DNA from: Escherichia phage vB_Eco_F31
Direction: 5' to 3' (one strand)
Sequence record: OP870147.1
DNA: 64,000 bases
Shown: piece after piece, positions 1-64,000 of the stretch
How the letters are laid out: each line of letters opens with the position of its first letter
Numbering within the stretch: the first letter of the stretch is position 1
Notes under the pieces: model-generated
What the model was told of the DNA's origin: nothing
Database searches by the model: none
What the model saw: the letters and a program-made list of their open reading frames with translations, nothing else
Position numbers and translations under genes: made by a program

Positions 1-7
1 TGTTTCC

Positions 8-2221
8 TTATTTGGCCGCTTCCACGGCCTTCATGAATTTAACGATTTGAGCGACCTGTTCTTTAGAAAGAGTACCACGTCGTCCCATGTATTCTGACAC
101 AATATGATAATTGGTTTCAAATTCAATAACCATTTTATCATCATTATCGTAAGCATTATCTTTAAGCTTATCGAAAATTTTAGCACACAATTCTAACTTC
201 TTATTCAGGTCTGTATTAGTAGCACCTGCGAATCGATTCCATCCCCAGCGATTATTTACTGTTGAGAGTTTTGCAAAGTCTTTACTGATTTCTTTGTTCT
301 TAGAGCTAAAATACTTACTAAGGAAGTTAAGCTCTTCGTTACGAGTAATATGATTCAAATAAGGCTGTGCTCTACGACTTGGTGATACATACTCATCATA
401 ATCCACTTTATCAATTAGCGTAATATAGTCGTTAATTGATTTTTCGAACAAGCATTCTACTTCACCAAGTTTACGAACTTTCTTAGCAATCTGTGGACGG
501 ACTACAGTGAACTCTTTAATACCTGACAAATCAGCAATACGGGTCAAGAAATTGGAGTCATAGTTCAACCAACCTTTATCTGCGTCAAGACATTCAGCAT
601 TAGAACGATTACGAACTATAGCATAACCTTGGATTTCATCAGCTTCACTCGCTGGAATAAAGAGATCTTCCGATACCCAAACATCGTTTTCATTCTTAAA
701 GAACCGATGAGCACTTGGGGATTTAGGACGAGGCCCATTAGAACGAGTCTTGACTTCAATCCACGGCTTAACGATTTGTAAAAGCTCTGAAGTCTTGTAC
801 ATGTTAATATTGTCGCCATCAAAGATAGCTTTAAGGCGTTCCAGAAGTTTCATTGCATCTTCGTCTGTAGGGTCAACGAATAGTACGCTTTTACCAAAAC
901 CGCGTGGAACTTTACCGGTTAATTTAACCTCGTCTTTAGACATTTCAATTGAATTAAGAGCTCGCATTAATGGAACACGTCCCTTAACATCGTCAATAAC
1001 AATTTCAACGTTTTTAATGTTAATGCCAATCAGGCTGTTAATTGAAATGGTTGTTGATGAGCTACCACTTTCACGAATACGACGAAGACGAGGGGATTCA
1101 ACGATATCGTATACGACGCCAAGATTACACCATTCAGGCCCCATTTTAAAACGTTTGTACAACTCGGAATAAGTTAGTTGTTCTTTAGAGTATTTCAGTG
1201 ATTCAATATTAGACCCAGCCTTTTCCATGTATTTACGAGCTGTATAGCCAAGAGAATCAATTTCACGGAACACATGACGTGGGTATTTACAATCAATCCA
1301 TTTCTTAGAATCTTCAGCAAACAATTTAGCATCGATTTCTGCAACGCGTTTATGGATATTTGCTACTGTACGTTTATCAAATGACAATGCTTCACGAGAC
1401 GGGGCTACATCTAGTTCACCCATAGGGAATTTAATATAAGCTGTAGTGCATCGCGTCATCATCCATGTTTGTTCTTTAATAACACTTCCGATTGGATATA
1501 CAATACCACCATATACAGCCATGATATTACCACGTTCACCCCATGGAGCTTCCTTGGCCAAATATACATCGTCAAATTCAGGAAAGTATTTAATATCTTT
1601 AACACCGCGAACTTCTGCAATATCACCTAGAGGACGCATAACATATGCAATTTCAGATGCGAACTTTTCAAAATCTTCTGGGTTAACCGGTACAACTACT
1701 TCTACACCCGTACGGTCATCAGGGCCCATCTTATCTACGAAGGTTGGCTTAATCTGTGGACCACTGTCATCTTGATAGATTACGTAACCGCGAACTTCAC
1801 CGTTGTGATAAGACGTAAGGTTAAACGTATCGGTATATGCTAGTGGAGCTTTAGAGCCGAGTCCGAATCCACCAATGAAATCGTTACTCGATGTTTTAGT
1901 TGAAGCAAAATATGAGTTATAGATTCCTGGCTCTTCGTCATTACCTCTAATGGTGAAATCGCTCATACCAGGACCAAAGTCTCGAACTACAAAACGTGGG
2001 TCCAAACGACCTGGAGCCTGAACAATAAACTTATCAGTGCAACCATTAAGAATTTGCCCATCGATACAGTTTGTGATTAATTCACGTACACAAGCCAATT
2101 CTTTGTTTGTATAAAGGTCATTAGACAAAATCTTATAAACTTTGCTATTGCCTTGAATAGTAAATGCTGTGCTCTTACCGCCAGAACCAATAATCGTTTC
2201 TTTAGCCGTTTCAATAATCAT
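8..2221 (-). CDS. rIIA: rIIA membrane-associated protein
   Basis: 737-aa ORF with N-terminal GHKL-type ATPase motif (LITNCIDGQ); size and position at the start of a T4-like early region match rIIA. Confidence 0.8.
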   Translation of the reverse strand: MIIETAKETIIGSGGKSTAFTIQGNSKVYKILSNDLYTNKELACVRELITNCIDGQILNGCTDKFIVQAPGRLDPRFVVRDFGPGMSDFTIRGNDEEPGIYNSYFASTKTSSNDFIGGFGLGSKAPLAYTDTFNLTSYHNGEVRGYVIYQDDSGPQIKPTFVDKMGPDDRTGVEVVVPVNPEDFEKFASEIAYVMRPLGDIAEVRGVKDIKYFPEFDDVYLAKEAPWGERGNIMAVYGGIVYPIGSVIKEQTWMMTRCTTAYIKFPMGELDVAPSREALSFDKRTVANIHKRVAEIDAKLFAEDSKKWIDCKYPRHVFREIDSLGYTARKYMEKAGSNIESLKYSKEQLTYSELYKRFKMGPEWCNLGVVYDIVESPRLRRIRESGSSSTTISINSLIGINIKNVEIVIDDVKGRVPLMRALNSIEMSKDEVKLTGKVPRGFGKSVLFVDPTDEDAMKLLERLKAIFDGDNINMYKTSELLQIVKPWIEVKTRSNGPRPKSPSAHRFFKNENDVWVSEDLFIPASEADEIQGYAIVRNRSNAECLDADKGWLNYDSNFLTRIADLSGIKEFTVVRPQIAKKVRKLGEVECLFEKSINDYITLIDKVDYDEYVSPSRRAQPYLNHITRNEELNFLSKYFSSKNKEISKDFAKLSTVNNRWGWNRFAGATNTDLNKKLELCAKIFDKLKDNAYDNDDKMVIEFETNYHIVSEYMGRRGTLSKEQVAQIVKFMKAVEAAK

Positions 2222-2233
2222 ATTTTTCTCTCA

Positions 2234-2434
2234 TCACAAGTTACGTTTAAAAATTTCTGCCACTTCGAGAAGTTCTTCTTTAGTAGCTGTATCGGTTTGT
2301 ATTTTATATCGAATTTCTTTAAAGCGTTCTTTAAAGGACTCTGCTGACTCGATATCAAAAAATCTTTGGATAAGCCGGAATTCCCGGAGCACTGCTTTAT
2401 CAAAAAGTTCCAAGTCCACGTTATATGTTCTCAT
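2234..2434 (-). CDS. small hypothetical protein (rIIA.1 position)
   Basis: 66-aa ORF immediately upstream of rIIA, tightly packed. Confidence 0.45.
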   Translation of the reverse strand: MRTYNVDLELFDKAVLREFRLIQRFFDIESAESFKERFKEIRYKIQTDTATKEELLEVAEIFKRNL

Positions 2435-2526
2435 AATATTCTCTTCAGTAGATTCCTAGGGCACTATTACTAAAGACCATATAATTTATCATCTTATGTG
2501 TAATAGTGCCTCAGGCTATTCAGGAT

Positions 2527-3627
2527 TTACGCTGTGAAGATTTTATCCCACATCGCAACAACTGCATCTCGATTATACTTCTTCCATACTGCTTCAGCAC
2601 GTTTAACTCGAGCTTCGTATGTGTCAGTGAATTCTAATACAGCTTTTGTGTAAAGCGCAACTACTTCTTTCTTAGGAGTAGAGGAATCAATTTCTACACG
2701 CACAGTATCTGGGTCGTATTCGAATGTCGCATGAGGATAATCCTTAAAAACTAACTGGATTACAGGGACACCTTTAGAGATGGCTTCAATAGAACTATTC
2801 TCTACCGTACCTGTGTCAGGACACGTATTAATAAGTGCTTTAGCTGTTTTAAGACATTCCATAATTTCACTGTGTGGAGCATCAATAATAACAGGATATT
2901 TAGCTGGTGGTGCCCATTTGCTTGGACAATAACCAATACCATTTTCGCCTAGTGCTTTAATCGCTTCAAGAGCAACATCAGTACGACGCATTTTAGTGTC
3001 ATAACGTTGTGCACTAATAATCAGATCAGTCGCCGGAAGAACTTCAGGTTTCTCATTCAAACAAATAACCGGATAATCTTCGGCTTCAAACAACGGATTT
3101 GCTCGCCAATAATCATAATCGATTTTGTCAGTCAGACCTGAAGTCATATAACAATATTTGCGTTCAAATTCACGGAAGGCTTTAGTAGGAGCATAACTCT
3201 TACCGCCATTCTTATGAATTTGAATAGTTTGGTCCCAAATTTGAACAATACCACGAGATACCGGTTCAAATGGTGTTGCCATAAAATTCTTGTGAACTTT
3301 AGAGAGACCTGCGTCTTTAATTGCCTGAACGGTTAGTTTAGTCGGTTCCATAGTAACAACAAAATCATATTCATGGATGCCGGCTAGTTCAACAATCTTA
3401 CGAGCCATAGTATAACTCATACCTAGACTGAATTTAGTCAGATGACCAACAGGATGATGATTAACTTTCCAATCACCAAATGTGTCATTATCAAAACCGA
3501 TATAATCAATATCGGCACCAATAGAAACTAAATATTTCAACACATTTAAATGTACTGCTTCAAGACCACCTTGTACACGTTCAGGATTAAATGGGACTGC
3601 ACGAGATGGGATAAACATAACTTTCAT
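2527..3627 (-). CDS. GT-B fold glycosyltransferase, candidate hmC pentosyl(arabinosyl)transferase
   Basis: 366-aa ORF; N-terminal MKVMFIPS...GGLE and C-terminal G-x-VENSSIEAISKGVPVI resemble the GT1/GT4 E-x7-E donor-binding region; lies between rIIA and topoisomerase where T4 has no such gene. Confidence 0.55.
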   Translation of the reverse strand: MKVMFIPSRAVPFNPERVQGGLEAVHLNVLKYLVSIGADIDYIGFDNDTFGDWKVNHHPVGHLTKFSLGMSYTMARKIVELAGIHEYDFVVTMEPTKLTVQAIKDAGLSKVHKNFMATPFEPVSRGIVQIWDQTIQIHKNGGKSYAPTKAFREFERKYCYMTSGLTDKIDYDYWRANPLFEAEDYPVICLNEKPEVLPATDLIISAQRYDTKMRRTDVALEAIKALGENGIGYCPSKWAPPAKYPVIIDAPHSEIMECLKTAKALINTCPDTGTVENSSIEAISKGVPVIQLVFKDYPHATFEYDPDTVRVEIDSSTPKKEVVALYTKAVLEFTDTYEARVKRAEAVWKKYNRDAVVAMWDKIFTA

Positions 3628-3640
3628 AATTAAGCCTTAT

Positions 3641-3671
3641 TAAAATTAAAATGAAGCTCCCGAAGGAGCTT
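3641..3671 (-). terminator. hairpin terminator with UUCG loop downstream of gene 39
   Basis: AAGCTCC-TTCG-GGAGCTT on the minus strand followed by T-rich tract; overlaps the gene 39 stop. Confidence 0.5.
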
Positions 3672-5487
3672 AGGACATCCATTCTTTACGAAGTTCTGAA
3701 TCATCACCCATCAACATTTCAAAGAGTTCTTTCCAATTTTCAGGAAGTTTAACTACGTCGTACACAGGGTTCTGAATCATTTCACGATATTCTGACTTTT
3801 CAAGGGAGCCTAATCCCTTGATGTATCGAATACTATGCTTAGGCAGTGTATCTTTAACTTCTTCATACTCAGCTACAGTATAAAACCATTTTTGAGTTTT
3901 GCCAATTTGTGCAATAATTACAGGCGTTTTAACAAAGCGAATACGTCCTTGTTCAAACAATTCAGGCCAATTACTAAAGAAAGCAAGCAAAGCCGGATAG
4001 ATACTTCCAAGACCGTCATGATCGGCATCGGTCATAATTGCAATATTACGATAGTTCGTATTCTCTGCCTTTTCACCAAGAATAAGACCTGTGATAGCAC
4101 AGATATCAAAGAGCTCTTTGTTCTTCATCATATCAGCATATGACATACCCCAGCTATTCATCACCTTACCACGTAATGGGAATCCGCCGTGTAGTTCACG
4201 GTCACGAACATCAATGAGATAACCAATTGCCGAATCACCTTCTGTTAAGAACAATGTCGTATCTGCATCTTTACCACATTGGTTAGCTTTAATATGCTTA
4301 TGAACCTTAGCTTTAGTTGCCTTTTTAGCTGCTTTAGTTTCTGCAGCCTTTTCTGCTGCCAATTTACGAGCTAATGCTGCTTCAACAATAGGCATAATCA
4401 AGGCTTCGTTTTTAAGAAGTGCCTGAGCAATTTTCTTAGCATCCAATTGGATATGATTACGAATATCACCATACGTTGACGTTAAACGTTCTTTAGTCTG
4501 AGAATCAAAACGCATGTTGCTCATGTCTCTAATAAACATCAACATTGTGAGACATTCTTTAACACGAGCTTTAGTGACTTCAATACCCTTATATTTCTTT
4601 TTAATACCCGGCAAAAGATGTTCGCAGATATCATCCATTACACATTCAACATGATGACCACCATTTTTAGTATGGATATTATTCACATAAGTTAAATGAC
4701 GGAAGCCATCTGGTGATGTTGTGAATGCTATAGAGACTTTATCATTTTCTTGAATGATGTTATCTTCACCAAATTGTTTAGCAAATCGTTTAAAATTACC
4801 ATCAACCTTTTTACCATTAAATGTGAACTTGATATCAGGATAAACGACTGCCAATGTTTGAAGTCTGTCTAAAGTAATATCTAAATAAATTTGAGATAAA
4901 TTATGCTCTTCAAATGAAGAGAAATCAGGAGTGAAGATTACTTTAGTGCCTTTACCTTTAGATTTCTTAGAAGACCATGATTTGTTTTCCATTCCGTTTG
5001 AACAGTTAACAGTGATTTCATTTTCGCCATCTGACGTTATGCCTGTAAACAACGTAGAGAAGATATTAGTTAAACTACTCCCGACGCCGTTCATACCACC
5101 AGTCTTGCGTTCAGAGTCATCACCAAAGTTACCACCGGCCTTTGGAATAGTCCAGGCTGCTACAGGCCCAGGAATTTGTTCACCCGTTTGGTCGGTAACT
5201 AAACCTTGAGGAATACCACGTCCGTTATCTTCCACCGAAACTTGATTATTTTTAATTTGCACATCAATTTTATTTGCAAACTTAAATGATGTACGAATAG
5301 CTTCATCAACCGAGTTGTCAATAATCTCATCGATTAATTTAACCAGACCAGGAACATATTCAACTTGTTGATATTTACCAAACAAAAAACGCTCATGTGC
5401 TTCTTTAGCAGAAGAACCAATATACATACCACTACGTTTCTTAATATGTTCTACATCTGACAATACCTTAATTTCATTTTTAATCAT
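3670..5487 (-). CDS. 39: DNA topoisomerase II large subunit (GyrB-like ATPase + Toprim), single uninterrupted ORF
   Basis: 605-aa ORF with GHKL ATPase and Toprim-like motifs (GGxxGxG-like NGVGSS, DADxDG = TDADHDG); equals T4 gp39+gp60 fused as in several T4 relatives. Confidence 0.85.
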   Translation of the reverse strand: MIKNEIKVLSDVEHIKKRSGMYIGSSAKEAHERFLFGKYQQVEYVPGLVKLIDEIIDNSVDEAIRTSFKFANKIDVQIKNNQVSVEDNGRGIPQGLVTDQTGEQIPGPVAAWTIPKAGGNFGDDSERKTGGMNGVGSSLTNIFSTLFTGITSDGENEITVNCSNGMENKSWSSKKSKGKGTKVIFTPDFSSFEEHNLSQIYLDITLDRLQTLAVVYPDIKFTFNGKKVDGNFKRFAKQFGEDNIIQENDKVSIAFTTSPDGFRHLTYVNNIHTKNGGHHVECVMDDICEHLLPGIKKKYKGIEVTKARVKECLTMLMFIRDMSNMRFDSQTKERLTSTYGDIRNHIQLDAKKIAQALLKNEALIMPIVEAALARKLAAEKAAETKAAKKATKAKVHKHIKANQCGKDADTTLFLTEGDSAIGYLIDVRDRELHGGFPLRGKVMNSWGMSYADMMKNKELFDICAITGLILGEKAENTNYRNIAIMTDADHDGLGSIYPALLAFFSNWPELFEQGRIRFVKTPVIIAQIGKTQKWFYTVAEYEEVKDTLPKHSIRYIKGLGSLEKSEYREMIQNPVYDVVKLPENWKELFEMLMGDDSELRKEWMS

Positions 5488-5499
5488 GTTGTCTCCTCG

Positions 5500-5535
5500 T
5501 TATGAAGGTATTCTATCATCCGAAATCTAAAGCAA
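5500..5535 (-). promoter_or_regulatory. MotA-box middle-type promoter upstream of gene 39
   Basis: Minus strand TTGCTTTAG - 11 nt - TAGAAT directly after the terminator hairpin. Confidence 0.45.
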
Positions 5536-5551
5536 AAAGGGCCGAAGCCCT
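5526..5551 (-). terminator. hairpin terminator with UUCG loop
   Basis: AAGGGC-TTCG-GCCCTT followed by TTTTTGC on the minus strand; directly followed by a MotA-box-like promoter for gene 39. Confidence 0.55.
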
Positions 5552-5976
5552 TATTTAAATTTAATTTTCTGAAGTGTATCAATTGCAGCCAAACGCCCTT
5601 GTTCACTTTTAACTGTAATGACCACATCGCCTGATACGATCACCGAACCATCAACAAATTCTATAGAGCCTTTTTTGAAATCGACAGCTGTATCTGGTTC
5701 CTGAACTTCTTCAAAGAATTTAAATTCTGCACCATAAAGCAGAATATCACCTTGCATACTATGAATAGTTCGGCCATAATCGCCTACGGCTTCTACAGCA
5801 ATAACCGAAACACCGTAACCAATCATCTCTTCCACAATAAAATCTTTGGACAATAAAGTAGTATGCAGATTAGTATTAAGACGTTTACCAGTCGTATTAA
5901 GAATTCTCAAGAAATTATCTTCCTGTCCTTTGATAATACGATATTTCTTACCAACTTCAAAACCTTTAAAAGCCAT
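5551..5976 (-). CDS. hypothetical protein (goF position by synteny)
   Basis: 141-aa ORF downstream of gene 39; same size as T4 goF, not otherwise verified. Confidence 0.45.
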   Translation of the reverse strand: MAFKGFEVGKKYRIIKGQEDNFLRILNTTGKRLNTNLHTTLLSKDFIVEEMIGYGVSVIAVEAVGDYGRTIHSMQGDILLYGAEFKFFEEVQEPDTAVDFKKGSIEFVDGSVIVSGDVVITVKSEQGRLAAIDTLQKIKFK

Positions 5977-5978
5977 AA

Positions 5979-6158
5979 TTAACCCTTCTTAAGTAAGTCG
6001 TAAAAACCACCGTTCACATGTTTAGGAGCAGAAACCCGACGAGTAGACAGACGATGACATTCAGGGCAAACATCGTTTTCTCGTTCAGAAATTCTTTTAA
6101 TTTTTTCATATTCATGACCACAATCTTCAGATTGGCATTTATAGTCATATAACGGCAT
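5979..6158 (-). CDS. small zinc-ribbon protein (CxxC...CxxC)
   Basis: 59-aa ORF (MPLYDYKCQSEDCGHEY...CPECHRL) found by manual translation; start overlaps the upstream stop (TAATAATG); below the ORF-track size cutoff. Confidence 0.4.
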   Translation of the reverse strand: MPLYDYKCQSEDCGHEYEKIKRISERENDVCPECHRLSTRRVSAPKHVNGGFYDLLKKG

Positions 6159-6160
6159 TA

Positions 6161-6571
6161 TTATTCCTTAAAATGTGCTTTCAACATTTGATACAAAGAC
6201 CATGCCTGGTCGTTATTTTCGATAGTAATCGTCATCACCGGAAATTCAGACAATTCATCAAGTTCACCAGAATCTTGCTCTTCGGACGCTTGATACGGAT
6301 TTCCAACTTCGTCAAAGAACTCTGCTTCATTCGTGGAAAGCCAGATAAAGTTTTCATCAAGAATATCACCGCCTGTTGCGTATCCAACCGTGCCAGTAGA
6401 TGTCACAATTTTAGTAGGACGACCAAGATGGTCAACATCTAATACTTTAAACGGTTCCATGCCAAGGCGTCGTGCATAAATCCCATTATCAGTGTGGTCT
6501 TTAATAAACTCTTCTTGGGCACGTTTATCTATGAACCGATACCATTTATTAACTTCAAATTTAATAGCCAT
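6161..6571 (-). CDS. hypothetical protein
   Basis: 136-aa ORF, acidic C-terminal region, tightly packed with neighbours. Confidence 0.5.
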
Positions 6572-6798
6572 TAGTAAGTTTCCTTCCAGTAAGTTGTACC
6601 ATTTTCAGTGATTTCACGGAAGATACCATAGATAGGCATTTCATCACCGAGTTTTTCGTAAACGTAAACCACTTCGGTGTAGCATAAAAATTCGGTCCAG
6701 CTTTTCTGTACAACAACTAAATCAGGATTAAACAGAACATCTTCAAACTCATCGATGTTTGAATCAGTAGTTACGTTTTTAATGATTTGACGTTTCAT
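6571..6798 (-). CDS. hypothetical protein
   Basis: 75-aa ORF with upstream GAGGAG RBS and early-type promoter. Confidence 0.45.
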
Positions 6799-6825
6799 AA
6801 TATTCTCCTCTTGTTTTGATAGGTC

Positions 6826-6857
6826 TATAGTATCATAGACTATAGTTGTTGTACATC
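6826..6857 (-). promoter_or_regulatory. early-type promoter (GTACA -35, TACTAT -10)
   Basis: Minus strand TGTACA-N17-TACTAT-AGACCTATC upstream of the 75-aa ORF. Confidence 0.4.
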
Positions 6858-7380
6858 ATTTTAGCAAAATAAAATCAACTTGTTCTGCCAATGAACGTCT
6901 AAACATTAATTGACAACTTCCGAGGATGAAATCAGGTGCTTCATAGACCGCGATGTAGTATCCTTTAGCTTTCAAGAGTTCAACATCCACCTGGTCATCA
7001 AACCATGCATAAACCGCGTCAACACTTTCAAATCCAAAATAGAACCCTTGAGCCCAATCTTCACTCAATTCAAATGTGTGCTCAATTCTATAGTATCTTA
7101 AGATATTTTGTTCAAGGAGTTTGTCTTCATTTACTGTAGGACGATTAGGGACATTATAGTTGTCGCCGTGATGGTAGAAGTTACCTGAGAGTATTCCATG
7201 CTTATCAAGGAACTCCCATGTTTCTTCAGAGTTGTCGGTGCCCGACCAACCGTATGGCGAACGAGGTTCTTTATTCCAAGAGGTTTCCCAAATTCTGACG
7301 GCTTTACCGTCTTCGATAGCAATTCCTGGTAATGATTCACGTTGAGTACAAAAACTACGTTCTACGCGGTAAACTAACAT
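6856..7380 (-). CDS. hypothetical protein
   Basis: 174 aa counted from the internal ATG (MLVYRVERS) that has an AGGAG RBS; the ORF-track start at 7437 is an alternative codon. Confidence 0.5.
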   Translation of the reverse strand: MLVYRVERSFCTQRESLPGIAIEDGKAVRIWETSWNKEPRSPYGWSGTDNSEETWEFLDKHGILSGNFYHHGDNYNVPNRPTVNEDKLLEQNILRYYRIEHTFELSEDWAQGFYFGFESVDAVYAWFDDQVDVELLKAKGYYIAVYEAPDFILGSCQLMFRRSLAEQVDFILLK

Positions 7381-7406
7381 ATTATTCTCCTCTGGTTGAT
7401 ATGGAT

Positions 7407-7436
7407 ATAATATCAAAACCGGAGGAGAAGTAAACA
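7407..7436 (-). promoter_or_regulatory. early promoter GTTTAC-N17-TATTAT
   Basis: Minus strand GTTTAC + 17 nt + TATTAT upstream of ORF 6856-7380. Confidence 0.5.
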
Positions 7437-7439
7437 ACT

Positions 7440-7859
7440 TTATGCGAAAGCAGCTGGGCTATATTTTTTAATTTGGAATTCAGGAACTACCATGAACTGA
7501 CCAGCGAAAACGATGTTATAAAGCTTAACACCATCTTCTACCCAACGGTCGCTAATAAATCCGGCGATTTGCTTAGTTTTCCACGGTGTTCCATCAGTTG
7601 CCGCAGCAATAGTGAATTCATGGTCTTTTTCAACAGAAACTGATCTGCATAGTCCCCATTTGAACGCTTTTTCTTCTGGCTCAATGAACTGGCTTGAGAC
7701 GTAGCCAATATTACCATTAGCATCACGAACTTTAACTTGGTTACGACCAAAAACCGGATCACTCACAGAAAGAACTTCAACCAACTTCCCGGCAACTTTA
7801 GAGCGAGAAGCAACAGATACATATACGTAATCACCTGTAGAGAGATTTACAATATTCAT
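7440..7859 (-). CDS. hypothetical protein, member 1 of a tandem paralogue trio
   Basis: 139 aa; shares C-terminal motif GFISDRWVEDGVKLYNIVFAGQF with the two upstream ORFs. Confidence 0.55.
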   Translation of the reverse strand: MNIVNLSTGDYVYVSVASRSKVAGKLVEVLSVSDPVFGRNQVKVRDANGNIGYVSSQFIEPEEKAFKWGLCRSVSVEKDHEFTIAAATDGTPWKTKQIAGFISDRWVEDGVKLYNIVFAGQFMVVPEFQIKKYSPAAFA

Positions 7860-7868
7860 AATAATTCC

Positions 7869-8354
7869 TTAAGCTTTACGAGGAGACACATAACGAGTGA
7901 TTTCAGATTCTTTAACAACTCGGAAGTCACCTAAGAATACGATATTGTATAACTTTTCACCATCTTCTACCCATTGGTCACTAATGAAGCCACACATGGT
8001 ATCAGTTGTGCTTGGATAACCATATTCATCGATGAAGTCAAATTCTTTATCAGTCTGGAATTCAACACCTTTACACAAGGCCCATTTGAACTGTACATTA
8101 GGCTCTGTGGATTCAACTTTTTCTCTTGAAGCAAAAGCACTACTCGCAGGAGTTTCCAAGAACTTTGCACGAACATAAGCGAACTGAGTTTCCCTCGACC
8201 CAAGACTAGGAATAATACGAACTTTTACCTCAGAATCTTCATCTTTAACGCCTTCTTTAAGTTGAATACTTACAACTTCGACCAATTTTCCTGCTGCTTT
8301 AGAACGAGATTTTTTAGATACGCGAACGATTTCACCAATAATACCAAGATTCAT
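7869..8354 (-). CDS. hypothetical protein, member 2 of a tandem paralogue trio
   Basis: 161 aa; C-terminal GFISDQWVEDGEKLYNIVFLGDF; own early promoter. Confidence 0.55.
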   Translation of the reverse strand: MNLGIIGEIVRVSKKSRSKAAGKLVEVVSIQLKEGVKDEDSEVKVRIIPSLGSRETQFAYVRAKFLETPASSAFASREKVESTEPNVQFKWALCKGVEFQTDKEFDFIDEYGYPSTTDTMCGFISDQWVEDGEKLYNIVFLGDFRVVKESEITRYVSPRKA

Positions 8355-8383
8355 AATTTTCTCTCTTTGTTTAAGTTGAATTC

Positions 8384-8413
8384 ATTATACTCCATCCGTC
8401 CTTGGATGTACAA
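8384..8413 (-). promoter_or_regulatory. early promoter cassette (variant of the repeated cassette)
   Basis: Minus strand TGTACA-N17-GTATAAT with CCAAGGACGGATGG in the spacer. Confidence 0.45.
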
Positions 8414-8415
8414 CA

Positions 8416-8910
8416 TTAATTAAGGATATTAACCACAGCACTACGTGGAACTACACTAAAATCACCTGCATGAACAACGTTCAGAAGTTCAACACCGTCT
8501 TCAATCCACTGATCAGTCACCCATCCATTTACTGGACCAGCGAATGGGCGTCGAATTGAAACATATTTACACAACAAATCAGTAGGCTCAATAGGCTTAA
8601 TCAGAGTACCGTACATACAAGCGATATCCATATCAATACAGATATCTTTAACGGGTTCTACTTCTTCAATCAACAGTTCAAAGTCGGTGCTTGGAAGGGC
8701 GGTGGTAGAAATTGTACCATATGAATTTTTAATTTCTAAGAATAACCAAGGGCCTTCAACTTGTTTGATGAAGTTAACAATAGTGAAACTATTACCTTGA
8801 GTGGCACCTAAAATTTCACAAAACTTTTCATAAGCTCGCACTGAAGCACCGTACCAGTTGATTTGTTTTTCGTCTTTCAGGATGTAAGTAGCCGTAGTAT
8901 TGATATTCAT
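8416..8910 (-). CDS. hypothetical protein, member 3 of a tandem paralogue trio
   Basis: 164 aa; C-terminal GWVTDQWIEDGVELLNVVHAGDF; own early promoter. Confidence 0.55.
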   Translation of the reverse strand: MNINTTATYILKDEKQINWYGASVRAYEKFCEILGATQGNSFTIVNFIKQVEGPWLFLEIKNSYGTISTTALPSTDFELLIEEVEPVKDICIDMDIACMYGTLIKPIEPTDLLCKYVSIRRPFAGPVNGWVTDQWIEDGVELLNVVHAGDFSVVPRSAVVNILN

Positions 8911-8942
8911 AATGTTTTTTCCTGTTTGGTTAAGATAGAAAG

Positions 8943-8973
8943 ATTATACTCCAACCATCCTTGGTTGTAAACT
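8943..8973 (-). repeat. repeated early promoter cassette (copy 1), PeSL-like
   Basis: attatactccaaccatccttggttgta identical to copies near 50750 and 51770; GTTTAC-N17-GTATAAT on the minus strand. Confidence 0.55.
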
Positions 8974-8977
8974 GATT

Positions 8978-9655
8978 TTATCGCTGTTTTACACTTAACG
9001 GGTCAGGATTCTCAGGGACATCTTCAAGGCCAAGCGCATAACGCTGAGCATATTTTAACATCAAAATATCTTTAGCACAATCATGAATACTATCATGGGC
9101 AACGAATCCTTTTAGCGTACCCATCGGTAATGGACACATACTTAATCCTCGTGTCAACGAGTAAGCTTCGATTGCCGTACGAATATCGCGTTGAGCCCAG
9201 AATTTAACCGGTTCTAATTTATCAGTATCAATATCTGGTTCAAGAACACCTTCATCACGATAGAGGTCACGAATCAAATCGACCAAGATCGGGAAGTCAA
9301 AACTCATACCACGGCACCACATCTGTGATTTCCATTGGTCAACTTTATTAGCTCGACAATAATCTAAAAAGATTTTAATGCCTTCAAGCGTAGTGACATC
9401 GTCTTCAGACGGAGCCAAGTTTTTACGCGCTTCAGCCGATTGTTCTTTCCACCATTTCATAGTGGATTTAGCGAAAACTCGCTTCCCTTTCTGAGAAGCT
9501 AAATTAAATTTAATTCGCTTACCTCGTTGAACAAGTTCTTCAAATGATTCAACAACTTCAGGGTCGGAATTATATGCAATAACCGCAAGGTCAATAACAG
9601 CCGCTTTTGATGTATTGCCGAATGTTTCAAAATCTATAATAACATCAGTGCTCAT
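8978..9655 (-). CDS. dexA: exonuclease A (DEDD-type 3'-5' exonuclease)
   Basis: 225 aa; N-terminal IIDFETFG exonuclease motif; syntenic with T4 dexA next to dda. Confidence 0.75.
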   Translation of the reverse strand: MSTDVIIDFETFGNTSKAAVIDLAVIAYNSDPEVVESFEELVQRGKRIKFNLASQKGKRVFAKSTMKWWKEQSAEARKNLAPSEDDVTTLEGIKIFLDYCRANKVDQWKSQMWCRGMSFDFPILVDLIRDLYRDEGVLEPDIDTDKLEPVKFWAQRDIRTAIEAYSLTRGLSMCPLPMGTLKGFVAHDSIHDCAKDILMLKYAQRYALGLEDVPENPDPLSVKQR

Positions 9656-9664
9656 AATTTTCTC

Positions 9665-10978
9665 TCAAATAAAATGGACGTCAAAACGACCGCGAGTCGT
9701 GCCGACATACAATAACTGTTTAGCTAATTCTGAATCGGCATAATGGATACACGGTGTATAAACAAAGGCCGTGTCAACAGACATACCCTGGGCCTTATGG
9801 AAGGTTGATACAGGTAGTGCCTTCACCTTAGTGAACATACGTTTAGCATCCCAGAACTCGCTCCATGGAGCTTTACCACCTTTATTCCAGAATTTGTATG
9901 TTTCTGCGGTCTTAGCCAAAAACAAATTGAATTTATAAAGCTCTTCTTCAGAAGAAATAACCTTTATATCTTCGCGGATGTATTCTTCATCATCCCCATA
10001 TGTTTCTACTGTAAGATTCCAGTATCGTATCATATATTCGCCTGAAACACCGCGTGCTTTAACGAATGTAGACGTTTCTACAGCATCTCGAATACGAACG
10101 AATTGCCCGTTATTGAAAAGCATTTCGGTCATATTTTTACCATCTAACTTATATGTCTTAGTAAATGGCTCTTGTAGAACAATGACTTCGTCTTTAATAA
10201 ATGGTTTTTCTGTTTCAAGAAGTTTTCGGCGAATAATTGAATTTAACTTGTCCACCGACTTATTTGTGAATGCCATCATTCGATTTTCGAAAAGGTCTTC
10301 AGGAGTTTTAACGACGTTAAAATAGTTCATCATATACGATTTAAGGTCTGTATATCCATGAACACCGTGTCCATCAACTACTTTATCGTAAATCCATTTG
10401 CCATTACGAATATCAGTCGCAACATCAATAATTGGTGCATTGCTACGTTTAACTTCTGTAAGGTTGCATTGCACGAAGTCTTTGTGAGTGAAGAAAGGAC
10501 TTAGATACGCAGTTGATTCGCCTGGGTCTACCGGACGAATCTGGCATCGGTCGCCGATTCCAATTACTGTACACCATTTAGGGATACTAGCTAACATTAT
10601 TTTAAACAGAGAACGGTCGCACATTGACGCTTCATCAAATAACAGTACACGACACAAGGCTAAGTCGGGAACCTTTTTCTGTTCAAACAATACGTTTTCT
10701 TCGTATGTAGTTGGGTTGATTTTAAGAATGCTATGAATAGTCGATGCTTCTTGACCCGCAAGTTTGCTTAGAACTTTTTTAGCAGCATGTGTAGGAGCTG
10801 CTAAAATAATACCTGATTCTCCAGAAGAAATAAGGGCTTCAACGATGAATCTAGTAAGGGTTGTTTTACCTGTACCAGCAGGTCCATTAATAGTTACATG
10901 ATGTTTCTTTTCTTTAATAGCTTCCATAACAACGTTGAAGGCATTTTTCTGGCCTTCAGTCAAATCATCAAATGTCAT
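9665..10978 (-). CDS. dda: Dda DNA helicase (SF1B)
   Basis: 437 aa; Walker A GPAGTGKTT; near-colinear with the T4 Dda sequence as I recall it. Confidence 0.9.
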   Translation of the reverse strand: MTFDDLTEGQKNAFNVVMEAIKEKKHHVTINGPAGTGKTTLTRFIVEALISSGESGIILAAPTHAAKKVLSKLAGQEASTIHSILKINPTTYEENVLFEQKKVPDLALCRVLLFDEASMCDRSLFKIMLASIPKWCTVIGIGDRCQIRPVDPGESTAYLSPFFTHKDFVQCNLTEVKRSNAPIIDVATDIRNGKWIYDKVVDGHGVHGYTDLKSYMMNYFNVVKTPEDLFENRMMAFTNKSVDKLNSIIRRKLLETEKPFIKDEVIVLQEPFTKTYKLDGKNMTEMLFNNGQFVRIRDAVETSTFVKARGVSGEYMIRYWNLTVETYGDDEEYIREDIKVISSEEELYKFNLFLAKTAETYKFWNKGGKAPWSEFWDAKRMFTKVKALPVSTFHKAQGMSVDTAFVYTPCIHYADSELAKQLLYVGTTRGRFDVHFI

Positions 10979-11286
10979 CGTAAAGTCCCTGCAATTGGAA
11001 TACTAACAATACGGCCTGTGTCCAGGATTCGTTGATACAATCTTTGCGTCTCCGCATCTAGTTTAACGTGTTTCATTTCAAGCTTATTAAACCAGAACTT
11101 ACGCGGAGTTTCGACCATTCTTAGAACTCCCATTTTTAAATCTGTTTTATACTGTGTTTTCAAAGTATCGAAAACTTTATCTGCAATATCCTTTCTAAAA
11201 AATACTGCAGGACGATGCTCATCAAGTGGAACCGGGACAGTAAATCCTTCCATATCTCGATAAACTATTGCATATACATAAACCAT
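10975..11286 (-). CDS. hypothetical protein (dda.1 position)
   Basis: 103-aa ORF overlapping the dda start by 4 nt. Confidence 0.5.
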   Translation of the reverse strand: MVYVYAIVYRDMEGFTVPVPLDEHRPAVFFRKDIADKVFDTLKTQYKTDLKMGVLRMVETPRKFWFNKLEMKHVKLDAETQRLYQRILDTGRIVSIPIAGTLR

Positions 11287-11288
11287 AA

Positions 11289-12035
11289 TTAACCTTTAAT
11301 CAGTTGGAATAATGATGCGCTAAGTGGTAAGCCACGTTTCAATTTTAATTTACCAATGAAACCAATCTTTTCAAAACGTTGCAGACCTTGGATAACTTTA
11401 TCATATGTGTCGAAAAGCGATTCAGCATCAGTTAATTTAGTTTTAGTTTTCCAGTCAGAGCCTTTAAGAAGAACATTGAGTTTAGTAAGTTCATGGCCTT
11501 CTGCTTGATGTGAGCCATTAATGCGTGCTTTCAAAGCAACAATTCTAAGTTTAGATTCGTTAGATAAAGGTTGATTTTTCATCATGTTCGCCATATGCTT
11601 AACACGATTTTCACGTTTTGCTCGGATTTTTAAAATAGTACAATAAACCTTTTTAATTTGGGCCCATTTCTTCTCGTCGAGATTAAGTTTCTCTACTTTA
11701 CGGGCAGAAGGATTAGCGATACGTCTTGCAATGGCATCACGTTTCTCAATAAGTTCTTCTAATGTCAAATCAGAACGAGCCGTGTTATATTTTTTCTTAA
11801 CTGGGATAACATTACCTTTAATGTAGCCGATATCATTATTAAAACGTTCTAAGGATAATTTCTCACCTTCAACAGAGTTATTGAAAGATTCGCCTGAGTA
11901 AGCGCAGACCTTTTGATCAAGAATGTTTTTAAGGTAATTAAAGTCTAAGTTAAAATCCTTAGAGCGTCTCTTCGCAGAAGCTCTGGTGTGGTCAAGACGA
12001 CGATTGATTTTGTTAATTTTATTATTTGATAACAT
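11289..12035 (-). CDS. srd: Srd-like protein (sigma-70-related, syntenic)
   Basis: 248 aa, basic; between dda.1 and modA as in T4 (T4 Srd 251 aa). Confidence 0.5.
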   Translation of the reverse strand: MLSNNKINKINRRLDHTRASAKRRSKDFNLDFNYLKNILDQKVCAYSGESFNNSVEGEKLSLERFNNDIGYIKGNVIPVKKKYNTARSDLTLEELIEKRDAIARRIANPSARKVEKLNLDEKKWAQIKKVYCTILKIRAKRENRVKHMANMMKNQPLSNESKLRIVALKARINGSHQAEGHELTKLNVLLKGSDWKTKTKLTDAESLFDTYDKVIQGLQRFEKIGFIGKLKLKRGLPLSASLFQLIKG

Positions 12036-12084
12036 AATATTTTCCTCTGTCTTACGGACGTTAAGGTCATTTAGCTGATAAGTC

Positions 12085-12114
12085 TATAATATCATGCCCT
12101 CAGGTAGTGTACAC
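12085..12114 (-). promoter_or_regulatory. early promoter upstream of srd
   Basis: Minus strand GTGTAC-N17-ATTATA-GAC. Confidence 0.4.
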
Positions 12115-12188
12115 TCTTTTTTCGTAAAATGCTTTAATTTTTTATGTGTTATAATGGTTCTGAGTTCCATCCGGTTATTCCAATTCAG

Positions 12189-12797
12189 TCAGTAACTGAC
12201 AATAGACAGATTCCAGATTGTATAACGTCTATCTTGAATAATAGAATCTACACGCAGTGTAGTCCCTATAGGGAGCATAAATTCACATTCGTCGGATATA
12301 AGTCTAGCATTAGACCGTCTTGTCGCTTCAGGGAAAGCTCCATTGAACTCACAAGATGGCGCAGCCAGAATCATGTTAAGCATATGTTCACGGAAGTTGA
12401 AAGCAAATGGTGCATCTTTGATGCAGAACATATTAAATGTTCCGTAAAAATTATACGAAGCAAAGTTACGTGCTACACCGAACACTGGGCTGAAGCTCAT
12501 TACTCTGTCAAATTTAATAATACTACCAATGCCTTTATCATCAAGTGCGGCCATAGTTTTCTTAGAGATTCCACGATACATTGTCTCAGGAACAGAAGAC
12601 GTCCAATTTCTACGAACGATTGAACTTAACTCCTGTTGAATACAGTCTGGCTTGTTTTCCATACACTGCCAAAGGATGCTTTGTTCATTATCGTTGAATT
12701 GACTATCAATTTCGTACTGCAATACATCTTGATATTCGGGGTTTTGAGCACGACGAACCATTTCTTCAATTTCACACTCGTTATACGGCATAAACAT
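12189..12797 (-). CDS. modA: ADP-ribosyltransferase ModA-like
   Basis: 202 aa; paralogous to the next ORF (shared NILWxC, TSxVP..YRG motifs); order srd-modA-modB as in T4. Confidence 0.6.
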   Translation of the reverse strand: MFMPYNECEIEEMVRRAQNPEYQDVLQYEIDSQFNDNEQSILWQCMENKPDCIQQELSSIVRRNWTSSVPETMYRGISKKTMAALDDKGIGSIIKFDRVMSFSPVFGVARNFASYNFYGTFNMFCIKDAPFAFNFREHMLNMILAAPSCEFNGAFPEATRRSNARLISDECEFMLPIGTTLRVDSIIQDRRYTIWNLSIVSY

Positions 12798-12823
12798 TTA
12801 GGTTTCTCCTGTGGTTGATAAAG

Positions 12824-12853
12824 GTATAGTATCATCGGAAGAGTTTGTACACT
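12824..12853 (-). promoter_or_regulatory. early promoter upstream of modA
   Basis: Minus strand TGTACA-N17-ACTATA. Confidence 0.4.
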
Positions 12854-13433
12854 AAAAATTCAACATTTTCAAATGAATGATTTTGTATAACCGAGATAAA
12901 GGGTCATATTCTAAGTCTTCAATTTCCACAATCTCAAATCTAGAGATACCTGAGACCATGTACTCTTGTTCAGATTCAATCATATCTAGGACGTCAACAC
13001 GCTTTTCTTCCATAACATGCTTAGGGTTCTTTCCGGCGAGTACAATGTTAATCATGTTTTGGTAGTAATCAAAAATGAATGGAGCATTCCTGAGACTAAG
13101 AATAGTGTACGTCTGATATTCCCATCTCCCAGAGAATTGACGAGCTGTACTGAAATCAGTTGTGAATGATGTTACTCGTCCAGGAGACCAATGGCATCCA
13201 ACAGAAAGAAGTGAAAGACGTTCTACTTCTTCTGGAGTTACACCACGGTAGAGTTCTACTGGTACTGTAGAAGTCATATGCTTACGAACAAGATGGTCTA
13301 ATTCATAGTGGAAATCCGGGTCTTCCTTAGAATCGGTGCAAGCCCAGAGAATGTTTTGTTCTTGGCGGGTGAATTTGCTATCAATCAGATTTGTTAGGTA
13401 TTCACGTTCTTGAAGTTCAGATTGACATGTCAT
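12852..13433 (-). CDS. modB: ADP-ribosyltransferase ModB-like
   Basis: 193 aa; paralogue of the preceding ORF; GGAGG RBS and early promoter upstream. Confidence 0.6.
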   Translation of the reverse strand: MTCQSELQEREYLTNLIDSKFTRQEQNILWACTDSKEDPDFHYELDHLVRKHMTSTVPVELYRGVTPEEVERLSLLSVGCHWSPGRVTSFTTDFSTARQFSGRWEYQTYTILSLRNAPFIFDYYQNMINIVLAGKNPKHVMEEKRVDVLDMIESEQEYMVSGISRFEIVEIEDLEYDPLSRLYKIIHLKMLNF

Positions 13434-13460
13434 GATAGACCTCCATTTAAAGATAAGCCT

Positions 13461-13490
13461 ATCATAACACGAGAGGAGGGAATGTAAACT
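13461..13490 (-). promoter_or_regulatory. early promoter upstream of modB
   Basis: Minus strand GTTTAC-N17-TATGAT, then GGAGG RBS. Confidence 0.5.
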
Positions 13491-13653
13491 ACTTTTTAAG
13501 CTTTCCTACTAAAGGACCATCAGGACCAGGTTGTTCTAACATGAATAAGGATGCTTTAAAAAGCAATGTCAACCCTTTCACCATTCGATACCATGTCTCA
13601 AAGTCTTTTTCCTTGATTTCTAGTAAGAATTTCTCTTTCAATTTCTCTTTCAT
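13489..13653 (-). CDS. small hypothetical protein
   Basis: 54-aa ORF by manual translation; its ATG overlaps the upstream stop (ATGA coupling). Confidence 0.3.
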   Translation of the reverse strand: MKEKLKEKFLLEIKEKDFETWYRMVKGLTLLFKASLFMLEQPGPDGPLVGKLKK

Positions 13654-13838
13654 TTCCAAGGACTCCACGGTGGAGGGTCGTCATAATAAGACGCTAGGTC
13701 TTTCAGGACTTCTAACGGTAAACTAAACCCATGACGTTGTATAATATTACCAATTTCATTGACAAGTTCACCACGTTGTTCTTTAGGAGCCTCAACTTCA
13801 GGCTCGTCAAACATACTCATAAGGTCCATATTATTCAC
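13650..13838 (-). CDS. hypothetical protein
   Basis: 62-aa acidic ORF. Confidence 0.4.
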   Translation of the reverse strand: MNNMDLMSMFDEPEVEAPKEQRGELVNEIGNIIQRHGFSLPLEVLKDLASYYDDPPPWSPWK

Positions 13839-14295
13839 CGAGATAAAAACTAGCCGGTTCAGAGAATGTTTCTAGTGCTACACCTTTTGTCTTAAAAAAT
13901 TTCCAAATAGCTCGTTGCAAATGGATTAAATCTGCTAATGATGTAATAAAGTATTTTTTGGCAAAATACTTATGGTCTCGCTTTTCAAACAAGTCTAAAC
14001 GCTTTTCAGGATTCACATAAACTGCATTTTCCGTAGATTCATAACCTAAGTCCTTTATGCCTTCTTCAAGACTAAACGGAGAATTTTTAGAACGAGTAAT
14101 AGCTCCAACTCGCTCTACACGAATTTTGTAACCTTTAGGAATCTGCAATTTGCAGAATTCTTCTACGATATATTGCGGATTATTTAGACTTTTGTTAATG
14201 AGAATAGCTATTTCTAGTGGAGTCTTATCTTCTACTGGTATATGTTTAAACGACTTGGCTTCAAGCAAGTACATTTTAAATAACATAGCATCCAT
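13831..14295 (-). CDS. hypothetical protein (mrh position)
   Basis: 154-aa ORF between modB and soc as T4 mrh; assignment by position only. Confidence 0.4.
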   Translation of the reverse strand: MDAMLFKMYLLEAKSFKHIPVEDKTPLEIAILINKSLNNPQYIVEEFCKLQIPKGYKIRVERVGAITRSKNSPFSLEEGIKDLGYESTENAVYVNPEKRLDLFEKRDHKYFAKKYFITSLADLIHLQRAIWKFFKTKGVALETFSEPASFYLGE

Positions 14296-14474
14296 TATAA
14301 TTTCCTCGATGGTTCACCCATATAAAGTTTTACAATACGTTCGCCTTCATCTTCGACGAGCTTTTCTTCATGTTTCTGGAATTCTTTAGCCATATTCTCT
14401 TCAAGAACATCCAGCCAATCTTCTGGACCGACACCATCGTCACAGCTTTTAAACCATTTAACTATCTTGTTCAT
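14295..14474 (-). CDS. small hypothetical protein
   Basis: 59 aa counted from MNKIVKWF; ATGA overlap with the upstream ORF. Confidence 0.4.
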   Translation of the reverse strand: MNKIVKWFKSCDDGVGPEDWLDVLEENMAKEFQKHEEKLVEDEGERIVKLYMGEPSRKL

Positions 14475-14671
14475 TCGCAGCTCCCTGAGCTTGAACCACA
14501 ATCAGAATAACTTGACCCAGAATCACCAGGCCAAGACGATACGTATGAATGATTATAACTTGAAGAGCTTGAAGCATTAACCTGTTTTGTTTTTGGACGA
14601 ACAACTTCTTCCATCATTCCGTCACCGATATATTCCCAACTTTTTTCGTGTGTATCAGGAATAGGCATCAT
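14471..14671 (-). CDS. small Ser-rich hypothetical protein
   Basis: about 66 aa from MMPIPD...; C-terminal SSSSSYNHSYVSSWPGDSGSSYSDCGSSSGSCE; start chosen to avoid overlap with the upstream ORF. Confidence 0.3.
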   Translation of the reverse strand: MMPIPDTHEKSWEYIGDGMMEEVVRPKTKQVNASSSSSYNHSYVSSWPGDSGSSYSDCGSSSGSCE

Positions 14672-14684
14672 ACCTTCGCCTGGT

Positions 14685-14912
14685 TTAACAGCAAACAACT
14701 TCTTCAGCATCGTAAGCATTAATTGTTCCTCGAACAAAACGAACACCGCCGTCATCCCAACGGATTTCGGCATTAAATTTGACGTCTTCACCATCCATCA
14801 TGAATGAGTGTACGACTACATCATCGTAATATCCAAGACCGTACTTTAATGAAACTTCTTGAGCAATCAAAGCACCTAATGTGTTATTAGGTTTAATCCA
14901 ACGATTTAACAT
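14685..14912 (-). CDS. small hypothetical protein
   Basis: 75 aa from the ATG (MLNRWIKP) preceded by AGGAG; early-type promoter upstream. Confidence 0.4.
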   Translation of the reverse strand: MLNRWIKPNNTLGALIAQEVSLKYGLGYYDDVVVHSFMMDGEDVKFNAEIRWDDGGVRFVRGTINAYDAEEVVCC

Positions 14913-14941
14913 ATTGTTCTCCTCTTGAGTAAGTAAGAATA

Positions 14942-14971
14942 TCTTAACACAGTTTTTAGCGGTTGTAAACT
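14942..14971 (-). promoter_or_regulatory. early promoter (GTTTAC-N17-TAAGAT)
   Basis: Minus strand GTTTAC + 17 + TTAAGAT upstream of ORF 14685-14912. Confidence 0.4.
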
Positions 14972-14978
14972 GTAGAAA

Positions 14979-15006
14979 CAAAAAAAAAGGAATCCCGAAG
15001 GATTCC
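14979..15006 (-). terminator. rho-independent terminator downstream of soc
   Basis: GGAATCC-TTCG-GGATTCC followed by a T9 run on the minus strand. Confidence 0.75.
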
Positions 15007-15015
15007 TTAAATTAT

Positions 15016-15252
15016 TTAACCACTTACTGGTGTAGGGGTAAACATTGCAGCGTTCTTAGTTTTCCAAGTTGCTGCATCAGAAACGACATCAGAATAAGCT
15101 GCCTTTTCTGATGGAAAGATTTGGTAATGAGAATCTGCAATCCGATGTTCGTTTGAATAAATCTCAAACGGCACAGAAACTTCCATACCTTTAACTTCTT
15201 TACCTTCACCAGCAGGATGCGTAAAGGTTTTGATGTTTACATAACCACCCAT
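15016..15252 (-). CDS. soc: small outer capsid protein Soc
   Basis: 78 aa; GYVNIKTF...HYQIFPSEKAAYS matches T4 Soc as recalled; exact late-promoter box TATAAATA upstream; terminator downstream. Confidence 0.8.
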   Translation of the reverse strand: MGGYVNIKTFTHPAGEGKEVKGMEVSVPFEIYSNEHRIADSHYQIFPSEKAAYSDVVSDAATWKTKNAAMFTPTPVSG

Positions 15253-15283
15253 AATTAACTCCTTTGTTGTTTAATTACAGGTG

Positions 15284-15291
15284 TATTTATA
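15284..15291 (-). promoter_or_regulatory. late promoter box TATAAATA upstream of soc
   Basis: Exact TATAAATA on the minus strand about 30 nt upstream of the soc ATG. Confidence 0.65.
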
Positions 15292-15297
15292 ACTTAA

Positions 15298-15819
15298 TCA
15301 GTAACCATTATCCTGGCGTTCAAAGTTGTGTTGGTTTTTCAGGTAGTAAAGTTTAAAGATTTCTTCAGCGGAAAGACCCAGACCTTGGAACATATTCAGA
15401 ACAAAGTGGAGGATATCAATCATCTCAAATTTAATTTCAAGCTGGTCTTCAGGAGACAGTTCATCGATACGACGATTTCGATATTCAGCATGTTGTGCTT
15501 TCCATGGCTTCCATACACTGCTGGCAGCTTTTTCGCCATTGGACATACCACCAAGTGAAGTCAGCAGTTCACGGAATTCATCATCAATATAATCTTTCTG
15601 ATTACGCAGCCAATCAACAACATCGCCAGCAGTGGCCAATTCATCAGGATGTTTGTTATGTTCAGGCTTGTCATTTGCCAGACGAACCTGTAAAGATTTC
15701 TGCATATCAAGCATTACCTGCAATGGGTCTTTATCTTCGTGAATCAGAGCATTAAAATAAGCTTCTTCTGCTTTATCAACACCAGAAATAAGCTGTGAAC
15801 ATTCGTTAAAGTGTGCCAT
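15298..15819 (-). CDS. 56: dCTP pyrophosphatase (MazG-like), gp56
   Basis: 173 aa; size and synteny next to soc and the primase. Confidence 0.65.
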   Translation of the reverse strand: MAHFNECSQLISGVDKAEEAYFNALIHEDKDPLQVMLDMQKSLQVRLANDKPEHNKHPDELATAGDVVDWLRNQKDYIDDEFRELLTSLGGMSNGEKAASSVWKPWKAQHAEYRNRRIDELSPEDQLEIKFEMIDILHFVLNMFQGLGLSAEEIFKLYYLKNQHNFERQDNGY

Positions 15820-15909
15820 TATTTTTTCCTTTCAATTCAGTATAAGAGAGTTAATTCTAACATTAATTTTATAAAGCGTAATAAATAATAAGGTAACTAA
15901 GGAGATATT

Positions 15910-16107
15910 ATGTTTAAACTTCCATCGTTAATCAACGCTATTAAAGGCAATAAAAAGAAAACTGCTATCGCTGCAATAGTTGTAGGTGGCATTATTTCAT
16001 GGAACTTCGGGATTGCACCATTGTTAGTTGCCCATGGTGTTATAGTTCCTTCTGTTCCGTTGGATACTGTGGTTGATTTGGCCTTTGCTATTGTAGGACT
16101 GGTTTAA
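15910..16107 (+). CDS. small hydrophobic membrane protein (plus strand)
   Basis: 65-aa ORF with strong RBS (AAGGAG-N7-ATG); two predicted TM segments; the only convincing plus-strand ORF in the window. Confidence 0.45.
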   Translation: MFKLPSLINAIKGNKKKTAIAAIVVGGIISWNFGIAPLLVAHGVIVPSVPLDTVVDLAFAIVGLV

Positions 16108-17126
16108 ATCTTCGAATAACGAGATAATCTCATTTTAGCATGCAACCCACTTGAAATATTCTGTTTCATATATTCTAAAATTTCTTGTGGTGTTGCATTT
16201 TCTTTCATTACCATATCATTCACATCCTTTGAACTCCATGGAGCTCGGTCCCAGAACATGACACGTTCGCCTGCATCAACTAATCGCTTCATGCGAGCTA
16301 TAGTATCCGGATGCCTAGGTTCATTATCCATTACCCATACCCGACGTTCTTTAAATGGTACCACATCTAAATCTATTGAGCCGCCTGTAATAGCGATTGC
16401 ATTGGGTATGAATAAACTATCAATAGGGCCTTCCATTACCCAGACGTCTCCTTCCTTAACACGTTCAACACCATAAATTTTTGTTGCAGACTCAAACGCT
16501 TTAATAGTGATATATTTCTGAGGAGCATCTTTACGAAGTGCACGTCCTTGGAATGACTCGGCCTTCCCATCTTTATTAAAAATAGGAATAACTAAACGTG
16601 GTTCGGGAATCTCTTTCTTATACGTACCAGGTTGAATCTTGTTGACCAATTTGGGCCATTCTAATGTGAACCATAATCTGTTCCACGATTCTTTAGGAAT
16701 ACACCGAGACTTAACATATTTCACAATAGGATGCTCTTCAGGCAACTTGTCCAGACGAGAACAAGACGGCAAAGAATTTATAGTCTTTTTCTCTGGCTCC
16801 GGCTTAGCTTCAGGAACCTTTTCAATCTTTGGTTCCATTCTAGCTTTTTCTTTACGAACTTCCATTAGATATTCGCGATAAAGCTCTTCATCATACTCTT
16901 TTAAGTATCCTGAAATTGTATTGTGGTATTGACAGTTATAGCAATGTACATTACCAGGAGTACCACCATAATACCATCCGCGAGCTTTCATTGCATCTGT
17001 CTGGGAGTCGCCACAAACTGGACATCGAAATGTTAATTTAAATGTGCTTGAATTATTGATTTGTCTAAAACGAGGTAGGTGAGAAAACGCACGATAAGCA
17101 AATTCATTATCTATCCATTCAGCCAT
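16104..17126 (-). CDS. 61: DNA primase gp61 (zinc ribbon + Toprim)
   Basis: 340 aa; CPVCGDS...CYNC zinc ribbon; T4 gp61 is 342 aa; syntenic. Confidence 0.8.
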   Translation of the reverse strand: MAEWIDNEFAYRAFSHLPRFRQINNSSTFKLTFRCPVCGDSQTDAMKARGWYYGGTPGNVHCYNCQYHNTISGYLKEYDEELYREYLMEVRKEKARMEPKIEKVPEAKPEPEKKTINSLPSCSRLDKLPEEHPIVKYVKSRCIPKESWNRLWFTLEWPKLVNKIQPGTYKKEIPEPRLVIPIFNKDGKAESFQGRALRKDAPQKYITIKAFESATKIYGVERVKEGDVWVMEGPIDSLFIPNAIAITGGSIDLDVVPFKERRVWVMDNEPRHPDTIARMKRLVDAGERVMFWDRAPWSSKDVNDMVMKENATPQEILEYMKQNISSGLHAKMRLSRYSKI

Positions 17127-17165
17127 AGTATTCTCCAGAGGCCTTAAATTAATAAGGCCATCATA

Positions 17166-17633
17166 TCACAACTTATTAATATTTACTTTAATTCGCTTTC
17201 TTTTCTTGGAAGGAATTTGTTCTGGACCTTTATTTACGACTGCACCTGTAGTAGTTCCTGATGCAATAGCTTGAGGACTGCCACCTGAATCACCAGCAAC
17301 CATATCCTCAAATAAAGGGAGTTCTTTAAATATTTCTTTCTGCTGTTCTTCAGTAATGTTATAGCGTGAAGCTACAGCACTCCAAGCAGACATCATTGAG
17401 GCCATTCCATTAAGACCTGGAACAGTGCTCATCATTCGCTTCATTGAACGAACTGAAGCATGAAAAGGTGTATAAGCCGCTTTCTCTTCAGGAGTAGAAG
17501 GACGTTTAAGAACACTTCCACGTTCATCGATGATTTTGGCTTCGTATGCTTTCCATTCGGTAAAAGGTTTTTGCATTAGTCGAATAAACTTATATGCGTA
17601 AACAGAATCTATTGCAGTGTTAATAATACCCAT
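17166..17633 (-). CDS. hypothetical protein (61.1 position)
   Basis: about 155 aa from MGIINTAIDS, which has an AGGAGG RBS. Confidence 0.45.
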   Translation of the reverse strand: MGIINTAIDSVYAYKFIRLMQKPFTEWKAYEAKIIDERGSVLKRPSTPEEKAAYTPFHASVRSMKRMMSTVPGLNGMASMMSAWSAVASRYNITEEQQKEIFKELPLFEDMVAGDSGGSPQAIASGTTTGAVVNKGPEQIPSKKRKRIKVNINKL

Positions 17634-17652
17634 AGGTACCTCCTGAGTATAT

Positions 17653-17850
17653 TTAATCAATTACAAAGATTGCTTTGTCACCATTTATATCTGTGACTTC
17701 ATATGTAGTGCCTTCATACTGTGGAATATTCCAAATTACACCATCATTAGCTTTTACGCTAATATGGCATTGGTGTTTTGAAACAACTTCATAATCTTCA
17801 AAACTTGTAAAAACACTAATTTTAGAACCAGTGCAAATTGCAGTAGTCAT
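17653..17850 (-). CDS. small hypothetical protein
   Basis: 65-aa ORF, tightly packed. Confidence 0.35.
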   Translation of the reverse strand: MTTAICTGSKISVFTSFEDYEVVSKHQCHISVKANDGVIWNIPQYEGTTYEVTDINGDKAIFVID

Positions 17851-17851
17851 T

Positions 17852-18511
17852 TTAACCTCGATTCATAAATGCATTAAATATTTGGTCATCAACAGAAATT
17901 TCTAATTCGACTTCAATTGCTTCAGCCTTTTCTTCAGGTGGTAATTCGTATCCACACACTACAATTTTTTCATCGATATCAAAATATACAGAAGCAATAC
18001 GATTAATGTTATTTTCAGTTAAGTCTAAATCAACATCAACATCTTTTTGACCTACACTTAAAGGATAACTAATACGGGTTATTTTATTATCTTTAACAAA
18101 GAGTCCACCAACATACTCTGTACTACGTTTGAAGTTTACACGTTTCCGAAATGAAAGATATGATGCATCTTTACCATGAGCTCGGCTCATAGGACATAAT
18201 GAATAGCTAGAATAAGAGATGTCAAATCCTACACCTTCAATATGAGCCAACGTGTCATGATTAAACCAATTATAATCATACGCCAAATCCATTATATTGT
18301 AATATGTGAAAGGCACAGGATTAACATCATATGTTGTACCTTTAAAATCTGCCCAGGCAACGATTTCGTTATCTTTAACAATTACAAAAATTACACCAAT
18401 ATGGTATCCGTTATTATTTTCATTCGGCGTTATATTATAACATTGTGCATTAGGAAATTTACCATATTTAAATGGTGCGTTTTTGTGCATATAATAAATC
18501 ATATTATTCAC
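17852..18511 (-). CDS. hypothetical protein (61.2 position)
   Basis: 219-aa ORF. Confidence 0.5.
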   Translation of the reverse strand: MNNMIYYMHKNAPFKYGKFPNAQCYNITPNENNNGYHIGVIFVIVKDNEIVAWADFKGTTYDVNPVPFTYYNIMDLAYDYNWFNHDTLAHIEGVGFDISYSSYSLCPMSRAHGKDASYLSFRKRVNFKRSTEYVGGLFVKDNKITRISYPLSVGQKDVDVDLDLTENNINRIASVYFDIDEKIVVCGYELPPEEKAEAIEVELEISVDDQIFNAFMNRG

Positions 18512-18797
18512 CTGTGATTTCGGTTACGATATCTTTGTTATCGAAATTAGGGTCACAATACAAAACATAGTTGTACTGCATGATACCGCCAGACTTAAGT
18601 TGTTCAACAACTTTATTAACCATATTAGGACGGTCTCGTTTAGTGATGTTCATAATATCAGAGAAGATTTGTTGTTCAACATCTTCTTGATTTGCAGTCA
18701 TTGACCACTCACAGAGGTCTTTATCATAACCTGCCGTAACTGGAGCCGGTGCACATGATACTGCAAGTAAGATTGCTGCCAATGATAACTTTTTCAT
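18504..18797 (-). CDS. sp: periplasmic protein with signal peptide, Sp (spackle)-like
   Basis: 97 aa; N-terminal signal peptide (MKKLSLAAILLAVSCAPA); size and position match T4 sp. Confidence 0.5.
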   Translation of the reverse strand: MKKLSLAAILLAVSCAPAPVTAGYDKDLCEWSMTANQEDVEQQIFSDIMNITKRDRPNMVNKVVEQLKSGGIMQYNYVLYCDPNFDNKDIVTEITGE

Positions 18798-18827
18798 TTT
18801 AACTCCTTAGTTGATTTGATAGGACTA

Positions 18828-18857
18828 CTATACTATAGTCCATCTATAATGTAAACA
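18828..18857 (-). promoter_or_regulatory. early promoter upstream of sp
   Basis: Minus strand GTTTAC-N17-TATAGT-AGTCCTATC. Confidence 0.5.
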
Positions 18858-18860
18858 AGT

Positions 18861-19109
18861 TTATTCTTTTTCGCGAATAATAATTACTTGTTGAGGCTGC
18901 TGAGCCGATTTCTTTTCGGCAACGATAGACCAAATTAAAGTTCCAATCCAACCAACCATCGTCCAGTTAAAGAGTAAAGATACAAAGAAGATTGCTGTTG
19001 TGCTTTTTGTGCCACGAATAAGTGCGATTACCCAAGGCAACATGTAAATGATGATTGAACCAATACCTGCGATTAAAACTGCTACTGAACTAGCTACGAA
19101 TAATTCCAT
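18861..19109 (-). CDS. small membrane protein (2 TM)
   Basis: 82 aa, two hydrophobic helices; 61.4 position. Confidence 0.45.
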   Translation of the reverse strand: MELFVASSVAVLIAGIGSIIIYMLPWVIALIRGTKSTTAIFFVSLLFNWTMVGWIGTLIWSIVAEKKSAQQPQQVIIIREKE

Positions 19110-19170
19110 GTTAATTTCCTCTTGATTTGTTATGTTTATAGTATCTTATTTTAACTTTGGTGTAAACCAA

Positions 19171-19539
19171 TTAATTAAATTTGTTTAAACGTTCAATACA
19201 CTGGACGTAGTTATTCGCGATTTGTTTCTGGGTAGGCTCTTTACCAGTTGTTTCAACATAGCGAATGAATGCAATTTCAGTAGCCTGTAGACAATGTTCT
19301 TTAACGCGTTGTTCTTTTGACAATGCTACAGTATCAGAATCACGATAACGTTGAGCATGAGCATCAGCTTGAATCATTCGATTACCTACAGTAACCGGGT
19401 CTTCCACTTCAACTTTAGGTTGGTCGTACTGTTTAACATTCGGATTGTAAATCAGTTGGCCAACGTTATTAGGGATAAAGCCATGGGCACCACATCCGGT
19501 TAATCCAAATACCATTGCTAAAGCGATTAATTTTTTCAT
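19171..19539 (-). CDS. putative lipoprotein
   Basis: 122 aa; signal peptide with lipobox LTGC; no T4 counterpart that I recall. Confidence 0.5.
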   Translation of the reverse strand: MKKLIALAMVFGLTGCGAHGFIPNNVGQLIYNPNVKQYDQPKVEVEDPVTVGNRMIQADAHAQRYRDSDTVALSKEQRVKEHCLQATEIAFIRYVETTGKEPTQKQIANNYVQCIERLNKFN

Positions 19540-19568
19540 TTCAATTTCCTCTGTAGTTGATAGAAAGA

Positions 19569-19598
19569 TAGTAACACAGTATGTGGTGCTTGTAAACA
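19569..19598 (-). promoter_or_regulatory. early promoter upstream of the lipoprotein gene
   Basis: Minus strand GTTTAC-N17-TTACTA. Confidence 0.4.
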
Positions 19599-19610
19599 GT
19601 TATTTTAAAA

Positions 19611-19799
19611 TTATCGAAAATCTGCTTCAAAAACTTTCTCGTCATTAACAAATGCTTTAACTAATGCGTTGTTCACTTCAGCAAGTTGTACCGCAACCCA
19701 CTCGATTTCTTCACGGTCACCTGATAACATGATATCTTTAGTGAACATATTATCATTTTTAAACCAGCCAATAAAAGTAACTTTAGTTAATTTGCTCAT
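19611..19799 (-). CDS. dmd: Dmd antitoxin (discriminator of mRNA degradation)
   Basis: about 62 aa from MSKLTKVTFIGWFKNDNMFTK, matching T4 Dmd as recalled; ATGA-coupled to the upstream ORF. Confidence 0.7.
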   Translation of the reverse strand: MSKLTKVTFIGWFKNDNMFTKDIMLSGDREEIEWVAVQLAEVNNALVKAFVNDEKVFEADFR

Positions 19800-20113
19800 A
19801 TTTCCTCGCAAAATGCCCATTCAGCATGATATACTGTAGCACCTTTAGTATCATTCATTTGAACTACATCTACCGGAGAAATTACTCGATAGAGACGTGG
19901 TTCACCTCCATAAGAGCGTGCTGCTCGTCCTGCATAAATCTTTGCTAAACCGATATCTTCAGTAAAGAATACACGATCCAAGTTTTTCTTACGTCCTGTT
20001 TCAGACAGAACTCCTGTTTCCTCAGGAGGACAAAGCATGTTTTCGATGTTAGCTGAACTACTTGAACCGTGATAAAAAATCTTAAATTCTGCTTTACAAT
20101 CGATGGTTTTCAT
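19796..20113 (-). CDS. hypothetical protein (HGS...Y...Y...E arrangement)
   Basis: 105-aa ORF translationally coupled to dmd; own early promoter. Confidence 0.5.
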   Translation of the reverse strand: MKTIDCKAEFKIFYHGSSSSANIENMLCPPEETGVLSETGRKKNLDRVFFTEDIGLAKIYAGRAARSYGGEPRLYRVISPVDVVQMNDTKGATVYHAEWAFCEEI

Positions 20114-20139
20114 TTTGTTCTCCAGTAGTTGATAGGTCT

Positions 20140-20169
20140 ATAATAACACAACTACTGGAGAAGTAAACT
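20140..20169 (-). promoter_or_regulatory. early promoter upstream of the 105-aa ORF and dmd
   Basis: Minus strand GTTTAC-N17-TATTAT-AGACCTATCAAC; inverted repeat CCAGTAGTT/AACTACTGG around the -10. Confidence 0.55.
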
Positions 20170-20543
20170 TAAAAATGTAATTTAGATACATCTGCGTTGA
20201 TTTCGGTTTGGTTTGCGTCATATGCAATTAAACGAACCGCTTTAGATGGGTCATTCAATGCATAGAAATGATGGAACATTGCTCGAACGATATCACCATT
20301 TACGAGTTCTACCTGGATAGGAGAACCTTTTTCGAGTTGGAAATGTTCATAAGCTTTGATGGTTCGTAGATAATCAAGTTTTTGATTTCCAGCTCCAACA
20401 ATTTGTACGATACGTTTGCCCATGTTTTCCATACGAGATACAATAGTTTTAGGAGCAAGAATAACGTAGGTTGCCAGCGGAGAAACTACTTCAACAGTTG
20501 TGTTTTCGGTGATTGCAGTAAAAATTGCTTGAGACATATTCAT
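20169..20543 (-). CDS. hypothetical protein
   Basis: 124-aa ORF between gene 41 and dmd. Confidence 0.5.
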   Translation of the reverse strand: MNMSQAIFTAITENTTVEVVSPLATYVILAPKTIVSRMENMGKRIVQIVGAGNQKLDYLRTIKAYEHFQLEKGSPIQVELVNGDIVRAMFHHFYALNDPSKAVRLIAYDANQTEINADVSKLHF

Positions 20544-20573
20544 AATGTTTTCCTCTTGGTTGGTGTAAGTACA

Positions 20574-20603
20574 TCATATCATGCCTAGAGGAAGATGTAA
20601 ACC
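20574..20603 (-). promoter_or_regulatory. early promoter downstream of gene 41
   Basis: Minus strand GTTTAC-N17-ATATGA immediately after the UUCG hairpin. Confidence 0.35.
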
Positions 20604-20606
20604 CCT

Positions 20607-20628
20607 AAAGGAGACCGAAGTCTCCTTT
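20607..20628 (-). terminator. stable UUCG hairpin downstream of gene 41 (terminator or RNA stability element)
   Basis: AAAGGAGAC-TTCG-GTCTCCTTT; no U-run on the minus strand, so function uncertain. Confidence 0.35.
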
Positions 20629-20630
20629 CA

Positions 20631-22073
20631 TTAAAATTTTAACTCGTTGGCTAAGCTATCTAGGTCAGCACGTGTTGCTTTGGCTTTACCTACGCGTTCC
20701 GTACGATTCACCTCTGCCTGACGCATCTGAGCACCTGCGTTTTCATTTACTGTGTTAGGTGTGTTCATGCCTTCTTGCTCAATCTCAATCCATTTCTGGT
20801 TGCCTTTACGTACACCCATCAGGAATTTATTCCACTTATTCTTATCACCATATCGTGATTTGATTTGTTTGATAAGTTGTTGTTCAGCTTGTGCAAGTTC
20901 TTCGGTTTCAATTACAGCCAACATGAAATCTGCCGTTGCTGGTAAACCTGCTGATTCTGCAATATCGCTCATGTTCATATCCGAAGCATCCCATGCTGCA
21001 CGTCCTACTTGAGCTGCAGTCCATAGAACTGTTTCAGATTCTACTGCTAATGCACGAAGTTCTTCTGCGATAGCTTTAACTAATGTGTAGCTATTTTCAG
21101 TGTAAACTCTGATACGACAAGACCCACAAATACCTAAGTAATCAACCATGATTACAGATGGAACAAAGTTCTTCTTAAGTTTTAACTCATTAAGCAATGC
21201 ACGGAATGTATTAGCATTAGCTCCGCCAGTAGGATACTGCTTAACTACTAAACGTCCTAATGTTGTTTTTGAACGCCATTTTTCCATCTTGGCTTTATAT
21301 TCAGCATAAGATACGTTACCATCATCAATATCATCGAGTGATACGTCAAGCATGTTTGCATCTATACGCTTAGCACAAACTTCTTCAGCCATTTCCATGG
21401 AAATATAAAGAACATTATGACCTGTTTGAAGATAATCTGCAGCAAGTGAACAAAGGCCTAAAGATTTACCGACGTTAACACCAGCCATTAAAACGTTTAG
21501 TGTACCTGTTTCAGCACCACCTTTAGTGATTTTATTCAAAATGTTTAATTTGAACGGGACCTTACGTGCTTTATTTAGATAAGAAAGCCAGCGTGCTTCG
21601 TAGTCTTCCATCCAGTCATGTCCAACATAACTATCGAACGAAATTGAAAGTGCTTGACGCATAATATCAGGAATAGCTCCTACGTCAGGCATTTTCTTGT
21701 TACGTTGTTCTGGAGGTAGTTCAGCATTAGACTGAATCTCAATGATTTTGGACGTAGCATTATACATCGCTTTTTGCTGGACATATTTCTCAGTTTCTTT
21801 AACCAACCATTCGTGGTCTTCAGGAGTATCAGCCAATTTTTCAATTAGGTCTGAAGTTCCTTTATATTCGGCTTCAGTTAAAGAACTGTTATCTAAAGCC
21901 ACCTTTAACGCATTGATAGATGGCATTGCATTATATTCGTTAACGTGGCTCTTTATAATTTTAAAGACATTTTTTGCCGGTCCACGCTCAAAATACTCAG
22001 AATCCATATAAGGCCAGACCTTAGAAAAATAAGCCTGGTCATATACTAGATGAGACAAAATAATTTCTACCAC
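20631..22073 (-). CDS. 41: replicative DNA helicase gp41 (DnaB-like)
   Basis: 480 aa; Walker A GVNVGKS; near-colinear with T4 gp41 as recalled. Confidence 0.9.
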   Translation of the reverse strand: MVEIILSHLVYDQAYFSKVWPYMDSEYFERGPAKNVFKIIKSHVNEYNAMPSINALKVALDNSSLTEAEYKGTSDLIEKLADTPEDHEWLVKETEKYVQQKAMYNATSKIIEIQSNAELPPEQRNKKMPDVGAIPDIMRQALSISFDSYVGHDWMEDYEARWLSYLNKARKVPFKLNILNKITKGGAETGTLNVLMAGVNVGKSLGLCSLAADYLQTGHNVLYISMEMAEEVCAKRIDANMLDVSLDDIDDGNVSYAEYKAKMEKWRSKTTLGRLVVKQYPTGGANANTFRALLNELKLKKNFVPSVIMVDYLGICGSCRIRVYTENSYTLVKAIAEELRALAVESETVLWTAAQVGRAAWDASDMNMSDIAESAGLPATADFMLAVIETEELAQAEQQLIKQIKSRYGDKNKWNKFLMGVRKGNQKWIEIEQEGMNTPNTVNENAGAQMRQAEVNRTERVGKAKATRADLDSLANELKF

Positions 22074-22082
22074 GATAACTCC

Positions 22083-22424
22083 TTAAAAGAATTTAAATTT
22101 TTTCTTGGTCCGTTCATTAAAAGCTTGTTGTACTTGCATTGTAACACATTTTTCAACATGTGGTGCAAGTTCTGCTTTTCTGTCCTGGTCAAGAACTGCA
22201 AAGTCCATTACGATTTTACCATCAACCCAGTCTAGTTTTGTAATATAGACTATATGATGGGAACCGTCTTCAAGTGTAATCAGAATCTCTTGAATGACAT
22301 TTTCCATTGCTGAACGGACAATTTTAAGAGATTCATTAAACACTCGTTCTTTGCGAATGTCTTCCCCTTCCGAAGAAGGGGATTCATCAACGATTTCTAG
22401 ATTTAAATCATCGAGATTATTCAT
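22083..22424 (-). CDS. 40: gp40-like head assembly protein
   Basis: about 113 aa from MNNLDDLNLEIV; between 41 and uvsX as in T4. Confidence 0.5.
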   Translation of the reverse strand: MNNLDDLNLEIVDESPSSEGEDIRKERVFNESLKIVRSAMENVIQEILITLEDGSHHIVYITKLDWVDGKIVMDFAVLDQDRKAELAPHVEKCVTMQVQQAFNERTKKKFKFF

Positions 22425-23589
22425 CGAAATCTTCCATTTCGTCAAGGTCGTTTTCTATATCTGCTGCAGACGGAGCATCAGAAGTTTTAACCGGAACTTT
22501 AGTTGTTGCTTTGCAATTAATAAGGTCGTTAACAGCGTCATCAACTTCTTTAATAGAAGAGATAGCACCTAGTTTATATTTAGTTTCAATTGCATCTCGG
22601 AAAGGTTTGTGTTTAAACAACGGTCCCCAGAATTCTACACAATCAGTAGCTTTAGCACGCCATGATTTTTCTTCACGAATCATTTCGCCTGTTTCTTCGT
22701 CAAGGAATTCGCGAGCATACCACCCGGCTTTAGGCTTAACTACAAAACCAATTTCAGTTGCCATTTCTAACAAGCCACTGAACGGGTCGATACCACCATC
22801 GAAATTAACCGTGATCGGGAAAGTAGATTTCTCTTTAACCGTGCGAGATTTTTCTGCTTTCAACGTGAAGTCATAACCGGTCAATTCTGTACCTTCTTTA
22901 ACCTGACGTTTAGAGATAAAGAATACAGTGTTAGCAGAGTAAAGAATACCTGTACCACCACCCATAATCTCTTTAGGATATAGTCCGCCGATTTCCATTG
23001 CTGTATGGTTGATTGCAACACACGGAATATCTTTAATAGTCAGATAAGGAGTCACAATACGGAACAGAGATTTAAGTGCCTTAGCACGAGACATATCACC
23101 TACGACTTTCTCGTTCAATGCATCTTCGGTTTCTTTCTTAGATGCAGTATTACCGATTGAATCGATAAAGATAATAACTTTATCACCCCGTTCAATCGCG
23201 TCAAGCTGATTAGTCATATCAACTTTAAGTTGTTCGACGGATTGAATCGGAGTATGAACTACACGGTCTAAATCAACACCCATTGAACGAAAATAAGATT
23301 CTGAAGCACCGAATTCCGAATCATAGAACAAACAGATTGCATCTTTATATTTCTTCATATATGCTGCAACCATGGTCAGTCCAAACAATGTTTTAAAATG
23401 TTTAGAAGGTGCAGCAAAAATAGTCAAGCCTGATTGCAATCCTGCATTCAGAGCACCACCTAGTGCGATATTCAACATCGGAATACGAGTAGGGACTTCA
23501 TCACGATTATTAAACAGCTTAGACTTAGTCAAGTCTGCAGTCATTTTAGAAGTAGAAGCTTTAATCAGACGAGATTTTAAATCAGACAT
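22417..23589 (-). CDS. uvsX: UvsX recombinase (RecA-like)
   Basis: 390 aa; RecA fold motifs; acidic C-terminus; T4 UvsX is 391 aa. Confidence 0.85.
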   Translation of the reverse strand: MSDLKSRLIKASTSKMTADLTKSKLFNNRDEVPTRIPMLNIALGGALNAGLQSGLTIFAAPSKHFKTLFGLTMVAAYMKKYKDAICLFYDSEFGASESYFRSMGVDLDRVVHTPIQSVEQLKVDMTNQLDAIERGDKVIIFIDSIGNTASKKETEDALNEKVVGDMSRAKALKSLFRIVTPYLTIKDIPCVAINHTAMEIGGLYPKEIMGGGTGILYSANTVFFISKRQVKEGTELTGYDFTLKAEKSRTVKEKSTFPITVNFDGGIDPFSGLLEMATEIGFVVKPKAGWYAREFLDEETGEMIREEKSWRAKATDCVEFWGPLFKHKPFRDAIETKYKLGAISSIKEVDDAVNDLINCKATTKVPVKTSDAPSAADIENDLDEMEDFDE

Positions 23590-23599
23590 TGTATTTTTC

Positions 23600-23650
23600 C
23601 ATAGGCATCATTATATTTTACTCATGTTTAAAAGATAAGACGATTATATA
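23600..23650 (-). promoter_or_regulatory. putative middle promoter upstream of uvsX
   Basis: ATGCTGTAT (MotA-box-like) about 11 nt upstream of TATATAAT on the minus strand. Confidence 0.3.
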
Positions 23651-23687
23651 CTAAGGGTTATACAGCATTTAAAACTTTAAATGGCTC

Positions 23688-24236
23688 TTAACGAGCCCAT
23701 TTGATGATTTCTGTAATCAAACCATTACGTTCGCTTGCATTAAATCCTATAACTTTGTTAGCACCATCATGATTAAGTAATTGATACGTTTGGATTTTGT
23801 TATGAATTGCAAACTCTTCAAAATGTGAAATGACTGTATTAAAACCGAATGAAGACAAAGTAATAAGGTCGTCTTCAAAACTTTCAGTCATTTCGTTACG
23901 TGTTAAAATAATTGTGAACACATCATGGTTTTGGCAAAGACGAACATAATCCTGCTCATAAACATCAAGAACAGAGGCCGCATCTTGTCGAATACGTCCA
24001 TAAACCCAGTTACTAATATATCCACGGTCTAACAGATAAATCTTAGTAGGGTCTAAATAATTCAACATCGTTTCGAAACAACCAACTTCATTTCGAGACT
24101 TAACATCGAAACGTCCATCAACTGTTCGTTTAGGGAAATCAATCTTTACATATCTTTCACTAATTTCCATTATGTCATTAATGAAAGTTGTTTTACCGGC
24201 ATTATCCGGGCCATCTACTAAAATAATTTTAGCCAT
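23688..24236 (-). CDS. P-loop kinase (NMP-kinase-like fold), substrate unknown
   Basis: 182 aa; N-terminal Walker A ILVDGPDNAGKTT; occupies the T4 beta-gt locus. Confidence 0.55.
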   Translation of the reverse strand: MAKIILVDGPDNAGKTTFINDIMEISERYVKIDFPKRTVDGRFDVKSRNEVGCFETMLNYLDPTKIYLLDRGYISNWVYGRIRQDAASVLDVYEQDYVRLCQNHDVFTIILTRNEMTESFEDDLITLSSFGFNTVISHFEEFAIHNKIQTYQLLNHDGANKVIGFNASERNGLITEIIKWAR

Positions 24237-24237
24237 T

Positions 24238-25137
24238 TTATTCCTCGATTACGACATCTTCGTATTTAGGTATATTATACGGCGAAGAAATTAAAGCATT
24301 AAAGTAGATGAACTCACCAAGACCTGGATGGAATACTTCTTCAGGATTTTCGAAATATTGAATCTTCGGACGTCCTTTAAGAATTTGATAGTACTCAGTT
24401 TTAGTTGGTTTAAAAATTCTAATCAACGCTTCTTCAGGATACTTATTTCTGTCAAAGCTACTATTTGGATCAGTTATATAAAGCGGTTGACCTAATTGAA
24501 TTGCACATTCAACCACTTGTTCAAAACGATAGCACGGGTCACTAATTCGAAATGGATGAAAAATACCATCTAGATGAATAGGAGCCAAATCACCTACAAG
24601 ACGCTGCATGATGGAAGGACGTATAACTTTCTGAGTTACGATAATCTTATTACCATCTGCACCTGCGTTAACCAGCACTTCTTTTTGACGTTCATTCAAC
24701 ACAGTAGTTTGAAGTGAACGATTAACTGACAACATATCGGTTTTTAAGAATTCGTCAATATAAAAACGTGGTTTATTAGGGTCTGCCGTGATATTGAAAT
24801 TGAATTCTACATCAAAAGCGCCGTCATATCCAGTGATATCTGTTATTAGAAAATCACAATCATAATAAGCAATTAATGAATCAACCACAAATTCATTTTC
24901 AGACCAGAAATATTTACGAGTGTTATACGCGTTATCTTTATACCATAATGGAACAAACTTAAATTCCGGGAAAAGACGTTCACATTCTTTAATATCAGAT
25001 GCATTACGTGGATATGTAATCACATCACCTGGATTAGCACGGTGCAAATGAAGTTGGAAGTTGCCATCCTTAAGGATAGCATACTGTCCAGTTTCATAAG
25101 ACCGCATACTCAAAATAGGTACGCGGAAAATAGCCAT
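24238..25137 (-). CDS. hypothetical protein at the beta-glucosyltransferase syntenic position
   Basis: 299 aa; no motif I can assign; 1-nt gap to the kinase and 1-nt overlap with gene 42. Confidence 0.5.
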   Translation of the reverse strand: MAIFRVPILSMRSYETGQYAILKDGNFQLHLHRANPGDVITYPRNASDIKECERLFPEFKFVPLWYKDNAYNTRKYFWSENEFVVDSLIAYYDCDFLITDITGYDGAFDVEFNFNITADPNKPRFYIDEFLKTDMLSVNRSLQTTVLNERQKEVLVNAGADGNKIIVTQKVIRPSIMQRLVGDLAPIHLDGIFHPFRISDPCYRFEQVVECAIQLGQPLYITDPNSSFDRNKYPEEALIRIFKPTKTEYYQILKGRPKIQYFENPEEVFHPGLGEFIYFNALISSPYNIPKYEDVVIEE

Positions 25138-25853
25138 TAGTCAAGGAATCCTTTAACATAATCAAAATCACGTTCAAACACATGGGCACTTACCATGGTA
25201 TGAGTATAATCACCAACTTCTACACCGCATTCGTTAGCGATATAATGAAGTAATTTTCCTTGGAGATAAAAATCCAACTGCATAACAACAGCACAGTTCT
25301 GAGAACGCATATGACAGTGGGTATAAAGCTTACCATCACGAATATAATAAGTCACTGAGTCAGTACATGGATATTCAAGCGTTTCGTCTGAATCAAGCAA
25401 AGCCTGATCAGAACTTTCTAGAATTTGGAACACAACTCTTCGGGAGTTAGGCTTCTCTTTAAGTTCTTTTAGAAGAGCTGGTAATTGGGCCACAATGCGA
25501 GGACCGTAGAAAGTGTTGAAGTTTGCAGGCAAAGCGTCTGATTTAGGTTTAGAAATAAATTTAGCGACATTAGGATATGCCTTAAACGCTTCTTCTGCAT
25601 CAGTACCACCAGAAATCATAAACTTCCAGAAGTCTTCGGCATATTCATAAGAGATGCGGTTAATACGTGGGTCGGTCATTTTGAATGTTGACGGAGTGTC
25701 AACAACTACTGTCATAGACCCAATTTCATTACAACGTCCAATACGAGAATCAGTTACGAATTCCGGGTTTTCTAAAATTTCACGATTGACTGCTTTAAAT
25801 GCGGCTTGAAAATCTGCGGCTTTGATATATTTCATTGTGTTATGTTTTCCCAT
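25137..25853 (-). CDS. 42: dCMP hydroxymethylase (thymidylate-synthase fold), gp42-like
   Basis: 238 aa; YPCTDSVTYYI (catalytic Cys) and RSQN motifs parallel T4 gp42. Confidence 0.65.
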   Translation of the reverse strand: MGKHNTMKYIKAADFQAAFKAVNREILENPEFVTDSRIGRCNEIGSMTVVVDTPSTFKMTDPRINRISYEYAEDFWKFMISGGTDAEEAFKAYPNVAKFISKPKSDALPANFNTFYGPRIVAQLPALLKELKEKPNSRRVVFQILESSDQALLDSDETLEYPCTDSVTYYIRDGKLYTHCHMRSQNCAVVMQLDFYLQGKLLHYIANECGVEVGDYTHTMVSAHVFERDFDYVKGFLD

Positions 25854-25895
25854 GTTTACCTCAATACAATTTATTATATACTCGATTCGTAAAGC

Positions 25896-26135
25896 TTATT
25901 TGAATTTCTTGGCAGTGTTGATATACCGTAAAGCTTCAGCATCGATACTTCCAAGAACACTATGAAGAAATGCATCAGCGTAGTATTCCAATTGAACAGG
26001 TTCTTTAATCACTTTAGCCGCTTTGGTTTCAAACAGGCCCATAAGGGCCTTTTTAAGAATTTGTTCGTTAGTGTTCAGTTTAATAGTCAAAATCTCTTCG
26101 TTAAGTTTATAATTAAAACTTTTTCTAGAAATCAT
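25896..26135 (-). CDS. hypothetical protein
   Basis: 79-aa ORF. Confidence 0.4.
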   Translation of the reverse strand: MISRKSFNYKLNEEILTIKLNTNEQILKKALMGLFETKAAKVIKEPVQLEYYADAFLHSVLGSIDAEALRYINTAKKFK

Positions 26136-27292
26136 TCCGGGTACCTCAAAGCGTCATCAGAGTTAGTTATATCAATAATAGATATAGAGTTTTCTGCTAA
26201 CCCGTTTTTAGATAATTGACGTTTATAATACCTTTCACAATATGTACACGTTGACCCACAGATTTCATTAGCACAATCAAAATCTGGATGTCTGAACCAC
26301 CTTTTTTCTAAAAAGCCATCTAACAAAGAGGTTTCAATATTTACTGTATGTGAAAACTCAGTTTCATTTTCAAGAGTGAAAATAGTCTCTAAAGGCTTCC
26401 ACAGTTCTAACAAATTACCTTCAAACTTTTCAGAAGCGTATGCTTCAAGAACTTTCAAAATGTAGTCTGTGCTACCTGTACGTCCTGAAACTTTGAATTG
26501 AGTGATACCGATATCATTATAAAGTTTCAAATCTTGAGGACGAACAAAACGAGTTCTCAACCAGTTAAATGGGTCTGTATCACGAGCTTTAATGCAGTGT
26601 TGCATTGGATACCCGTTTAAGGATTTAGCATCATCAGCTGTAACATCAGTACTATGGAAAATATAGCAAGAGTCACGATAGCTACAATGTGTTGTATACC
26701 CTTTACCAGCATTAGAACAGAACTCATTTACAAGAACTTCAAATATTATATTGTTCTTATTGCAAAACTCTGCTGCACGCTTCAGGAAAGAAACTGAACG
26801 GTTCTTATGAATTCCACAGCAGACCTTTTTGATATTGTATTGGTCATGTAAGTATTTGATTTGAGTTACAGCATCGACATGTAGAATTGTTGAAACTTCA
26901 ATCTCAATGTCTTTATTGACTTCACGAACAATTTCCATAACAACAGGGTTAGCGATAGTAATACGCCATACGCCTATTGACCAAAGATACTGAACATAAT
27001 CCTGAATAGCTTTCTTCTTCCACTCGACTAGTTCTCTTTTTGAACCAGGATTTATCGTGTTGAGTGTATAGTTAAAGCAAATACCTAATTCGTTACAACG
27101 TTTAACGTAATCTTCTAACATCTTTTTGTCAACGTCAGGAAGCCTAAAATCAGGTCTGGCTGCTACAAAAGCCATTTCTCTTGTAGAGCCGTATACTTCG
27201 TTTATCAAGCTATTAGGATAAGTTTTATTGAGCTCTACGATTTTATCAAGAAGAGCTAAATCAAAATTCGTTCCGATTTTAAAAGTATTCAT
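26132..27292 (-). CDS. Cys-rich putative Fe-S enzyme (possible U32-peptidase-like TIM-barrel family)
   Basis: 386 aa; central NEFCSNAGKGYTTHCSY and C-terminal CANEICGSTCTYC (CX3CX3CX2C) clusters. Confidence 0.4.
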   Translation of the reverse strand: MNTFKIGTNFDLALLDKIVELNKTYPNSLINEVYGSTREMAFVAARPDFRLPDVDKKMLEDYVKRCNELGICFNYTLNTINPGSKRELVEWKKKAIQDYVQYLWSIGVWRITIANPVVMEIVREVNKDIEIEVSTILHVDAVTQIKYLHDQYNIKKVCCGIHKNRSVSFLKRAAEFCNKNNIIFEVLVNEFCSNAGKGYTTHCSYRDSCYIFHSTDVTADDAKSLNGYPMQHCIKARDTDPFNWLRTRFVRPQDLKLYNDIGITQFKVSGRTGSTDYILKVLEAYASEKFEGNLLELWKPLETIFTLENETEFSHTVNIETSLLDGFLEKRWFRHPDFDCANEICGSTCTYCERYYKRQLSKNGLAENSISIIDITNSDDALRYPE

Positions 27293-27351
27293 TTTTTTTG
27301 CATCTCGCGTTAATTGATGCGATGGTTTTTTTGCAGGTCTTACTTAAATTA

Positions 27352-27738
27352 TTATAGGTTCGGTTTATATGATTTAAATGTTTCGAATTCGCCTTTATTC
27401 ATAAGAGCTTTGAATTCGTCAGGACGCATAGCTTTGTCGTCGATAATCCAATCATATACTGGTTTATGTGTTAGCAAATTATGGTACTTCAAGCCAATGT
27501 TTGCCAAGTTCTGAATCAGACTTGGGAGAATGTCAATTGCTATACGACCAGGACCTACTGACTTCATACCGCGCGCAGTGTAAAGCGTTATGGTATGCCC
27601 TGCATCATACAGGGCATTAATGGCAGACACCATTTCGACGTCCGGTTTGAAGTTCACGTAATCACGATTGTTATTCCACTCTGTTATACAATCATCGACA
27701 TCAAAACAAAGATTAAGCATGTTTTCTACACGATGCAT
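27352..27738 (-). CDS. HAD-superfamily phosphatase
   Basis: about 128 aa; HAD motif I FDVDDCIT near the N-terminus; start overlaps the upstream stop (TAATG). Confidence 0.55.
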   Translation of the reverse strand: MHRVENMLNLCFDVDDCITEWNNNRDYVNFKPDVEMVSAINALYDAGHTITLYTARGMKSVGPGRIAIDILPSLIQNLANIGLKYHNLLTHKPVYDWIIDDKAMRPDEFKALMNKGEFETFKSYKPNL

Positions 27739-29423
27739 TAGATTCGTTCCCATTGATGAGTGATATCGCCACCGATTGGACGATAGGAAACACCAGTTTC
27801 TTTATCAGTTAGTACCCATTTACCAGGATTTTTTGTAATCAGAGTAGCCGTTACAGGTTCTGCTACGTCATAACTAATAGAGCCGTCTTGAAGTACACGG
27901 CCCATGTTACGTAATTGCTTAGTCAGAAGTTCCATACCTTTATAATATGCGGCTACCGCTTTAAGTGGATTATTCTTGAAATAACCACCTAATGCAATCC
28001 AGATAATTGCCACTGCCAAATGATGATACTCGTTAAACGAACTCATCTTTCCATATTTGTAAACTAATGGATTGATGTTAATAGTCACATTACAAGTTGT
28101 TTCATCAATAGTAAACTGTCCCCAGGTCGGATTAGCGTTGAATTCATCATAACCTGAAACAGCGTAAAGCACTTTAGCTTCATCGTACAATTTTGGCCCG
28201 TAAATCTTAGTTTCACCAAAATATCCACGAGGGTCGATAAACTTGACTTCGCCATTATCAGTAATCATAGTATTACTGAAGTTCGGGTCACCATGAATAA
28301 CAGAGTACTGTCCCTGAGAACGGTTATGATAACGAATAAGGTGTTCTAAAGCTTGTTTCAGCATTGGCTTCAGACGTCCAATCTTAGTGTAGTTCACGTG
28401 TGTGATTTTACCAAATGAATCAATCAATGGTTGAATGCTTTCACAACGATCAATAACTTTCGTATAGAATTCTTTAGTGAAATCACGACGGACAGTTTCA
28501 GGACTTACAAAATAAGTGTCTGTGCTGAATTTCAGTGCATCTAAAATTGCATCAACAATTTGTGGACGAGCAAGACTTGATTTGGATTTAATATATTCAA
28601 ATGCCGGCTTACCTTTAATGCGTTCCATTTCAAAGTTATTTTCATTAACAGAAACTAACTGAGGAACTGAATCTGATTTCACTTTAAGATACCATGAAAT
28701 CTCATCTTTCTGAAGAGCTCGACCCTGTTCGGTTAATGCGAATTTAGTTACAGTTTCTTCACCAATTTCAACTGCATTAAAACTACGATTAAGTTCACGA
28801 ACTTCATGAGCTTTTTCAAGTTTAGGCATATCACCTAAATCAATTAGATTCATAAGCTCTGATTTATTGAATGCGCTGCCGTAAAGGAATTCTACGAAAT
28901 CACGTCCTTTGCAGTATTCATGAATTTCCTCATCAGTAGAACCCATGTAGAATTCCCAGTCTTTAAACTGATAAATTCCTACAACATTACCGCCTGTTTC
29001 ACCTACATTAGTGATATTTTCACCATCGAAATTATACCGACATTCATCACCCTTAACATAGATTGCGTTAACATTCCAAGACCATGAACCAAAATCGGGA
29101 ATAATATCACACCAGTTAACAATTACGTTATGGCCGTCTAAATCTTTGTGTAATTTAGCAAGAGCATAAGCAGAACCATACGCTTCATCAACTGTACGAA
29201 TAGTCACATTGAACCCTTCTTGCTCACAATAAGCTCGAACAGTTTCAGCAAATTTTGAATGAACTACTACAATAATTTCATCTGCGCCAAGGTCAGAATA
29301 AATTGTATACAAATTGCTCAGAATAGTGTCTTGTTTATAGTTAACAAGCACCTTAGGAATATGATGCGTTATTGGATACAAACGAGTTGCCAGTCCAGCA
29401 CCAAGAATAACAGCTTTTTTCAT
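27738..29423 (-). CDS. bifunctional sugar-1-phosphate nucleotidyltransferase (RmlA-like, N-terminal) / anomeric sugar kinase (ChoK/APH-like, C-terminal)
   Basis: 561 aa; N-terminal MKKAVILGAGLATRLYPIT (G-x-G-x-R, cf. RmlA ILAGGSGTRLYP); C-terminal VIHGDPNFSNTMI (Brenner HGDxxxxN) and FIDPRG. Confidence 0.6.
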   Translation of the reverse strand: MKKAVILGAGLATRLYPITHHIPKVLVNYKQDTILSNLYTIYSDLGADEIIVVVHSKFAETVRAYCEQEGFNVTIRTVDEAYGSAYALAKLHKDLDGHNVIVNWCDIIPDFGSWSWNVNAIYVKGDECRYNFDGENITNVGETGGNVVGIYQFKDWEFYMGSTDEEIHEYCKGRDFVEFLYGSAFNKSELMNLIDLGDMPKLEKAHEVRELNRSFNAVEIGEETVTKFALTEQGRALQKDEISWYLKVKSDSVPQLVSVNENNFEMERIKGKPAFEYIKSKSSLARPQIVDAILDALKFSTDTYFVSPETVRRDFTKEFYTKVIDRCESIQPLIDSFGKITHVNYTKIGRLKPMLKQALEHLIRYHNRSQGQYSVIHGDPNFSNTMITDNGEVKFIDPRGYFGETKIYGPKLYDEAKVLYAVSGYDEFNANPTWGQFTIDETTCNVTININPLVYKYGKMSSFNEYHHLAVAIIWIALGGYFKNNPLKAVAAYYKGMELLTKQLRNMGRVLQDGSISYDVAEPVTATLITKNPGKWVLTDKETGVSYRPIGGDITHQWERI

Positions 29424-29464
29424 GTTGAAGTCCTCATTGGTAAGTAGGAGTATTGTACACTATT

Positions 29465-29608
29465 CTAGTTAAAGCATTCATACTTTGCTTGTAGTCCAAT
29501 CATAATCCATCCAATTACAAGTGTTGGAATCATTACTGGAGCCGTTAAGCTCCAGTAGATAGTCATGACAAGCATCAATAGTAAAAGTCCTATTGTTATT
29601 GCTTTCAT
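29465..29608 (-). CDS. small hydrophobic peptide
   Basis: 47-aa ORF (MKAITIGLLLLMLVMTIYW...), ATGA-coupled to the SIS gene stop. Confidence 0.3.
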   Translation of the reverse strand: MKAITIGLLLLMLVMTIYWSLTAPVMIPTLVIGWIMIGLQAKYECFN

Positions 29609-30240
29609 TGTTCGCCTCGTAACATGGCACCTAGTGCACCGCCTGGATGGAACTTAAGGAAATCATTAGAGGTAAATCCACGTTCAGACGAAAGGTTGAT
29701 AGCGAACGTATCGATAAGCGCTAACAACAATGTAGTAGACATTGTCGGAGCTAAAGAGTTCTCGTCAACTTCTACCGCGATACCGGTACAGAACGTATAA
29801 TCAAAAAGAGCTTCGTATTCTTGTGGAATGTCAGGGTTACAATGTAACAGAATCTGTTTAACCTGAGGACGAATCATACGAAGATGTTTAGCAACACCTA
29901 TCATTTCTTCAGTCTTACCAGAACGACTGATGTGAACTAATACATCATTAGGTGCAATAAATCCTGCGTCACCATGAGAATAATGCCCAGTGTTCAAATA
30001 CATGCTAGGAATACCTAGTGAAGCAAAAGTCTCGGAAGCTTTAGTTGCGATATTAGCATTCTTACCAACACCTGTAATAATTACCCGGCTTTCATAATTA
30101 CTAAGTCCAGGGCGTCGAAGAGTTTCTAGAATAGCATTATATCGGGCAGGGTTTTGACTAATTACTTTAGCCATAGTGGCAAGAGATGAAGCTTGTTTTA
30201 CGATTGCGTCAATAGCGATAGTAATAGGAGTAGTTTTCAT
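29605..30240 (-). CDS. SIS-domain sugar-phosphate isomerase, KdsD/GutQ (arabinose-5-phosphate isomerase)-like
   Basis: 211 aa; ITGVGKNANIATKASETFASLGIPSMYLNTGHYSHGDAGF parallels the KdsD SIS motif [38 protein letters not shown]; no CBS domains. Confidence 0.65.
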   Translation of the reverse strand: MKTTPITIAIDAIVKQASSLATMAKVISQNPARYNAILETLRRPGLSNYESRVIITGVGKNANIATKASETFASLGIPSMYLNTGHYSHGDAGFIAPNDVLVHISRSGKTEEMIGVAKHLRMIRPQVKQILLHCNPDIPQEYEALFDYTFCTGIAVEVDENSLAPTMSTTLLLALIDTFAINLSSERGFTSNDFLKFHPGGALGAMLRGEQ

Positions 30241-30280
30241 ATTTCTCTCATTTAATTAGTTGGCCATCCTTGGCATTATA

Positions 30281-32992
30281 TCAAAAATCAAACATATCGA
30301 ACAGAGATGCTTTCTTCTCGTAATCGAGTTTAGCTGCTGATGTGAATCCTTCAAGTGGTTTAATAAATGTCTTCTCAAGGAGAACAGTGTAGTCCATCCA
30401 ATGAAGTACATCATCTTTGATTAAATCAGTGATTTCCGTACCAGAAGGCCATGCGATACATTTATCACCGAACGGGTTTCCATCACGTAAAGGCAGAACG
30501 TATACCTTTTCGCCTTCTACAACTTGTGGAGCATCAATATTACCTTTGATAGCTCGGTTATATGTCAGAATTCCACGAATATGGAACGGGCATTTAGGTC
30601 CTGGATATCCACCTACATCATATTTAGCAATGTTATTCGCAGAAGATACCGACGCGATGCTAATATAATTCAATTGACGGAATTCTTTTTCAAACTCTTT
30701 AAAATATTCTTGTAATGATTCTTCACCTTCTTGAAGCATACGACGAATACATTCTTTAAGAGCTTTCTGTACTGCTTTAGGGGTCGAAGATTTCTGAGTT
30801 TCTAGACCCATGATTTTGAGTTTAGGCTCAGCGTAACGAGTACCTTCCATATCCCACACGTTTAATGCATAACGTTTCTTACCAGTCCAGAATCCACCAA
30901 TACCTTTAGAACCGAGCGGAGGACCCGCGATAGCTTCTCGGTCCATGAACATTAAGTGTTGTTTATTGTTCATGTATTCACACATTTCACGGAAACCTTT
31001 ATCAATAGCTGGTTCCATACGTTCACGTGCAAACTTATCTAAGAAGTCTACCCAATGGTTGGTATCACGGAATTTAGATTCACCAACCTTATCAATAATT
31101 TTATCTGCAGATACGTAAATGGAGTCTGTATCACCATATAGAACGAAAGCTTCACCTTCTGTACCACAAACTTCATTCAGATATTCATTAACTTTACGTT
31201 CAATCCACTGTAAAGCCATTTGCCCGAATGTTGTGATTGCAGTAGCATTACGCAAATCATAATAACGGAACCAAACGTTGCCAAGTGCACCATAAAGTGA
31301 GTTGATGAGCAATTTACGGTTAATTTGTGCAGTCATACCTGCAACTTCAGTACGTTGAGCTCTAAACAACATTTCGTTAAGAGATTTAGCAGACAACTTT
31401 TTAATCTTTTCTTTAATCTCATCACTGAAGTCGAAACGATAATCAACATCTAATGGTTCGTCAACAGAAAGATTAGGATTATGCAATGCCTCTTTAATTA
31501 TTTCACCATTACGTTGAGCTGCAAGCATGTAACCTTTATGTTCTTTACGTTGATTAAAGACTTTAGTGATTTCAGTTGGAACTACACCATCACGGTCTTT
31601 ATAATACATCATGCCGTTAGGAGAACAACTGTACACATCTGAAGGACGTTCAGCGATTGCGTTAATATAATCATGCAATGGAGCTACTTTAAACGTTCCT
31701 GCTATTGTTTCTGGGCTAATATTCACTTGGCGAATAATACTTGGATACAGAGATGTAAGGTCGAAACTCATTACATATTTGTATCGATTTGGAATAGGTT
31801 CCTTAACAAAAGCGCCAGGATAAGGTTGAACCGGGTGAGAACGACCTTGTGGAATCACCTTGTTCTGCTCTTTAAGGCTATTAAAAATAATAGCATCCCA
31901 TGTTTTAATTGGGCTAAACACAGATTGAATCTGTATCTTAGCATAATAACCCATGTCCAAACTCAAGTTGATGAACTGACGCTTAGCATCAATTTGCAAT
32001 ACACGATACACGTCGATAATGTTATAAGAAATATATCGTTGGTGATTGCTTTCACGAAGCTTAGAAATAGGGCCGTCATATTTCAGTTTACCAACGTTCA
32101 ATTCAAATTCTGAAATGTAATCCAGAGAATACGACGGTTGATTGGTAAAAGAGAATTTTTTGTAAAGGTCAATGTAATCAAGAACAGAGATACCGAACAA
32201 TGTAATGATTTCACGAGAACCATACATGTTTTCGATAACTTTAACACGAGTTTTACGATGTGGTGATAAACGTTTCGCAGTAGATTCGCCAAAAATATTC
32301 TTGATTCGGTTATACACATACGGAATATCAAATGACTCAACGTTCCATCCAGTCAAAATGACAGGAGTTTTCTGTTGCCAGAAGTTGAGATATTCCATCA
32401 ATAATTCTTTTTCATTATCAAACGGCATATAAACGATTTTGTCGATAATTTCGGATGGAACTTCATCACCACCTTGTTCTTGAAGCTTAGCAGCGATTTC
32501 AATAGACCATTCTTCCACATTACCATATGGAGAATTCAATAGATCAAATACGTAGAACCTGTCGTCAATTGAGTCATAATGGGTGATAGCATCAATCGGA
32601 TGTTTTGCTTGTGACGGCTCAGGGAACCCGTCCGGAGATGTTACTTCGATGTCGAAGTTAGCCACACGAATTTTTGTATGGTCGTATTTGATTTCATAGT
32701 TATAAGTGTCAGACAAATACGCCAATTTGAAATCGTCCATGCCAAGTGCTTCAAGCCCGATATCTTCCATGCGTTTAATCCATTGGGAGGCATCACGCAT
32801 ATTAGCGAACAACTTACGAGTACACGGTTTACCGTAGATATCGAAATATTTCGTAGCCTGACTTTCTGGACAATGAGCAAACAGTGATGGTTTATATTCT
32901 ACTTCACGAGTACGTTCACGGCCATTAGAATCGATGTAACGTTCAAAAATTGAATCACCAATCTGTTCAACCGTTAAGTAAAATTCTTTCAT
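30281..32992 (-). CDS. 43: DNA polymerase (family B), gp43
   Basis: 903 aa; exonuclease and polymerase motifs (FDIE, YGDTDS); N-terminus matches the RB69 gp43 sequence as I remember it. Confidence 0.95.
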   Translation of the reverse strand: MKEFYLTVEQIGDSIFERYIDSNGRERTREVEYKPSLFAHCPESQATKYFDIYGKPCTRKLFANMRDASQWIKRMEDIGLEALGMDDFKLAYLSDTYNYEIKYDHTKIRVANFDIEVTSPDGFPEPSQAKHPIDAITHYDSIDDRFYVFDLLNSPYGNVEEWSIEIAAKLQEQGGDEVPSEIIDKIVYMPFDNEKELLMEYLNFWQQKTPVILTGWNVESFDIPYVYNRIKNIFGESTAKRLSPHRKTRVKVIENMYGSREIITLFGISVLDYIDLYKKFSFTNQPSYSLDYISEFELNVGKLKYDGPISKLRESNHQRYISYNIIDVYRVLQIDAKRQFINLSLDMGYYAKIQIQSVFSPIKTWDAIIFNSLKEQNKVIPQGRSHPVQPYPGAFVKEPIPNRYKYVMSFDLTSLYPSIIRQVNISPETIAGTFKVAPLHDYINAIAERPSDVYSCSPNGMMYYKDRDGVVPTEITKVFNQRKEHKGYMLAAQRNGEIIKEALHNPNLSVDEPLDVDYRFDFSDEIKEKIKKLSAKSLNEMLFRAQRTEVAGMTAQINRKLLINSLYGALGNVWFRYYDLRNATAITTFGQMALQWIERKVNEYLNEVCGTEGEAFVLYGDTDSIYVSADKIIDKVGESKFRDTNHWVDFLDKFARERMEPAIDKGFREMCEYMNNKQHLMFMDREAIAGPPLGSKGIGGFWTGKKRYALNVWDMEGTRYAEPKLKIMGLETQKSSTPKAVQKALKECIRRMLQEGEESLQEYFKEFEKEFRQLNYISIASVSSANNIAKYDVGGYPGPKCPFHIRGILTYNRAIKGNIDAPQVVEGEKVYVLPLRDGNPFGDKCIAWPSGTEITDLIKDDVLHWMDYTVLLEKTFIKPLEGFTSAAKLDYEKKASLFDMFDF

Positions 32993-33051
32993 TTAATTTC
33001 CTTTAGACGAGTTATTGTCTTTTGTTTGTTGATGAACTTATTATACTCCAA

Positions 33052-33069
33052 ATGGGACCGAAGTCCCAT
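33052..33069 (-). terminator. UUCG hairpin downstream of regA, upstream of gene 43
   Basis: ATGGGAC-TTCG-GTCCCAT immediately after the regA stop, followed by TTTGGAGTATAAT. Confidence 0.4.
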
Positions 33070-33073
33070 TGCT

Positions 33074-33442
33074 TTAATTACCAATTGTATATTTTGCTTT
33101 CAAAGTCCAGTCATCTTTCTGTTTAAAAGAGATAACACGGAAGTTATTAGTCAGGCCAAACAGATCTTCACGAGCAGAGTCTTCAATAACAATCAATCCC
33201 CAGTCTTCAAGCAACTGAGCAATCGAATCACGTCGTTGATAGTCTTCACCATCAATATCAACTTGACGCCCGTCCATACGCAACATTTCTTTAAAGTGGA
33301 CGATGTAATATTTACCTTGCTTTTGGAGGATATGACAGGACTGATAAAGAACTTTATCCTTGTTATTAGCGATGCCCATACGGGTCAGAGTCTCTTTGAC
33401 TTTAAGAAAATCTTCAGGGTTCTTCAATTTAATTTCGATCAT
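33074..33442 (-). CDS. regA: translational repressor RegA
   Basis: 122 aa from MIEIKLKNPEDFLKVKETLTRMGIANNKDKVLYQSCHILQK, nearly colinear with T4 RegA. Confidence 0.85.
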   Translation of the reverse strand: MIEIKLKNPEDFLKVKETLTRMGIANNKDKVLYQSCHILQKQGKYYIVHFKEMLRMDGRQVDIDGEDYQRRDSIAQLLEDWGLIVIEDSAREDLFGLTNNFRVISFKQKDDWTLKAKYTIGN

Positions 33443-33444
33443 TT

Positions 33445-34008
33445 TTACCATTCCAATGCTAATTTTTTAAATTGTTTTTGTTCTTTCACATTTTTTGTAA
33501 CTTCTTTGAGAAACTCATCAGTGACCATGGCCTTCAGTTCTTTAAGGACTATTGGCAGCTTGTTATTTTTTTCAAGGAGCCGCTTATACTCGGTAGCATC
33601 ATTCATGTTGATTGTGTAATGTTTCATCAACAATTTGATAACTAGTAACTCTGAAGTGTCTTCAACCAGTTTAGCCCATTTAGAGAATCGTCGGCCACGC
33701 GGAATGGCGGCCATCATGTAGTTGAAGTGTGCTTCATCACTTAATTCAGAACCGACTAAGTTCATCATGTAAACAGCTGGCATACATTCCGGGAACTGTG
33801 ATAATGAGTTCTCAACCATAAATTTTGAGTAGTCAACCTGAGCAATTGACATAGATTTCTTTTCATTAATAGCATTAATGATTTTAAAGAATTCATTCTC
33901 AGGTTTTTCTTTAAACATGTCAGCACATTTTTGAATCGCATCAGCGTCGTTAGACTTCCATGCAATTTGGTGCTCGTTAAGTTGGACGTCATCATCAAAT
34001 AAGTTCAT
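33445..34008 (-). CDS. 62: clamp loader small subunit gp62
   Basis: 187 aa; synteny regA-62-44-45. Confidence 0.75.
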
Positions 34009-34009
34009 A

Positions 34010-34972
34010 TTATTTCCAAGTCAGTTCGCAGGTCAGTTGAAGAAGCATATACATAACATGTAATTCAATATTACTTGCTAATCCATGAAACTTATTATTT
34101 TCGCCTGCAATTTCATAAAGCGAAATAATACTTTTACCAGGTGCAACTTGGTCATAACATTCTGAAACTAATTTATCGATGAACCATGAATAATCTGCGG
34201 CATATTTTGGAGCTAATGCACGAAGCTGTTTGATATCTTTGTTCTTCATTGCTTCGATAACATCAGAGACTGTGCCACGGTCATTAGTTACGATAGACAG
34301 AATACCTGCATCAAGAACACCTTTAGACGAGTACTGGTCTAATTGGCCAATTGTACGACGAAAGTCCGGGAAGTTCTTTTTAACCAGAGCTGCAACAACT
34401 TTCATATCAGCGATTTCGATATTTTCATTCTTACAGATTTCAACCATACGATGAATCATTTTCTTCATCATCGAGATTTTATCTTCTTCGGTTGGACGTC
34501 CGAATTCGATAACTCGACAACGACTACGTAACGGTTCGATAATTCCATCGATGTTGTTAGCAGTAATAACAATAGAGCAGTTACTAGAGAATTCTTCCAT
34601 AAACGTACGAAGGTGACGTTGTGATTCGGCGAGGCCACTACGGTCAAATTCATCAATAACAATAACTTTCGGCTTGCCTTCCATTGAGACTGAACGAGCA
34701 AATGCAGTTAACGGACCGCGTACAAAATCAATTTTACAATCAGAACCGTTGACGAACATCATTTCGGCGTTGATATCGTTACATAATGCTTTTGCCACGG
34801 TTGTTTTACCGGTGCCAGGAGAAGGAGAGTGCAAAATAATATGAGGAAGTTTTCCTTTAGATACTAAAGACTTGAATGTTTCATGGTCATACGCAGGCAG
34901 AATACATTCGTCAATGGAAGAAGGACGATATTTCTGTTCTAGAATGTGTTCTTTGGAATTGATAGTAATCAT
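34010..34972 (-). CDS. 44: clamp loader large subunit gp44 (AAA+)
   Basis: 320 aa; Walker [11 protein letters not shown]; Walker B VIVIDEFD. Confidence 0.85.
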
Positions 34973-35047
34973 GTAATTTTCCTCATTATCATTAAACTGG
35001 AGGATTTCTCCTCCATAATCGTACTACATTAAACGTAAAGCTTTGAC

Positions 35048-35734
35048 TTAGAAGTCGTGAGTAGAATCGGCTTCCATCGCAATAACATAACTTACTTGAG
35101 AGCTTTCAAACTTAGCTGCAACTTTATCACCAGCTCCCCACAACATTACTTTATAGTTACCTGGCTGAATTTTCATATTAGCCATATTGATTACGAAGTT
35201 AAAGTTGTTAGAACCATCATAATCGGTAAGAGTCAAAGAATACTTAGGACGAGTCAAGCCAGAATCTTCAACTTTATTGTAACCGTTGATAACAATTTTA
35301 CCATCTTTATTTGTAATAGCAATTGTATCAATCTGAAGACCACGTGAAACTCGAAGCAATTGTTGAAGGTCTTCAGCTTTAATTTCAGTAATCACAGAAG
35401 CCACTGGGAATTGAATTGGCTTATTAGGAAAAACAATGGTGCTCTTGTCAGCGGCAGGCCAATAAACTGTGGAACGTGTATCTGCAATTTTAATGTTGCC
35501 ATCAGTGTGCATTGAAATTTCAGCATCATCAGACACTAGACTCAAAATGCTTAAGAAGCTATTCAAATCATAAAGTGCTACGTCAAAATCAATTTCATCA
35601 GAGATATTTGCTTCCGCATAAGTGGTGCCATTAACTGCACGAGTCATAATAAATTTACCTTGACTCAGCAGAATGCCGGAGTTAATAGAGGCAAAGTTTT
35701 TCAGAATAGCGATAGTATCTTTAGACAGTTTCAT
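35048..35734 (-). CDS. 45: sliding clamp gp45
   Basis: 228 aa from MKLSKDTIAILKNF, colinear with T4 gp45. Confidence 0.85.
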   Translation of the reverse strand: MKLSKDTIAILKNFASINSGILLSQGKFIMTRAVNGTTYAEANISDEIDFDVALYDLNSFLSILSLVSDDAEISMHTDGNIKIADTRSTVYWPAADKSTIVFPNKPIQFPVASVITEIKAEDLQQLLRVSRGLQIDTIAITNKDGKIVINGYNKVEDSGLTRPKYSLTLTDYDGSNNFNFVINMANMKIQPGNYKVMLWGAGDKVAAKFESSQVSYVIAMEADSTHDF

Positions 35735-35776
35735 TTTATTTCCTTTCAAGACAATTCAAAGTTTATAACAAATTTA

Positions 35777-36193
35777 TTATGCAGCAACCATCTGCTTTTT
35801 AATAGCTTCAGGCAGTGATTCAATATATTCTGGAATTTTAGAAGCAACAATTTCACCAGCTGCAATTAGTTGTTCGTCGGCATCAACACAGTAGAAATCT
35901 TCCAGACGCTCAGAACCGTCTTTATCAAGAACGATTTTTCCGCCAGCTTCAATAGAATCTTTATAGTGCTTACGCATCAGATGAATCCACATATCAGATA
36001 CATCGTTATCAATAAAACCATAAATCATAAAACGAGTTTCTTGTGGAAGAGATTGAAGCTTTTTAGCACTTGCGTCATCACAATGCAGGACCCATGCTTT
36101 ACGAACACGATTATGGTTATGTGGGTTAGCGTCAGTACGGATAGAAGTAACTTTCAGATCAGCAGCAGTGAAACCTTTAGCAGTAGTAAACAT
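35777..36193 (-). CDS. rpbA: RNA polymerase-binding protein RpbA-like
   Basis: 138-aa ORF between 45 and 46 as in T4. Confidence 0.45.
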   Translation of the reverse strand: MFTTAKGFTAADLKVTSIRTDANPHNHNRVRKAWVLHCDDASAKKLQSLPQETRFMIYGFIDNDVSDMWIHLMRKHYKDSIEAGGKIVLDKDGSERLEDFYCVDADEQLIAAGEIVASKIPEYIESLPEAIKKQMVAA

Positions 36194-36205
36194 ATTATTT
36201 CTCTC

Positions 36206-36406
36206 TTATTCGTAGAAGTCGGTAACTGTCCATGCGGAATTGCGATTAGACATTATTTTATTATACTCATCTTTAAAAGCAGATTTGAGCATTTGTTCAG
36301 TAACAATATGTTCTTCACCTGAAAACGTATTGGTCAAAACATATTTTTTAATTTCAGGGACAACGAGAAGATGTTGACCAGTTGAATACTCCATGTTGTT
36401 CTCCAT
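36206..36406 (-). CDS. small hypothetical protein
   Basis: 66-aa ORF. Confidence 0.4.
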   Translation of the reverse strand: MENNMEYSTGQHLLVVPEIKKYVLTNTFSGEEHIVTEQMLKSAFKDEYNKIMSNRNSAWTVTDFYE

Positions 36407-36448
36407 TTAATTTGATGTGGTCATTATAACCACATCGTGTTAAAGCGT

Positions 36449-38137
36449 TTATGAAACAGTCATTACCGTAAATCGTCCAACTTTGCTCATCTGAAGATGT
36501 TGTCCATAACGTTGAGGGTCATGGTCTCGATGAGAGATAATGAACACATTAGTATTTTGTAAACTTCCAAGAATGGTATCTATAGCCTTAACAGCTTCAG
36601 AATCTACAGCGCCGTCAAAAACCTCATCAAGAATCAGAGTGTTGATTTTAACACCAGAGACCTTTTCAGCAATATCTCGCCATGTAAACAACAATGCGAT
36701 ATCGATACGTGCCTTTTCACCTTGACTAAATGAAGCATAACTAAAATCTTCACGACCACGTGATTTTATAGATTCATTGAATTCTTCATCAATAGAAAAC
36801 ACGTAATCAGCTTCCATGATTTTAAGATAATGGTTAATCTGCTTATTGAACAAAGGCACGTATTTTTTAATGATAGCACCTTTAATACCAGAATCTTTTA
36901 ACATATCTGTGATAATACCACGATGGTATTTTTCAAGAACGATATCCGATTTTGTTTTAATGATTTTATCAAGTTCTTTTTGAAGCAAAGCTATCTCATC
37001 GGCATGGTCGATAAATTCCGCCGAGGCTTGTTCTATTGCAGCTTTAACTTTCTTAGCTTTATCAATAGTGGCAATCATTGCTTGTTTCTTGGTACGAATA
37101 TCAGATGCAAGGTCCTGTTTAGTCTTAACATTAGCTCTATATTCGTCCACTAGGACACTCAGATTATCTCTGTGACAGGTAAGTTGCTCGAATGAGTGAT
37201 TACATTCATGAAGCTTATCGGTAATCTTAGAGACAATAGGATCACCCTGGTGCAACTGTGATGCACAAGTAGGACATGTACCACCATCATGATACATCTT
37301 AATAACTTTGTTATATGAGTCGATTTTAGATTTAATCAAGAATGCTTCTTGTCCGATCTTGTTGAATGCCTCAGTAGGGTCTTCATCAAGAACGATATTA
37401 AGTAGTCGCTCATTAGCTTCTTCGATTTCTGCTTTTAATGAACGAGCTTCTTTGGCTAGGTCGTCATACATATTCTGTAGACGCGCTACATTATCACCAG
37501 ATAATTTCTTTTGACGTTCGATATTCTCGTTATAAATCTTAATTTGTTGGATAACACCATCTTTCTTGGCATCGAGAACTTGTCCCTGGGAATTAAGTTC
37601 TCGAACTTGAGACTTATTGATTTTATCCATTTCGGCGAGTGTGCCGACTTCTAAAAGGTCTTCGACAAGTTTTCTACGAGCAGGGGTGCTAAGAGCCATG
37701 AAAGGGGTATACCCTGCCGTCCCAAGCACAACGATTTGTTTAAAAGACGCGTATGACATTCCGATGCTACGTTCAAATTCTTCTTGGAAGTCACGACTGC
37801 TGGCAGATTCATCGAGACGAACACCGTCAACGGAGATTTCGAAAATATTGGGCTTTTGGCCGCGTCTAATGAAGTATTTTTTATCATCGAATTCCATCCA
37901 AAGCTCAACTAAGAGCTCTTTCTTGTTCGTGCTATTAATGATTTGTCCTTTCTTAACATCACGAAATGGTTTACCGAAAAGTCCGAAAGTAATGGCTTCT
38001 AACATCGTAGATTTACCACCACCATTTTTACCAGTGATTAATGTCTTTTGGACTTTATCTAATTGGATATCAATAGGATTCCCACCTACCGACATGATGT
38101 TTTGATAACGAACACGATTTAATTTAAATGATTTCAT
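36449..38137 (-). CDS. 46: recombination endonuclease subunit gp46 (Rad50/SbcC-like ATPase)
   Basis: 562 aa; Walker A GKNGGGKST; coiled-coil middle; Walker B LILDEVFDG. Confidence 0.85.
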   Translation of the reverse strand: MKSFKLNRVRYQNIMSVGGNPIDIQLDKVQKTLITGKNGGGKSTMLEAITFGLFGKPFRDVKKGQIINSTNKKELLVELWMEFDDKKYFIRRGQKPNIFEISVDGVRLDESASSRDFQEEFERSIGMSYASFKQIVVLGTAGYTPFMALSTPARRKLVEDLLEVGTLAEMDKINKSQVRELNSQGQVLDAKKDGVIQQIKIYNENIERQKKLSGDNVARLQNMYDDLAKEARSLKAEIEEANERLLNIVLDEDPTEAFNKIGQEAFLIKSKIDSYNKVIKMYHDGGTCPTCASQLHQGDPIVSKITDKLHECNHSFEQLTCHRDNLSVLVDEYRANVKTKQDLASDIRTKKQAMIATIDKAKKVKAAIEQASAEFIDHADEIALLQKELDKIIKTKSDIVLEKYHRGIITDMLKDSGIKGAIIKKYVPLFNKQINHYLKIMEADYVFSIDEEFNESIKSRGREDFSYASFSQGEKARIDIALLFTWRDIAEKVSGVKINTLILDEVFDGAVDSEAVKAIDTILGSLQNTNVFIISHRDHDPQRYGQHLQMSKVGRFTVMTVS

Positions 38138-38382
38138 ATGTATTCTCTTCGAATGAAGTCCTCTACATATTTTAACATGTCATCCCTATCAGCAAAATAT
38201 TCATCTAGTTCTGCATACATAACAACACCTGGCGCGTACTCACAGGTAACATACATTGTTCCAAAGAAACGAGGAGTTGATTCCTCGTAATTCTCAGTCC
38301 ATTCAACGATACCAATATAACCGTCACCAATACTAAATTCATGACGATGGATTTCATAATCAGTCTTCGTCATTATACGCAT
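38134..38382 (-). CDS. small hypothetical protein
   Basis: 82-aa ORF between 46 and 47. Confidence 0.4.
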   Translation of the reverse strand: MRIMTKTDYEIHRHEFSIGDGYIGIVEWTENYEESTPRFFGTMYVTCEYAPGVVMYAELDEYFADRDDMLKYVEDFIRREYI

Positions 38383-38617
38383 CCTTGATACATGCTTCAG
38401 CCATTTTAAGAATAGAACCAGGAGTATCGTTGTCCATTATATTAAAGCTAAATTCAATAGCCCAGTCAGTGCAGACATGAACTGCTTTAACTTCATTGCC
38501 TTCAACGCGTAATGGCTCAATCCAATACTTGATAGTGTTCTCGAATCCATCGTCATCTTTAACGTCCATTTCAACTTCAAGCCTGAGACCAGCATTGTTA
38601 AATTCATCTAAAGTCAT
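38360..38617 (-). CDS. small hypothetical protein
   Basis: 85-aa acidic ORF. Confidence 0.4.
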   Translation of the reverse strand: MTLDEFNNAGLRLEVEMDVKDDDGFENTIKYWIEPLRVEGNEVKAVHVCTDWAIEFSFNIMDNDTPGSILKMAEACIKDAYNDED

Positions 38618-39633
38618 TGTGTTGCCTCAATATAAAGTTCGTTGGAATATTTGACCAGCGCTTCTCTGTCTTCGTCTGAGATATCTGGAATAGCGTCAAT
38701 ATATTCTTTAATGATATCTTGAAGTGATTTAATCTCGATTTCCTGGTCGTCATCAGATTCAACACTGTTATCAACTTTAGAAACCATACGAAGAGAGTGA
38801 ACTACTTTTTCAAGTTCAGATTCAAACTTAGTCAACTCAGAATCGATTTCTGATACTATAACACGTACGGCTAGATTAGTATAATCAGAATAATTGATTT
38901 TGCCTTTAAACGGATAAGTGATTCGTCGATGCCATGTTGTTTCATTAGGAATAAATTCCATACGTTCAACATCAGTGTCAAATACCCAGAATCCTCGAGG
39001 GTCGTTCTCATCGCCTGCAGTAAGGGTCCATGGTGTCCCAATATATTTGACGTTAGCAGCTTCAGAGATTGTGTGGAAGTGGCCGGACCAGACTTGTTTA
39101 TAAGTCTTTAAGAAATCAGGTTCAAGCCCATGAGACTTCATTCCTTTATAGAAATAAAAGCCGTTCAGTTCCCAGTGCCCAACACAATACGCTGCAGAAG
39201 AAGTCTTGATGTGCTCTAAGATTTCACCTGTATTTTCTTCACACATCCATGGAACGATATCAATCAGACATCCGTCAAAATCTACAGTAGTCGGATGCTC
39301 GTAAATAGTAAAGTTTTCAAATTGAGTTAACAATTCAGAAACAGTGTTAGGTGTTATTGTATTCTTAAACGCCATGTCATGGTTTCCTATCGTGACATGA
39401 ACGTGAATACCTGCTTTAGAAATCATATCAACGATTTCACGATTGAATTCCATTGTACGATGTGTTATTGCTTTACGAACGTCGAACCAATCACCGTACT
39501 GAATCCAAGTTTTAATCCCGTGTTTCTTAGAGTATTCAATTGCTTGTTGAATACCATCACGTTGAATATCTTGAACCCATGGGTCGTCTTGTTTGACTCC
39601 GATATGGAAGTCGCCTAAGTGCAAAATTTTCAT
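38614..39633 (-). CDS. 47: recombination endonuclease subunit gp47 (Mre11/SbcD-like phosphoesterase)
   Basis: 339 aa; N-terminal MKILHLGDFHIG metallophosphatase motif. Confidence 0.85.
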   Translation of the reverse strand: MKILHLGDFHIGVKQDDPWVQDIQRDGIQQAIEYSKKHGIKTWIQYGDWFDVRKAITHRTMEFNREIVDMISKAGIHVHVTIGNHDMAFKNTITPNTVSELLTQFENFTIYEHPTTVDFDGCLIDIVPWMCEENTGEILEHIKTSSAAYCVGHWELNGFYFYKGMKSHGLEPDFLKTYKQVWSGHFHTISEAANVKYIGTPWTLTAGDENDPRGFWVFDTDVERMEFIPNETTWHRRITYPFKGKINYSDYTNLAVRVIVSEIDSELTKFESELEKVVHSLRMVSKVDNSVESDDDQEIEIKSLQDIIKEYIDAIPDISDEDREALVKYSNELYIEATQ

Positions 39634-39649
39634 ATTATTTCCTCATTAG

Positions 39650-39682
39650 TTAATTCATTCTATCATCCGTTTATAAAGCAAA
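39650..39682 (-). promoter_or_regulatory. MotA-box middle-type promoter upstream of gene 47
   Basis: Minus strand TTGCTTTAT - 11 nt - TAGAAT; shares CGGATGATAGAAT with the gene 39 promoter. Confidence 0.45.
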
Positions 39683-39704
39683 AAAGGAACTCCGAAGAGT
39701 TCCT
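39675..39704 (-). terminator. rho-independent terminator with UUCG loop upstream of gene 47
   Basis: AGGAACTC-TTCG-GAGTTCCT followed by TTTTTTGCTTT on the minus strand. Confidence 0.65.
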
Positions 39705-39876
39705 ATCCACATAGTACACCGTACAGAGGCTCATTTGAACTTTTAAATCGAATGGGCTTGTACGTAATAGTTCCTTCGGCTTTAGCTTTATCATAAGACT
39801 CTTTAAAACGTCTCATTCTTTCTGCTTTGCCTTTACGGATTTTATCGAAATTTTCAGAAGTCGGGATGTTCGTCAT
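39703..39876 (-). CDS. small basic hypothetical protein
   Basis: 57-aa ORF by manual translation with GAGGTG RBS; lies where T4 has alpha-gt. Confidence 0.3.
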   Translation of the reverse strand: MTNIPTSENFDKIRKGKAERMRRFKESYDKAKAEGTITYKPIRFKSSNEPLYGVLCG

Positions 39877-39915
39877 GCATAAGCACCTCTCAGAAAATAC
39901 CTAAATCGATTTCTC

Positions 39916-40137
39916 TCATCGTTTCCACCATTTCTTAACTTGAAATGAATCGACCCACACGAGTTGTTTTGGGTCTGCCTTTACAATAGGCGGACAAATT
40001 TCTGTAATAGAACCGTCGTGATATTCCTTTTCAGAAATTTTAACACAAAGAGGACCTCCCAATTTAAGGGTGAACCCTGCGTTCAGCTTCAGACGTTTAA
40101 ACTTTGTTTGAACTAGCGCCATTAATGATGTCCTCAA
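39916..40137 (-). CDS. small hypothetical protein
   Basis: 73-aa ORF. Confidence 0.35.
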   Translation of the reverse strand: MRTSLMALVQTKFKRLKLNAGFTLKLGGPLCVKISEKEYHDGSITEICPPIVKADPKQLVWVDSFQVKKWWKR

Positions 40138-40420
40138 TAGCCTGACGAGTAGTAACCCACTGGATTTTAATTAACTTGTCATTGTATGGTTGTCGTAGAA
40201 TATCCCGAGATTTCTTAATAGCATATTCGTAAGCTTCGAAGTTGTTTTGAATTGCTGCTTCTTGAGCATGAGCATAAAGACGGTTTAGTTCAAAACGATT
40301 CTTTTTAAGAATCTTTTCGGATTTTTTACGTGCTTCAGCTTCATTTTTCTTTTGGATTTCTTGTAGCATTTTAGCTACTGCATCTTCTGCTTCTTTATTT
40401 TCAATAATCTCGGTAGTCAT
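40097..40420 (-). CDS. hypothetical protein
   Basis: 107-aa ORF, helical/charged. Confidence 0.4.
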   Translation of the reverse strand: MTTEIIENKEAEDAVAKMLQEIQKKNEAEARKKSEKILKKNRFELNRLYAHAQEAAIQNNFEAYEYAIKKSRDILRQPYNDKLIKIQWVTTRQAIEDIINGASSNKV

Positions 40421-40421
40421 A

Positions 40422-40631
40422 TTATCTCATTAAATTAAAATAAAAACGTCCATCCTCTTCAATACAGAACTCATATTCAACTGGAGTCCCGTTTATCGAA
40501 AATGACACGTCATGTGGGTTCAAAGGGTCGATGTCAAAATTAATTTTAAATTCACGACCCAACAGTTTTACCAAATAAGGGATTGCTTCGTCAAAAGGTT
40601 CTTCTAAGTAGTTAGAGATGTCAATTGTCAT
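40422..40631 (-). CDS. small hypothetical protein
   Basis: about 69 aa from MTIDISNY; start chosen just downstream of the gp55 stop. Confidence 0.35.
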
Positions 40632-41178
40632 CCTCATATAAAAAATCCAAACTAGGCGAATCGCTAACAACTTCCTTCTTTTCAGCCCCAGGAGCTTTAT
40701 AAGCGGATTCTTCATAATGCGTCATTTTATCGTAGATGTCTTGAATAAACGTTTCATCTACCAACGCTACCATATCATCGTCATGACTGTCGTAGACATT
40801 ATGAACGAAGTAACTATATTTCTTTGCAACTTCCTTACGTTCTTTTTTGATACGTTGGACAAAAGCATTAAAACAAGCTCGAGTTATGTATGCATGTGGG
40901 TTATTGTACTTAGTTTCGTCGAAATTATGAAGTCCCTTAATAGAGGCTTCAATCCCATCTGCAATCATCTCCTGCTTCCAAGACTGGGTATATCCTGAAA
41001 AGTTGAAACGTTTGGACAGGCCTTCGGCGATAAGCATAATTGCTAAACCGATGGTATCATTCTGACGAATAATTTTGTTTGGGTCTTTATTATTTAAGAG
41101 CTCCTTTTTCCACTCGATTATAGCAGCGAGAAGCTCTTTGTTATTCACATAGTTATTTTTAGGTTTTTGTTCAGTCAT
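40621..41178 (-). CDS. 55: late-transcription sigma factor gp55
   Basis: 185 aa from [17 protein letters not shown], near-colinear with T4 gp55 as recalled. Confidence 0.85.
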
Positions 41179-41204
41179 AAGTACCTCTTGGCTCAATTCA
41201 TAGG

Positions 41205-41245
41205 TCTATTATATCATAATATTTAGAGACCTATCTTAAAGCACG
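41205..41245 (-). promoter_or_regulatory. promoter upstream of gene 55 (MotA-box-like TGCTTTAAG plus TATTAT/TATAAT)
   Basis: Minus strand cgTGCTTTAAG - 13 nt - TATTAT, then TATAATAGACCTAT; inverted repeat TAGGTCT/AGACCTA. Confidence 0.4.
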
Positions 41246-41250
41246 AGATA

Positions 41251-41520
41251 CTATCGGAGCAAACAATAAGCCTGAAACACTTTTTCCATTAAACGTTTGA
41301 ACTCATGGATATCGATATAAAGCTCAGTAAGACCGGCATTATAAAGAAAATCTAAAAAGTTCTCATGTGTTTCGTTATAGTCGCCTTCGTTTAATTGAGA
41401 TACATGAGTTTCCCAAAAACCAACACCTTTAACGAATGGAAAATACGTGACTTTCATGTATTCGTCAACATAAAATTCGCCCAGCTTTTCTTCAGTTATA
41501 CTGATTCGAGTTAATTTCAT
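41251..41520 (-). CDS. hypothetical protein
   Basis: 89-aa ORF. Confidence 0.4.
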   Translation of the reverse strand: MKLTRISITEEKLGEFYVDEYMKVTYFPFVKGVGFWETHVSQLNEGDYNETHENFLDFLYNAGLTELYIDIHEFKRLMEKVFQAYCLLR

Positions 41521-41744
41521 TCTAGTTCCTTTGCTGCTTCAAGAGCAGCATCCAACGAATCAAATTGGTCAACGAAATCAATATTCAACGCATCGTCAAC
41601 CGTAGCATATAACCACCATTGTTTGAATTCGTATTCTAGGATAAATCCAGGCCCTTCAATCTGAGGAAGACCTAGACTATTTGTACCAACTTCGTAACCA
41701 GCTAGACGCAGGTCATTAATCAAAGTTTCTGTTAATACGCTCAT
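41517..41744 (-). CDS. small acidic hypothetical protein
   Basis: 75-aa ORF. Confidence 0.4.
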   Translation of the reverse strand: MSVLTETLINDLRLAGYEVGTNSLGLPQIEGPGFILEYEFKQWWLYATVDDALNIDFVDQFDSLDAALEAAKELE

Positions 41745-42073
41745 TTTACCGCCTTAACAATTTTAAGGTCAACGAATTTTTTCTTACGTTGATTTTTCAT
41801 ACGACGGATAGTCTTTTCAGAGATTTCATGTTTCTGATAAGCTTTAGATTCAACACCAAATGCAGCAACGTCAAATTCAGAAAGAATATATTGTACTAGA
41901 ATTTCACGAATAGAATTACGTCCAATTTTCTGGTCGTGTTTTTGCATGATTTCATAAAGACGGAATTCCCACGCATCAAGAACTTGAGGAGTAACAATAT
42001 TGCCAGATTCCAGAAGAGCAACAACTTTATCGAAAGCGAAAGAATTAACTACGTTTTTGATTTTAGTAGACAT
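41741..42073 (-). CDS. hypothetical protein
   Basis: about 110 aa from MSTKIKNV with GAGGAAA RBS. Confidence 0.4.
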   Translation of the reverse strand: MSTKIKNVVNSFAFDKVVALLESGNIVTPQVLDAWEFRLYEIMQKHDQKIGRNSIREILVQYILSEFDVAAFGVESKAYQKHEISEKTIRRMKNQRKKKFVDLKIVKAVK

Positions 42074-42139
42074 ATTATTTTCCTCGGTTATTTTATTATC
42101 CAACGAGAGAATTATACTCATCTCTCAAGAGTTTGTATA

Positions 42140-42379
42140 CTATTTTTTAAGCATGAAAAGTAAGTAATTTGTATCACGTGGAGTAATATCAACACCCATA
42201 TCAAAGATGCCTTTATAGATTGGGTATTTGTTTTCGGTTGTATCGAAGCTGAAACTATTTCCATCACAACTAACAGTAATAGCATCTGTTAAAATGTCAT
42301 ACTCAATCCTAACAATTGAATCCCCAATTTTAACGTCGAGGTGTTTTTTGAATTTGATAAAATCTAATTCTTGGGCCAT
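42140..42379 (-). CDS. small hypothetical protein
   Basis: 79-aa ORF. Confidence 0.4.
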   Translation of the reverse strand: MAQELDFIKFKKHLDVKIGDSIVRIEYDILTDAITVSCDGNSFSFDTTENKYPIYKGIFDMGVDITPRDTNYLLFMLKK

Positions 42380-42442
42380 GATATTTTCCTCATTTTAAGA
42401 CGATAGGAAGATAATAACATGTCTTCCTATCGTTGTACATTA

Positions 42443-42655
42443 TTAACCGAACTTTTTAGCGCCTTTCCAGCCTTCGTACATAACTGCACAAGTCAGTAGT
42501 ACAGCGTGCTGGCATTCTTTGTATTTGTAAATCCAGAACCAGCGTAAAAAGTCTTCATCCTCGACACCATTGAGTTTCATGTTGGCAAAGAATTCGGCCC
42601 GTTCTTCACGAAGCTTTTGCGATAACATAGATTCAGGATTCATTTTATATTCCAT
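42443..42655 (-). CDS. small hypothetical protein
   Basis: 70-aa ORF. Confidence 0.35.
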   Translation of the reverse strand: MEYKMNPESMLSQKLREERAEFFANMKLNGVEDEDFLRWFWIYKYKECQHAVLLTCAVMYEGWKGAKKFG

Positions 42656-42867
42656 GCCCCATTTTCATCGATGAACTTAATCCAGTCATTTACAGACCAT
42701 TTAGTTGTATCACCCTTTGGATTAACATTTAAAGTATATAATCCCTGCTTAAAAAGCATTCGTTTGATATTCATAATTTCCTCAACTGTAACGATAACAT
42801 TCGTTAGCTTTACGTTTGGCTTCAGTATGAGAAGTATTATAATCATACTCTTCTTTACTGTAAACAT
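42640..42867 (-). CDS. small hypothetical protein
   Basis: 75-aa ORF. Confidence 0.35.
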   Translation of the reverse strand: MFTVKKSMIIILLILKPNVKLTNVIVTVEEIMNIKRMLFKQGLYTLNVNPKGDTTKWSVNDWIKFIDENGAWNIK

Positions 42868-43075
42868 CTTTTTTCAACTTACGAACTTCTTTGCGGAGTT
42901 GTCGATTCATTTCGTTCTTGACTTCAGAATCAACGCCTTTCATACGTTTCCATTTATCTGAGCGGAAGATGTTTTCAACCATGTCTTTGTGGCTAACACC
43001 GTCAGGAGCTTTACGCTTACCAAAATAGTCGTAATCGCGAACTTTCAAATCTTTACGACGATATGTTTTACCCAT
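42782..43075 (-). CDS. small basic hypothetical protein
   Basis: about 97 aa from MGKTYRRKDLK with GAGGT RBS. Confidence 0.4.
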   Translation of the reverse strand: MGKTYRRKDLKVRDYDYFGKRKAPDGVSHKDMVENIFRSDKWKRMKGVDSEVKNEMNRQLRKEVRKLKKDVYSKEEYDYNTSHTEAKRKANECYRYS

Positions 43076-43082
43076 AAGTACC

Positions 43083-43331
43083 TCAGAGGTTGATTGATAC
43101 AACGCGTTTGATAAAATTCACTTCACTTACTGAAAGGTCTTTAAGACCGATTGATTCTAAACGCTGATTAAGCGTCAACATCGGGATATAATCCCAATGA
43201 GTTTTATTTGCTTGATAAGTACGAACGCCATTAGCAATTTCAACATGCAAATCGGAAATGGTAACGAATACCGGTCGCTCGTCATTAACTTTAAGGGTTA
43301 GAACAACTTTCTTTGAATCTAAACTAATCAT
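43083..43331 (-). CDS. small hypothetical protein
   Basis: 82-aa ORF. Confidence 0.4.
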   Translation of the reverse strand: MISLDSKKVVLTLKVNDERPVFVTISDLHVEIANGVRTYQANKTHWDYIPMLTLNQRLESIGLKDLSVSEVNFIKRVVSINL

Positions 43332-43510
43332 GGCTTAATTTCCTTCGCAATTGAACAGAAGATACTACGGTCACAAAGCATTTCACCAATTTCTGGATAT
43401 TTGATTGAACGGTACCAAACATCCAGGCTTGAAACTCTGGTTATCTGTACGGCATTACCATTGACAGAATAGTACTGGTCAACCTTAATTTCTTTATCTT
43501 CAATTGTCAT
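43328..43510 (-). CDS. small hypothetical protein
   Basis: 60 aa from MTIEDKEIK with AGAGGAAAAC RBS; early-type promoter upstream. Confidence 0.4.
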   Translation of the reverse strand: MTIEDKEIKVDQYYSVNGNAVQITRVSSLDVWYRSIKYPEIGEMLCDRSIFCSIAKEIKP

Positions 43511-43538
43511 TTTGTTTTCCTCTATAGCAGATGGTTTA

Positions 43539-43567
43539 ATCTTAACATATCTATCGAGGATGTAAAC
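43539..43567 (-). promoter_or_regulatory. early promoter (GTTTAC-N17-TAAGAT)
   Basis: Minus strand GTTTAC + 17 + TAAGAT upstream of ORF 43328-43510. Confidence 0.4.
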
Positions 43568-43654
43568 TGTTTTATGAAAAATATTTTTGATTTGAGAGGG
43601 GCACAAGGAGATAGTGAAGTGAAGATTCCAATGGATTATATTAGAAATGAGATA

Positions 43655-43679
43655 AAGAAGACCAGGCGGCACCTGGTCA
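43655..43679 (-). terminator. rho-independent terminator downstream of nrdH-like gene
   Basis: GACCAGG-TGCCG-CCTGGTC followed by TCTTCTTTATCTCATTT on the minus strand. Confidence 0.55.
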
Positions 43680-44000
43680 ATCTTCTATGATATCAGAGTC
43701 ATATCCTAATGAAATCAAGGACTTTTTAAACTCTGCAATATTCTTTTGTTTCTTATCATTTAAAAATATGACAGGATAACGAATATTAAGTGAAGTGAAT
43801 CCTGCACGTTTAGCAAGAGATACGATTAAAGGACGGTCATATTCAATCTTACCATTATTAGTGAGGACTTTATAAAATGTATAAGGAGCATTGAGCTCCT
43901 TTAAAAGTTTTGTAACAGCATAACATCCTGGACAACGTCCTACTTCTTCAGGGATGCCATAGATTTCAATCTTGTTCTTTAAGTTCGAGTTTTGTTCCAC
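43677..44000 (-). CDS. nrdH: glutaredoxin-like protein NrdH
   Basis: CPGC redox motif in a thioredoxin-fold-sized ORF; probable GTG start with AAGGA RBS; terminator hairpin downstream. Confidence 0.5.
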   Translation of the reverse strand: MEQNSNLKNKIEIYGIPEEVGRCPGCYAVTKLLKELNAPYTFYKVLTNNGKIEYDRPLIVSLAKRAGFTSLNIRYPVIFLNDKKQKNIAEFKKSLISLGYDSDIIED

Positions 44001-44283
44001 GAGAAATAATTCCTTGGTAAGCCCAATAAGGAGGATTAACAGAATCCTCACCAGAGTTTTCTTCAGGAAAATAAACCTGGATAACAAATCCAGACTCATC
44101 AAAGGTAAAATAAACCGTAGGCAGTTCACCTAACAAATCGGCACGAGCGTTGATTTCTTCGAGGTCTTGTTCACGTCCAGCCCAAAAACTAGGATTTAGA
44201 TTACATTCGTAAAAATAATAGTCATTACCGAACATATCAAACCCCTTCCAACTCTCTACCACATACCGCTCAAAACTAATCAT
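43966..44283 (-). CDS. hypothetical protein
   Basis: 105-aa ORF. Confidence 0.4.
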   Translation of the reverse strand: MISFERYVVESWKGFDMFGNDYYFYECNLNPSFWAGREQDLEEINARADLLGELPTVYFTFDESGFVIQVYFPEENSGEDSVNPPYWAYQGIISRGTKLELKEQD

Positions 44284-44285
44284 AA

Positions 44286-44501
44286 TTAAGCCTTTTTATC
44301 AAGAACAGAATTCAGTTTATTAGTAATTTTGTCCAAACGTTCATTGAATTCGCTGGAGGATAAACCCTTTTCTGGAGAAATTAAACTAATCACGAAAAAT
44401 ACACCAGTAAAAGGAATAAGAAAAATAGCTCCAACTGCCATAAACAAAAAGAACGTTACAGTTGTAAGAAAATCAGCTAAACCTTTACGAAATTTGTACA
44501 T
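44286..44501 (-). CDS. small membrane protein
   Basis: 71 aa with one long hydrophobic segment. Confidence 0.4.
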   Translation of the reverse strand: MYKFRKGLADFLTTVTFFLFMAVGAIFLIPFTGVFFVISLISPEKGLSSSEFNERLDKITNKLNSVLDKKA

Positions 44502-44611
44502 ATTTACCCTTAATTAACTAAGCATTGATAATCATTAAACTATATTGCGAATAAAATTCTGGACCAAAACGAAAAATCATATCATTTATAGTATCCATAA
44601 TGTAATTCAAT

Positions 44612-45082
44612 TTAATCATGTTTCCACACCCCATCGGTATTTGACCAAAGTCGCTGATTATCTGATCCTCGCCACAGCTTTTTAGTCGGAAGATTTTTCT
44701 CATACTTCCCATCAATAATAACATCAACATATTTAAGCATTTCTAGTTGTTTAATATCTTCAAACTTATATCCTGTCCACAACCAAATGCTTTTATTGGG
44801 ATAAAGATTTTTTACTGTTTGAGCAATGCAATGAATAACATCTCGGTTATCAGGATAGAGAGGGTCACCTCCGGTTATAGTTAATCCTTCTATATAATCA
44901 TTATTCAAACATTCAATTAATTGTTCTAGTGTTTCACCAGTGAATGGAACACCATTTCTAGCATTCCATGTTGATTTATTATAACACCCTTCGCATTTAT
45001 GCAAACAACCCGTAACGAAAAGAACGACCCTGCATCCGGGGCCGTTCACAAAATCGCAAGGATAAAATCTATCATAATTCAT
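44612..45082 (-). CDS. nrdG: anaerobic ribonucleotide reductase activating protein NrdG (radical SAM)
   Basis: 156 aa; CLHKCEGC radical-SAM cluster motif; adjacent to nrdD. Confidence 0.85.
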   Translation of the reverse strand: MNYDRFYPCDFVNGPGCRVVLFVTGCLHKCEGCYNKSTWNARNGVPFTGETLEQLIECLNNDYIEGLTITGGDPLYPDNRDVIHCIAQTVKNLYPNKSIWLWTGYKFEDIKQLEMLKYVDVIIDGKYEKNLPTKKLWRGSDNQRLWSNTDGVWKHD

Positions 45083-46896
45083 TGGTGTTTAACCCTATGC
45101 ATGATTTCTTTATTTTTACCGAGATTAAATCCGCGTTCGTTCGGATTTCCCAAATAACCGCATGTTCTTCTTATGGTGTTCATCTTTTTAGGATCAGTTT
45201 CTCCGCAAACTGAACAAACAAATCCGTTTTCAGTAGGAGTCATTTCATGGGTACTTCCACATGTAAAACATTTATCTACTGGCATATTAACACCAAAATA
45301 ATCTAAATGTTGTGCAGCATAATCCCAGACGGCCTCAAGTCCCTTTAAATTGTTTTTCATATCTGGAAGTTCAACATAAGAAATGTGACCACCTGTCGCA
45401 ATGAAATGATATGGCGCTTCACGAGAAATCTTTTCAAACGGAGTAATATTTTCTTCTACTGAAACGTGGAAACTGTTAGTGTACCAGCCTTTATCGGTAA
45501 CATCCTTTACACTTCCATATTTTTCTGTATCGAGTTTACAGAAGCGATAACAAAGGTTTTCAGCAGGAGTCGAATATAAACTAAAAGCAAATCCAGTTCT
45601 TTCAGACCACTGTTTAAGATGAGCATTCATTTTAGTTAAAATTTCTTGCCCAATATCACGACCAACAAGAATATTCAATTCGTGAATACCAATGTATCCT
45701 AAAGACACTGAACTTCTACCGTTTTTAAATAACTCAATTATGTCGTCATCAGGTTTAAGACGAACCCCGAATGCACCTTCTTGGTAAAGAATAGGAGCAA
45801 CAGTCGCTTTAACTCCTTTTAAGGAACTAATTCTACACATCAAAGCTTCAAAACACAGGTCCATTCGTTCGTTAAATAGCTCAACAAATTTCTGTTCATT
45901 GAACTGTGTTCCAATATAAGAATCTAACGCAATACGAGGAAGATTCAGTGTTACAACACCAAGATTATTACGTCCATCAAGAATTTCATTACCAGTCGAA
46001 TCTTTCCATACGCTCAAGAAACTACGGCAACCCATTGGAGAAACTGGAACTGAAGAACCGGTAATAGCTTTATTATTCTTAACCGAAATAATGTCAGGAT
46101 ACATTCTTTTGCTTGCACATTCTAACGCAAGTTGTTTAATATCATAGTTTGGATCATCTTTATAAAGATTAACACCTTCTTCAACAAACATAACAAGTTT
46201 AGGAAAAATAGGAGTTATTCCATCACGACCAAGACCTTTAATGCGGTTTTTAAGAATTGCCTTCTGAATCATTCGTTCAGTCCAGTCAGTTCCCGTACCA
46301 AATGTAATTGTTACAAAAGGCGTTTGTCCGTTTGAACTAAAGAGAGTATTTACTTCGTATTCATAAGCTTGGAATGCGTCATAGACATCTTTTTCTGTTT
46401 TAGATTGAGCATAATTCAACGCATCAGCGATTTGCCATTTTTCTGCATCTTCAACATGTTTAGCGTATGTGCGTTTAACATAAGGAGAAAGAACTTTATC
46501 TACATTCGCAAATGTAGTTCCGCCATACTGGTGTGAAGCAACTTGTGCGGTAATTTGTGCCATAATTGCAGTAGCAACACCAATAGATTTAGGCGTTTCA
46601 ATTTGAGCATTGCCTAATTTAAATCCATTCTCAAGCATCCCCTTTAAATCGACTAAACAGCAATTGGTAAACGGAAGAGCAGGAGAATAATCAATATCAT
46701 GCATGTGAATGATTCCGCTTTCATGCGCATTCATAATAAAAGACGGGACCATATTTTTGGCAATGTGCTTAGACACAATACCAGCCATAAGGTCCCGTTG
46801 AGTTGGAAAAACACGAGAATCTTTATTAGCATTCTCGTTCAAAAGATCTTTATTAGTTTTATAAATTAATCCTTCAATTTCTTTTTCAATTTTCAT
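45079..46896 (-). CDS. nrdD: anaerobic ribonucleoside-triphosphate reductase NrdD
   Basis: 605 aa; C-terminal glycyl-radical motif RRTCGYLG; zinc-ribbon cysteines; no intron interruption. Confidence 0.9.
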   Translation of the reverse strand: MKIEKEIEGLIYKTNKDLLNENANKDSRVFPTQRDLMAGIVSKHIAKNMVPSFIMNAHESGIIHMHDIDYSPALPFTNCCLVDLKGMLENGFKLGNAQIETPKSIGVATAIMAQITAQVASHQYGGTTFANVDKVLSPYVKRTYAKHVEDAEKWQIADALNYAQSKTEKDVYDAFQAYEYEVNTLFSSNGQTPFVTITFGTGTDWTERMIQKAILKNRIKGLGRDGITPIFPKLVMFVEEGVNLYKDDPNYDIKQLALECASKRMYPDIISVKNNKAITGSSVPVSPMGCRSFLSVWKDSTGNEILDGRNNLGVVTLNLPRIALDSYIGTQFNEQKFVELFNERMDLCFEALMCRISSLKGVKATVAPILYQEGAFGVRLKPDDDIIELFKNGRSSVSLGYIGIHELNILVGRDIGQEILTKMNAHLKQWSERTGFAFSLYSTPAENLCYRFCKLDTEKYGSVKDVTDKGWYTNSFHVSVEENITPFEKISREAPYHFIATGGHISYVELPDMKNNLKGLEAVWDYAAQHLDYFGVNMPVDKCFTCGSTHEMTPTENGFVCSVCGETDPKKMNTIRRTCGYLGNPNERGFNLGKNKEIMHRVKHQ

Positions 46897-47366
46897 TTTA
46901 AACTCTTTCTAAGCTGCTTTTTGAATGAAGCTATTAATTGTGTTTTAGTATCAGATTCATTATATTCAAATCCTCTTTGAAGCATCTCGGACATCATTTC
47001 CTCTTTACCTAGTCTTGAGAACTCTTTAGTTTTGTCTGGAACAAAATTAGGATGGATATTATTATCAGAATAATCTTGTTTCAAATAAGCAAGAAGAGAT
47101 TCAAGCCATTCGAGGTAATCAACGTTTTGACCTTTAAGACCAGAACGGTTGAACTTATGCTTCATTTGGCCTTCTGCTGCGTTGCACAGATTACAGAGTA
47201 ACCCACGAACTTTACCGGCTTTTGGCCCGCTTAATTCGTGGTCGTGGTCAAGATGGTTACCTTGAACATCAGGGTCTAATTCACGGTGGCAAATTGGACA
47301 CTTACCATTCTGTGCATCATAAAATTTTTGTTTTTCTTCTTTATATTTTGCGCCTGATAATAACAT
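46893..47366 (-). CDS. 49: endonuclease VII (Holliday junction resolvase), gp49
   Basis: 157 aa; CPICHREL...HLDHDH motif; near-identical to T4 endo VII as recalled. Confidence 0.85.
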   Translation of the reverse strand: MLLSGAKYKEEKQKFYDAQNGKCPICHRELDPDVQGNHLDHDHELSGPKAGKVRGLLCNLCNAAEGQMKHKFNRSGLKGQNVDYLEWLESLLAYLKQDYSDNNIHPNFVPDKTKEFSRLGKEEMMSEMLQRGFEYNESDTKTQLIASFKKQLRKSLK

Positions 47367-47401
47367 GATAAACCCTTACCTTAAATAGATAAGGGTATTT
47401 A

Positions 47402-47827
47402 TTAACTTAAACGTCTTTCTAAATATTCAATGTATTCTGCGGCTGCTTGCATCAGGTTACCTTCATAGCCGTCGTTATTTTCTTGTCCGGCTAATTTAGC
47501 TAATGCATAAGAAATTCGTTCACCTTCGAATTCACCAAGTTTACTACCTAGCACATCTGCAATATCAGCCGAATCAATTTCTTCGAGTTCATCTATTGAA
47601 TGTGATTCCCAGAAGCACCAAAGAGAAGTATCACGGTCATAGATGCAAAGTTTCTCACCAGTGTTCAACATCACTTCAATAATGCCATGGTCGCCATAAC
47701 CATCTTCGGTCGTAGTACCAATTACCTTGATGATTGTATCTTTCTTTAATTCAGGAAACTTAACTTGCAGTTCTTCGTCGTCTTTAACAATCTTGAACCA
47801 CTTACCACGTGTGTCGGAAATATTCAT
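47402..47827 (-). CDS. hypothetical protein (pin position)
   Basis: about 141 aa from MNISDTRGKWF; syntenic with T4 pin, unverified. Confidence 0.4.
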   Translation of the reverse strand: MNISDTRGKWFKIVKDDEELQVKFPELKKDTIIKVIGTTTEDGYGDHGIIEVMLNTGEKLCIYDRDTSLWCFWESHSIDELEEIDSADIADVLGSKLGEFEGERISYALAKLAGQENNDGYEGNLMQAAAEYIEYLERRLS

Positions 47828-47828
47828 A

Positions 47829-47999
47829 TCAATATTCTCTATAAAAGTTACGATGAGAACGTTTAGCTTTGCGAAGCTGACGTTTAGTAGGACGAACTGT
47901 AAATGGTTGTCCAGAGAAAAAAATCGGATCGGTTTTAATAAGCAAATACCAATCATGCTTGCCATTTTTTAATAAACGGTACAATAATTTAACTTGCAT
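47829..47999 (-). CDS. small basic hypothetical protein
   Basis: 56 aa from MQVKLLYRLL with GGGAAGAGA RBS. Confidence 0.35.
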   Translation of the reverse strand: MQVKLLYRLLKNGKHDWYLLIKTDPIFFSGQPFTVRPTKRQLRKAKRSHRNFYREY

Positions 48000-48127
48000 A
48001 ATAATCTCTTCCCATCTCCATATCAATTAATTCATTTATTGAAGGTTCATCATAACACGTTTCTTCGTCGTTGTAAACTGTTTCGACGTCTGGCTCGACT
48101 GTCTCCCATCGAGCCGAATACCATGGC

Positions 48128-48484
48128 TTAACCCCGGAGTTTATTGAGCTCTTCATAATCAATCCAGGATTCTAGCCCTGACGGCAGGTCACATTCAATG
48201 TTCCACAGAAGCTCTTCAATGGCTTGCAGGCGATTATATTCTTCAACGGTAATGGTAACCATTGGTGCAACCGGTTCTGCCTTTTTAACCATCATGTCGT
48301 TCATCAGGACGTAAAGGTCATCACGAACGACAGTGTCGTTCCATCCCCATGATTTGGCTTCGTAAGCTAATGATGAAGGGAGCACATTTAAAACTTCAAT
48401 AATAGTTGGAGCATCAGGACCAAGTTCATTGGCACAAACTTCGTATACATCTTGGAAATCTTTAAGATTTAATGAATATGTCAT
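48128..48484 (-). CDS. hypothetical protein
   Basis: 118-aa acidic ORF. Confidence 0.45.
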   Translation of the reverse strand: MTYSLNLKDFQDVYEVCANELGPDAPTIIEVLNVLPSSLAYEAKSWGWNDTVVRDDLYVLMNDMMVKKAEPVAPMVTITVEEYNRLQAIEELLWNIECDLPSGLESWIDYEELNKLRG

Positions 48485-48502
48485 TTAAAATTTTCTCGCA
48501 GG

Positions 48503-48799
48503 TTATTGTTCTACCCATGAACAAGAGACTTCAAAATCAGGACCACCGTATTCCCAGTGATATTCACCAACAGGAATCCAGTCACCGTGCTCGTTTTCTT
48601 CATAGTCCTCAGGCTCAAGGCCAACGAATCGCCATTGGACACCGATGATTCGATTACCCATCATTACTCGAAATTCGCCCCATGGATTATCGATAGCATA
48701 CTGAATATCGTTCTTGGCACGAGAGCACATTTCTTGATATAATAAAGCTTCTAATTCACCCTGGTCATAAGGGCCAGGGAAAGTTAAATCAATACTCAT
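48503..48799 (-). CDS. hypothetical protein
   Basis: 98-aa acidic, Trp-rich ORF. Confidence 0.45.
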   Translation of the reverse strand: MSIDLTFPGPYDQGELEALLYQEMCSRAKNDIQYAIDNPWGEFRVMMGNRIIGVQWRFVGLEPEDYEENEHGDWIPVGEYHWEYGGPDFEVSCSWVEQ

Positions 48800-49059
48800 T
48801 TAAAATATTCTCGTAGTTGGTCAAATCCACCAATGTGACTTCCGTCAGGAGCAAACACCTGAGGCATAGTCAATCCAACTTGTGATTCACGTCCAAGCTT
48901 AACCAGAAGCTCAGCAATTTTCTCATCATCAAAAACACCTTTTTCTGGCATAACGTTAATGAATTCGAATGGTTGTTTCTTAACAGTCAGCAATCGTTTC
49001 GCATTATCACAATAAATGCATTTATGAATAGTAGAGTCATACCCGTACACTTTAAACAT
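48796..49059 (-). CDS. nrdC: thioredoxin/glutaredoxin NrdC
   Basis: 87 aa from MFKVYGYDSTIHKCIYCDNAKRLL; CxYC redox motif; near-colinear with T4 NrdC. Confidence 0.85.
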   Translation of the reverse strand: MFKVYGYDSTIHKCIYCDNAKRLLTVKKQPFEFINVMPEKGVFDDEKIAELLVKLGRESQVGLTMPQVFAPDGSHIGGFDQLREYFK

Positions 49060-49465
49060 TATTTTTCCTTTCATCGATTAAATATGCAATGCCAAATACA
49101 ATACATGTAATAAAACCTGTGATACAGATAGAAACCAACAATACTGTACCAAAGAACCAAATCAAGTTATCTTTGGTAGTTTGTTTGATATCCATCTCAC
49201 GAATTTCTATAGCTATCGTATCACCTTTATTCAGAAGCGTATAAAACGATGGCGATACACGCCTGTCAAAAACTCGTCCTTGCTCATCTTTATAGACTGC
49301 AATAAATTCTAATTTAGAATATTTTCCTGTAGATTGGCCTGAGATTAATTCCACTACCTCCACAGGAATTACTTTAGTTTCCATGTAAGTATTCTGGCTG
49401 TTCCAAATGAATGGAATAATAGCAAAAACTAAAGCTGTGATAAAACAACGAAGGCTATATCTCAT
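49052..49465 (-). CDS. membrane protein
   Basis: 137 aa with N- and C-terminal hydrophobic helices. Confidence 0.45.
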   Translation of the reverse strand: MRYSLRCFITALVFAIIPFIWNSQNTYMETKVIPVEVVELISGQSTGKYSKLEFIAVYKDEQGRVFDRRVSPSFYTLLNKGDTIAIEIREMDIKQTTKDNLIWFFGTVLLVSICITGFITCIVFGIAYLIDERKNNV

Positions 49466-49770
49466 TATAATGTTCTCTCAAATTTGTGGAAGCATTTACG
49501 GCATTTCAATTTCAAGTTATCAGTTGTCCAGTTAACCAGTTGGACTTGGATAGTTCCACATTCCGGGCATGGATGTTTTGCTGCCGATTTGGCAGCATTT
49601 TCACGTCGTTCAACCATTTTCATTATTTCGTTCCATGCCGGAGGAACAAACTCTTCTTCACCGTGGATTTTATCTCGCTGAACAAATTCAATCTTTGAAC
49701 TATCGTCAATAAACTTAACCAAGCCATGATTAGTGCTCATATCAATATCCTCTAAAAGACGTAGTTTCAT
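49465..49770 (-). CDS. zinc-ribbon protein
   Basis: 101 aa; CPECG...CRKC. Confidence 0.45.
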   Translation of the reverse strand: MKLRLLEDIDMSTNHGLVKFIDDSSKIEFVQRDKIHGEEEFVPPAWNEIMKMVERRENAAKSAAKHPCPECGTIQVQLVNWTTDNLKLKCRKCFHKFERTL

Positions 49771-50720
49771 TATAACACCTCAATGGCATTTCGTAAACCA
49801 TCCGCTTTCGCATTCAGAGCTTTTAACGATTTAGTTTGTTCTGCAATCTGGGCTTCGACTTCTTTCAGACGAGATTTGAGATATTCGCGTTCTTCTCTTA
49901 AGTTATCAACCTTTTCTGCTTTAGGCTCTTTAATAGGCTTAGGCTTATACTCGTTAGGGTTCTTCAACTTAATTTGAATGCGAGAACTGTATAACATTGA
50001 ACCATTATCTTCGGTTTCATCATACATTTCTACCACGTCCATGATTCTTAACATCATGCGAAGTTTATAAGACAGCGAACGAATGGTTTTATTGTGCTTC
50101 TTAATTTCTTCAGCTTTCATGGTGCCGAGATTACGTGAGTAATAATAAGGAACCTGAATATCAATTGATAATGATGCGGTACCATTACCGGTTGGTTTGA
50201 ACACTGCAGTAACCCAATCTTTAGCATGAACTGTATTTGTACGATCATCGCCGCCTGTGAATAATTTACGAGAATGTTTAAAAAGCATATTCACTTGGTT
50301 ATTGAATTCACAAGCAAATTTATCAGCAAATTTAGTTTCAGGAATGGTAGTTAACCAATCAGCCAAATGAGTCTTTTTAACATCATTAACAATAGTGAAT
50401 TCAACCAAATCGGTTTTAGATGTCACAGTTTTAATAAAGCTCGGCTTCATAAAGTTTTTAATGTTATCGCGAGCTACAGTAGAAGATAATAAACGAGAAC
50501 GTTTGAACCATTGAAGCAGTGTCCCTAATGAATGAGAATATGCATTTTGAGTATCTTTACAGATATGATTTTCTTGGCCTATGTATGTACCAAAATCTCG
50601 AAGAATACCACTTACTACATCTCGGTGTGGAACATCAAATCCTAGTGCACCAGAAGCACGTTGGGCATGAACGTTAGCGATAAGACCTGCAAAGTATTCA
50701 ATGTAATGTGAACGTGTCAT
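49770..50720 (-). CDS. hypothetical protein with C-terminal coiled coil
   Basis: 316 aa; preceded by a repeated promoter cassette. Confidence 0.5.
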   Translation of the reverse strand: MTRSHYIEYFAGLIANVHAQRASGALGFDVPHRDVVSGILRDFGTYIGQENHICKDTQNAYSHSLGTLLQWFKRSRLLSSTVARDNIKNFMKPSFIKTVTSKTDLVEFTIVNDVKKTHLADWLTTIPETKFADKFACEFNNQVNMLFKHSRKLFTGGDDRTNTVHAKDWVTAVFKPTGNGTASLSIDIQVPYYYSRNLGTMKAEEIKKHNKTIRSLSYKLRMMLRIMDVVEMYDETEDNGSMLYSSRIQIKLKNPNEYKPKPIKEPKAEKVDNLREEREYLKSRLKEVEAQIAEQTKSLKALNAKADGLRNAIEVL

Positions 50721-50749
50721 AATATTTTCCTCTCGTTAAGATAAATTCA

Positions 50750-50778
50750 TTATACTCCAACCATCCTTGGTTGTAAAC
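50750..50778 (-). repeat. repeated early promoter cassette (copy 2), PeSL-like
   Basis: attatactccaaccatccttggttgtaaac; GTTTAC-N17-GTATAAT on the minus strand upstream of ORF 49770-50720. Confidence 0.55.
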
Positions 50779-50782
50779 TATT

Positions 50783-51742
50783 TTATGATTTTAATGCATT
50801 CATTGCGTTAAAAAGTTTAGAATACTGCAACTGGAGATTCGTTACAACACTTTGAGCATCACGAAGCTTAGCTTGTGCTTTGTCAAGTTCAACAGACAGT
50901 TGGTCCATAGTGGCCTTGATTTGATTGTAATGGTAATCTTCGGCCGGAAGAAGGTCATTAGAAACATTTAGTTTTACTGCAGACAGTTTGCACACATTTG
51001 GCAAACCTTTAAACATTGATTTAGCCGAAGTAGAATAAGCACTTAGGACTTCGGCTTGTTCAATTGGGGTCCCAGTAAGCGATGCTTCAAACAATGCATT
51101 TTCCTTTTTAAGATTTTGATAGTATTCAGAGTCTTTGTGCCACCATGGCGCAGGAACCTTTTTACCAATAGATACACGAGCCTGGATAGCGATATTGCCC
51201 TTATTCTTGATAGGGTCGATAATATTAAGCTCACGAGAATAAATTGCTTTAATCTGGTGAATATTATCACCTAACACTTCCAACGCTTGGTGGAATACAC
51301 GAGCAACGTTATCATTCTTAGGTTTATACGTGAGAGTGAACTCGTTCTCACTGATAACCATGATTTCCAACTTATCGTAAGTATATTTCAAATGTTTCAT
51401 GTTAATTGCTTGAGGACGAATACGAGAAGCAATGGCCATCAGATTGTTAAGGTTATTCCGGAACTGCTTAGCGAAATATTGTCCTTCACCGCCAATACAA
51501 AAATTACGAAGTTTCTGTTTGGCCAATAAACGGCTGAACTCACCATTTTTAATGAACTCTTTAACGGGTGTGTTAGTAACGCATTCAAATTTAGTAAACT
51601 TACGAGAATTAATCCCATAATACGAACAGATTTCCTCAATCTCTTCAGGAGTCTTTACAGGCATACGGATAGGATTAGGTCCTGGAGTATATGCGTTCGA
51701 GGTAAATTCTTTGATAAGTTCTTTACGTGTAATAAAAGCCAT
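50783..51742 (-). CDS. hypothetical protein with C-terminal coiled coil
   Basis: 319 aa; preceded by an identical promoter cassette. Confidence 0.5.
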   Translation of the reverse strand: MAFITRKELIKEFTSNAYTPGPNPIRMPVKTPEEIEEICSYYGINSRKFTKFECVTNTPVKEFIKNGEFSRLLAKQKLRNFCIGGEGQYFAKQFRNNLNNLMAIASRIRPQAINMKHLKYTYDKLEIMVISENEFTLTYKPKNDNVARVFHQALEVLGDNIHQIKAIYSRELNIIDPIKNKGNIAIQARVSIGKKVPAPWWHKDSEYYQNLKKENALFEASLTGTPIEQAEVLSAYSTSAKSMFKGLPNVCKLSAVKLNVSNDLLPAEDYHYNQIKATMDQLSVELDKAQAKLRDAQSVVTNLQLQYSKLFNAMNALKS

Positions 51743-51769
51743 TTTATATTCCTCATGTTGAAAAATTTA

Positions 51770-51797
51770 TTATACTCCAACCATCCTTGGTTGTACA
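51770..51797 (-). repeat. repeated early promoter cassette (copy 3), PeSL-like
   Basis: attatactccaaccatccttggttgtaca upstream of ORF 50783-51742. Confidence 0.55.
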
Positions 51798-52793
51798 TCA
51801 TTCCTTAAGAAGTTTTACTACCTGAATAAGATTAGCTCGTTCTGTTTTATTTTTACCGTTTAAGCCTGCTAATCGTGAGATTTCATCGTCAGTCTGTTGA
51901 ATAGTTACATTAAGTTCGTTAATCAAAGCTTCAAAGTATTTGATTTGCTCAGCATGTTTTGATTCAAATTTCTGAACCGGAATAACGTCTTGGTTTAGTT
52001 CATCAATAAGGTCTTTAAGAGCATCTTCTTGGTTGATATCATATTCAACTTCTTTTATTTCTTCAATGAGCTCGTCTTTATATCTAACGTCTTTTAGTCC
52101 TGGTGCTGGTCCTGAAATCTCTTCTTTAAGAGTACAAACATATCCAATACGGTATCCAATGCCGTCTCGCTTGATATCAACTTCGTCGATAAATCCACAA
52201 TGTTTAAGCCCGGAGCCGATTATGTCAAAATATCCTTGACGTCGTCCTTCAAACGTTACACGAACTACTAAGACAGTTTTACCTGCAACCTTTTGAAGCT
52301 CACATTTATAAAAGTCAGTTGAACCTGAATAACGTGGATGAGTTTTAAAGTTCATCTGACGATCTAGGCCCATTTGTAAGCGTGCTGTTACGGCCATAAA
52401 ACGTGTTTGGTTCTCGTTAAGATGAGCAACAATCCATTTCAAAGGCATTTTACACTGTTCACGACCGAACAAATCAGTACGTCCTAGATTACGCAGGATG
52501 TTGTTAGAGTTAATCATCGACAGAACGTTAAGTTTATTCAGCGCGCTGAAGATTCCATCAGCCATTGATTTTCCATAACCTTTACACGCTTTAATAAGTG
52601 CTCGCGGCAGATTAGTATAGATTTCAGACGGCATATGAAAATCAAATTTACTAGTCAGTAATTGATGAACTTGGATAGCAATTTGCTCATAATTAAGTGC
52701 TCTGCGATCGTTATGGTCTTTAAACCACACTTTAATCTGTGAAGCACATAAACCGTTAATTTCATGTTTTACCGCATCAGATGTAATGCTCAT
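51798..52793 (-). CDS. hypothetical protein with C-terminal coiled coil
   Basis: 331-aa ORF. Confidence 0.5.
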   Translation of the reverse strand: MSITSDAVKHEINGLCASQIKVWFKDHNDRRALNYEQIAIQVHQLLTSKFDFHMPSEIYTNLPRALIKACKGYGKSMADGIFSALNKLNVLSMINSNNILRNLGRTDLFGREQCKMPLKWIVAHLNENQTRFMAVTARLQMGLDRQMNFKTHPRYSGSTDFYKCELQKVAGKTVLVVRVTFEGRRQGYFDIIGSGLKHCGFIDEVDIKRDGIGYRIGYVCTLKEEISGPAPGLKDVRYKDELIEEIKEVEYDINQEDALKDLIDELNQDVIPVQKFESKHAEQIKYFEALINELNVTIQQTDDEISRLAGLNGKNKTERANLIQVVKLLKE

Positions 52794-52855
52794 AACTATT
52801 TCCTCAGATTGAATTGGAACTCAAAACCATTATAACCCGTCCTTGGGTAAAGCGT

Positions 52856-53383
52856 TTATGCGTGAACCGTCTTTAAACGTTCTTCAAATTTCCGAAGAGT
52901 ACTAATACGTTCTGCTTTCTGTTTTGTATAGTTTGCAATACGTTCTGAAGTGAGAGCGTATCGTTCGTTTACTGTTTCTTTCATGAAGTCAGGGATTTCA
53001 CGAGAAGCTTTAATTTCATCAAACTTATCGAGTACTGCCTGGTCTTCAGCAATTAAATTTTCGTACATCTCGATATCTTTCTTGATGAAGTCGATATCTT
53101 CCTGGGTTACTTTGGATAAACGAGATGCTTTATCCTTTTTGTACTGCTCGTTAGTTTCACGAGACCAGAATAATGTACGTTTTTTGTTAGTGTTTTTGTA
53201 GACTTCCACAATTCCAACTGAATCGATGATAACAATCCAATTCCAGCGAGATTTGAAAATCTGACCTCCGTCCACGGTAATCTCGTTACCATAAGCAACG
53301 TCATTAAAGAACTTGCTTTGTGCTTCAGATTTAAATTTACCGTCGTTATAATTTACCAGGTTGAAAATATCTTTAGCGTTCAT
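52856..53383 (-). CDS. hypothetical protein
   Basis: 175-aa ORF with early promoter upstream. Confidence 0.45.
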   Translation of the reverse strand: MNAKDIFNLVNYNDGKFKSEAQSKFFNDVAYGNEITVDGGQIFKSRWNWIVIIDSVGIVEVYKNTNKKRTLFWSRETNEQYKKDKASRLSKVTQEDIDFIKKDIEMYENLIAEDQAVLDKFDEIKASREIPDFMKETVNERYALTSERIANYTKQKAERISTLRKFEERLKTVHA

Positions 53384-53410
53384 GTTTTACCTCCAGTAGT
53401 TGATAGGTCT

Positions 53411-53439
53411 ATAATAACATAACCATAGACCTTGTAAAC
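53411..53439 (-). promoter_or_regulatory. early promoter GTTTAC-N17-TATTAT-AGACCTATC
   Basis: Inverted repeat AGGTCTAT/ATAGACCT flanks the -10; upstream of ORF 52856-53383. Confidence 0.55.
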
Positions 53440-53441
53440 AA

Positions 53442-53729
53442 CTAAAAGAAACTTTTTTCGGTATTTTTTCCACTGAACCAAACAGACTTCGGGATTTTTT
53501 GTAATTTTTCAGATTTAAGTTTCTCTTCTTGTTCTTTCTTATATACACCCTTGTCGTACTGGAGCATCTCTATGGCATTCTTTTGCAAACGATCTAAGGT
53601 AATTAAGGCTTTAGTTTTTCCTTTCAAGGAAGAGTCCTGGCGAACCTCCTCACTATATTGCATCGTAGAACTAACCATACGATGAGCATACAGTTCGACT
53701 GCGGCTTTAATTTTTTGCATAAAATCCAT
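53442..53729 (-). CDS. small hypothetical protein
   Basis: 95-aa ORF. Confidence 0.4.
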   Translation of the reverse strand: MDFMQKIKAAVELYAHRMVSSTMQYSEEVRQDSSLKGKTKALITLDRLQKNAIEMLQYDKGVYKKEQEEKLKSEKLQKIPKSVWFSGKNTEKSFF

Positions 53730-53866
53730 AACATATCCTCTTTGATTTGTACATCATTATTTTAAATATTTCTATGCCCTCAGTAGGTTCCTGGTGTCCT
53801 TCTTTGAGTTAAGCCATATGATTATTCATCTTTATGGCTTTTGTTACCTCAGAACTTCCTATAAGC

Positions 53867-54868
53867 TTATTTCAGTAAAGTTACTTCAGAGATTTCTTCC
53901 CAACCATCTTTATCAGTTGAAATAAAATCTGCTACATAAAGAGCCGTACGTAATGATACATTGCGAAGACGAGATACATTAGCCTTCATCCAGGACAATG
54001 CTTTGTACGTTTCTGCATCCGTCAGGCCACGTTTCTGCATCATGTCAGTAGATAATATTACATCTTCAACTCGAACCATAATCTCTTCATTAGAGTGTAC
54101 TCCAAGGTCGAGATACACTGAACGAGATACTAAAGCTTGAAGGTGTGGAGCAAGTTTCGAACCCCGTTCTAACTCTTTATCGATATCAACGTTTGTAATG
54201 AAAACGATAGTACCTTCAAACTCAAATTCTTTATCAATACCCTTATCCTCGAGATAAGATGACGCAGTGCTCCAACAAACTTTGCGTTTATCGCCGGTAT
54301 CTAATGCTGCTTTAAGAAGGTTCAAGATGTCCATATCTGAGAATACGTCAACGTCGTCGATTAAGAGAACGCTGTCTGCGTCACGGTTGAGCCAAAGTTG
54401 TTCGTAAAGGCCAATACCAGAGATTTTACCATTAATGCTTTTGTATTTGATGAAACCATTATCATTAGCGTTATTAAGTGCTTTATCCAGAGAATACGTC
54501 TTACCAATACCGGCTGCACCTGAAATAATGAGTGAACGAATTTTGCCATCGATAATGCCATTCGTCATCATGTTCATTACTTTAAAGCGTTTGTTGATAC
54601 GAGTTTTCATATTTTCAGTGCTTTCAACAACTGCAACTGGCGATGTCTCAACTCCTTCCATTACGATGTCTGATTTGAAGACCCATACTCCACGTTCAGA
54701 GCCATCAATCATAACGAAAATTTTACCATCACCTAAGTGGGAACATTCAGGATTAAGCTTTGCCGGGAACCAGGTCTTTGTGGCAACATAAGAACCAGAG
54801 ATTTCGTTATTACGATAGATACCTTTTTTGATTTGAACGTTGAACATTTTATTCTCCAATTTACTCAT
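53867..54868 (-). CDS. P-loop ATPase (AAA-like)
   Basis: 333 aa; Walker A ISGAAGIGKTY; Walker B VLLIDDVD. Confidence 0.5.
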   Translation of the reverse strand: MSKLENKMFNVQIKKGIYRNNEISGSYVATKTWFPAKLNPECSHLGDGKIFVMIDGSERGVWVFKSDIVMEGVETSPVAVVESTENMKTRINKRFKVMNMMTNGIIDGKIRSLIISGAAGIGKTYSLDKALNNANDNGFIKYKSINGKISGIGLYEQLWLNRDADSVLLIDDVDVFSDMDILNLLKAALDTGDKRKVCWSTASSYLEDKGIDKEFEFEGTIVFITNVDIDKELERGSKLAPHLQALVSRSVYLDLGVHSNEEIMVRVEDVILSTDMMQKRGLTDAETYKALSWMKANVSRLRNVSLRTALYVADFISTDKDGWEEISEVTLLK

Positions 54869-54885
54869 TTCGTTTCGATAGGTCT

Positions 54886-54914
54886 ATAATAACATATCCT
54901 AAAAGCATGTACAC
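54886..54914 (-). promoter_or_regulatory. early promoter GTGTAC-N17-TATTAT-AGACCTATC
   Basis: Upstream of the P-loop ATPase gene. Confidence 0.5.
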
Positions 54915-54945
54915 TACTTTTTTAAAAATATTTTAACCCCCTAAA

Positions 54946-54961
54946 GGGACCCGAAGGTCCC
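54946..54961 (-). terminator. UUCG hairpin downstream of the secreted-protein gene
   Basis: GGGACC-TTCG-GGTCCC; weak U tract. Confidence 0.35.
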
Positions 54962-54966
54962 CGCAT

Positions 54967-55233
54967 TTACTTATCGCACTTAGCAACATAATTAGGCATA
55001 TCACAGAATACAGAGCGAGTAACTACTCGTCCCTTTGACCATGCTTCAGTTGCTTGTCCGGCCGTGCTATTAATATAGCTTGATTTGATATTCTCAATAC
55101 CCTGAGAATGCGATGCATTTACCGAACCGTTGGAAGGTGCAGAAGACTGGTTACCACCAGCTCCTGCACCTGTGGTAGCACCAACAGAGAATGCCATCAT
55201 TACTGCGAATAAACCAATTACTAATTTTTTCAT
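54967..55233 (-). CDS. small secreted protein
   Basis: 88 aa; signal peptide; Gly/Ser/Asn-rich. Confidence 0.45.
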   Translation of the reverse strand: MKKLVIGLFAVMMAFSVGATTGAGAGGNQSSAPSNGSVNASHSQGIENIKSSYINSTAGQATEAWSKGRVVTRSVFCDMPNYVAKCDK

Positions 55234-55264
55234 ATTTACCTCAAGTTAAGAGTTATTTATCTAC

Positions 55265-56254
55265 TTATTTATAGTAAGAATTATGATTTTCGAGATAGAC
55301 TTGCTCAAGGAAATCATCCCAGAAACTCATATCTACTTTTTGTTGCATACCGTTCTTAGCGGCTTGTTCTGATGCTTGTTCTACCTGGTCAACAATGTCT
55401 TCCAGGAATTCTTGTACAGTTTTAAACGTATGTTTACCAAGCTTAACATCGAGAATAAATGGAGCATCCTGAAGTGGGTAAACCAGGTCGCCGGTTTTGT
55501 AAATTTCCAATAATTGAAGTCCACCGCGACATGCATGACTCAATGCTTTCCAGTCAATACCTTCGTTAGCTTCTGCCTTACGAGCACGTTCGCCATAGTT
55601 CTCTTCCAGTTTAACCAGGATGGCATTGAACTCTTTATTGGTTAACGTATCTTGGAATTTACGGTCTAACAGATTATAGAATGTTTGCTTACCTGTTTTC
55701 TCGTTTTCGGTTTCAACCCACGAAGCAAATTCACCTACAGGCAGAACATTCTTCATATGTGATAAACGAATTACTGCACCATTATCAAAGTATTGTCCCC
55801 ATTCATTAGAACGTTTAAGGGCTTGACGAAGAACAGCCAGTCGAGAACCCTTGACACCGTATTTAGAAGCTTGCTTACGGACATACCCCAAATAAGATTT
55901 CATGTTAGTGGTATAGAAACGAGACCTGTTATCTTGAATATACTTCCACACGTCAGGCAAATCAGATTTAACCACTAGACTTGGTGGAGTGTGAAGCATA
56001 TCTAATGCGACAGTTTCACCATCCGCAGCTAGTTTAAAGAAATATTTGAGACTGTACAACTCATGATCCACATCGTCTTTTGTGTTCTTAGAAGATGTGT
56101 TATTCGTGTTCTTGCTCATGTGTTCTTTAACGTTACCGGTCAAGATATCACGAGCATGAGGGACATAAATTTCTTTAAAATCGACGTCAGATTCAGGAGT
56201 AGACGTTCCATAAAGGTGGCTACCAAAGTAGCCTTTCATAATTGTTTTCATCAT
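55265..56254 (-). CDS. Pol-beta superfamily nucleotidyltransferase (NTP_transf_2-like)
   Basis: 329 aa; N-terminal GSHLYGTSTPESDVDF fits GS-x9-13-[DE]h[DE]h; C-terminal helical region. Confidence 0.5.
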   Translation of the reverse strand: MMKTIMKGYFGSHLYGTSTPESDVDFKEIYVPHARDILTGNVKEHMSKNTNNTSSKNTKDDVDHELYSLKYFFKLAADGETVALDMLHTPPSLVVKSDLPDVWKYIQDNRSRFYTTNMKSYLGYVRKQASKYGVKGSRLAVLRQALKRSNEWGQYFDNGAVIRLSHMKNVLPVGEFASWVETENEKTGKQTFYNLLDRKFQDTLTNKEFNAILVKLEENYGERARKAEANEGIDWKALSHACRGGLQLLEIYKTGDLVYPLQDAPFILDVKLGKHTFKTVQEFLEDIVDQVEQASEQAAKNGMQQKVDMSFWDDFLEQVYLENHNSYYK

Positions 56255-56724
56255 TTAGCCTTATATTCAAGAGTAGGACAGATTTTTTCTTTACGAGCTT
56301 TAAGGTATTCGCCTATTAATGATTTCTTACGTTCAATAGGCTCAAGTCCATTTTTAATTCGTTCTTGGTTTTGCGCAATGAGCTCAATTTCTTTATAATA
56401 TTTTCTGTCGTTATATTTGTCTAACAACCAAGACGGACCAATTACCAACCCGGTAGCAATAAAAGCCATGACTGCTACAATTAAAATGCCTACACCAATT
56501 GAGGCCGGAACTAATGTCCATAGACTGTTAAAAACAAAGAATTTAGTTAAAATTTCCTGGCCAATGATTGTGACTGCTGCTAAAATCGCAAATCCAATAA
56601 TTGAAACAGCCAATACCGGGATTAACGTTTTCCAAAAATAAGCACACAACGTTTTCGGACGATTCCATGTACTATTGAACGCGGCATAAATTTTAAAGTG
56701 CCAAGAGTTTTCATTGATAATCAT
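56251..56724 (-). CDS. membrane protein
   Basis: 157 aa with two long TM segments. Confidence 0.45.
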   Translation of the reverse strand: MIINENSWHFKIYAAFNSTWNRPKTLCAYFWKTLIPVLAVSIIGFAILAAVTIIGQEILTKFFVFNSLWTLVPASIGVGILIVAVMAFIATGLVIGPSWLLDKYNDRKYYKEIELIAQNQERIKNGLEPIERKKSLIGEYLKARKEKICPTLEYKAK

Positions 56725-56733
56725 AATAATTCC

Positions 56734-57264
56734 TTATTTCAAAGTTGGGATAATAGAATCGAGATAAGCTTTAAGAGCAACTGTTTCATCTTTGTCTAAT
56801 GTAATGATATGTTGACGAAGGTCATCAATTTGGCGAATAACTACGACATCACCGTCTTCATAAGAAGGATTAACGCCTAGGACTGTTGTATAGTCAGGGC
56901 GGTCCTGATTTGTAATAAAAGCATTACGGCATTTAGCCCATTGAAGTTTGGCCTTTTTGGCAGTTTCAGATTCTATGAATTCTTTCACCTTAGTGACGAA
57001 TGTTTTCCAATTATTGATAGAAAGGCATTCATCTTCTGTTTCGATATTAACCCCACTATAAAGACCGTGATAAAAACGAACTTGAAGGTCTTCATCAATG
57101 TTAATTACAGATGCATGGCCGGGCGGATTGAGTTTCAAAATCTTGTCCAGTTCCATAGGAAGAATAGTAACAGCATCATCTTCTTGTGTCAGAACGTAAG
57201 CATAACCACGTTTTTCGATACATAAATCGCCAAACAACTCGGTTGTTTCAATTACAGTTTTCAT
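56734..57264 (-). CDS. hypothetical protein
   Basis: 176 aa from the ATG MKTVIETT; the ORF-track start at 57276 is a TTG. Confidence 0.45.
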   Translation of the reverse strand: MKTVIETTELFGDLCIEKRGYAYVLTQEDDAVTILPMELDKILKLNPPGHASVINIDEDLQVRFYHGLYSGVNIETEDECLSINNWKTFVTKVKEFIESETAKKAKLQWAKCRNAFITNQDRPDYTTVLGVNPSYEDGDVVVIRQIDDLRQHIITLDKDETVALKAYLDSIIPTLK

Positions 57265-57265
57265 A

Positions 57266-57445
57266 TTATTCACCAATTAAAGTTTCAACAAAATTCACCA
57301 AATCATTCAGACAAGCATCAACCTGATTTTCATAAAAGTCTTCGTTATCATTTACTGCATGATAAGCTACATCATTCAAATCTGAATCGGCTTCACGTAA
57401 GTTACGGATAAGTTCCATCAATTTATTAGCTTGTTCACGGGTCAT
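57266..57445 (-). CDS. small acidic hypothetical protein
   Basis: 59-aa ORF by careful reverse-complement translation (MTREQANKLMELIRNL...); stop adjoins the next ATG. Confidence 0.35.
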   Translation of the reverse strand: MTREQANKLMELIRNLREADSDLNDVAYHAVNDNEDFYENQVDACLNDLVNFVETLIGE

Positions 57446-57581
57446 TTTACCATACTCGTTTCAATAAGATTCACTATGCCGTTTACCATGTTATAAGTAA
57501 ACATCGGATAATTGTATTGTACTACAACATAAGCGATAAGCAAAAGTTTCATTTTGTTCTCCGTTTGTTTTGATAGGACTA

Positions 57582-57610
57582 CTATAACATAGTCCTACCA
57601 AGATGTAAAC
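57582..57610 (-). promoter_or_regulatory. early promoter GTTTAC-N17-TTATAG-AGTCCTATC
   Basis: Perfect 8-bp inverted repeat TAGGACTA/TAGTCCTA around the -10. Confidence 0.5.
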
Positions 57611-57816
57611 TACCGATTGTGTTTTAAATGTTGATAAAGTTCTTCAACTTGTTTTGGGTCCAAAACAATTAAGTCATTTTCTTGACGAAGATAAATCCAT
57701 CCCTTATCCCCAGGGCCATTTTTACAAAACATCACCACCGTATCATCATCTTCAGCGCTTTCAGGTAAAAGTTCAAGTACACCGTCTTCAGATTTTCCAG
57801 TATAATCGTAAAGCAT
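57610..57816 (-). CDS. small hypothetical protein
   Basis: 68 aa from MLYDYTGKSEDG with GAGGA RBS. Confidence 0.4.
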   Translation of the reverse strand: MLYDYTGKSEDGVLELLPESAEDDDTVVMFCKNGPGDKGWIYLRQENDLIVLDPKQVEELYQHLKHNR

Positions 57817-57823
57817 AATATCC

Positions 57824-58003
57824 TCACATAATCTCGTTAACATACATTTGCAATTCGGTGTGGGCTTCGGCCATCTTTTTCATAGCTCTGTTAATGTCGA
57901 TGTCTCCATCTTCGCAACCATGAGCATTTTCCCAATCAGATACCGCATTAGCGTACTCTTCAATCAAAAACATTAACTTAGAAATTTTTTCTTTACGTGT
58001 CAT
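57824..58003 (-). CDS. small hypothetical protein
   Basis: 59 aa from MTRKEKISKL with AGGAG RBS. Confidence 0.4.
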   Translation of the reverse strand: MTRKEKISKLMFLIEEYANAVSDWENAHGCEDGDIDINRAMKKMAEAHTELQMYVNEIM

Positions 58004-58030
58004 AACGTTCTCCTCTAGTAAGTAAGGACT

Positions 58031-58059
58031 ACTATAACACAACCTGAGGAGAAGTAAAC
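58031..58059 (-). promoter_or_regulatory. early promoter GTTTAC-N17-TATAGT
   Basis: Upstream of ORF 57824-58003; followed by AGGAG RBS. Confidence 0.5.
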
Positions 58060-58065
58060 TGATAG

Positions 58066-58100
58066 ATGCCAAAAAAAGCCCCAACCATAAGGAAGGGGCT
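58066..58100 (-). terminator. rho-independent terminator downstream of rI
   Basis: AGCCCC-(12-nt loop)-GGGGCT followed by a T7 run on the minus strand. Confidence 0.6.
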
Positions 58101-58106
58101 AGTAAA

Positions 58107-58409
58107 TTAGATAGATGTAGGCTCTAATTTTATTTTCATGAACTCGGCAAATTGTCTGGCAGTTTTTATGCCTTGTTCATGACATTCAAATGCATCATCA
58201 CAGGGGCTATTTTTGTAATGCTTTGCCATATACTTATAGAATTTTTCAGAATTCTCGACATTTTGAATTTCAAACAAAGTATATACATTTTTAATCCCTG
58301 ATTCCATAAAGTTATCAAAATATGGGTCGATATATGCAGTGCCAACAATAGGAGTTGTTACTGCAAAAAACCCCAGCATCACCATGACGGCTATCGCTCT
58401 TAAGGCCAT
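58107..58409 (-). CDS. rI: lysis-inhibition regulator RI-like membrane protein
   Basis: 100 aa; N-terminal signal anchor; DPYFDNFMESGIKNVYTLFE...CDDAFEC resembles T4 RI as recalled; adjacent to tk. Confidence 0.55.
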   Translation of the reverse strand: MALRAIAVMVMLGFFAVTTPIVGTAYIDPYFDNFMESGIKNVYTLFEIQNVENSEKFYKYMAKHYKNSPCDDAFECHEQGIKTARQFAEFMKIKLEPTSI

Positions 58410-58421
58410 ATAGGCCTCCTG

Positions 58422-58634
58422 TTAATTTTGGCCAGTATTTATTTTTCGCCTTTGGACGGCCTTAACATCTGCGAGGTATTTTTCCAGCTTGCGCTTGCGT
58501 GTATAATCAGCTTTAGAACCAGTTTGACGGATATCCTCGTTTAAATGAGAAATAGAATGTCCTAATTCTCTTCGGATTTCATCCAATTGGGTTACAGTAA
58601 GATTACGAAGTTGTCTTTCGTTTAATTGCTGCAT
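58422..58634 (-). CDS. small basic hypothetical protein
   Basis: 70-aa ORF between rI and tk. Confidence 0.4.
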
Positions 58635-58661
58635 ATATACCTCTTGGTTAGATATTAGTAT

Positions 58662-59243
58662 TTATAACAACCCTGTCAAATCGTTCCAATGCTTCCGGCA
58701 TAATGACACATATCTATCGGTATCACCAATTTCAATTTGACTGCCATCTGTAATTGGAAGTCCGTCTTCCGTGACTCTAGCTACCATTGTGGCCTTTTTA
58801 CCACAATGACAGACACCTTTAAGTTCAACAAGCTTATCGGCAATAGCCATTAATGCTTGAGAACCTTCAAATAGATTACCTTTAAAATCTGTTCGTAGTC
58901 CATATGCCATTACCGGCACATTGTATACGTCAACAATACGACTAAGTTGATACACCTTTTCAGTAGTTAAGAACTGAGCTTCATCAACAAATACACAGTG
59001 AATATCCTTTTGTGCTGCAGCCCATTTATAGAATTCAAAGATATCCATGTCTTTTGTAATTATATTGGCGTCCTGTCGAATACCAATACGAGAGACTATT
59101 TCACCTTTTGAATCGCGAGTATCAATAGCCGGTTTAAGAACTAATACACCCATGCCACGTTCTTTATAGTTATGTGCGGCAGTAAGTAATGAAGCAGACT
59201 TACCAGCGTTCATAGCGGCATAGGTAAAAATTAAACTAGCCAT
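58662..59243 (-). CDS. tk: thymidine kinase
   Basis: 193 aa; Walker A AAMNAGKS; C-terminal zinc-site cysteines (CHCGKKA...CRKH); T4 tk is 193 aa. Confidence 0.85.
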   Translation of the reverse strand: MASLIFTYAAMNAGKSASLLTAAHNYKERGMGVLVLKPAIDTRDSKGEIVSRIGIRQDANIITKDMDIFEFYKWAAAQKDIHCVFVDEAQFLTTEKVYQLSRIVDVYNVPVMAYGLRTDFKGNLFEGSQALMAIADKLVELKGVCHCGKKATMVARVTEDGLPITDGSQIEIGDTDRYVSLCRKHWNDLTGLL

Positions 59244-59252
59244 AAGAGTCCC

Positions 59253-59435
59253 TTATAGTGAATTCACGTAGTCAATGAGTTCTTGTTCTTTCCTGTCAAA
59301 TGATTCCAACAATGCTTGATATTCTTCGTCCGTCAAAGGAGCATATTCATCATACGCATTGGTGGCTGCTTGCTCATCCAATAGGTCATGGATAAGTTCA
59401 AACAGTTTAGTTTTCTCTTCTTTAGTCAATTTCAT
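59253..59435 (-). CDS. small acidic hypothetical protein
   Basis: 60-aa ORF. Confidence 0.4.
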   Translation of the reverse strand: MKLTKEEKTKLFELIHDLLDEQAATNAYDEYAPLTDEEYQALLESFDRKEQELIDYVNSL

Positions 59436-59659
59436 TTAGGTTCACCTTCTTTAACGAAATCTGGGTAAGGGTAAAATCCTGAGTAAAACCCTTCACCTTT
59501 ATGATTGCTACAACCTTTGTTCGAACAGTAACACCAATAATCAAAATCACAAGCCATTTCGTCATTGCATAAAGCAAAAACTACAGGCCATTCGCATTTT
59601 TCGCATTTAGCACCTGTAAGAATTTTTGTTTGACTCATAGCCATGTCACCTTTAAGCAA
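59432..59659 (-). CDS. small Cys-rich hypothetical protein
   Basis: 75 aa, multiple Cys pairs (CEKCEW...CYCSNKGC). Confidence 0.4.
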   Translation of the reverse strand: MLKGDMAMSQTKILTGAKCEKCEWPVVFALCNDEMACDFDYWCYCSNKGCSNHKGEGFYSGFYPYPDFVKEGEPK

Positions 59660-59862
59660 TATTCTTCTACATGTTGTTTACGGCCTTTCTTATCAATAAA
59701 GGTATATTCAACGAATGTTCCGATGTAGTCTTTATCTACATCATGTGGACTATTAATTGGACATTTAGTACGACAAATGCGTTCCCATTGACGAATAATT
59801 ACTGCCTTATTCTTTGGATCGTATGGATGTGGATAATGTGTATTCATAATAACGGTTCCCAA
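59635..59862 (-). CDS. small hypothetical protein
   Basis: 75-aa ORF. Confidence 0.4.
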   Translation of the reverse strand: MGTVIMNTHYPHPYDPKNKAVIIRQWERICRTKCPINSPHDVDKDYIGTFVEYTFIDKKGRKQHVEEYCLKVTWL

Positions 59863-60341
59863 TCAACAATCACAATTTCTAGTTTAGTAGAATACGTATC
59901 TAAAATCTCTTCGATGACATCCCAGTTTCCACCACCAATACCTGCACCAATTCTTGGCATATAAATTACAGGCTTTATTATCTTATTCTTTCCGAATTCA
60001 TTTAATTCTATTATACAATTCATTAAAGCAGAGTACTCAAAATTAGGTCCCGGCTCAAACTGTGTATAAAGATTAAAGCAATAAGCTTTATGGGTCTTAA
60101 AATATTTTTCATAAACCGAATAAGTCCCGAGTTTAGACTTGTCTCCGAATTCGGTTTGAAGTTTATCGGCTTCTAAAATTTTTGGATAAGCCTTTGCTAA
60201 TTGGCCTGCTACACCGGCGCCCATTGTATGAAAACAATTACACCCATGAGCAATATTATTACCTTTAGAAAACAGGGCGACAATATCGCCCTTGATATAG
60301 TTTTTAATCACTTGCTGCAAGTCCTCTATTATAAGAGTCAA
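59844..60341 (-). CDS. macro-domain protein (ADP-ribose binding/hydrolase fold)
   Basis: 165 aa; GNNIAHGCNCFHTMGAGVAGQL and IGAGIGGG match macro-domain signature regions. Confidence 0.55.
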   Translation of the reverse strand: MTLIIEDLQQVIKNYIKGDIVALFSKGNNIAHGCNCFHTMGAGVAGQLAKAYPKILEADKLQTEFGDKSKLGTYSVYEKYFKTHKAYCFNLYTQFEPGPNFEYSALMNCIIELNEFGKNKIIKPVIYMPRIGAGIGGGNWDVIEEILDTYSTKLEIVIVDWEPLL

Positions 60342-60651
60342 CTAGACGGTCTACCATAGAATTGCATGCTGCCTTATCTTTAGGTTCCGCCACCGAGCAT
60401 TCTAATATTTGCCATTTTTTATAGTATCTTTTAATTAAGGTAGACGCCTTGAACCTACTAGACGCCCCATCTTTTTCTCCGTCTTTATACGCATATAACA
60501 ATTTTTGTGAAAAATCTACTTTACACTCTTGACTTTTACCACAGTAATCAGACGCCGTTCTGTTTGTATACTCCGTTACATCAGTATATGTAGTATTAGC
60601 AAGAGCGTTAAATGAAACCAAGCTAACTATTAAAGCCAACATTTTGGTCAT
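60304..60651 (-). CDS. small secreted protein
   Basis: 115 aa with signal peptide; several Cys. Confidence 0.45.
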   Translation of the reverse strand: MTKMLALIVSLVSFNALANTTYTDVTEYTNRTASDYCGKSQECKVDFSQKLLYAYKDGEKDGASSRFKASTLIKRYYKKWQILECSVAEPKDKAACNSMVDRLVDSYNRGLAASD

Positions 60652-61190
60652 TCTTTTATTTCCAGTAGTTTATTTGATTTAAGGTAATTAGCCTTTTCTA
60701 GGACTTCAGAAGCATATTTACTTCCAGCACTTGTCTTCCATCCCGCATTATATGAGGATATAGCTTTTCTTATATCCCCGTTATGTATATTTAACCAATA
60801 AGAAAATTCGATATAAGCCCATCTGGCTGAATTAGACCGCTTAGATAGCATTTTCTTAATTTGGGCATCAGTCATATTATAACCAAGCTGGTTAATTCTT
60901 GCCCTCATTGTTGGTAGATAATTTTGGAACATTCCATACGCATGGTGACCTTTCTTATCTTTAAGATTAATACCGGCAGATGATTCCTGCCATAGTATTG
61001 CGGCCATTATGTATCCAAGTCCTTTCTTATGCATATTTTCATGCGTTTTAAATTTTCCGTCCTTAGAAAACTGTTCCCCAAACTGATAAGCATAATTCAA
61101 GTTATCGAGTTGGACATTACTAAAAGTATGCTCGGAGCTATGTGCTGATAACGAAAGAGCAAATAGACCAGCGAGTAGTGCTTTTCTCAT
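60648..61190 (-). CDS. secreted lytic transglycosylase (SLT domain)
   Basis: 180 aa; signal peptide; SLT motifs ILWQESSAG, AYGMFQ, YNAG. Confidence 0.6.
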   Translation of the reverse strand: MRKALLAGLFALSLSAHSSEHTFSNVQLDNLNYAYQFGEQFSKDGKFKTHENMHKKGLGYIMAAILWQESSAGINLKDKKGHHAYGMFQNYLPTMRARINQLGYNMTDAQIKKMLSKRSNSARWAYIEFSYWLNIHNGDIRKAISSYNAGWKTSAGSKYASEVLEKANYLKSNKLLEIKE

Positions 61191-61198
61191 GTTTACCT

Positions 61199-61657
61199 CT
61201 AGATTTTAATCACTGCTTTAGAAGCTTTTCCTGGTAGTCGTTTACTGTTAATAATAGCCATTCTACATTGAAGAGTCTTCATTTTGAATGCCGGATTTTC
61301 GCGACAAACTGTAAGTCCTAACCAAAGATTTCCGTCAGTTATTTCTAAACGGCCTGGACGATACTCGACACCTTCGACAAAATCTTCATCAACATCTGGA
61401 CGTGCCGGCATTGATAAAAATTCTGCAACTTCTTTAACGTGATTTTTTACTTTATGAAATAATTCAAAAACGTAATTCTCATCTATTTCTCTCTGGATGG
61501 CACGATCTAAGAGATGTTGAGAATACTTGATATGAAAGCCTGGTAGTCCAAGAGACTTTGCAGCATCTTTTATACCGGCATTTATTTTGCGGAACTCCGT
61601 TTCAAAGATTCGACGGAGTTTATTACGGCGGATAAAAACTTCCGAATTGATAGTCAT
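61199..61657 (-). CDS. regB: RegB site-specific endoribonuclease
   Basis: 152 aa; MTINSEVFIRRNKLRR...QCRMAIINSKRLPGKASKAVIKI near-colinear with T4 RegB as recalled. Confidence 0.85.
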   Translation of the reverse strand: MTINSEVFIRRNKLRRIFETEFRKINAGIKDAAKSLGLPGFHIKYSQHLLDRAIQREIDENYVFELFHKVKNHVKEVAEFLSMPARPDVDEDFVEGVEYRPGRLEITDGNLWLGLTVCRENPAFKMKTLQCRMAIINSKRLPGKASKAVIKI

Positions 61658-61685
61658 TTTGATTTCTCCTCTAGTTGACAGGTCT

Positions 61686-61714
61686 ATAGTAACACAACTA
61701 GAGGAGAAGTAAAC
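61686..61714 (-). promoter_or_regulatory. early promoter upstream of regB
   Basis: Minus strand GTTTAC-N17-TACTAT-AGACCTGTCAACTAGAGGAG; inverted repeat CTCTAGTTG/CAACTAGAG. Confidence 0.55.
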
Positions 61715-61718
61715 TACT

Positions 61719-61934
61719 TTATTGATAAAATGGAGTTAAAGCCCAAGATTCTTTAGATACCATATTGGCGAAATGCCTCATCTCTTCGATTTGGCGACGA
61801 CGCTGGTCAGCATAGTCTTCTTCGCCTTCTTCCTTACAATCTTCAAGGTCTTCTTCAAGATACTTTAAGTATTCACTACAAATTTTGTTGACCTTTTCTT
61901 GAAAGTCCAATAACCCAGTAATAGTAGAAGCCAT
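61719..61934 (-). CDS. small acidic hypothetical protein
   Basis: 71-aa ORF. Confidence 0.4.
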   Translation of the reverse strand: MASTITGLLDFQEKVNKICSEYLKYLEEDLEDCKEEGEEDYADQRRRQIEEMRHFANMVSKESWALTPFYQ

Positions 61935-62200
61935 TAGTATTTTTCCTCAGGTCGAAATACTGCACGACATGCCCACATGCTGGCTTCTTTTAGATGTTGC
62001 TTAGCATACTTAAGAGCCTGTACTGCATCCATATCTTCTTTGGTTTGTTGCTCTGTTTCATTTTCTTTCAAGATATATGCTTCTTCAATCAGAGCATCAA
62101 ACAACAATCCAAGACGGACTTCTGCATCTTTAATAGCGTTCACTTTACCGATTTTATCGTCGGTATGTGGCTTGTAGCCTTTGATGTCTTCAATCGACAT
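61934..62200 (-). CDS. hypothetical protein
   Basis: 88 aa from MSIEDIKGYK with GAGGAAA RBS. Confidence 0.4.
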   Translation of the reverse strand: MSIEDIKGYKPHTDDKIGKVNAIKDAEVRLGLLFDALIEEAYILKENETEQQTKEDMDAVQALKYAKQHLKEASMWACRAVFRPEEKY

Positions 62201-62414
62201 AAGGAATTTCCTCATCGGTGGCAAGGTCATATTCGACCAATTGGATAGGCTCATTAATACCATATCCACGTACAGTGATATCAGTTGTCGGATAGTTTCC
62301 AGTAATATCACCCATTCTAAATGCTTCAGTGAATGATTGCTCGCCTGAGCAACTAAACCAGGCGGCAAAACATTTTAAAACACCTTCAGACCCTTCTATA
62401 ATCAATTTAGCCAT
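62190..62414 (-). CDS. small hypothetical protein
   Basis: 74-aa ORF, TAATG-coupled to the grcA-like ORF. Confidence 0.4.
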   Translation of the reverse strand: MAKLIIEGSEGVLKCFAAWFSCSGEQSFTEAFRMGDITGNYPTTDITVRGYGINEPIQLVEYDLATDEEIPYVD

Positions 62415-62641
62415 TATAGACTCTCAGTAAAGGTACGAGCGATAACGTCGCGCTGCTGTTCCGGAGTCAGAGAGTTAAAGCGAACTGCATAACCGGATAC
62501 ACGGATGGTCAACTGCGGATATTTTTCTGGATGCTTAACTGCATCTTCCAGAGTTTCACGACGCAGAACATTAACGTTCAGGTGTTGACCACCTTCAATT
62601 TTAACTTTAGGGTTGATGTTCAATTTCAATTTCACGGGCAT
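62414..62641 (-). CDS. grcA: GrcA/YfiD-like autonomous glycyl-radical cofactor, C-terminal domain only
   Basis: 75 aa; glycyl-radical motif RVSGYAVRF; residues from [11 protein letters not shown] to the C-terminus match enterobacterial GrcA as I recall it; higher GC and host-like codons. Confidence 0.6.
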
Positions 62642-62777
62642 TCAAACCGTAGAAAATTTCCGGGTCTACAATAGCGTCTTCTTTAAAAGTCTTAGAGACA
62701 ATAATCCGGGCTTGAGTACCGTCTTCAAAATAAATAGTGCCTTTGTGTGTGCCTTCAAGAATTTGATATGCTTTCAT
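62607..62777 (-). CDS. GrcA-like N-terminal fragment (different frame from the C-terminal domain)
   Basis: 56-aa ORF by manual translation; [18 protein letters not shown] resembles GrcA GEARCIVAKAGYAEDEVV; overlaps the C-domain ORF by 35 nt. Confidence 0.4.
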
Positions 62778-62783
62778 ATAACC

Positions 62784-63092
62784 TCAATTAGAAAATAAAT
62801 TTATCCAAGTTTTTTCTTTAATCAAAAATGGGTCGGAATTAAACGCCATTAAACTTTGAGTGATTAATCCCTTAAATGGCCCATCAATAAATTCCATTTT
62901 GAAATGTGGAATACTAGTCATCAACCGTGCATTAGGAGCAGTACAAAGAACCTGCTGCCCTGCGAACGGACCTTTAGTCAAACGGTATCGTTTAGGTTTA
63001 AAATGGTAAATCTCGTAATTTTCTACAAGGGCCCTTTTATTGCATACTAGGCTGTTATAACAATATTCAAAAACTTCAATATTGGTCATCAT
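62784..63092 (-). CDS. hypothetical protein
   Basis: 102-aa ORF. Confidence 0.4.
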   Translation of the reverse strand: MMTNIEVFEYCYNSLVCNKRALVENYEIYHFKPKRYRLTKGPFAGQQVLCTAPNARLMTSIPHFKMEFIDGPFKGLITQSLMAFNSDPFLIKEKTWINLFSN

Positions 63093-63627
63093 TGCATTCC
63101 AATCACAAAAAATTGAGGACGAGCATTACCGCCAATGCAATATTTGCTTTTGCAACAGTGTTGGACTGTTTTAATATGTACATTGTAAATCTTATCCATA
63201 TCAGGAGCTTTAATAGGCTCGTCAATTATATACAGAATACGAGAAAGCGTTAATCCACGGAATTTAGAACCTTCATTGCCAATAAAACTACGAACAGAAT
63301 CAGTAAATAAACGGAATCGAATATCGTCGCTAGAATAACGAGAAAATTCTTTTTCAATGTTGCCAGCAGAAATTTTAGCATAAGCTGAAGTATTAGAAAG
63401 AACAATAACCGTTCCACCATCATACAGCCAATTAGCAGCAAAGTTAGTCACAGCAATTGATTTACCTGATTGTCGGCCACCGTCTAAACGAAGTGTACAG
63501 TACTGCTTGAGTACGTCTTCAAATGGTGGGACATAACCGTTCTTACAAATTTCTTCTACTCTAGCATCAGAATGGTGTGTAAAAGCATTCATCAGGGATA
63601 GATAAGGTCCAGTTAAAAATGTTCTCA
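63089..63627 (-). CDS. small P-loop NTPase
   Basis: about 179 aa from MRTFLTGP; Walker A GGRQSGKS; Walker B ILYIIDEP. Confidence 0.45.
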
Positions 63628-63801
63628 TATTATTTCTCTTAAGGTTTGGGCCATTCCGTGGCACATGTTAGGTCCTTCGACTCGCTATGTAAACCCATTA
63701 CCGCACTTGGGCTCGACCTTATTACAGGTTGGAAAAGGTACATCACTCAGAGGACTCGACGTTCATGAGGAGAGGTTGCGTTTCCCTTTATTAGGCAAGA
63801 A

Positions 63802-64000
63802 TTATACTCTAGGCTTTTGAGCTTGTTTGGTATTGGATTCCCATGCGGCTTTGGTAATTTTGTTAGCGGCATAACCAAAGGCATTAGATAGAACACCTTT
63901 AGAGTTGAATACATCCAATCCAATAAGTACACCGGCTGTGTTAAATTTAGGAGCAAAGTACGCATTAGTTTTAGAAAGAGCTTTTTTCAATTCAGGGTCT
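63802..64000 (-). CDS. C-terminal end of a gene continuing beyond the window
   Basis: ORF runs off the 3' edge of the window; only the last ~62 codons are visible. Confidence 0.35.
   Translation of the reverse strand, partial: DPELKKALSKTNAYFAPKFNTAGVLIGLDVFNSKGVLSNAFGYAANKITKAAWESNTKQAQKPRV

What the first reader, a model, noticed from the sequence alone, without database searches (positions are those of the whole stretch)
60304..61190. Secreted SLT-domain lytic transglycosylase plus a secreted Cys-containing partner among early genes
ORF 60648-61190 has a signal peptide and the SLT catalytic motifs (ESSAG, AYGMFQ, YNAG). The adjacent 115-aa ORF also has a signal peptide. A periplasmic murein-cleaving enzyme expressed with early genes is separate from the virion lysozyme and endolysin and might remodel the wall during infection or exclusion.
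Basis: partly seen in the sequence, partly recalled or inferred. Interest (0 to 1): 0.35.

Follow-up and report, generated by a model that had tools for sequence, protein, structure and literature searches.

The report
T4 vs.1–vs exported gene pair
These are the well-conserved T4 genes vs.1, a likely secreted cell-wall-cutting enzyme already noted in the literature, and vs; the one surprise is that vs, always labelled a modifier of a cytoplasmic tRNA synthetase, looks like a secreted, disulfide-bonded protein.

Summary
The window is a T4-like Mosigvirus. ORF 60648-61190(-) is the orthologue of T4 vs.1 (83% identity). ORF 60304-60651(-) is the orthologue of T4 vs, the "valyl-tRNA synthetase modifier" (67%).

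Vs.1 has a Sec-type signal peptide and a high-confidence lysozyme-like GH23/SLT fold. It has an invariant Glu69 that aligns with the catalytic Glu of MltE and of goose-type lysozyme, plus the G-x-x-Q and Y-N-A-G motifs. Its SLT similarity was already published (Nolan 2006, citing the T4 genome review), so the core finding is already known. No enzymatic or physiological role has been shown.

What I add concerns Vs. In 67 of 74 loci carrying vs.1, a Vs homologue is present. In 59 of them it starts within -8 to +7 nt of the vs.1 stop. All 57 distinct full-length Vs proteins keep a signal peptide and exactly four mature cysteines, and four carry a lipoprotein lipobox. Vs is predicted as a four-helix bundle with no known structural relatives. 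This points to an extracytoplasmic protein, which conflicts with its classical label as a binder of cytoplasmic ValRS.

Published transposon data show that vs and vs.1 mutants are both under-represented, especially in minimal medium. The mechanism remains inferred.

The parts
60648..61190 (-). vs.1 CDS, 180 aa. It encodes a predicted exported single-domain SLT/GH23-fold lytic transglycosylase-like protein; the mature form is about 18.7 kDa with pI about 9.6.
   Evidence: ORF. 83% identical to T4 Vs.1. PHROG 600 at E=3.7e-67. Pfam SLT at E=1.3e-3, 18.8 bits, below the 21.3-bit gathering score. 42 of 46 family members hit SLT, best 1.3e-7. AF2 pLDDT 90.8. Foldseek PDB top hits are GH23 chitinase, MltD, Slt and Slt70, the phi6 lysin and T7 core proteins.
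61137..61190 (-). Predicted Sec signal peptide of Vs.1, residues 1-18 (MRKALLAGLFALSLSAHS|SE).
   Evidence: An equivalent n/h/c segment is present in all 32 aligned homologues even though the sequence itself varies. The cleavage site is inferred.
60972..60989 (-). Motif I, Q-E-S-S-A-G (residues 68-73), containing the putative catalytic Glu69 (codon 60984-60986).
   Evidence: E69 and S71 are invariant. E69 aligns with Glu64 of E. coli MltE and with the E of the ESRAG motif in goose-type lysozyme 3gxk. That these are the catalytic residues comes from my own knowledge.
60924..60941 (-). Motif II, A-Y-G-M-F-Q (residues 84-89), the counterpart of the GLMQ motif of family-1 lytic transglycosylases.
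   Evidence: G86, Q89 and N90 are invariant. The motif aligns with AIGLMQ of MltE.
60741..60752 (-). Motif III, Y-N-A-G (residues 147-150).
   Evidence: Y147, N148 and G150 are invariant. The motif aligns with AAYNAG of Slt70 and AAYNTG of goose-type lysozyme.
61196..61199 (-). GAGG Shine-Dalgarno sequence for vs.1. It overlaps the regB stop codon (61199-61201).
   Evidence: Upstream sequence ...TCTAGAGGTAAACATG; regB ORF coordinates.
60304..60651 (-). vs CDS, 115 aa, annotated 'valyl-tRNA synthetase modifier'. It is predicted here to be an exported four-helix protein of about 11.0 kDa (mature) with two disulfides.
   Evidence: 67% identical to T4 Vs. PHROG 1256 at E=3.3e-35. Precomputed Pfam PF26829. 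AF2 pLDDT 84.8 with helices 15-37, 41-64, 69-85 and 90-114. No PDB fold relative; in BFVD only its own family is found.
60598..60651 (-). Predicted Sec signal peptide of Vs, residues 1-18 (MTKMLALIVSLVSFNALA|NT, with A-L-A at positions -3 to -1).
   Evidence: A signal-peptide-like N-terminus is kept in all 57 distinct full-length homologues, and 4 of them have a lipobox (ALSGC) instead.
60364..60543 (-). Span holding the four invariant cysteines of Vs: C37 (60541-60543), C43 (60523-60525), C85 (60397-60399) and C96 (60364-60366). They sit at the helix1/helix2 and helix3/helix4 turns.
   Evidence: C37, C43, G58, C85, C96 and G110 are the only invariant columns in 26 diverse homologues. There are exactly 4 mature Cys in 57 of 57. 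The disulfide pairing is inferred.
60648..60651 (-). ATGA overlap of the vs.1 stop and the vs start, consistent with translational coupling.
   Evidence: In 59 of 74 homologous loci the gap between the two genes is -8 to +7 nt.
60309..60311 (-). Probable GTG start of tk.4 (Macro domain; AdfM). It lies upstream of the vs stop codon, so the two ORFs overlap by 8 nt and the three genes form one tightly packed unit.
   Evidence: Alignment to T4 Tk.4 Met1; sequence.

Best explanation
The two ORFs are the vs.1 and vs genes of a T4-like phage. They are transcribed with regB and tk.4 in the early region and are translationally coupled.

Vs.1 is made with a cleavable Sec signal peptide and released into the periplasm. 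There it is a small, basic, single-domain enzyme of the SLT / GH23 lysozyme-like fold. It uses Glu69 as the single acid/base catalyst to cleave the MurNAc-GlcNAc bonds of host peptidoglycan, most likely as a lytic transglycosylase.

Vs is exported alongside it, as a soluble periplasmic protein in most phages and as a lipoprotein in some. It folds into a four-helix bundle stapled by two disulfides. I propose that Vs works in the cell envelope in the same pathway as Vs.1, as an accessory or targeting factor rather than a simple inhibitor. Together they would give a modest fitness gain that becomes important on slow-growing hosts in minimal medium.

Shown here: orthology, fold, motif conservation, signal-peptide and cysteine conservation, and gene coupling.

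Inferred: actual export, enzymatic activity, the disulfides, any Vs-Vs.1 contact, and the physiological role.
For: Identity:
- The window is 99.5% identical to Mosigvirus NBG1.
- Vs.1 is 83% and Vs 67% identical to the T4 proteins.
- The gene order regB-vs.1-vs-tk.4 is the same as in T4.

Enzyme:
- 42 of 46 family members hit Pfam SLT, best E=1.3e-7.
- The AF2 model has pLDDT 90.8.
- The best PDB matches are all GH23 or lytic transglycosylases, at probability 0.97-1.0 and TM about 0.5.
- E69, S71, G86, Q89, N90, Y147, N148 and G150 are invariant.
- E69 aligns with MltE E64 and with the ESRAG Glu of goose-type lysozyme.

Export:
- Both proteins have canonical n/h/c N-termini.
- The same crude filter picks up the known periplasmic proteins Spackle and rI.
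- All 57 distinct Vs homologues keep a signal sequence and exactly 4 mature Cys, and 4 have a lipobox.
- The Cys and two Gly are the only invariant residues.
- His-tagged T4 Vs is insoluble in the cytoplasm (PMC8076793).

Pairing:
- Vs is present in 67 of 74 vs.1 loci.
- It is directly abutting in 59 of them, with a gap of -8 to +7 nt. These include Acinetobacter and Klebsiella phages.

Phenotype (HIDEN-SEQ preprint, Extended Data Table 6, sheet S8):
- After liquid LB competition, vs and vs.1 insertion counts are 26.6 and 22.6. Neighbouring genes range from 179 to 652.
- In M9 they fall further: vs log2FC -2.19 (padj 0) and vs.1 log2FC -0.87 (p=0.0055, padj 0.155).
- Loss of vs.1 is therefore not beneficial. 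This argues against Vs being merely an antidote to Vs.1.
Against: - The window protein itself is below Pfam's SLT gathering score (18.8 against 21.3 bits). There is no PDB sequence hit, and the Foldseek E-values are only about 1e-2.
- No activity, localisation or interaction data exist for either protein.
- Vs is classically the factor that binds cytoplasmic valyl-tRNA synthetase. A minimal-medium phenotype also fits a translation or amino-acid role.
- The vs.1 transposon phenotype could be polarity on the translationally coupled vs.
- A mirror-tree test gave no specific Vs.1-Vs co-evolution: partial r is 0.24, lower than the 0.61 for Vs.1-RegB.
- Vs falls into divergent types that do not track Vs.1 similarity.
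- Aeromonas-type T4-like phages, Ackermannviridae and the two ~300-kb viral contigs have Vs.1-like genes without Vs, so Vs.1 does not need Vs in every lineage.
Confidence: 0.55

Rival explanations
1. The annotation is right and the adjacency is only operon packing. Under this reading Vs acts in the cytoplasm as the classical tau factor that binds host valyl-tRNA synthetase. It has no functional link to Vs.1, which is an independent periplasmic murein enzyme.
For: Orthology to T4 vs and its long-standing annotation. The vs knockout is impaired specifically in M9 glucose, where amino-acid supply is limiting. The mature size of about 11 kDa is close to the roughly 10-kDa factor reported classically (calculation; the classical size is from my own knowledge). 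There is no specific co-evolution signal with Vs.1. Tight packing is common throughout this region; tk.4 also overlaps vs.
Against: A canonical signal peptide is conserved in 57 of 57 homologues, with lipobox variants in 4. Four invariant cysteines are placed at helix turns. There is no alternative internal start: the only Met residues are M1, M4 and M99. Vs is the fastest-evolving of the four neighbouring proteins (mean p-distance 0.58), which is odd for a binder of a highly conserved synthetase. Vs follows vs.1 directly even in Acinetobacter phages.
Confidence: 0.25
2. Vs is a periplasmic inhibitor or immunity protein for Vs.1, comparable to Spackle acting on the gp5 lysozyme or Ivy/PliG acting on lysozymes. 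It would hold the enzyme in check until lysis or restrict where it acts.
For: The pair is co-exported and translationally coupled with the putative inhibitor gene downstream. T4 already has a small helical periplasmic protein that inhibits a phage muramidase, and Spackle is present in this window (its mechanism is from my own knowledge). The vs mutant is sicker than the vs.1 mutant in M9, as expected if unrestrained Vs.1 is harmful.
Against: vs.1 insertion mutants probably lack both proteins, yet they are as depleted as vs mutants in LB and are not enriched in M9. An antidote model predicts they would be neutral. Vs shows no fold similarity to Spackle or to known lysozyme inhibitors. Vs.1-like genes exist without Vs in several lineages. 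There is no co-evolution signal.
Confidence: 0.12
3. Vs.1 is a non-catalytic peptidoglycan-binding or scaffold protein, or a hydrolytic g-type lysozyme rather than a lytic transglycosylase.
For: The Pfam score is sub-threshold. The top structural hits include a GH23 chitinase and goose-type lysozyme relatives as well as lytic transglycosylases. Motif II reads G-M-F-Q rather than G-L-M-Q.
Against: Strict invariance of the catalytic Glu and all motif residues across hosts from Escherichia to Acinetobacter and Aeromonas argues for retained catalysis. The position two residues after the Q of motif II, where goose lysozyme has its second acidic residue, is Tyr91 in the window protein and Tyr or Leu in most homologues (the role of that Asp is from my own knowledge). 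This favours transglycosylase chemistry.
Confidence: 0.08

Closest known systems
Bacteriophage T4 Vs.1 (NP_049725), PHROG 600
   Same: Orthologue: 83% identity over 178 aa, same length, same position between regB and vs. The marginal SLT similarity of this family was already reported for six T4-like phages (PMC1524935).
   Different: Nothing of substance. This is the Mosigvirus allele. No function has been demonstrated experimentally for any member, as far as the searchable literature shows.
Bacteriophage T4 Vs, 'valyl-tRNA synthetase modifier' (NP_049724), PHROG 1256, Pfam PF26829
   Same: Orthologue: 67% identity, same length and position, same signal-peptide-like N-terminus and the same four Cys.
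   Different: The annotated function needs a cytoplasmic protein, whereas the sequence features of the whole family predict export. I could not reach the primary papers that assigned the vs mutation to this ORF.
Family-1 lytic transglycosylases / GH23 (E. coli Slt70, MltE/EmtA, P. aeruginosa MltD and Slt; goose-type lysozyme)
   Same: Lysozyme-like helical fold. An E-S catalytic motif, a G-x-x-Q motif and a Y-N-x-G motif occur in the same order and align residue for residue. Periplasmic location is predicted.
   Different: Sequence similarity is very weak: Pfam is below the gathering score for this protein, and profile-to-sequence scores against Slt70 and MltE are not significant on their own. 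Vs.1 has a family-specific conserved N-terminal segment, residues about 20-58 (invariant Q27, N30, A34, G38), that lies outside the SLT model. It has no lipid anchor, no superhelical domains and no LysM domains.
Specialised small lytic transglycosylases of secretion and conjugation systems (VirB1, P19 of plasmid R1, IpgF/IagB); comparison from my own knowledge
   Same: Same general layout: a signal peptide plus a single SLT domain of about 150 aa, encoded within an operon for another function.
   Different: Not tested directly. tblastn of Vs.1 against 72,556 plasmids found nothing, so there is no close relationship. No trans-envelope machine is known to be assembled early in T4 infection.
T4 Spackle (gp61.3) with the gp5 tail lysozyme
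   Same: A small, signal-peptide-bearing, helical, Cys-containing periplasmic phage protein that acts on a phage muramidase (mechanism from my own knowledge). A Spackle orthologue is present in this window at 18504-18797.
   Different: No detectable fold or sequence similarity between Vs and Spackle. The transposon data do not fit a pure inhibitor role for Vs.

Membership tests
SLT / GH23 lytic transglycosylase (Pfam PF01464) | Match to the family HMM above the curated gathering score | tested here: not met
   The window protein scores 18.8 bits against a cut-off of 21.3, E=1.3e-3. However, 42 of 46 homologues match at E<=0.01, best 1.3e-7. Many homologues carry a precomputed PF01464 hit.
SLT / GH23 lytic transglycosylase (Pfam PF01464) | Catalytic Glu in the E-S motif at the end of the first core helix | tested here: met
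   E69 and S71 are invariant. E69 aligns with MltE E64 and with the Glu of ESRAG in goose-type lysozyme.
SLT / GH23 lytic transglycosylase (Pfam PF01464) | Downstream G-L-M-Q-type and A-Y-N-x-G motifs | tested here: met
   G86-M-F-Q89 and S146-Y-N-A-G150 are present. G86, Q89, Y147, N148 and G150 are invariant. Both motifs align with the MltE and Slt70 motifs.
SLT / GH23 lytic transglycosylase (Pfam PF01464) | Lysozyme-like all-helical fold | tested here: met
   AF2 pLDDT 90.8, pTM 0.83. Foldseek PDB hits 1-21 are all GH23 chitinase, MltD, Slt or Slt70, phi6 lysin or T7 core proteins, at probability 0.77-1.0 and TMq 0.40-0.52. E-values are only 1e-2 to 0.6.
SLT / GH23 lytic transglycosylase (Pfam PF01464) | Cleaves peptidoglycan with formation of 1,6-anhydro-MurNAc | not testable with these tools
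   Needs an enzyme assay.
Sec-exported (periplasmic) protein, applied to both Vs.1 and Vs | N-terminal positive n-region, hydrophobic h-region of 8-12 residues, small-x-small cleavage site, and no further transmembrane segment | tested here: met
   Hand criteria are met by both proteins. The same filter recovers Spackle and rI and gives one probable false positive among the 7 hits out of 161 ORFs. The feature is conserved in all homologues. SignalP was not available and export has not been shown.
Sec-exported (periplasmic) protein, applied to Vs | Conserved even number of cysteines placed so that they could form disulfides | tested here: met
   Exactly four mature Cys in 57 of 57 homologues. 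They are invariant columns and sit at the helix1/helix2 and helix3/helix4 turns of the model.
T4 Vs valyl-tRNA synthetase modifier (PF26829 / PHROG 1256) | Sequence orthology to T4 vs at the syntenic position | tested here: met
   67% identity. PHROG 1256 at E=3.3e-35. Same position downstream of vs.1.
T4 Vs valyl-tRNA synthetase modifier (PF26829 / PHROG 1256) | Binds host ValRS in the cytoplasm and alters its properties | not testable with these tools
   The sequence features predict the wrong compartment for this. The primary literature linking the ORF to the activity could not be read.

The most novel reading that the evidence does not exclude
The protein annotated in about 800 phage genomes as 'valyl-tRNA synthetase modifier' may in fact be exported. 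Under this reading it is a disulfide-stapled four-helix periplasmic protein, a lipoprotein in some phages, that belongs functionally with the Vs.1 murein transglycosylase. The classical ValRS-modifier label would then be either a mis-assignment of the genetic vs locus to this ORF, or an association that forms only after cells are broken open. The recently reported need for vs in minimal medium would reflect an envelope or peptidoglycan function, not a translation function.
Probability: 0.35. Interest if true: 0.6.

Novelty: already known. Interest (0 to 1): 0.35.

Why it matters
As written, the finding rediscovers two named T4 genes, and the SLT similarity of vs.1 has been in print since 2003-2006. 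Its value is therefore mainly confirmatory.

It still matters in two ways. First, neither protein has a demonstrated biochemical role. A recent transposon screen nevertheless found vs to be the T4 gene most depleted in minimal medium, with vs.1 trending the same way. A concrete, testable envelope hypothesis is therefore timely.

Second, there is a conflict between the label 'modifier of a cytoplasmic tRNA synthetase' and a family-wide signature of export: signal peptide or lipobox, plus four invariant cysteines. This suggests that a decades-old annotation, now copied into hundreds of genomes, needs re-examination. If Vs and Vs.1 act together on the cell wall early in infection, T4 would have a third murein-active system besides the gp5 tail lysozyme and the endolysin.

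Tried and rejected
1. Direct sequence search of PDB with either protein found nothing useful. The Vs.1 profile against PDB gave only weak hits; the top two (metacaspase-9) are spurious, and the goose-lysozyme hit is informative only for motif register.
2. NCBIfam gave no hit for either protein.
3. tblastn of Vs.1 against plasmids, looking for relatives among VirB1/P19-type enzymes, gave no match.
4. The Vs fold gave only generic helical-bundle noise against PDB and only its own family against BFVD. There is no similarity to Spackle or to lysozyme inhibitors.
5. Searches for cellular or distant Vs homologues found only phage PF26829 members. These were an exhaustive profile search of 1.84 billion representatives and a broad 26-sequence profile search of 5.8 billion proteins.
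6. A mirror-tree co-evolution test of Vs.1 against Vs, with RegB and Tk.4 as controls, gave no specific signal. This is treated as inconclusive rather than as evidence against partnership.
7. I rejected 'Vs is a plain antidote to Vs.1' as the leading model, because vs.1 insertions are depleted rather than neutral. Polarity clouds this argument.
8. There is no late-promoter motif near the pair. The simple sigma-70 and terminator scan was at or below chance level.
9. The primary literature on vs (Miller 2003; Muller and Marchin 1975) is not held in the library, so I could not establish how the ORF was assigned.
10. A complex prediction for Vs.1 with Vs was not possible with the tools.
Full report
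**What is there**

The window is a T4-like phage. The 1.9-kb stretch around the finding is 99.5% identical to Escherichia phage vB_EcoM_NBG1, genus Mosigvirus.

On the minus strand the gene order is regB (61199-61657), the 180-aa ORF (60648-61190), the 115-aa ORF (60304-60651), a Macro-domain gene (tk.4), then small ORFs, tk, rI.1 and rI. This is the order regB-vs.1-vs-tk.4...tk-rI.1-rI found in T4.

The 180-aa protein is 83% identical to T4 Vs.1. The 115-aa protein is 67% identical to T4 Vs, the "valyl-tRNA synthetase modifier".

**Vs.1 as an SLT-fold enzyme**

- The window protein alone matches Pfam SLT only marginally: E=1.3e-3, 18.8 bits against a gathering score of 21.3.
- The family evidence is solid. 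Of 46 diverse homologues, 42 match SLT at E<=0.01, best 1.3e-7.
- An AlphaFold2 model built on that alignment has mean pLDDT 90.8.
- Its best PDB matches are all lysozyme-like GH23 proteins or lytic transglycosylases. They are a GH23 chitinase, MltD, P. aeruginosa Slt, E. coli Slt70, the phi6 lysin and T7 core proteins, at probability 0.77-1.0 and TM about 0.5. E-values are only about 1e-2.
- Invariant residues across hosts from Escherichia to Acinetobacter and Aeromonas include E69, S71, G86, Q89, N90, Y147, N148 and G150.
- The family profile places E69 on Glu64 of E. coli MltE and G-M-F-Q on its G-L-M-Q. It places S-Y-N-A-G on A-Y-N-A-G of Slt70, and E69 on the Glu of ESRAG in goose-type lysozyme.
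- Whether the chemistry is transglycosylase or hydrolase cannot be decided here.

**This part is already known**

Nolan et al. [quoted passage not shown] They cite earlier PSI-BLAST results in the T4 genome review (PMC1524935). Several database records already name homologues "transglycosylase SLT domain-containing protein". I found no paper with experimental work on Vs.1.

**Export signals**

- Vs.1 starts MRKALLAGLFALSLSAHS|SE and Vs starts MTKMLALIVSLVSFNALA|NT. Each has a positive n-region, a hydrophobic core of about 10 residues and a small-x-small site.
- A crude filter for this layout flags 7 of 161 ATG-ORFs of at least 60 aa in the window.
- The seven comprise the two ORFs, the experimentally periplasmic Spackle and rI, two small unknowns and one probable false positive.

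**The partner gene is the interesting part**

I collected 70 vs.1-containing loci from IMG/VR and added three GenBank loci and the window. A locally iterated profile then found the following.

- A Vs homologue is present in 67 of 74 loci. In 59 of them its start lies -8 to +7 nt from the vs.1 stop, so the two genes are translationally coupled.
- In an RB43-like group, one or two ORFs are inserted between the two genes.
- Aeromonas-type T4-like phages, Ackermannviridae and the two ~300-kb viral contigs have Vs.1-like genes without Vs.
- All 57 distinct full-length Vs proteins keep a signal-peptide-like N-terminus and exactly four cysteines in the mature part. Four of them carry a lipoprotein lipobox (ALSGC) in place of a signal peptidase I site.
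- In a 26-sequence alignment with identities down to about 20%, the only invariant columns are the four Cys and two Gly.
- The AF2 model (pLDDT 84.8) is a four-helix bundle. C37/C43 lie at the helix 1-2 turn and C85/C96 at the helix 3-4 turn.
- The fold has no relatives in PDB, and in BFVD only its own family. Exhaustive sequence searches find only phage members of PF26829.
- Recombinant N-terminally His-tagged T4 Vs expressed in the cytoplasm went to inclusion bodies (PMC8076793).

Everything in the sequence says "extracytoplasmic, disulfide-bonded". That is hard to square with binding a cytoplasmic aminoacyl-tRNA synthetase. I could not read the papers that tied the genetic vs locus to this ORF.

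**Phenotypic data from the literature**

A 2025 preprint (HIDEN-SEQ, doi 10.1101/2025.11.20.689424) reports that vs is the T4 gene most depleted in M9 glucose relative to LB. It also reports that a vs knockout plaques poorly on M9.

| Gene (Extended Data Table 6, sheet S8) | Mean insertions, LB | Mean insertions, M9 | log2FC | Significance |
|---|---|---|---|---|
| vs | 26.6 | 5.0 | -2.19 | padj 0 |
| vs.1 | 22.6 | 11.9 | -0.87 | p=0.0055, padj 0.155 |
| regB | 178.6 | 403.0 | +1.17 | p=0.0488, padj 0.80 |
| tk.4 | 289.6 | 275.0 | -0.07 | not significant |
| vs.3 | 652.1 | 626.2 | -0.06 | not significant |

- In the reference plate library, vs and vs.1 counts were 103 and 76. Both mutants therefore already lose ground in LB.
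- The two genes behave alike, and loss of vs.1 is not advantageous. This argues against Vs being simply an antidote to a toxic Vs.1.
- Caveat: insertions in vs.1 may be polar on the coupled vs.
- The same preprint identifies tk.4 as AdfM, an anti-DarTG2 macrodomain.

**Mechanism, with its limits**

The best-supported reading is as follows. Vs.1 is exported early in infection and cleaves host murein with Glu69. Vs is co-exported and acts in the same envelope pathway as an accessory or targeting factor. Together they improve phage yield, particularly on slow-growing cells. Only the fold, the motifs, the export signatures and the gene coupling are shown; the rest is inferred.

A mirror-tree test found no Vs.1-Vs co-evolution beyond background: partial r was 0.24, against 0.61 for Vs.1-RegB. 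Vs is the fastest-evolving of the four neighbouring proteins, with mean p-distance 0.58 against 0.31 for Vs.1. It falls into divergent types that do not track Vs.1. This fits a host-interface protein better than a tightly co-adapted enzyme subunit, and fits a binder of a conserved synthetase poorly.

The rivals considered are:
- Vs really is the cytoplasmic ValRS modifier and the adjacency is incidental.
- Vs is a Spackle-like inhibitor of Vs.1.
- Vs.1 is non-catalytic, or is a hydrolase rather than a transglycosylase.

**Verdict**

The core finding, a secreted SLT-like protein among T4 early genes, is already known, so its novelty is low. The unresolved conflict between the annotation of Vs and its predicted compartment, together with the new minimal-medium phenotype, gives a modest and readily testable lead.

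Noticed in passing
window 62414-62777 (-), extra base at about 62610-62612: The vs.6 gene (GrcA-like glycyl-radical cofactor) is split by a 1-nt insertion. The window has a CCC run where NBG1 and T4 have CC. This gives ORFs of 56 and 75 aa instead of one 120-aa ORF. It is either a sequencing error in a homopolymer or a genuine pseudogene.
   Followed up: partly
window 60274-60292 (-) and 60309-60311 (-): tk.4 (Macro domain; AdfM anti-DarTG2 factor according to the HIDEN-SEQ preprint) most likely starts at GTG 60311, so it overlaps the end of vs by 8 nt. A terminator-like hairpin, AGGGCGATATTGTCGCCCT followed by GTTTTC, sits inside its first codons. Phage NBG1 annotates this hairpin as a terminator and starts the gene further downstream.
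   Followed up: partly
window 19171-19539 (-) and 54967-55233 (-): Two more small ORFs of unknown function have export signals. One is 122 aa with a lipobox-like MKKLIALAMVFGLTG|C (PHROG 1754). The other is 88 aa with MKKLVIGLFAVMMAFS| (PHROG 2243). They were found with the crude signal-peptide filter.
   Followed up: no
window 18504-18797 (-): A Spackle (periplasmic superinfection-exclusion, gp5-lysozyme inhibitor) orthologue is present, at PHROG 1586 E=2.9e-42. It served as a positive control for the signal-peptide filter.
   Followed up: yes
window 58659-58666 (-): A T4 late-promoter motif, TATAAATA, lies at the end of tk, just upstream of rI.1 and rI. No such motif occurs near vs.1 or vs.
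   Followed up: no
window 61719-62414 (-), compared with L001 4915-5694: The ORF layout in the vs.3/vs.4/vs.5 region differs from the NBG1 annotation. The window has ORFs of 71 aa, an ORF that runs 144 aa from its first start codon (a TTG), and 74 aa, against 99, 88 and 74 aa in NBG1. This suggests further indels or different start choices.
   Followed up: no
L036, L037, L038, L040, L061 (Vs homologues at about 3549-3875): In one clade of T4-like phages, Vs has a lipoprotein lipobox (MKKLFVLLVV.ALSGC) instead of a signal peptidase I site. This implies membrane anchoring of the same protein family.
   Followed up: partly
L005 2408-3025 (Salmonella phage SeF6a, Ackermannviridae); H59-H62 (Felixounavirus): Vs.1-like secreted SLT proteins (PHROG 600) also occur outside the T4-like phages, in Kuttervirus and Felixounavirus genomes, without a Vs partner. 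The Kuttervirus copy keeps the ES, G-x-x-Q and YNAG motifs and has a signal peptide.
   Followed up: partly

Follow-up and report, generated by a model that had tools for sequence, protein, structure and literature searches.

An apparently host-patched vs.6 gene divided by one extra cytosine in the RB69-like Escherichia phage vB_Eco_F31

In our analysis of a 64,000-nucleotide stretch (hereafter the window) of the genome record of Escherichia phage vB_Eco_F31 (OP870147.1), we found that the T4-family gene vs.6, encoding an autonomous glycyl radical cofactor, is divided over two reading frames by a single extra cytosine. The explanation we lean toward, with modest confidence, is that this vs.6 orthologue, whose radical-domain half carries a patch of Escherichia grcA, has been broken in this phage by a private insertion that destroys its function. 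The first-pass annotation of this DNA had described a grcA-like gene separated into two ORFs by a +1 frameshift. Both ORFs lie where it had placed them, they overlap by 35 nt with the downstream ORF in the +1 frame of the upstream one, and the frame change is indeed of the +1 type and comes down to one additional C. The features of the locus, all on the minus strand, are as follows.

62414-62777, minus strand: vs.6 (T4 Y06I / phage GrcA), 364 nt in place of 363 and spread over two frames, assigned by synteny and 99.0-99.5% identity to relatives
62782-62785, minus strand: GAGG ribosome-binding site, 4 nt 5' of the vs.6 ATG (tttattttctaattgaggttatATG)
62607-62777, minus strand: upstream ORF of 56 aa from the ORF listing, with its ATG at 62777 and ending in HQP before the stop
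62607-62609, minus strand: premature TAA that closes the 56-aa ORF
62610-62612, minus strand: CCC run holding the inserted C, located from alignments in which the relatives read CAA-CCT-AAA and the window CAA-CCC-TAA
62606-62612, minus strand: CCC_UAA_A, a +1 "shifty stop" created by the insertion, read from the sequence
62414-62641, minus strand: downstream ORF of 75 aa, with its ATG at 62641 and its TAA at 62414-62416, matching PF01228 and TIGR04365
62492-62494, minus strand: GGT codon of the radical glycine of RVSGYAVRF (Vs.6 G95), read from the sequence

The downstream ORF begins with 10 out-of-frame residues and then encodes the whole glycyl-radical domain (Vs.6 residues 56-120), in agreement with its first description: it matched the Pfam family Gly_radical (PF01228) with an E-value of 5.6e-19 and 69.1 bits (cut-off 22.2), and scored 139.9 bits against TIGR04365 ("spare_glycyl"). 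Its last 60 residues are 100% identical to residues 68-127 of E. coli GrcA, RVSGYAVRF included, in line with the match to enterobacterial GrcA/YfiD given in the annotation. By alignment offset Vs.6 G95 corresponds to GrcA G102, and its counterpart in pyruvate formate-lyase (PFL) is G734, which is both the radical and the cleavage site (PMC8683613). The 56-aa ORF corresponds to the N-terminal half of Vs.6, which is matched in YfiD by a disordered segment, residues 1-60. The suggestion that it resembles the GrcA N-terminus proved to be only partly right, as BlastP gave no alignment and the 56-aa ORF on its own had no family match in the Pfam and TIGR04365 profile searches, but a likeness at the profile level appeared once the two halves were joined: the TIGR04365 alignment, limited to positions 57-126 for the 75-aa ORF, then spanned 23-126, with a score of 159.1 instead of 139.9 bits. 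Neither the 75-aa ORF nor the repaired protein reaches the 170-bit equivalog cut-off of TIGR04365, because the N-terminal halves of the phage and bacterial proteins have diverged too far, and the gene is accordingly placed in the family as the orthologue of T4 vs.6 and not by this model. The window contains no single ORF of the ~120-127 residues of a GrcA-type cofactor at this place, and deletion of one C provides one, in which 7 of 120 residues are not those of T4 Vs.6.

The phage belongs to the RB69-like T-even genus Mosigvirus, its best matches over 24 kb being 97-98% identical. Over the 601 nt around vs.6 the identity to phages NBG1, mar005P1, JK36, and Shf125875 is 99.0-99.5%, and the sole gap is 1 nt. 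At the place of the two ORFs, Shf125875, NBG1, JK36, and T4 each have a single 363-nt CDS (120 aa) flanked by vs.7 and vs.5, annotated in the relatives as vs.6 or as "autonomous glycyl radical cofactor GrcA", and an unbroken 363-nt, 120-aa vs.6 ORF is present in T4 and in ~640 other phage records. The gene order vs.8-vs.7-vs.6-vs.5-vs.4 of the window is that of T4 and of RB69-like phages, and the vs.6 stop overlaps the vs.5 start codon (TAATG). Both gene order and sequence identify the locus as the orthologue of T4 vs.6. The T4 regB-denV region, to which the annotation had pointed, was the right place to look, as vs.6 lies there and is annotated as an autonomous glycyl radical cofactor. We take the protein that UniProt names T4 Y06I to be the vs.6 product; that the gene with this annotation in the regB-denV region is vs.6 supports the equation.

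Farther upstream in the same gene cluster, a GC-richer "intergenic" stretch (63630-63815, minus strand) lies between an internal-protein-like ORF (63802-63990) and vs.8 (63089-63628). It is 80-100% conserved in more than 1000 T4-like phage records, and residues 6-20 and 23-35 of T4 Vs.8 can be read from pieces of it, in neither case in the frame of the vs.8 body; the stretch may be a frame-broken remnant of the longer N-terminus that vs.8 has in T4, or a conserved non-coding element. We rejected a structured RNA upstream of vs.8, as the stretch folds worse than shuffled sequence (z = +2.2) and Rfam at gathering thresholds gave no match anywhere in the window, and likewise a second host patch there, as there was no match to E. 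coli.

With one C taken out of the CCC run, the gene encodes 120 aa that are identical to the NBG1 protein, and this repaired protein was found on 32 contigs of a public collection. The frameshift falls at residue 56, where the N-terminal half gives way to the radical domain. A 76-nt query centered on the insertion retrieved 568 phage records, and all of them lack it; the highest identity was 98.7%, the shortfall consisting of the gap itself. Exact 33-36-mers with the insertion were absent from IMG/VR and from JGI metagenome contigs, while the wild-type version was found in five loci examined, and an exact look-up found neither split product (56 aa or 75 aa) in an index of 153 billion genes. 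Because the insertion is absent elsewhere, it is to be read as a private mutation or a base-call error and not as a conserved programmed frameshift. Two other origins were considered and rejected: the frameshift is not the junction of a recombination event, as the insertion lies 12-14 nt upstream of the host-type patch described below and all relatives with the same patch lack it, and transcriptional slippage generally needs a run far longer than three C's.

That the C was added in base-calling or consensus building, and that the phage itself has an intact 363-nt vs.6, is a serious possibility, although we think it somewhat doubtful. A change from CC to CCC in a short homopolymer is a typical class of error, the extra C was unique among the phage records, IMG/VR, and the JGI metagenomes searched, its removal restores a protein already seen on public contigs, and one slip in base-calling or assembly would look identical to a real extra C. 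To set against this, homopolymer mistakes are not much expected in a run of only 2-3 C's, and in a comparison of the 64-kb window with JK36 (~98% identical) the vs.6 indel was the only one that breaks a CDS, even though the window has many longer A/T runs, in which mistakes ought to appear first. The other isolated non-triplet indels in that comparison fell in intergenic homopolymers or in compensated divergent stretches, and an apparent second CDS indel at 27292 was dismissed because that position lies upstream of the real start codon. This pattern argues against a generally noisy assembly, and a single error is compatible with it.

The JK36 comparison gave three further observations. A 1-nt indel at 63706 lies within the conserved stretch upstream of vs.8. 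A segment of ~200 nt at the vs.3/vs.4 junction (61725-61929) gave no megablast alignment with JK36 although its flanks are 98% identical, and it looks like a small replaced module. At 5966, JK36 has 21 additional nt (TTAAAACCTTTAAAAGACGTA) made up of TTAAAA(C/G)-like repeats, in frame and inside a small hypothetical CDS.

A second deposited genome bears on whether vs.6 frameshifts are private to isolates. In the Klebsiella phage KPV15 (NC_055715.1, 69679-70119; vs.6 at about 601-959 of the locus) we found a private 1-nt deletion of its own at GAAACTTT-TATGGC, the region measuring 441 nt compared with 442 nt in its relatives. The deletion breaks the ORF, leaving an 80-aa ORF without an ATG where the relatives have an intact gene of 120 aa. 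KPV15 may therefore be a second case of a private vs.6 frameshift, seen in a deposited sequence, and to that extent it weighs against error in our phage. Isolate-specific vs.6 frameshifts do occur in deposited genomes, as would be expected if aerated culture does not require the gene.

The annotation had left three explanations side by side: a pseudogene, a sequencing error, and a programmed frameshift. The first two look alike in the window, and the third ranks last, as the arrangement is conserved nowhere and has no stimulator. A used or rescuing +1 ribosomal frameshift, which would yield full-length wild-type Vs.6 at a lowered and possibly tuned level, is nonetheless suggested by the shape of the site, as the insertion makes exactly CCC_UAA_A (GAACATCAACCCTAAAGTT; also GAAATTGAACATCAACCCTAAAGTTAAAATT). 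With peptidyl-tRNA-Pro in the P site and the stop in the A site, re-pairing from CCC to the CCU available in the +1 frame would be followed by AAA and would restore the exact wild-type ...HQP-KVK..., the peptide across the junction being EIEIEHQPK. In addition, CCC is the rarest Pro codon in the long ORFs of the window (13 of 556); CCC_UGA is a documented shifty stop that is especially prone to +1 shifts, and phages Q54 and SPP1 make use of CCC_UAA (PMC3082878). However, the arrangement was recovered from none of the 568 phage records and from neither IMG/VR, the metagenomes, nor the gene index, and the 20 nt upstream (GAAATTGAAATTGAACATCAA) contain no Shine-Dalgarno-like run 5' of CCC_UAA and no other recognized stimulator. 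Unstimulated CCC_UGA generally shifts at ≤2% (PMC3082878), and UAA, being read by both release factors, would be expected to yield less than that. We therefore regard a used frameshift as very improbable; by analogy with known shifty stops, leaky synthesis of some wild-type Vs.6 is plausible, and slippage here would be incidental leakiness, an accidental partial rescue at best, and not a programmed site.

We give slightly less credence still to the idea that the split is functional, with the 75-aa ORF translated alone as a short cofactor like the 78-80-residue GrcA2 and GrcA3. The ORF does hold the whole radical domain and aligns with positions 19-78 of the 78 in NF038360 (GrcA3) and 15-78 of the 80 in NF008341 (GrcA2), but it scored 108 bits where the GrcA3 cut-off is 158, and 95 bits where that for GrcA2 is 145. 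A truncated YfiD(61-127), once activated, still supports catalysis, yet its binding to cleaved PFL was too weak to measure and its activation four-fold lower (PMC8683613). The arrangement was found in no relative, and the ATG of the 75-aa ORF lies 32 nt inside the upstream ORF with no Shine-Dalgarno sequence before it (the preceding sequence is ccggaaattttctacggtttgaATG).

Returning to the reading we favor, a private loss-of-function insertion, we infer that the phage DNA truly carries the extra C and that it was not introduced in base-calling. The insertion at 62610-62612 would shift the frame where the N-terminal recognition half meets the radical domain, and the loss would be tolerated if vs.6 is dispensable in aerated laboratory culture. 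The predicted output is the 56-aa N-terminal fragment, with wild-type protein arising in trace amounts at most, through +1 slippage at CCC_UAA. Little of the 75-aa radical-domain fragment would be expected, because its ATG is without a ribosome-binding site.

The first description had also noted a GC-richer, host-like 3' half, and this is borne out by composition, the GC content being 0.478 in the 3' half of the gene and 0.356 in the 5' half, compared with a mean of 0.371 for the window. The nucleotide comparison with E. coli grcA that it had proposed resolved this half into two further features.

62424-62598, minus strand: putative host-derived (Escherichia-type) gene-conversion patch, gene positions 179-353, from identity to E. 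coli grcA
62414-62423, minus strand: phage-type 3' tail of vs.6, stop included (GAGAGTCTATAA), equal to the tails of two distant T4-like phages (L098 and L103)

Within the patch, 3 of 175 positions separate the repaired gene from E. coli grcA (1 of 175 in T4), and a match of 95-99% was found in all 5426 complete E. coli genomes, so that on this point too the annotation was right. Gene positions 1-178, by comparison, differ from E. coli grcA at 97 of 178 (~46% identity), and the last 10 nt of vs.6 differ at 3 of 10 and are identical to those of the two distant phages, leaving the patch bounded by phage-type sequence on both sides. The proposal that the 3' part had been replaced by host sequence accordingly holds as to its host origin at the nucleotide level and fails as to its extent, as the replaced part is an internal patch and the gene ends in phage-type sequence.

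The identity to the E. coli gene is well above that to other species with the same protein segment: Citrobacter, Trabulsiella, and other Enterobacteriaceae that encode the same 60 residues reach 83-90% nucleotide identity. In other T4-like genera, the same or a similar domain shows 75-84% identity to any bacterium sampled. The similarity to E. coli grcA thus sits at synonymous sites and goes far beyond chance. Since this identity is at synonymous sites, specific to Escherichia, and accompanied by host-type composition, it points to a transfer from host to phage, and the patch would have arisen by homologous recombination or gene conversion of host DNA fragments into a phage-type gene. It is not a peculiarity of this genome, because T4, the RB69-like Mosigviruses, and every close relative share the chimera, which makes it an old or recurrent trait of the family. 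T4 and Mosigvirus vs.6 are 4% apart in their 3' halves and 10% apart in their 5' halves, values that fit either one patch event before the split of T4 and Mosigvirus or several events.

Phages of the KPV15 type offered a comparison in another host genus. The 5' half of their vs.6 is 72% identical to that of the window, so that they share the same phage backbone for this gene. Over positions 179-340, however, they differ at only 2 of 162 positions from the grcA found on long human-gut metagenome contigs (L167-L191), the product of which is exactly GRCA_KLEP7 of the Klebsiella pneumoniae complex, and across the 180-nt 3' segment their identity to E. coli is no more than 84%. The gut-contig grcA shares a 41-mer with the KPV15-type patch and is ~99% identical to it over 158-162 nt (phage contig L192). 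Within the patch we counted 25 differences between the E. coli-type and Klebsiella-type phages and 22 between the corresponding hosts, so that the phage patches diverge in the way that the host genes do. The patch host is E. coli for Tequatrovirus and Mosigvirus and the K. pneumoniae complex for KPV15-type phages, so that the allele of another host is found in a separate phage lineage. Both patches start where the conserved radical domain starts (...GAAGG-GG-CA...), as would be the expected outcome of conversion that depends on homology. The Klebsiella patch indicates an independent and host-specific gene conversion. From the two patches together we think it fairly probable that vs.6 of T4-like phages has been repeatedly overwritten by the host's own grcA in a radical-domain patch of ~160-175 nt that is 98-99% identical to the gene of the respective host genus, with phage-type sequence retained in the N-terminal half and the last codons.

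The collections searched for grcA also yielded some records of uncertain origin. The IMG/VR "viral" contigs L115 and L156-L165 carry bacterial-type sequences: L115 has a full-length Yersinia-like grcA, 91% identical to that of Y. artesiana over the 3' 180 nt, and several contigs of this set hold the 3' ends of full-length pflB-like genes. These contigs may be bacterial DNA in a viral collection or prophage flanks. A full-length grcA also occurs on a plasmid-labelled record, Klebsiella sp. WOUb02 plasmid unnamed4 (275,668 bp; L027), which may be a chromid or a misassigned replicon.

As for what the phage would lose, the two PFL spare parts with biochemical validation are T4 Y06I and E. coli YfiD, which, once activated by PFL-activating enzyme, restore oxygen-cleaved pyruvate formate-lyase (Wagner et al. 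2001, as cited in PMC8683613). YfiD residues 61-127 form the radical domain, a duplicate of the PFL C-terminus that includes the radical glycine, and residues 1-60, although disordered, are needed for binding and for efficient activation (PMC8683613). An intact Vs.6, activated by the host PFL-activating enzyme, would dock into oxygen-cleaved host PFL and restore its activity, and in this way host PFL would stay active while the phage infects at low oxygen. The enzyme supplies ATP via acetyl-CoA together with formate, the reductant of the class III (anaerobic NrdD/NrdG) ribonucleotide reductase; the close relative JK36 encodes NrdD/NrdG in the aligned region. In the genome analyzed here the function of Vs.6 would be lost or reduced to a trace.

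The flagged locus is itself of little weight, as a known accessory gene with a private one-base defect: vs.6 and its function are already known, the frameshift is a singleton, and the annotation to use is "frameshifted vs.6". The patches are a modest point but one that has apparently not been described before, as we found no description of host-specific nucleotide-level patches in vs.6 in the literature searched. They would make a compact and testable example of host-to-phage gene conversion in T-even phages. If the recurrent overwriting is true, such conversion would be measurable in phages which break down the DNA of the host and carry modifications on their own, and if it is ongoing and selected, it would keep the phage spare part matched to the PFL and PFL-activase of the host. 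In that case the private CCC_UAA indel would be a small natural test of +1 rescue slippage. There are practical consequences as well, in that homology-based tools may mistake the patch for contaminating host DNA or a transduced fragment. A 2026 phage-typing study chose grcA as a core marker for Straboviridae (PMC12845203), and primers placed in the most conserved part of grcA would be expected to match E. coli or Klebsiella DNA also.

Set beside the systems it resembles, the gene is closest to T4 vs.6, with which it shares its place in the regB-denV region, its vs.7 and vs.5 neighbors, and, once repaired, ~94% of its protein sequence; it resembles E. coli GrcA/YfiD in the identical C-terminal 60 residues with RVSGYAVRF. 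Unlike both of these, the ORF in the window is interrupted by a one-base insertion and gives no full-length product in a single frame, and unlike bacterial GrcA its N-terminal half is similar at the profile level only. The CCC_UAA_A site is like the shifty stops of prfB (CUU_UGA_C), pheL (CCC_UGA), and Q54 and SPP1 (CCC_UAA) in that a slippery codon, here CCC with CCU in the +1 frame for tRNA-Pro to re-pair, stands directly before the stop, but unlike them it is non-conserved, lacks a 5' stimulator, and is the product of a private insertion. The patch, by analogy, would be a phenomenon of a known kind, namely host-phage intragenic recombination in auxiliary metabolic genes, for which the comparison is cyanophage psbA. 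Mosaics of psbA between cyanophages and Prochlorococcus or Synechococcus are said to have been described by Zeidner in 2005 and Sullivan in 2006. Like these mosaics, vs.6 is a phage copy of a host metabolic gene with a bounded host-type patch, which is host-type in GC, lies inside a phage-type gene, and tracks a particular host. It differs from cyanophage psbA in its pathway, a glycyl-radical repair part of fermentative PFL, in its setting, enterobacterial hosts and phages with modified (hmC-type) DNA, and in that the vs.6 patch always begins at the start of the conserved radical domain.
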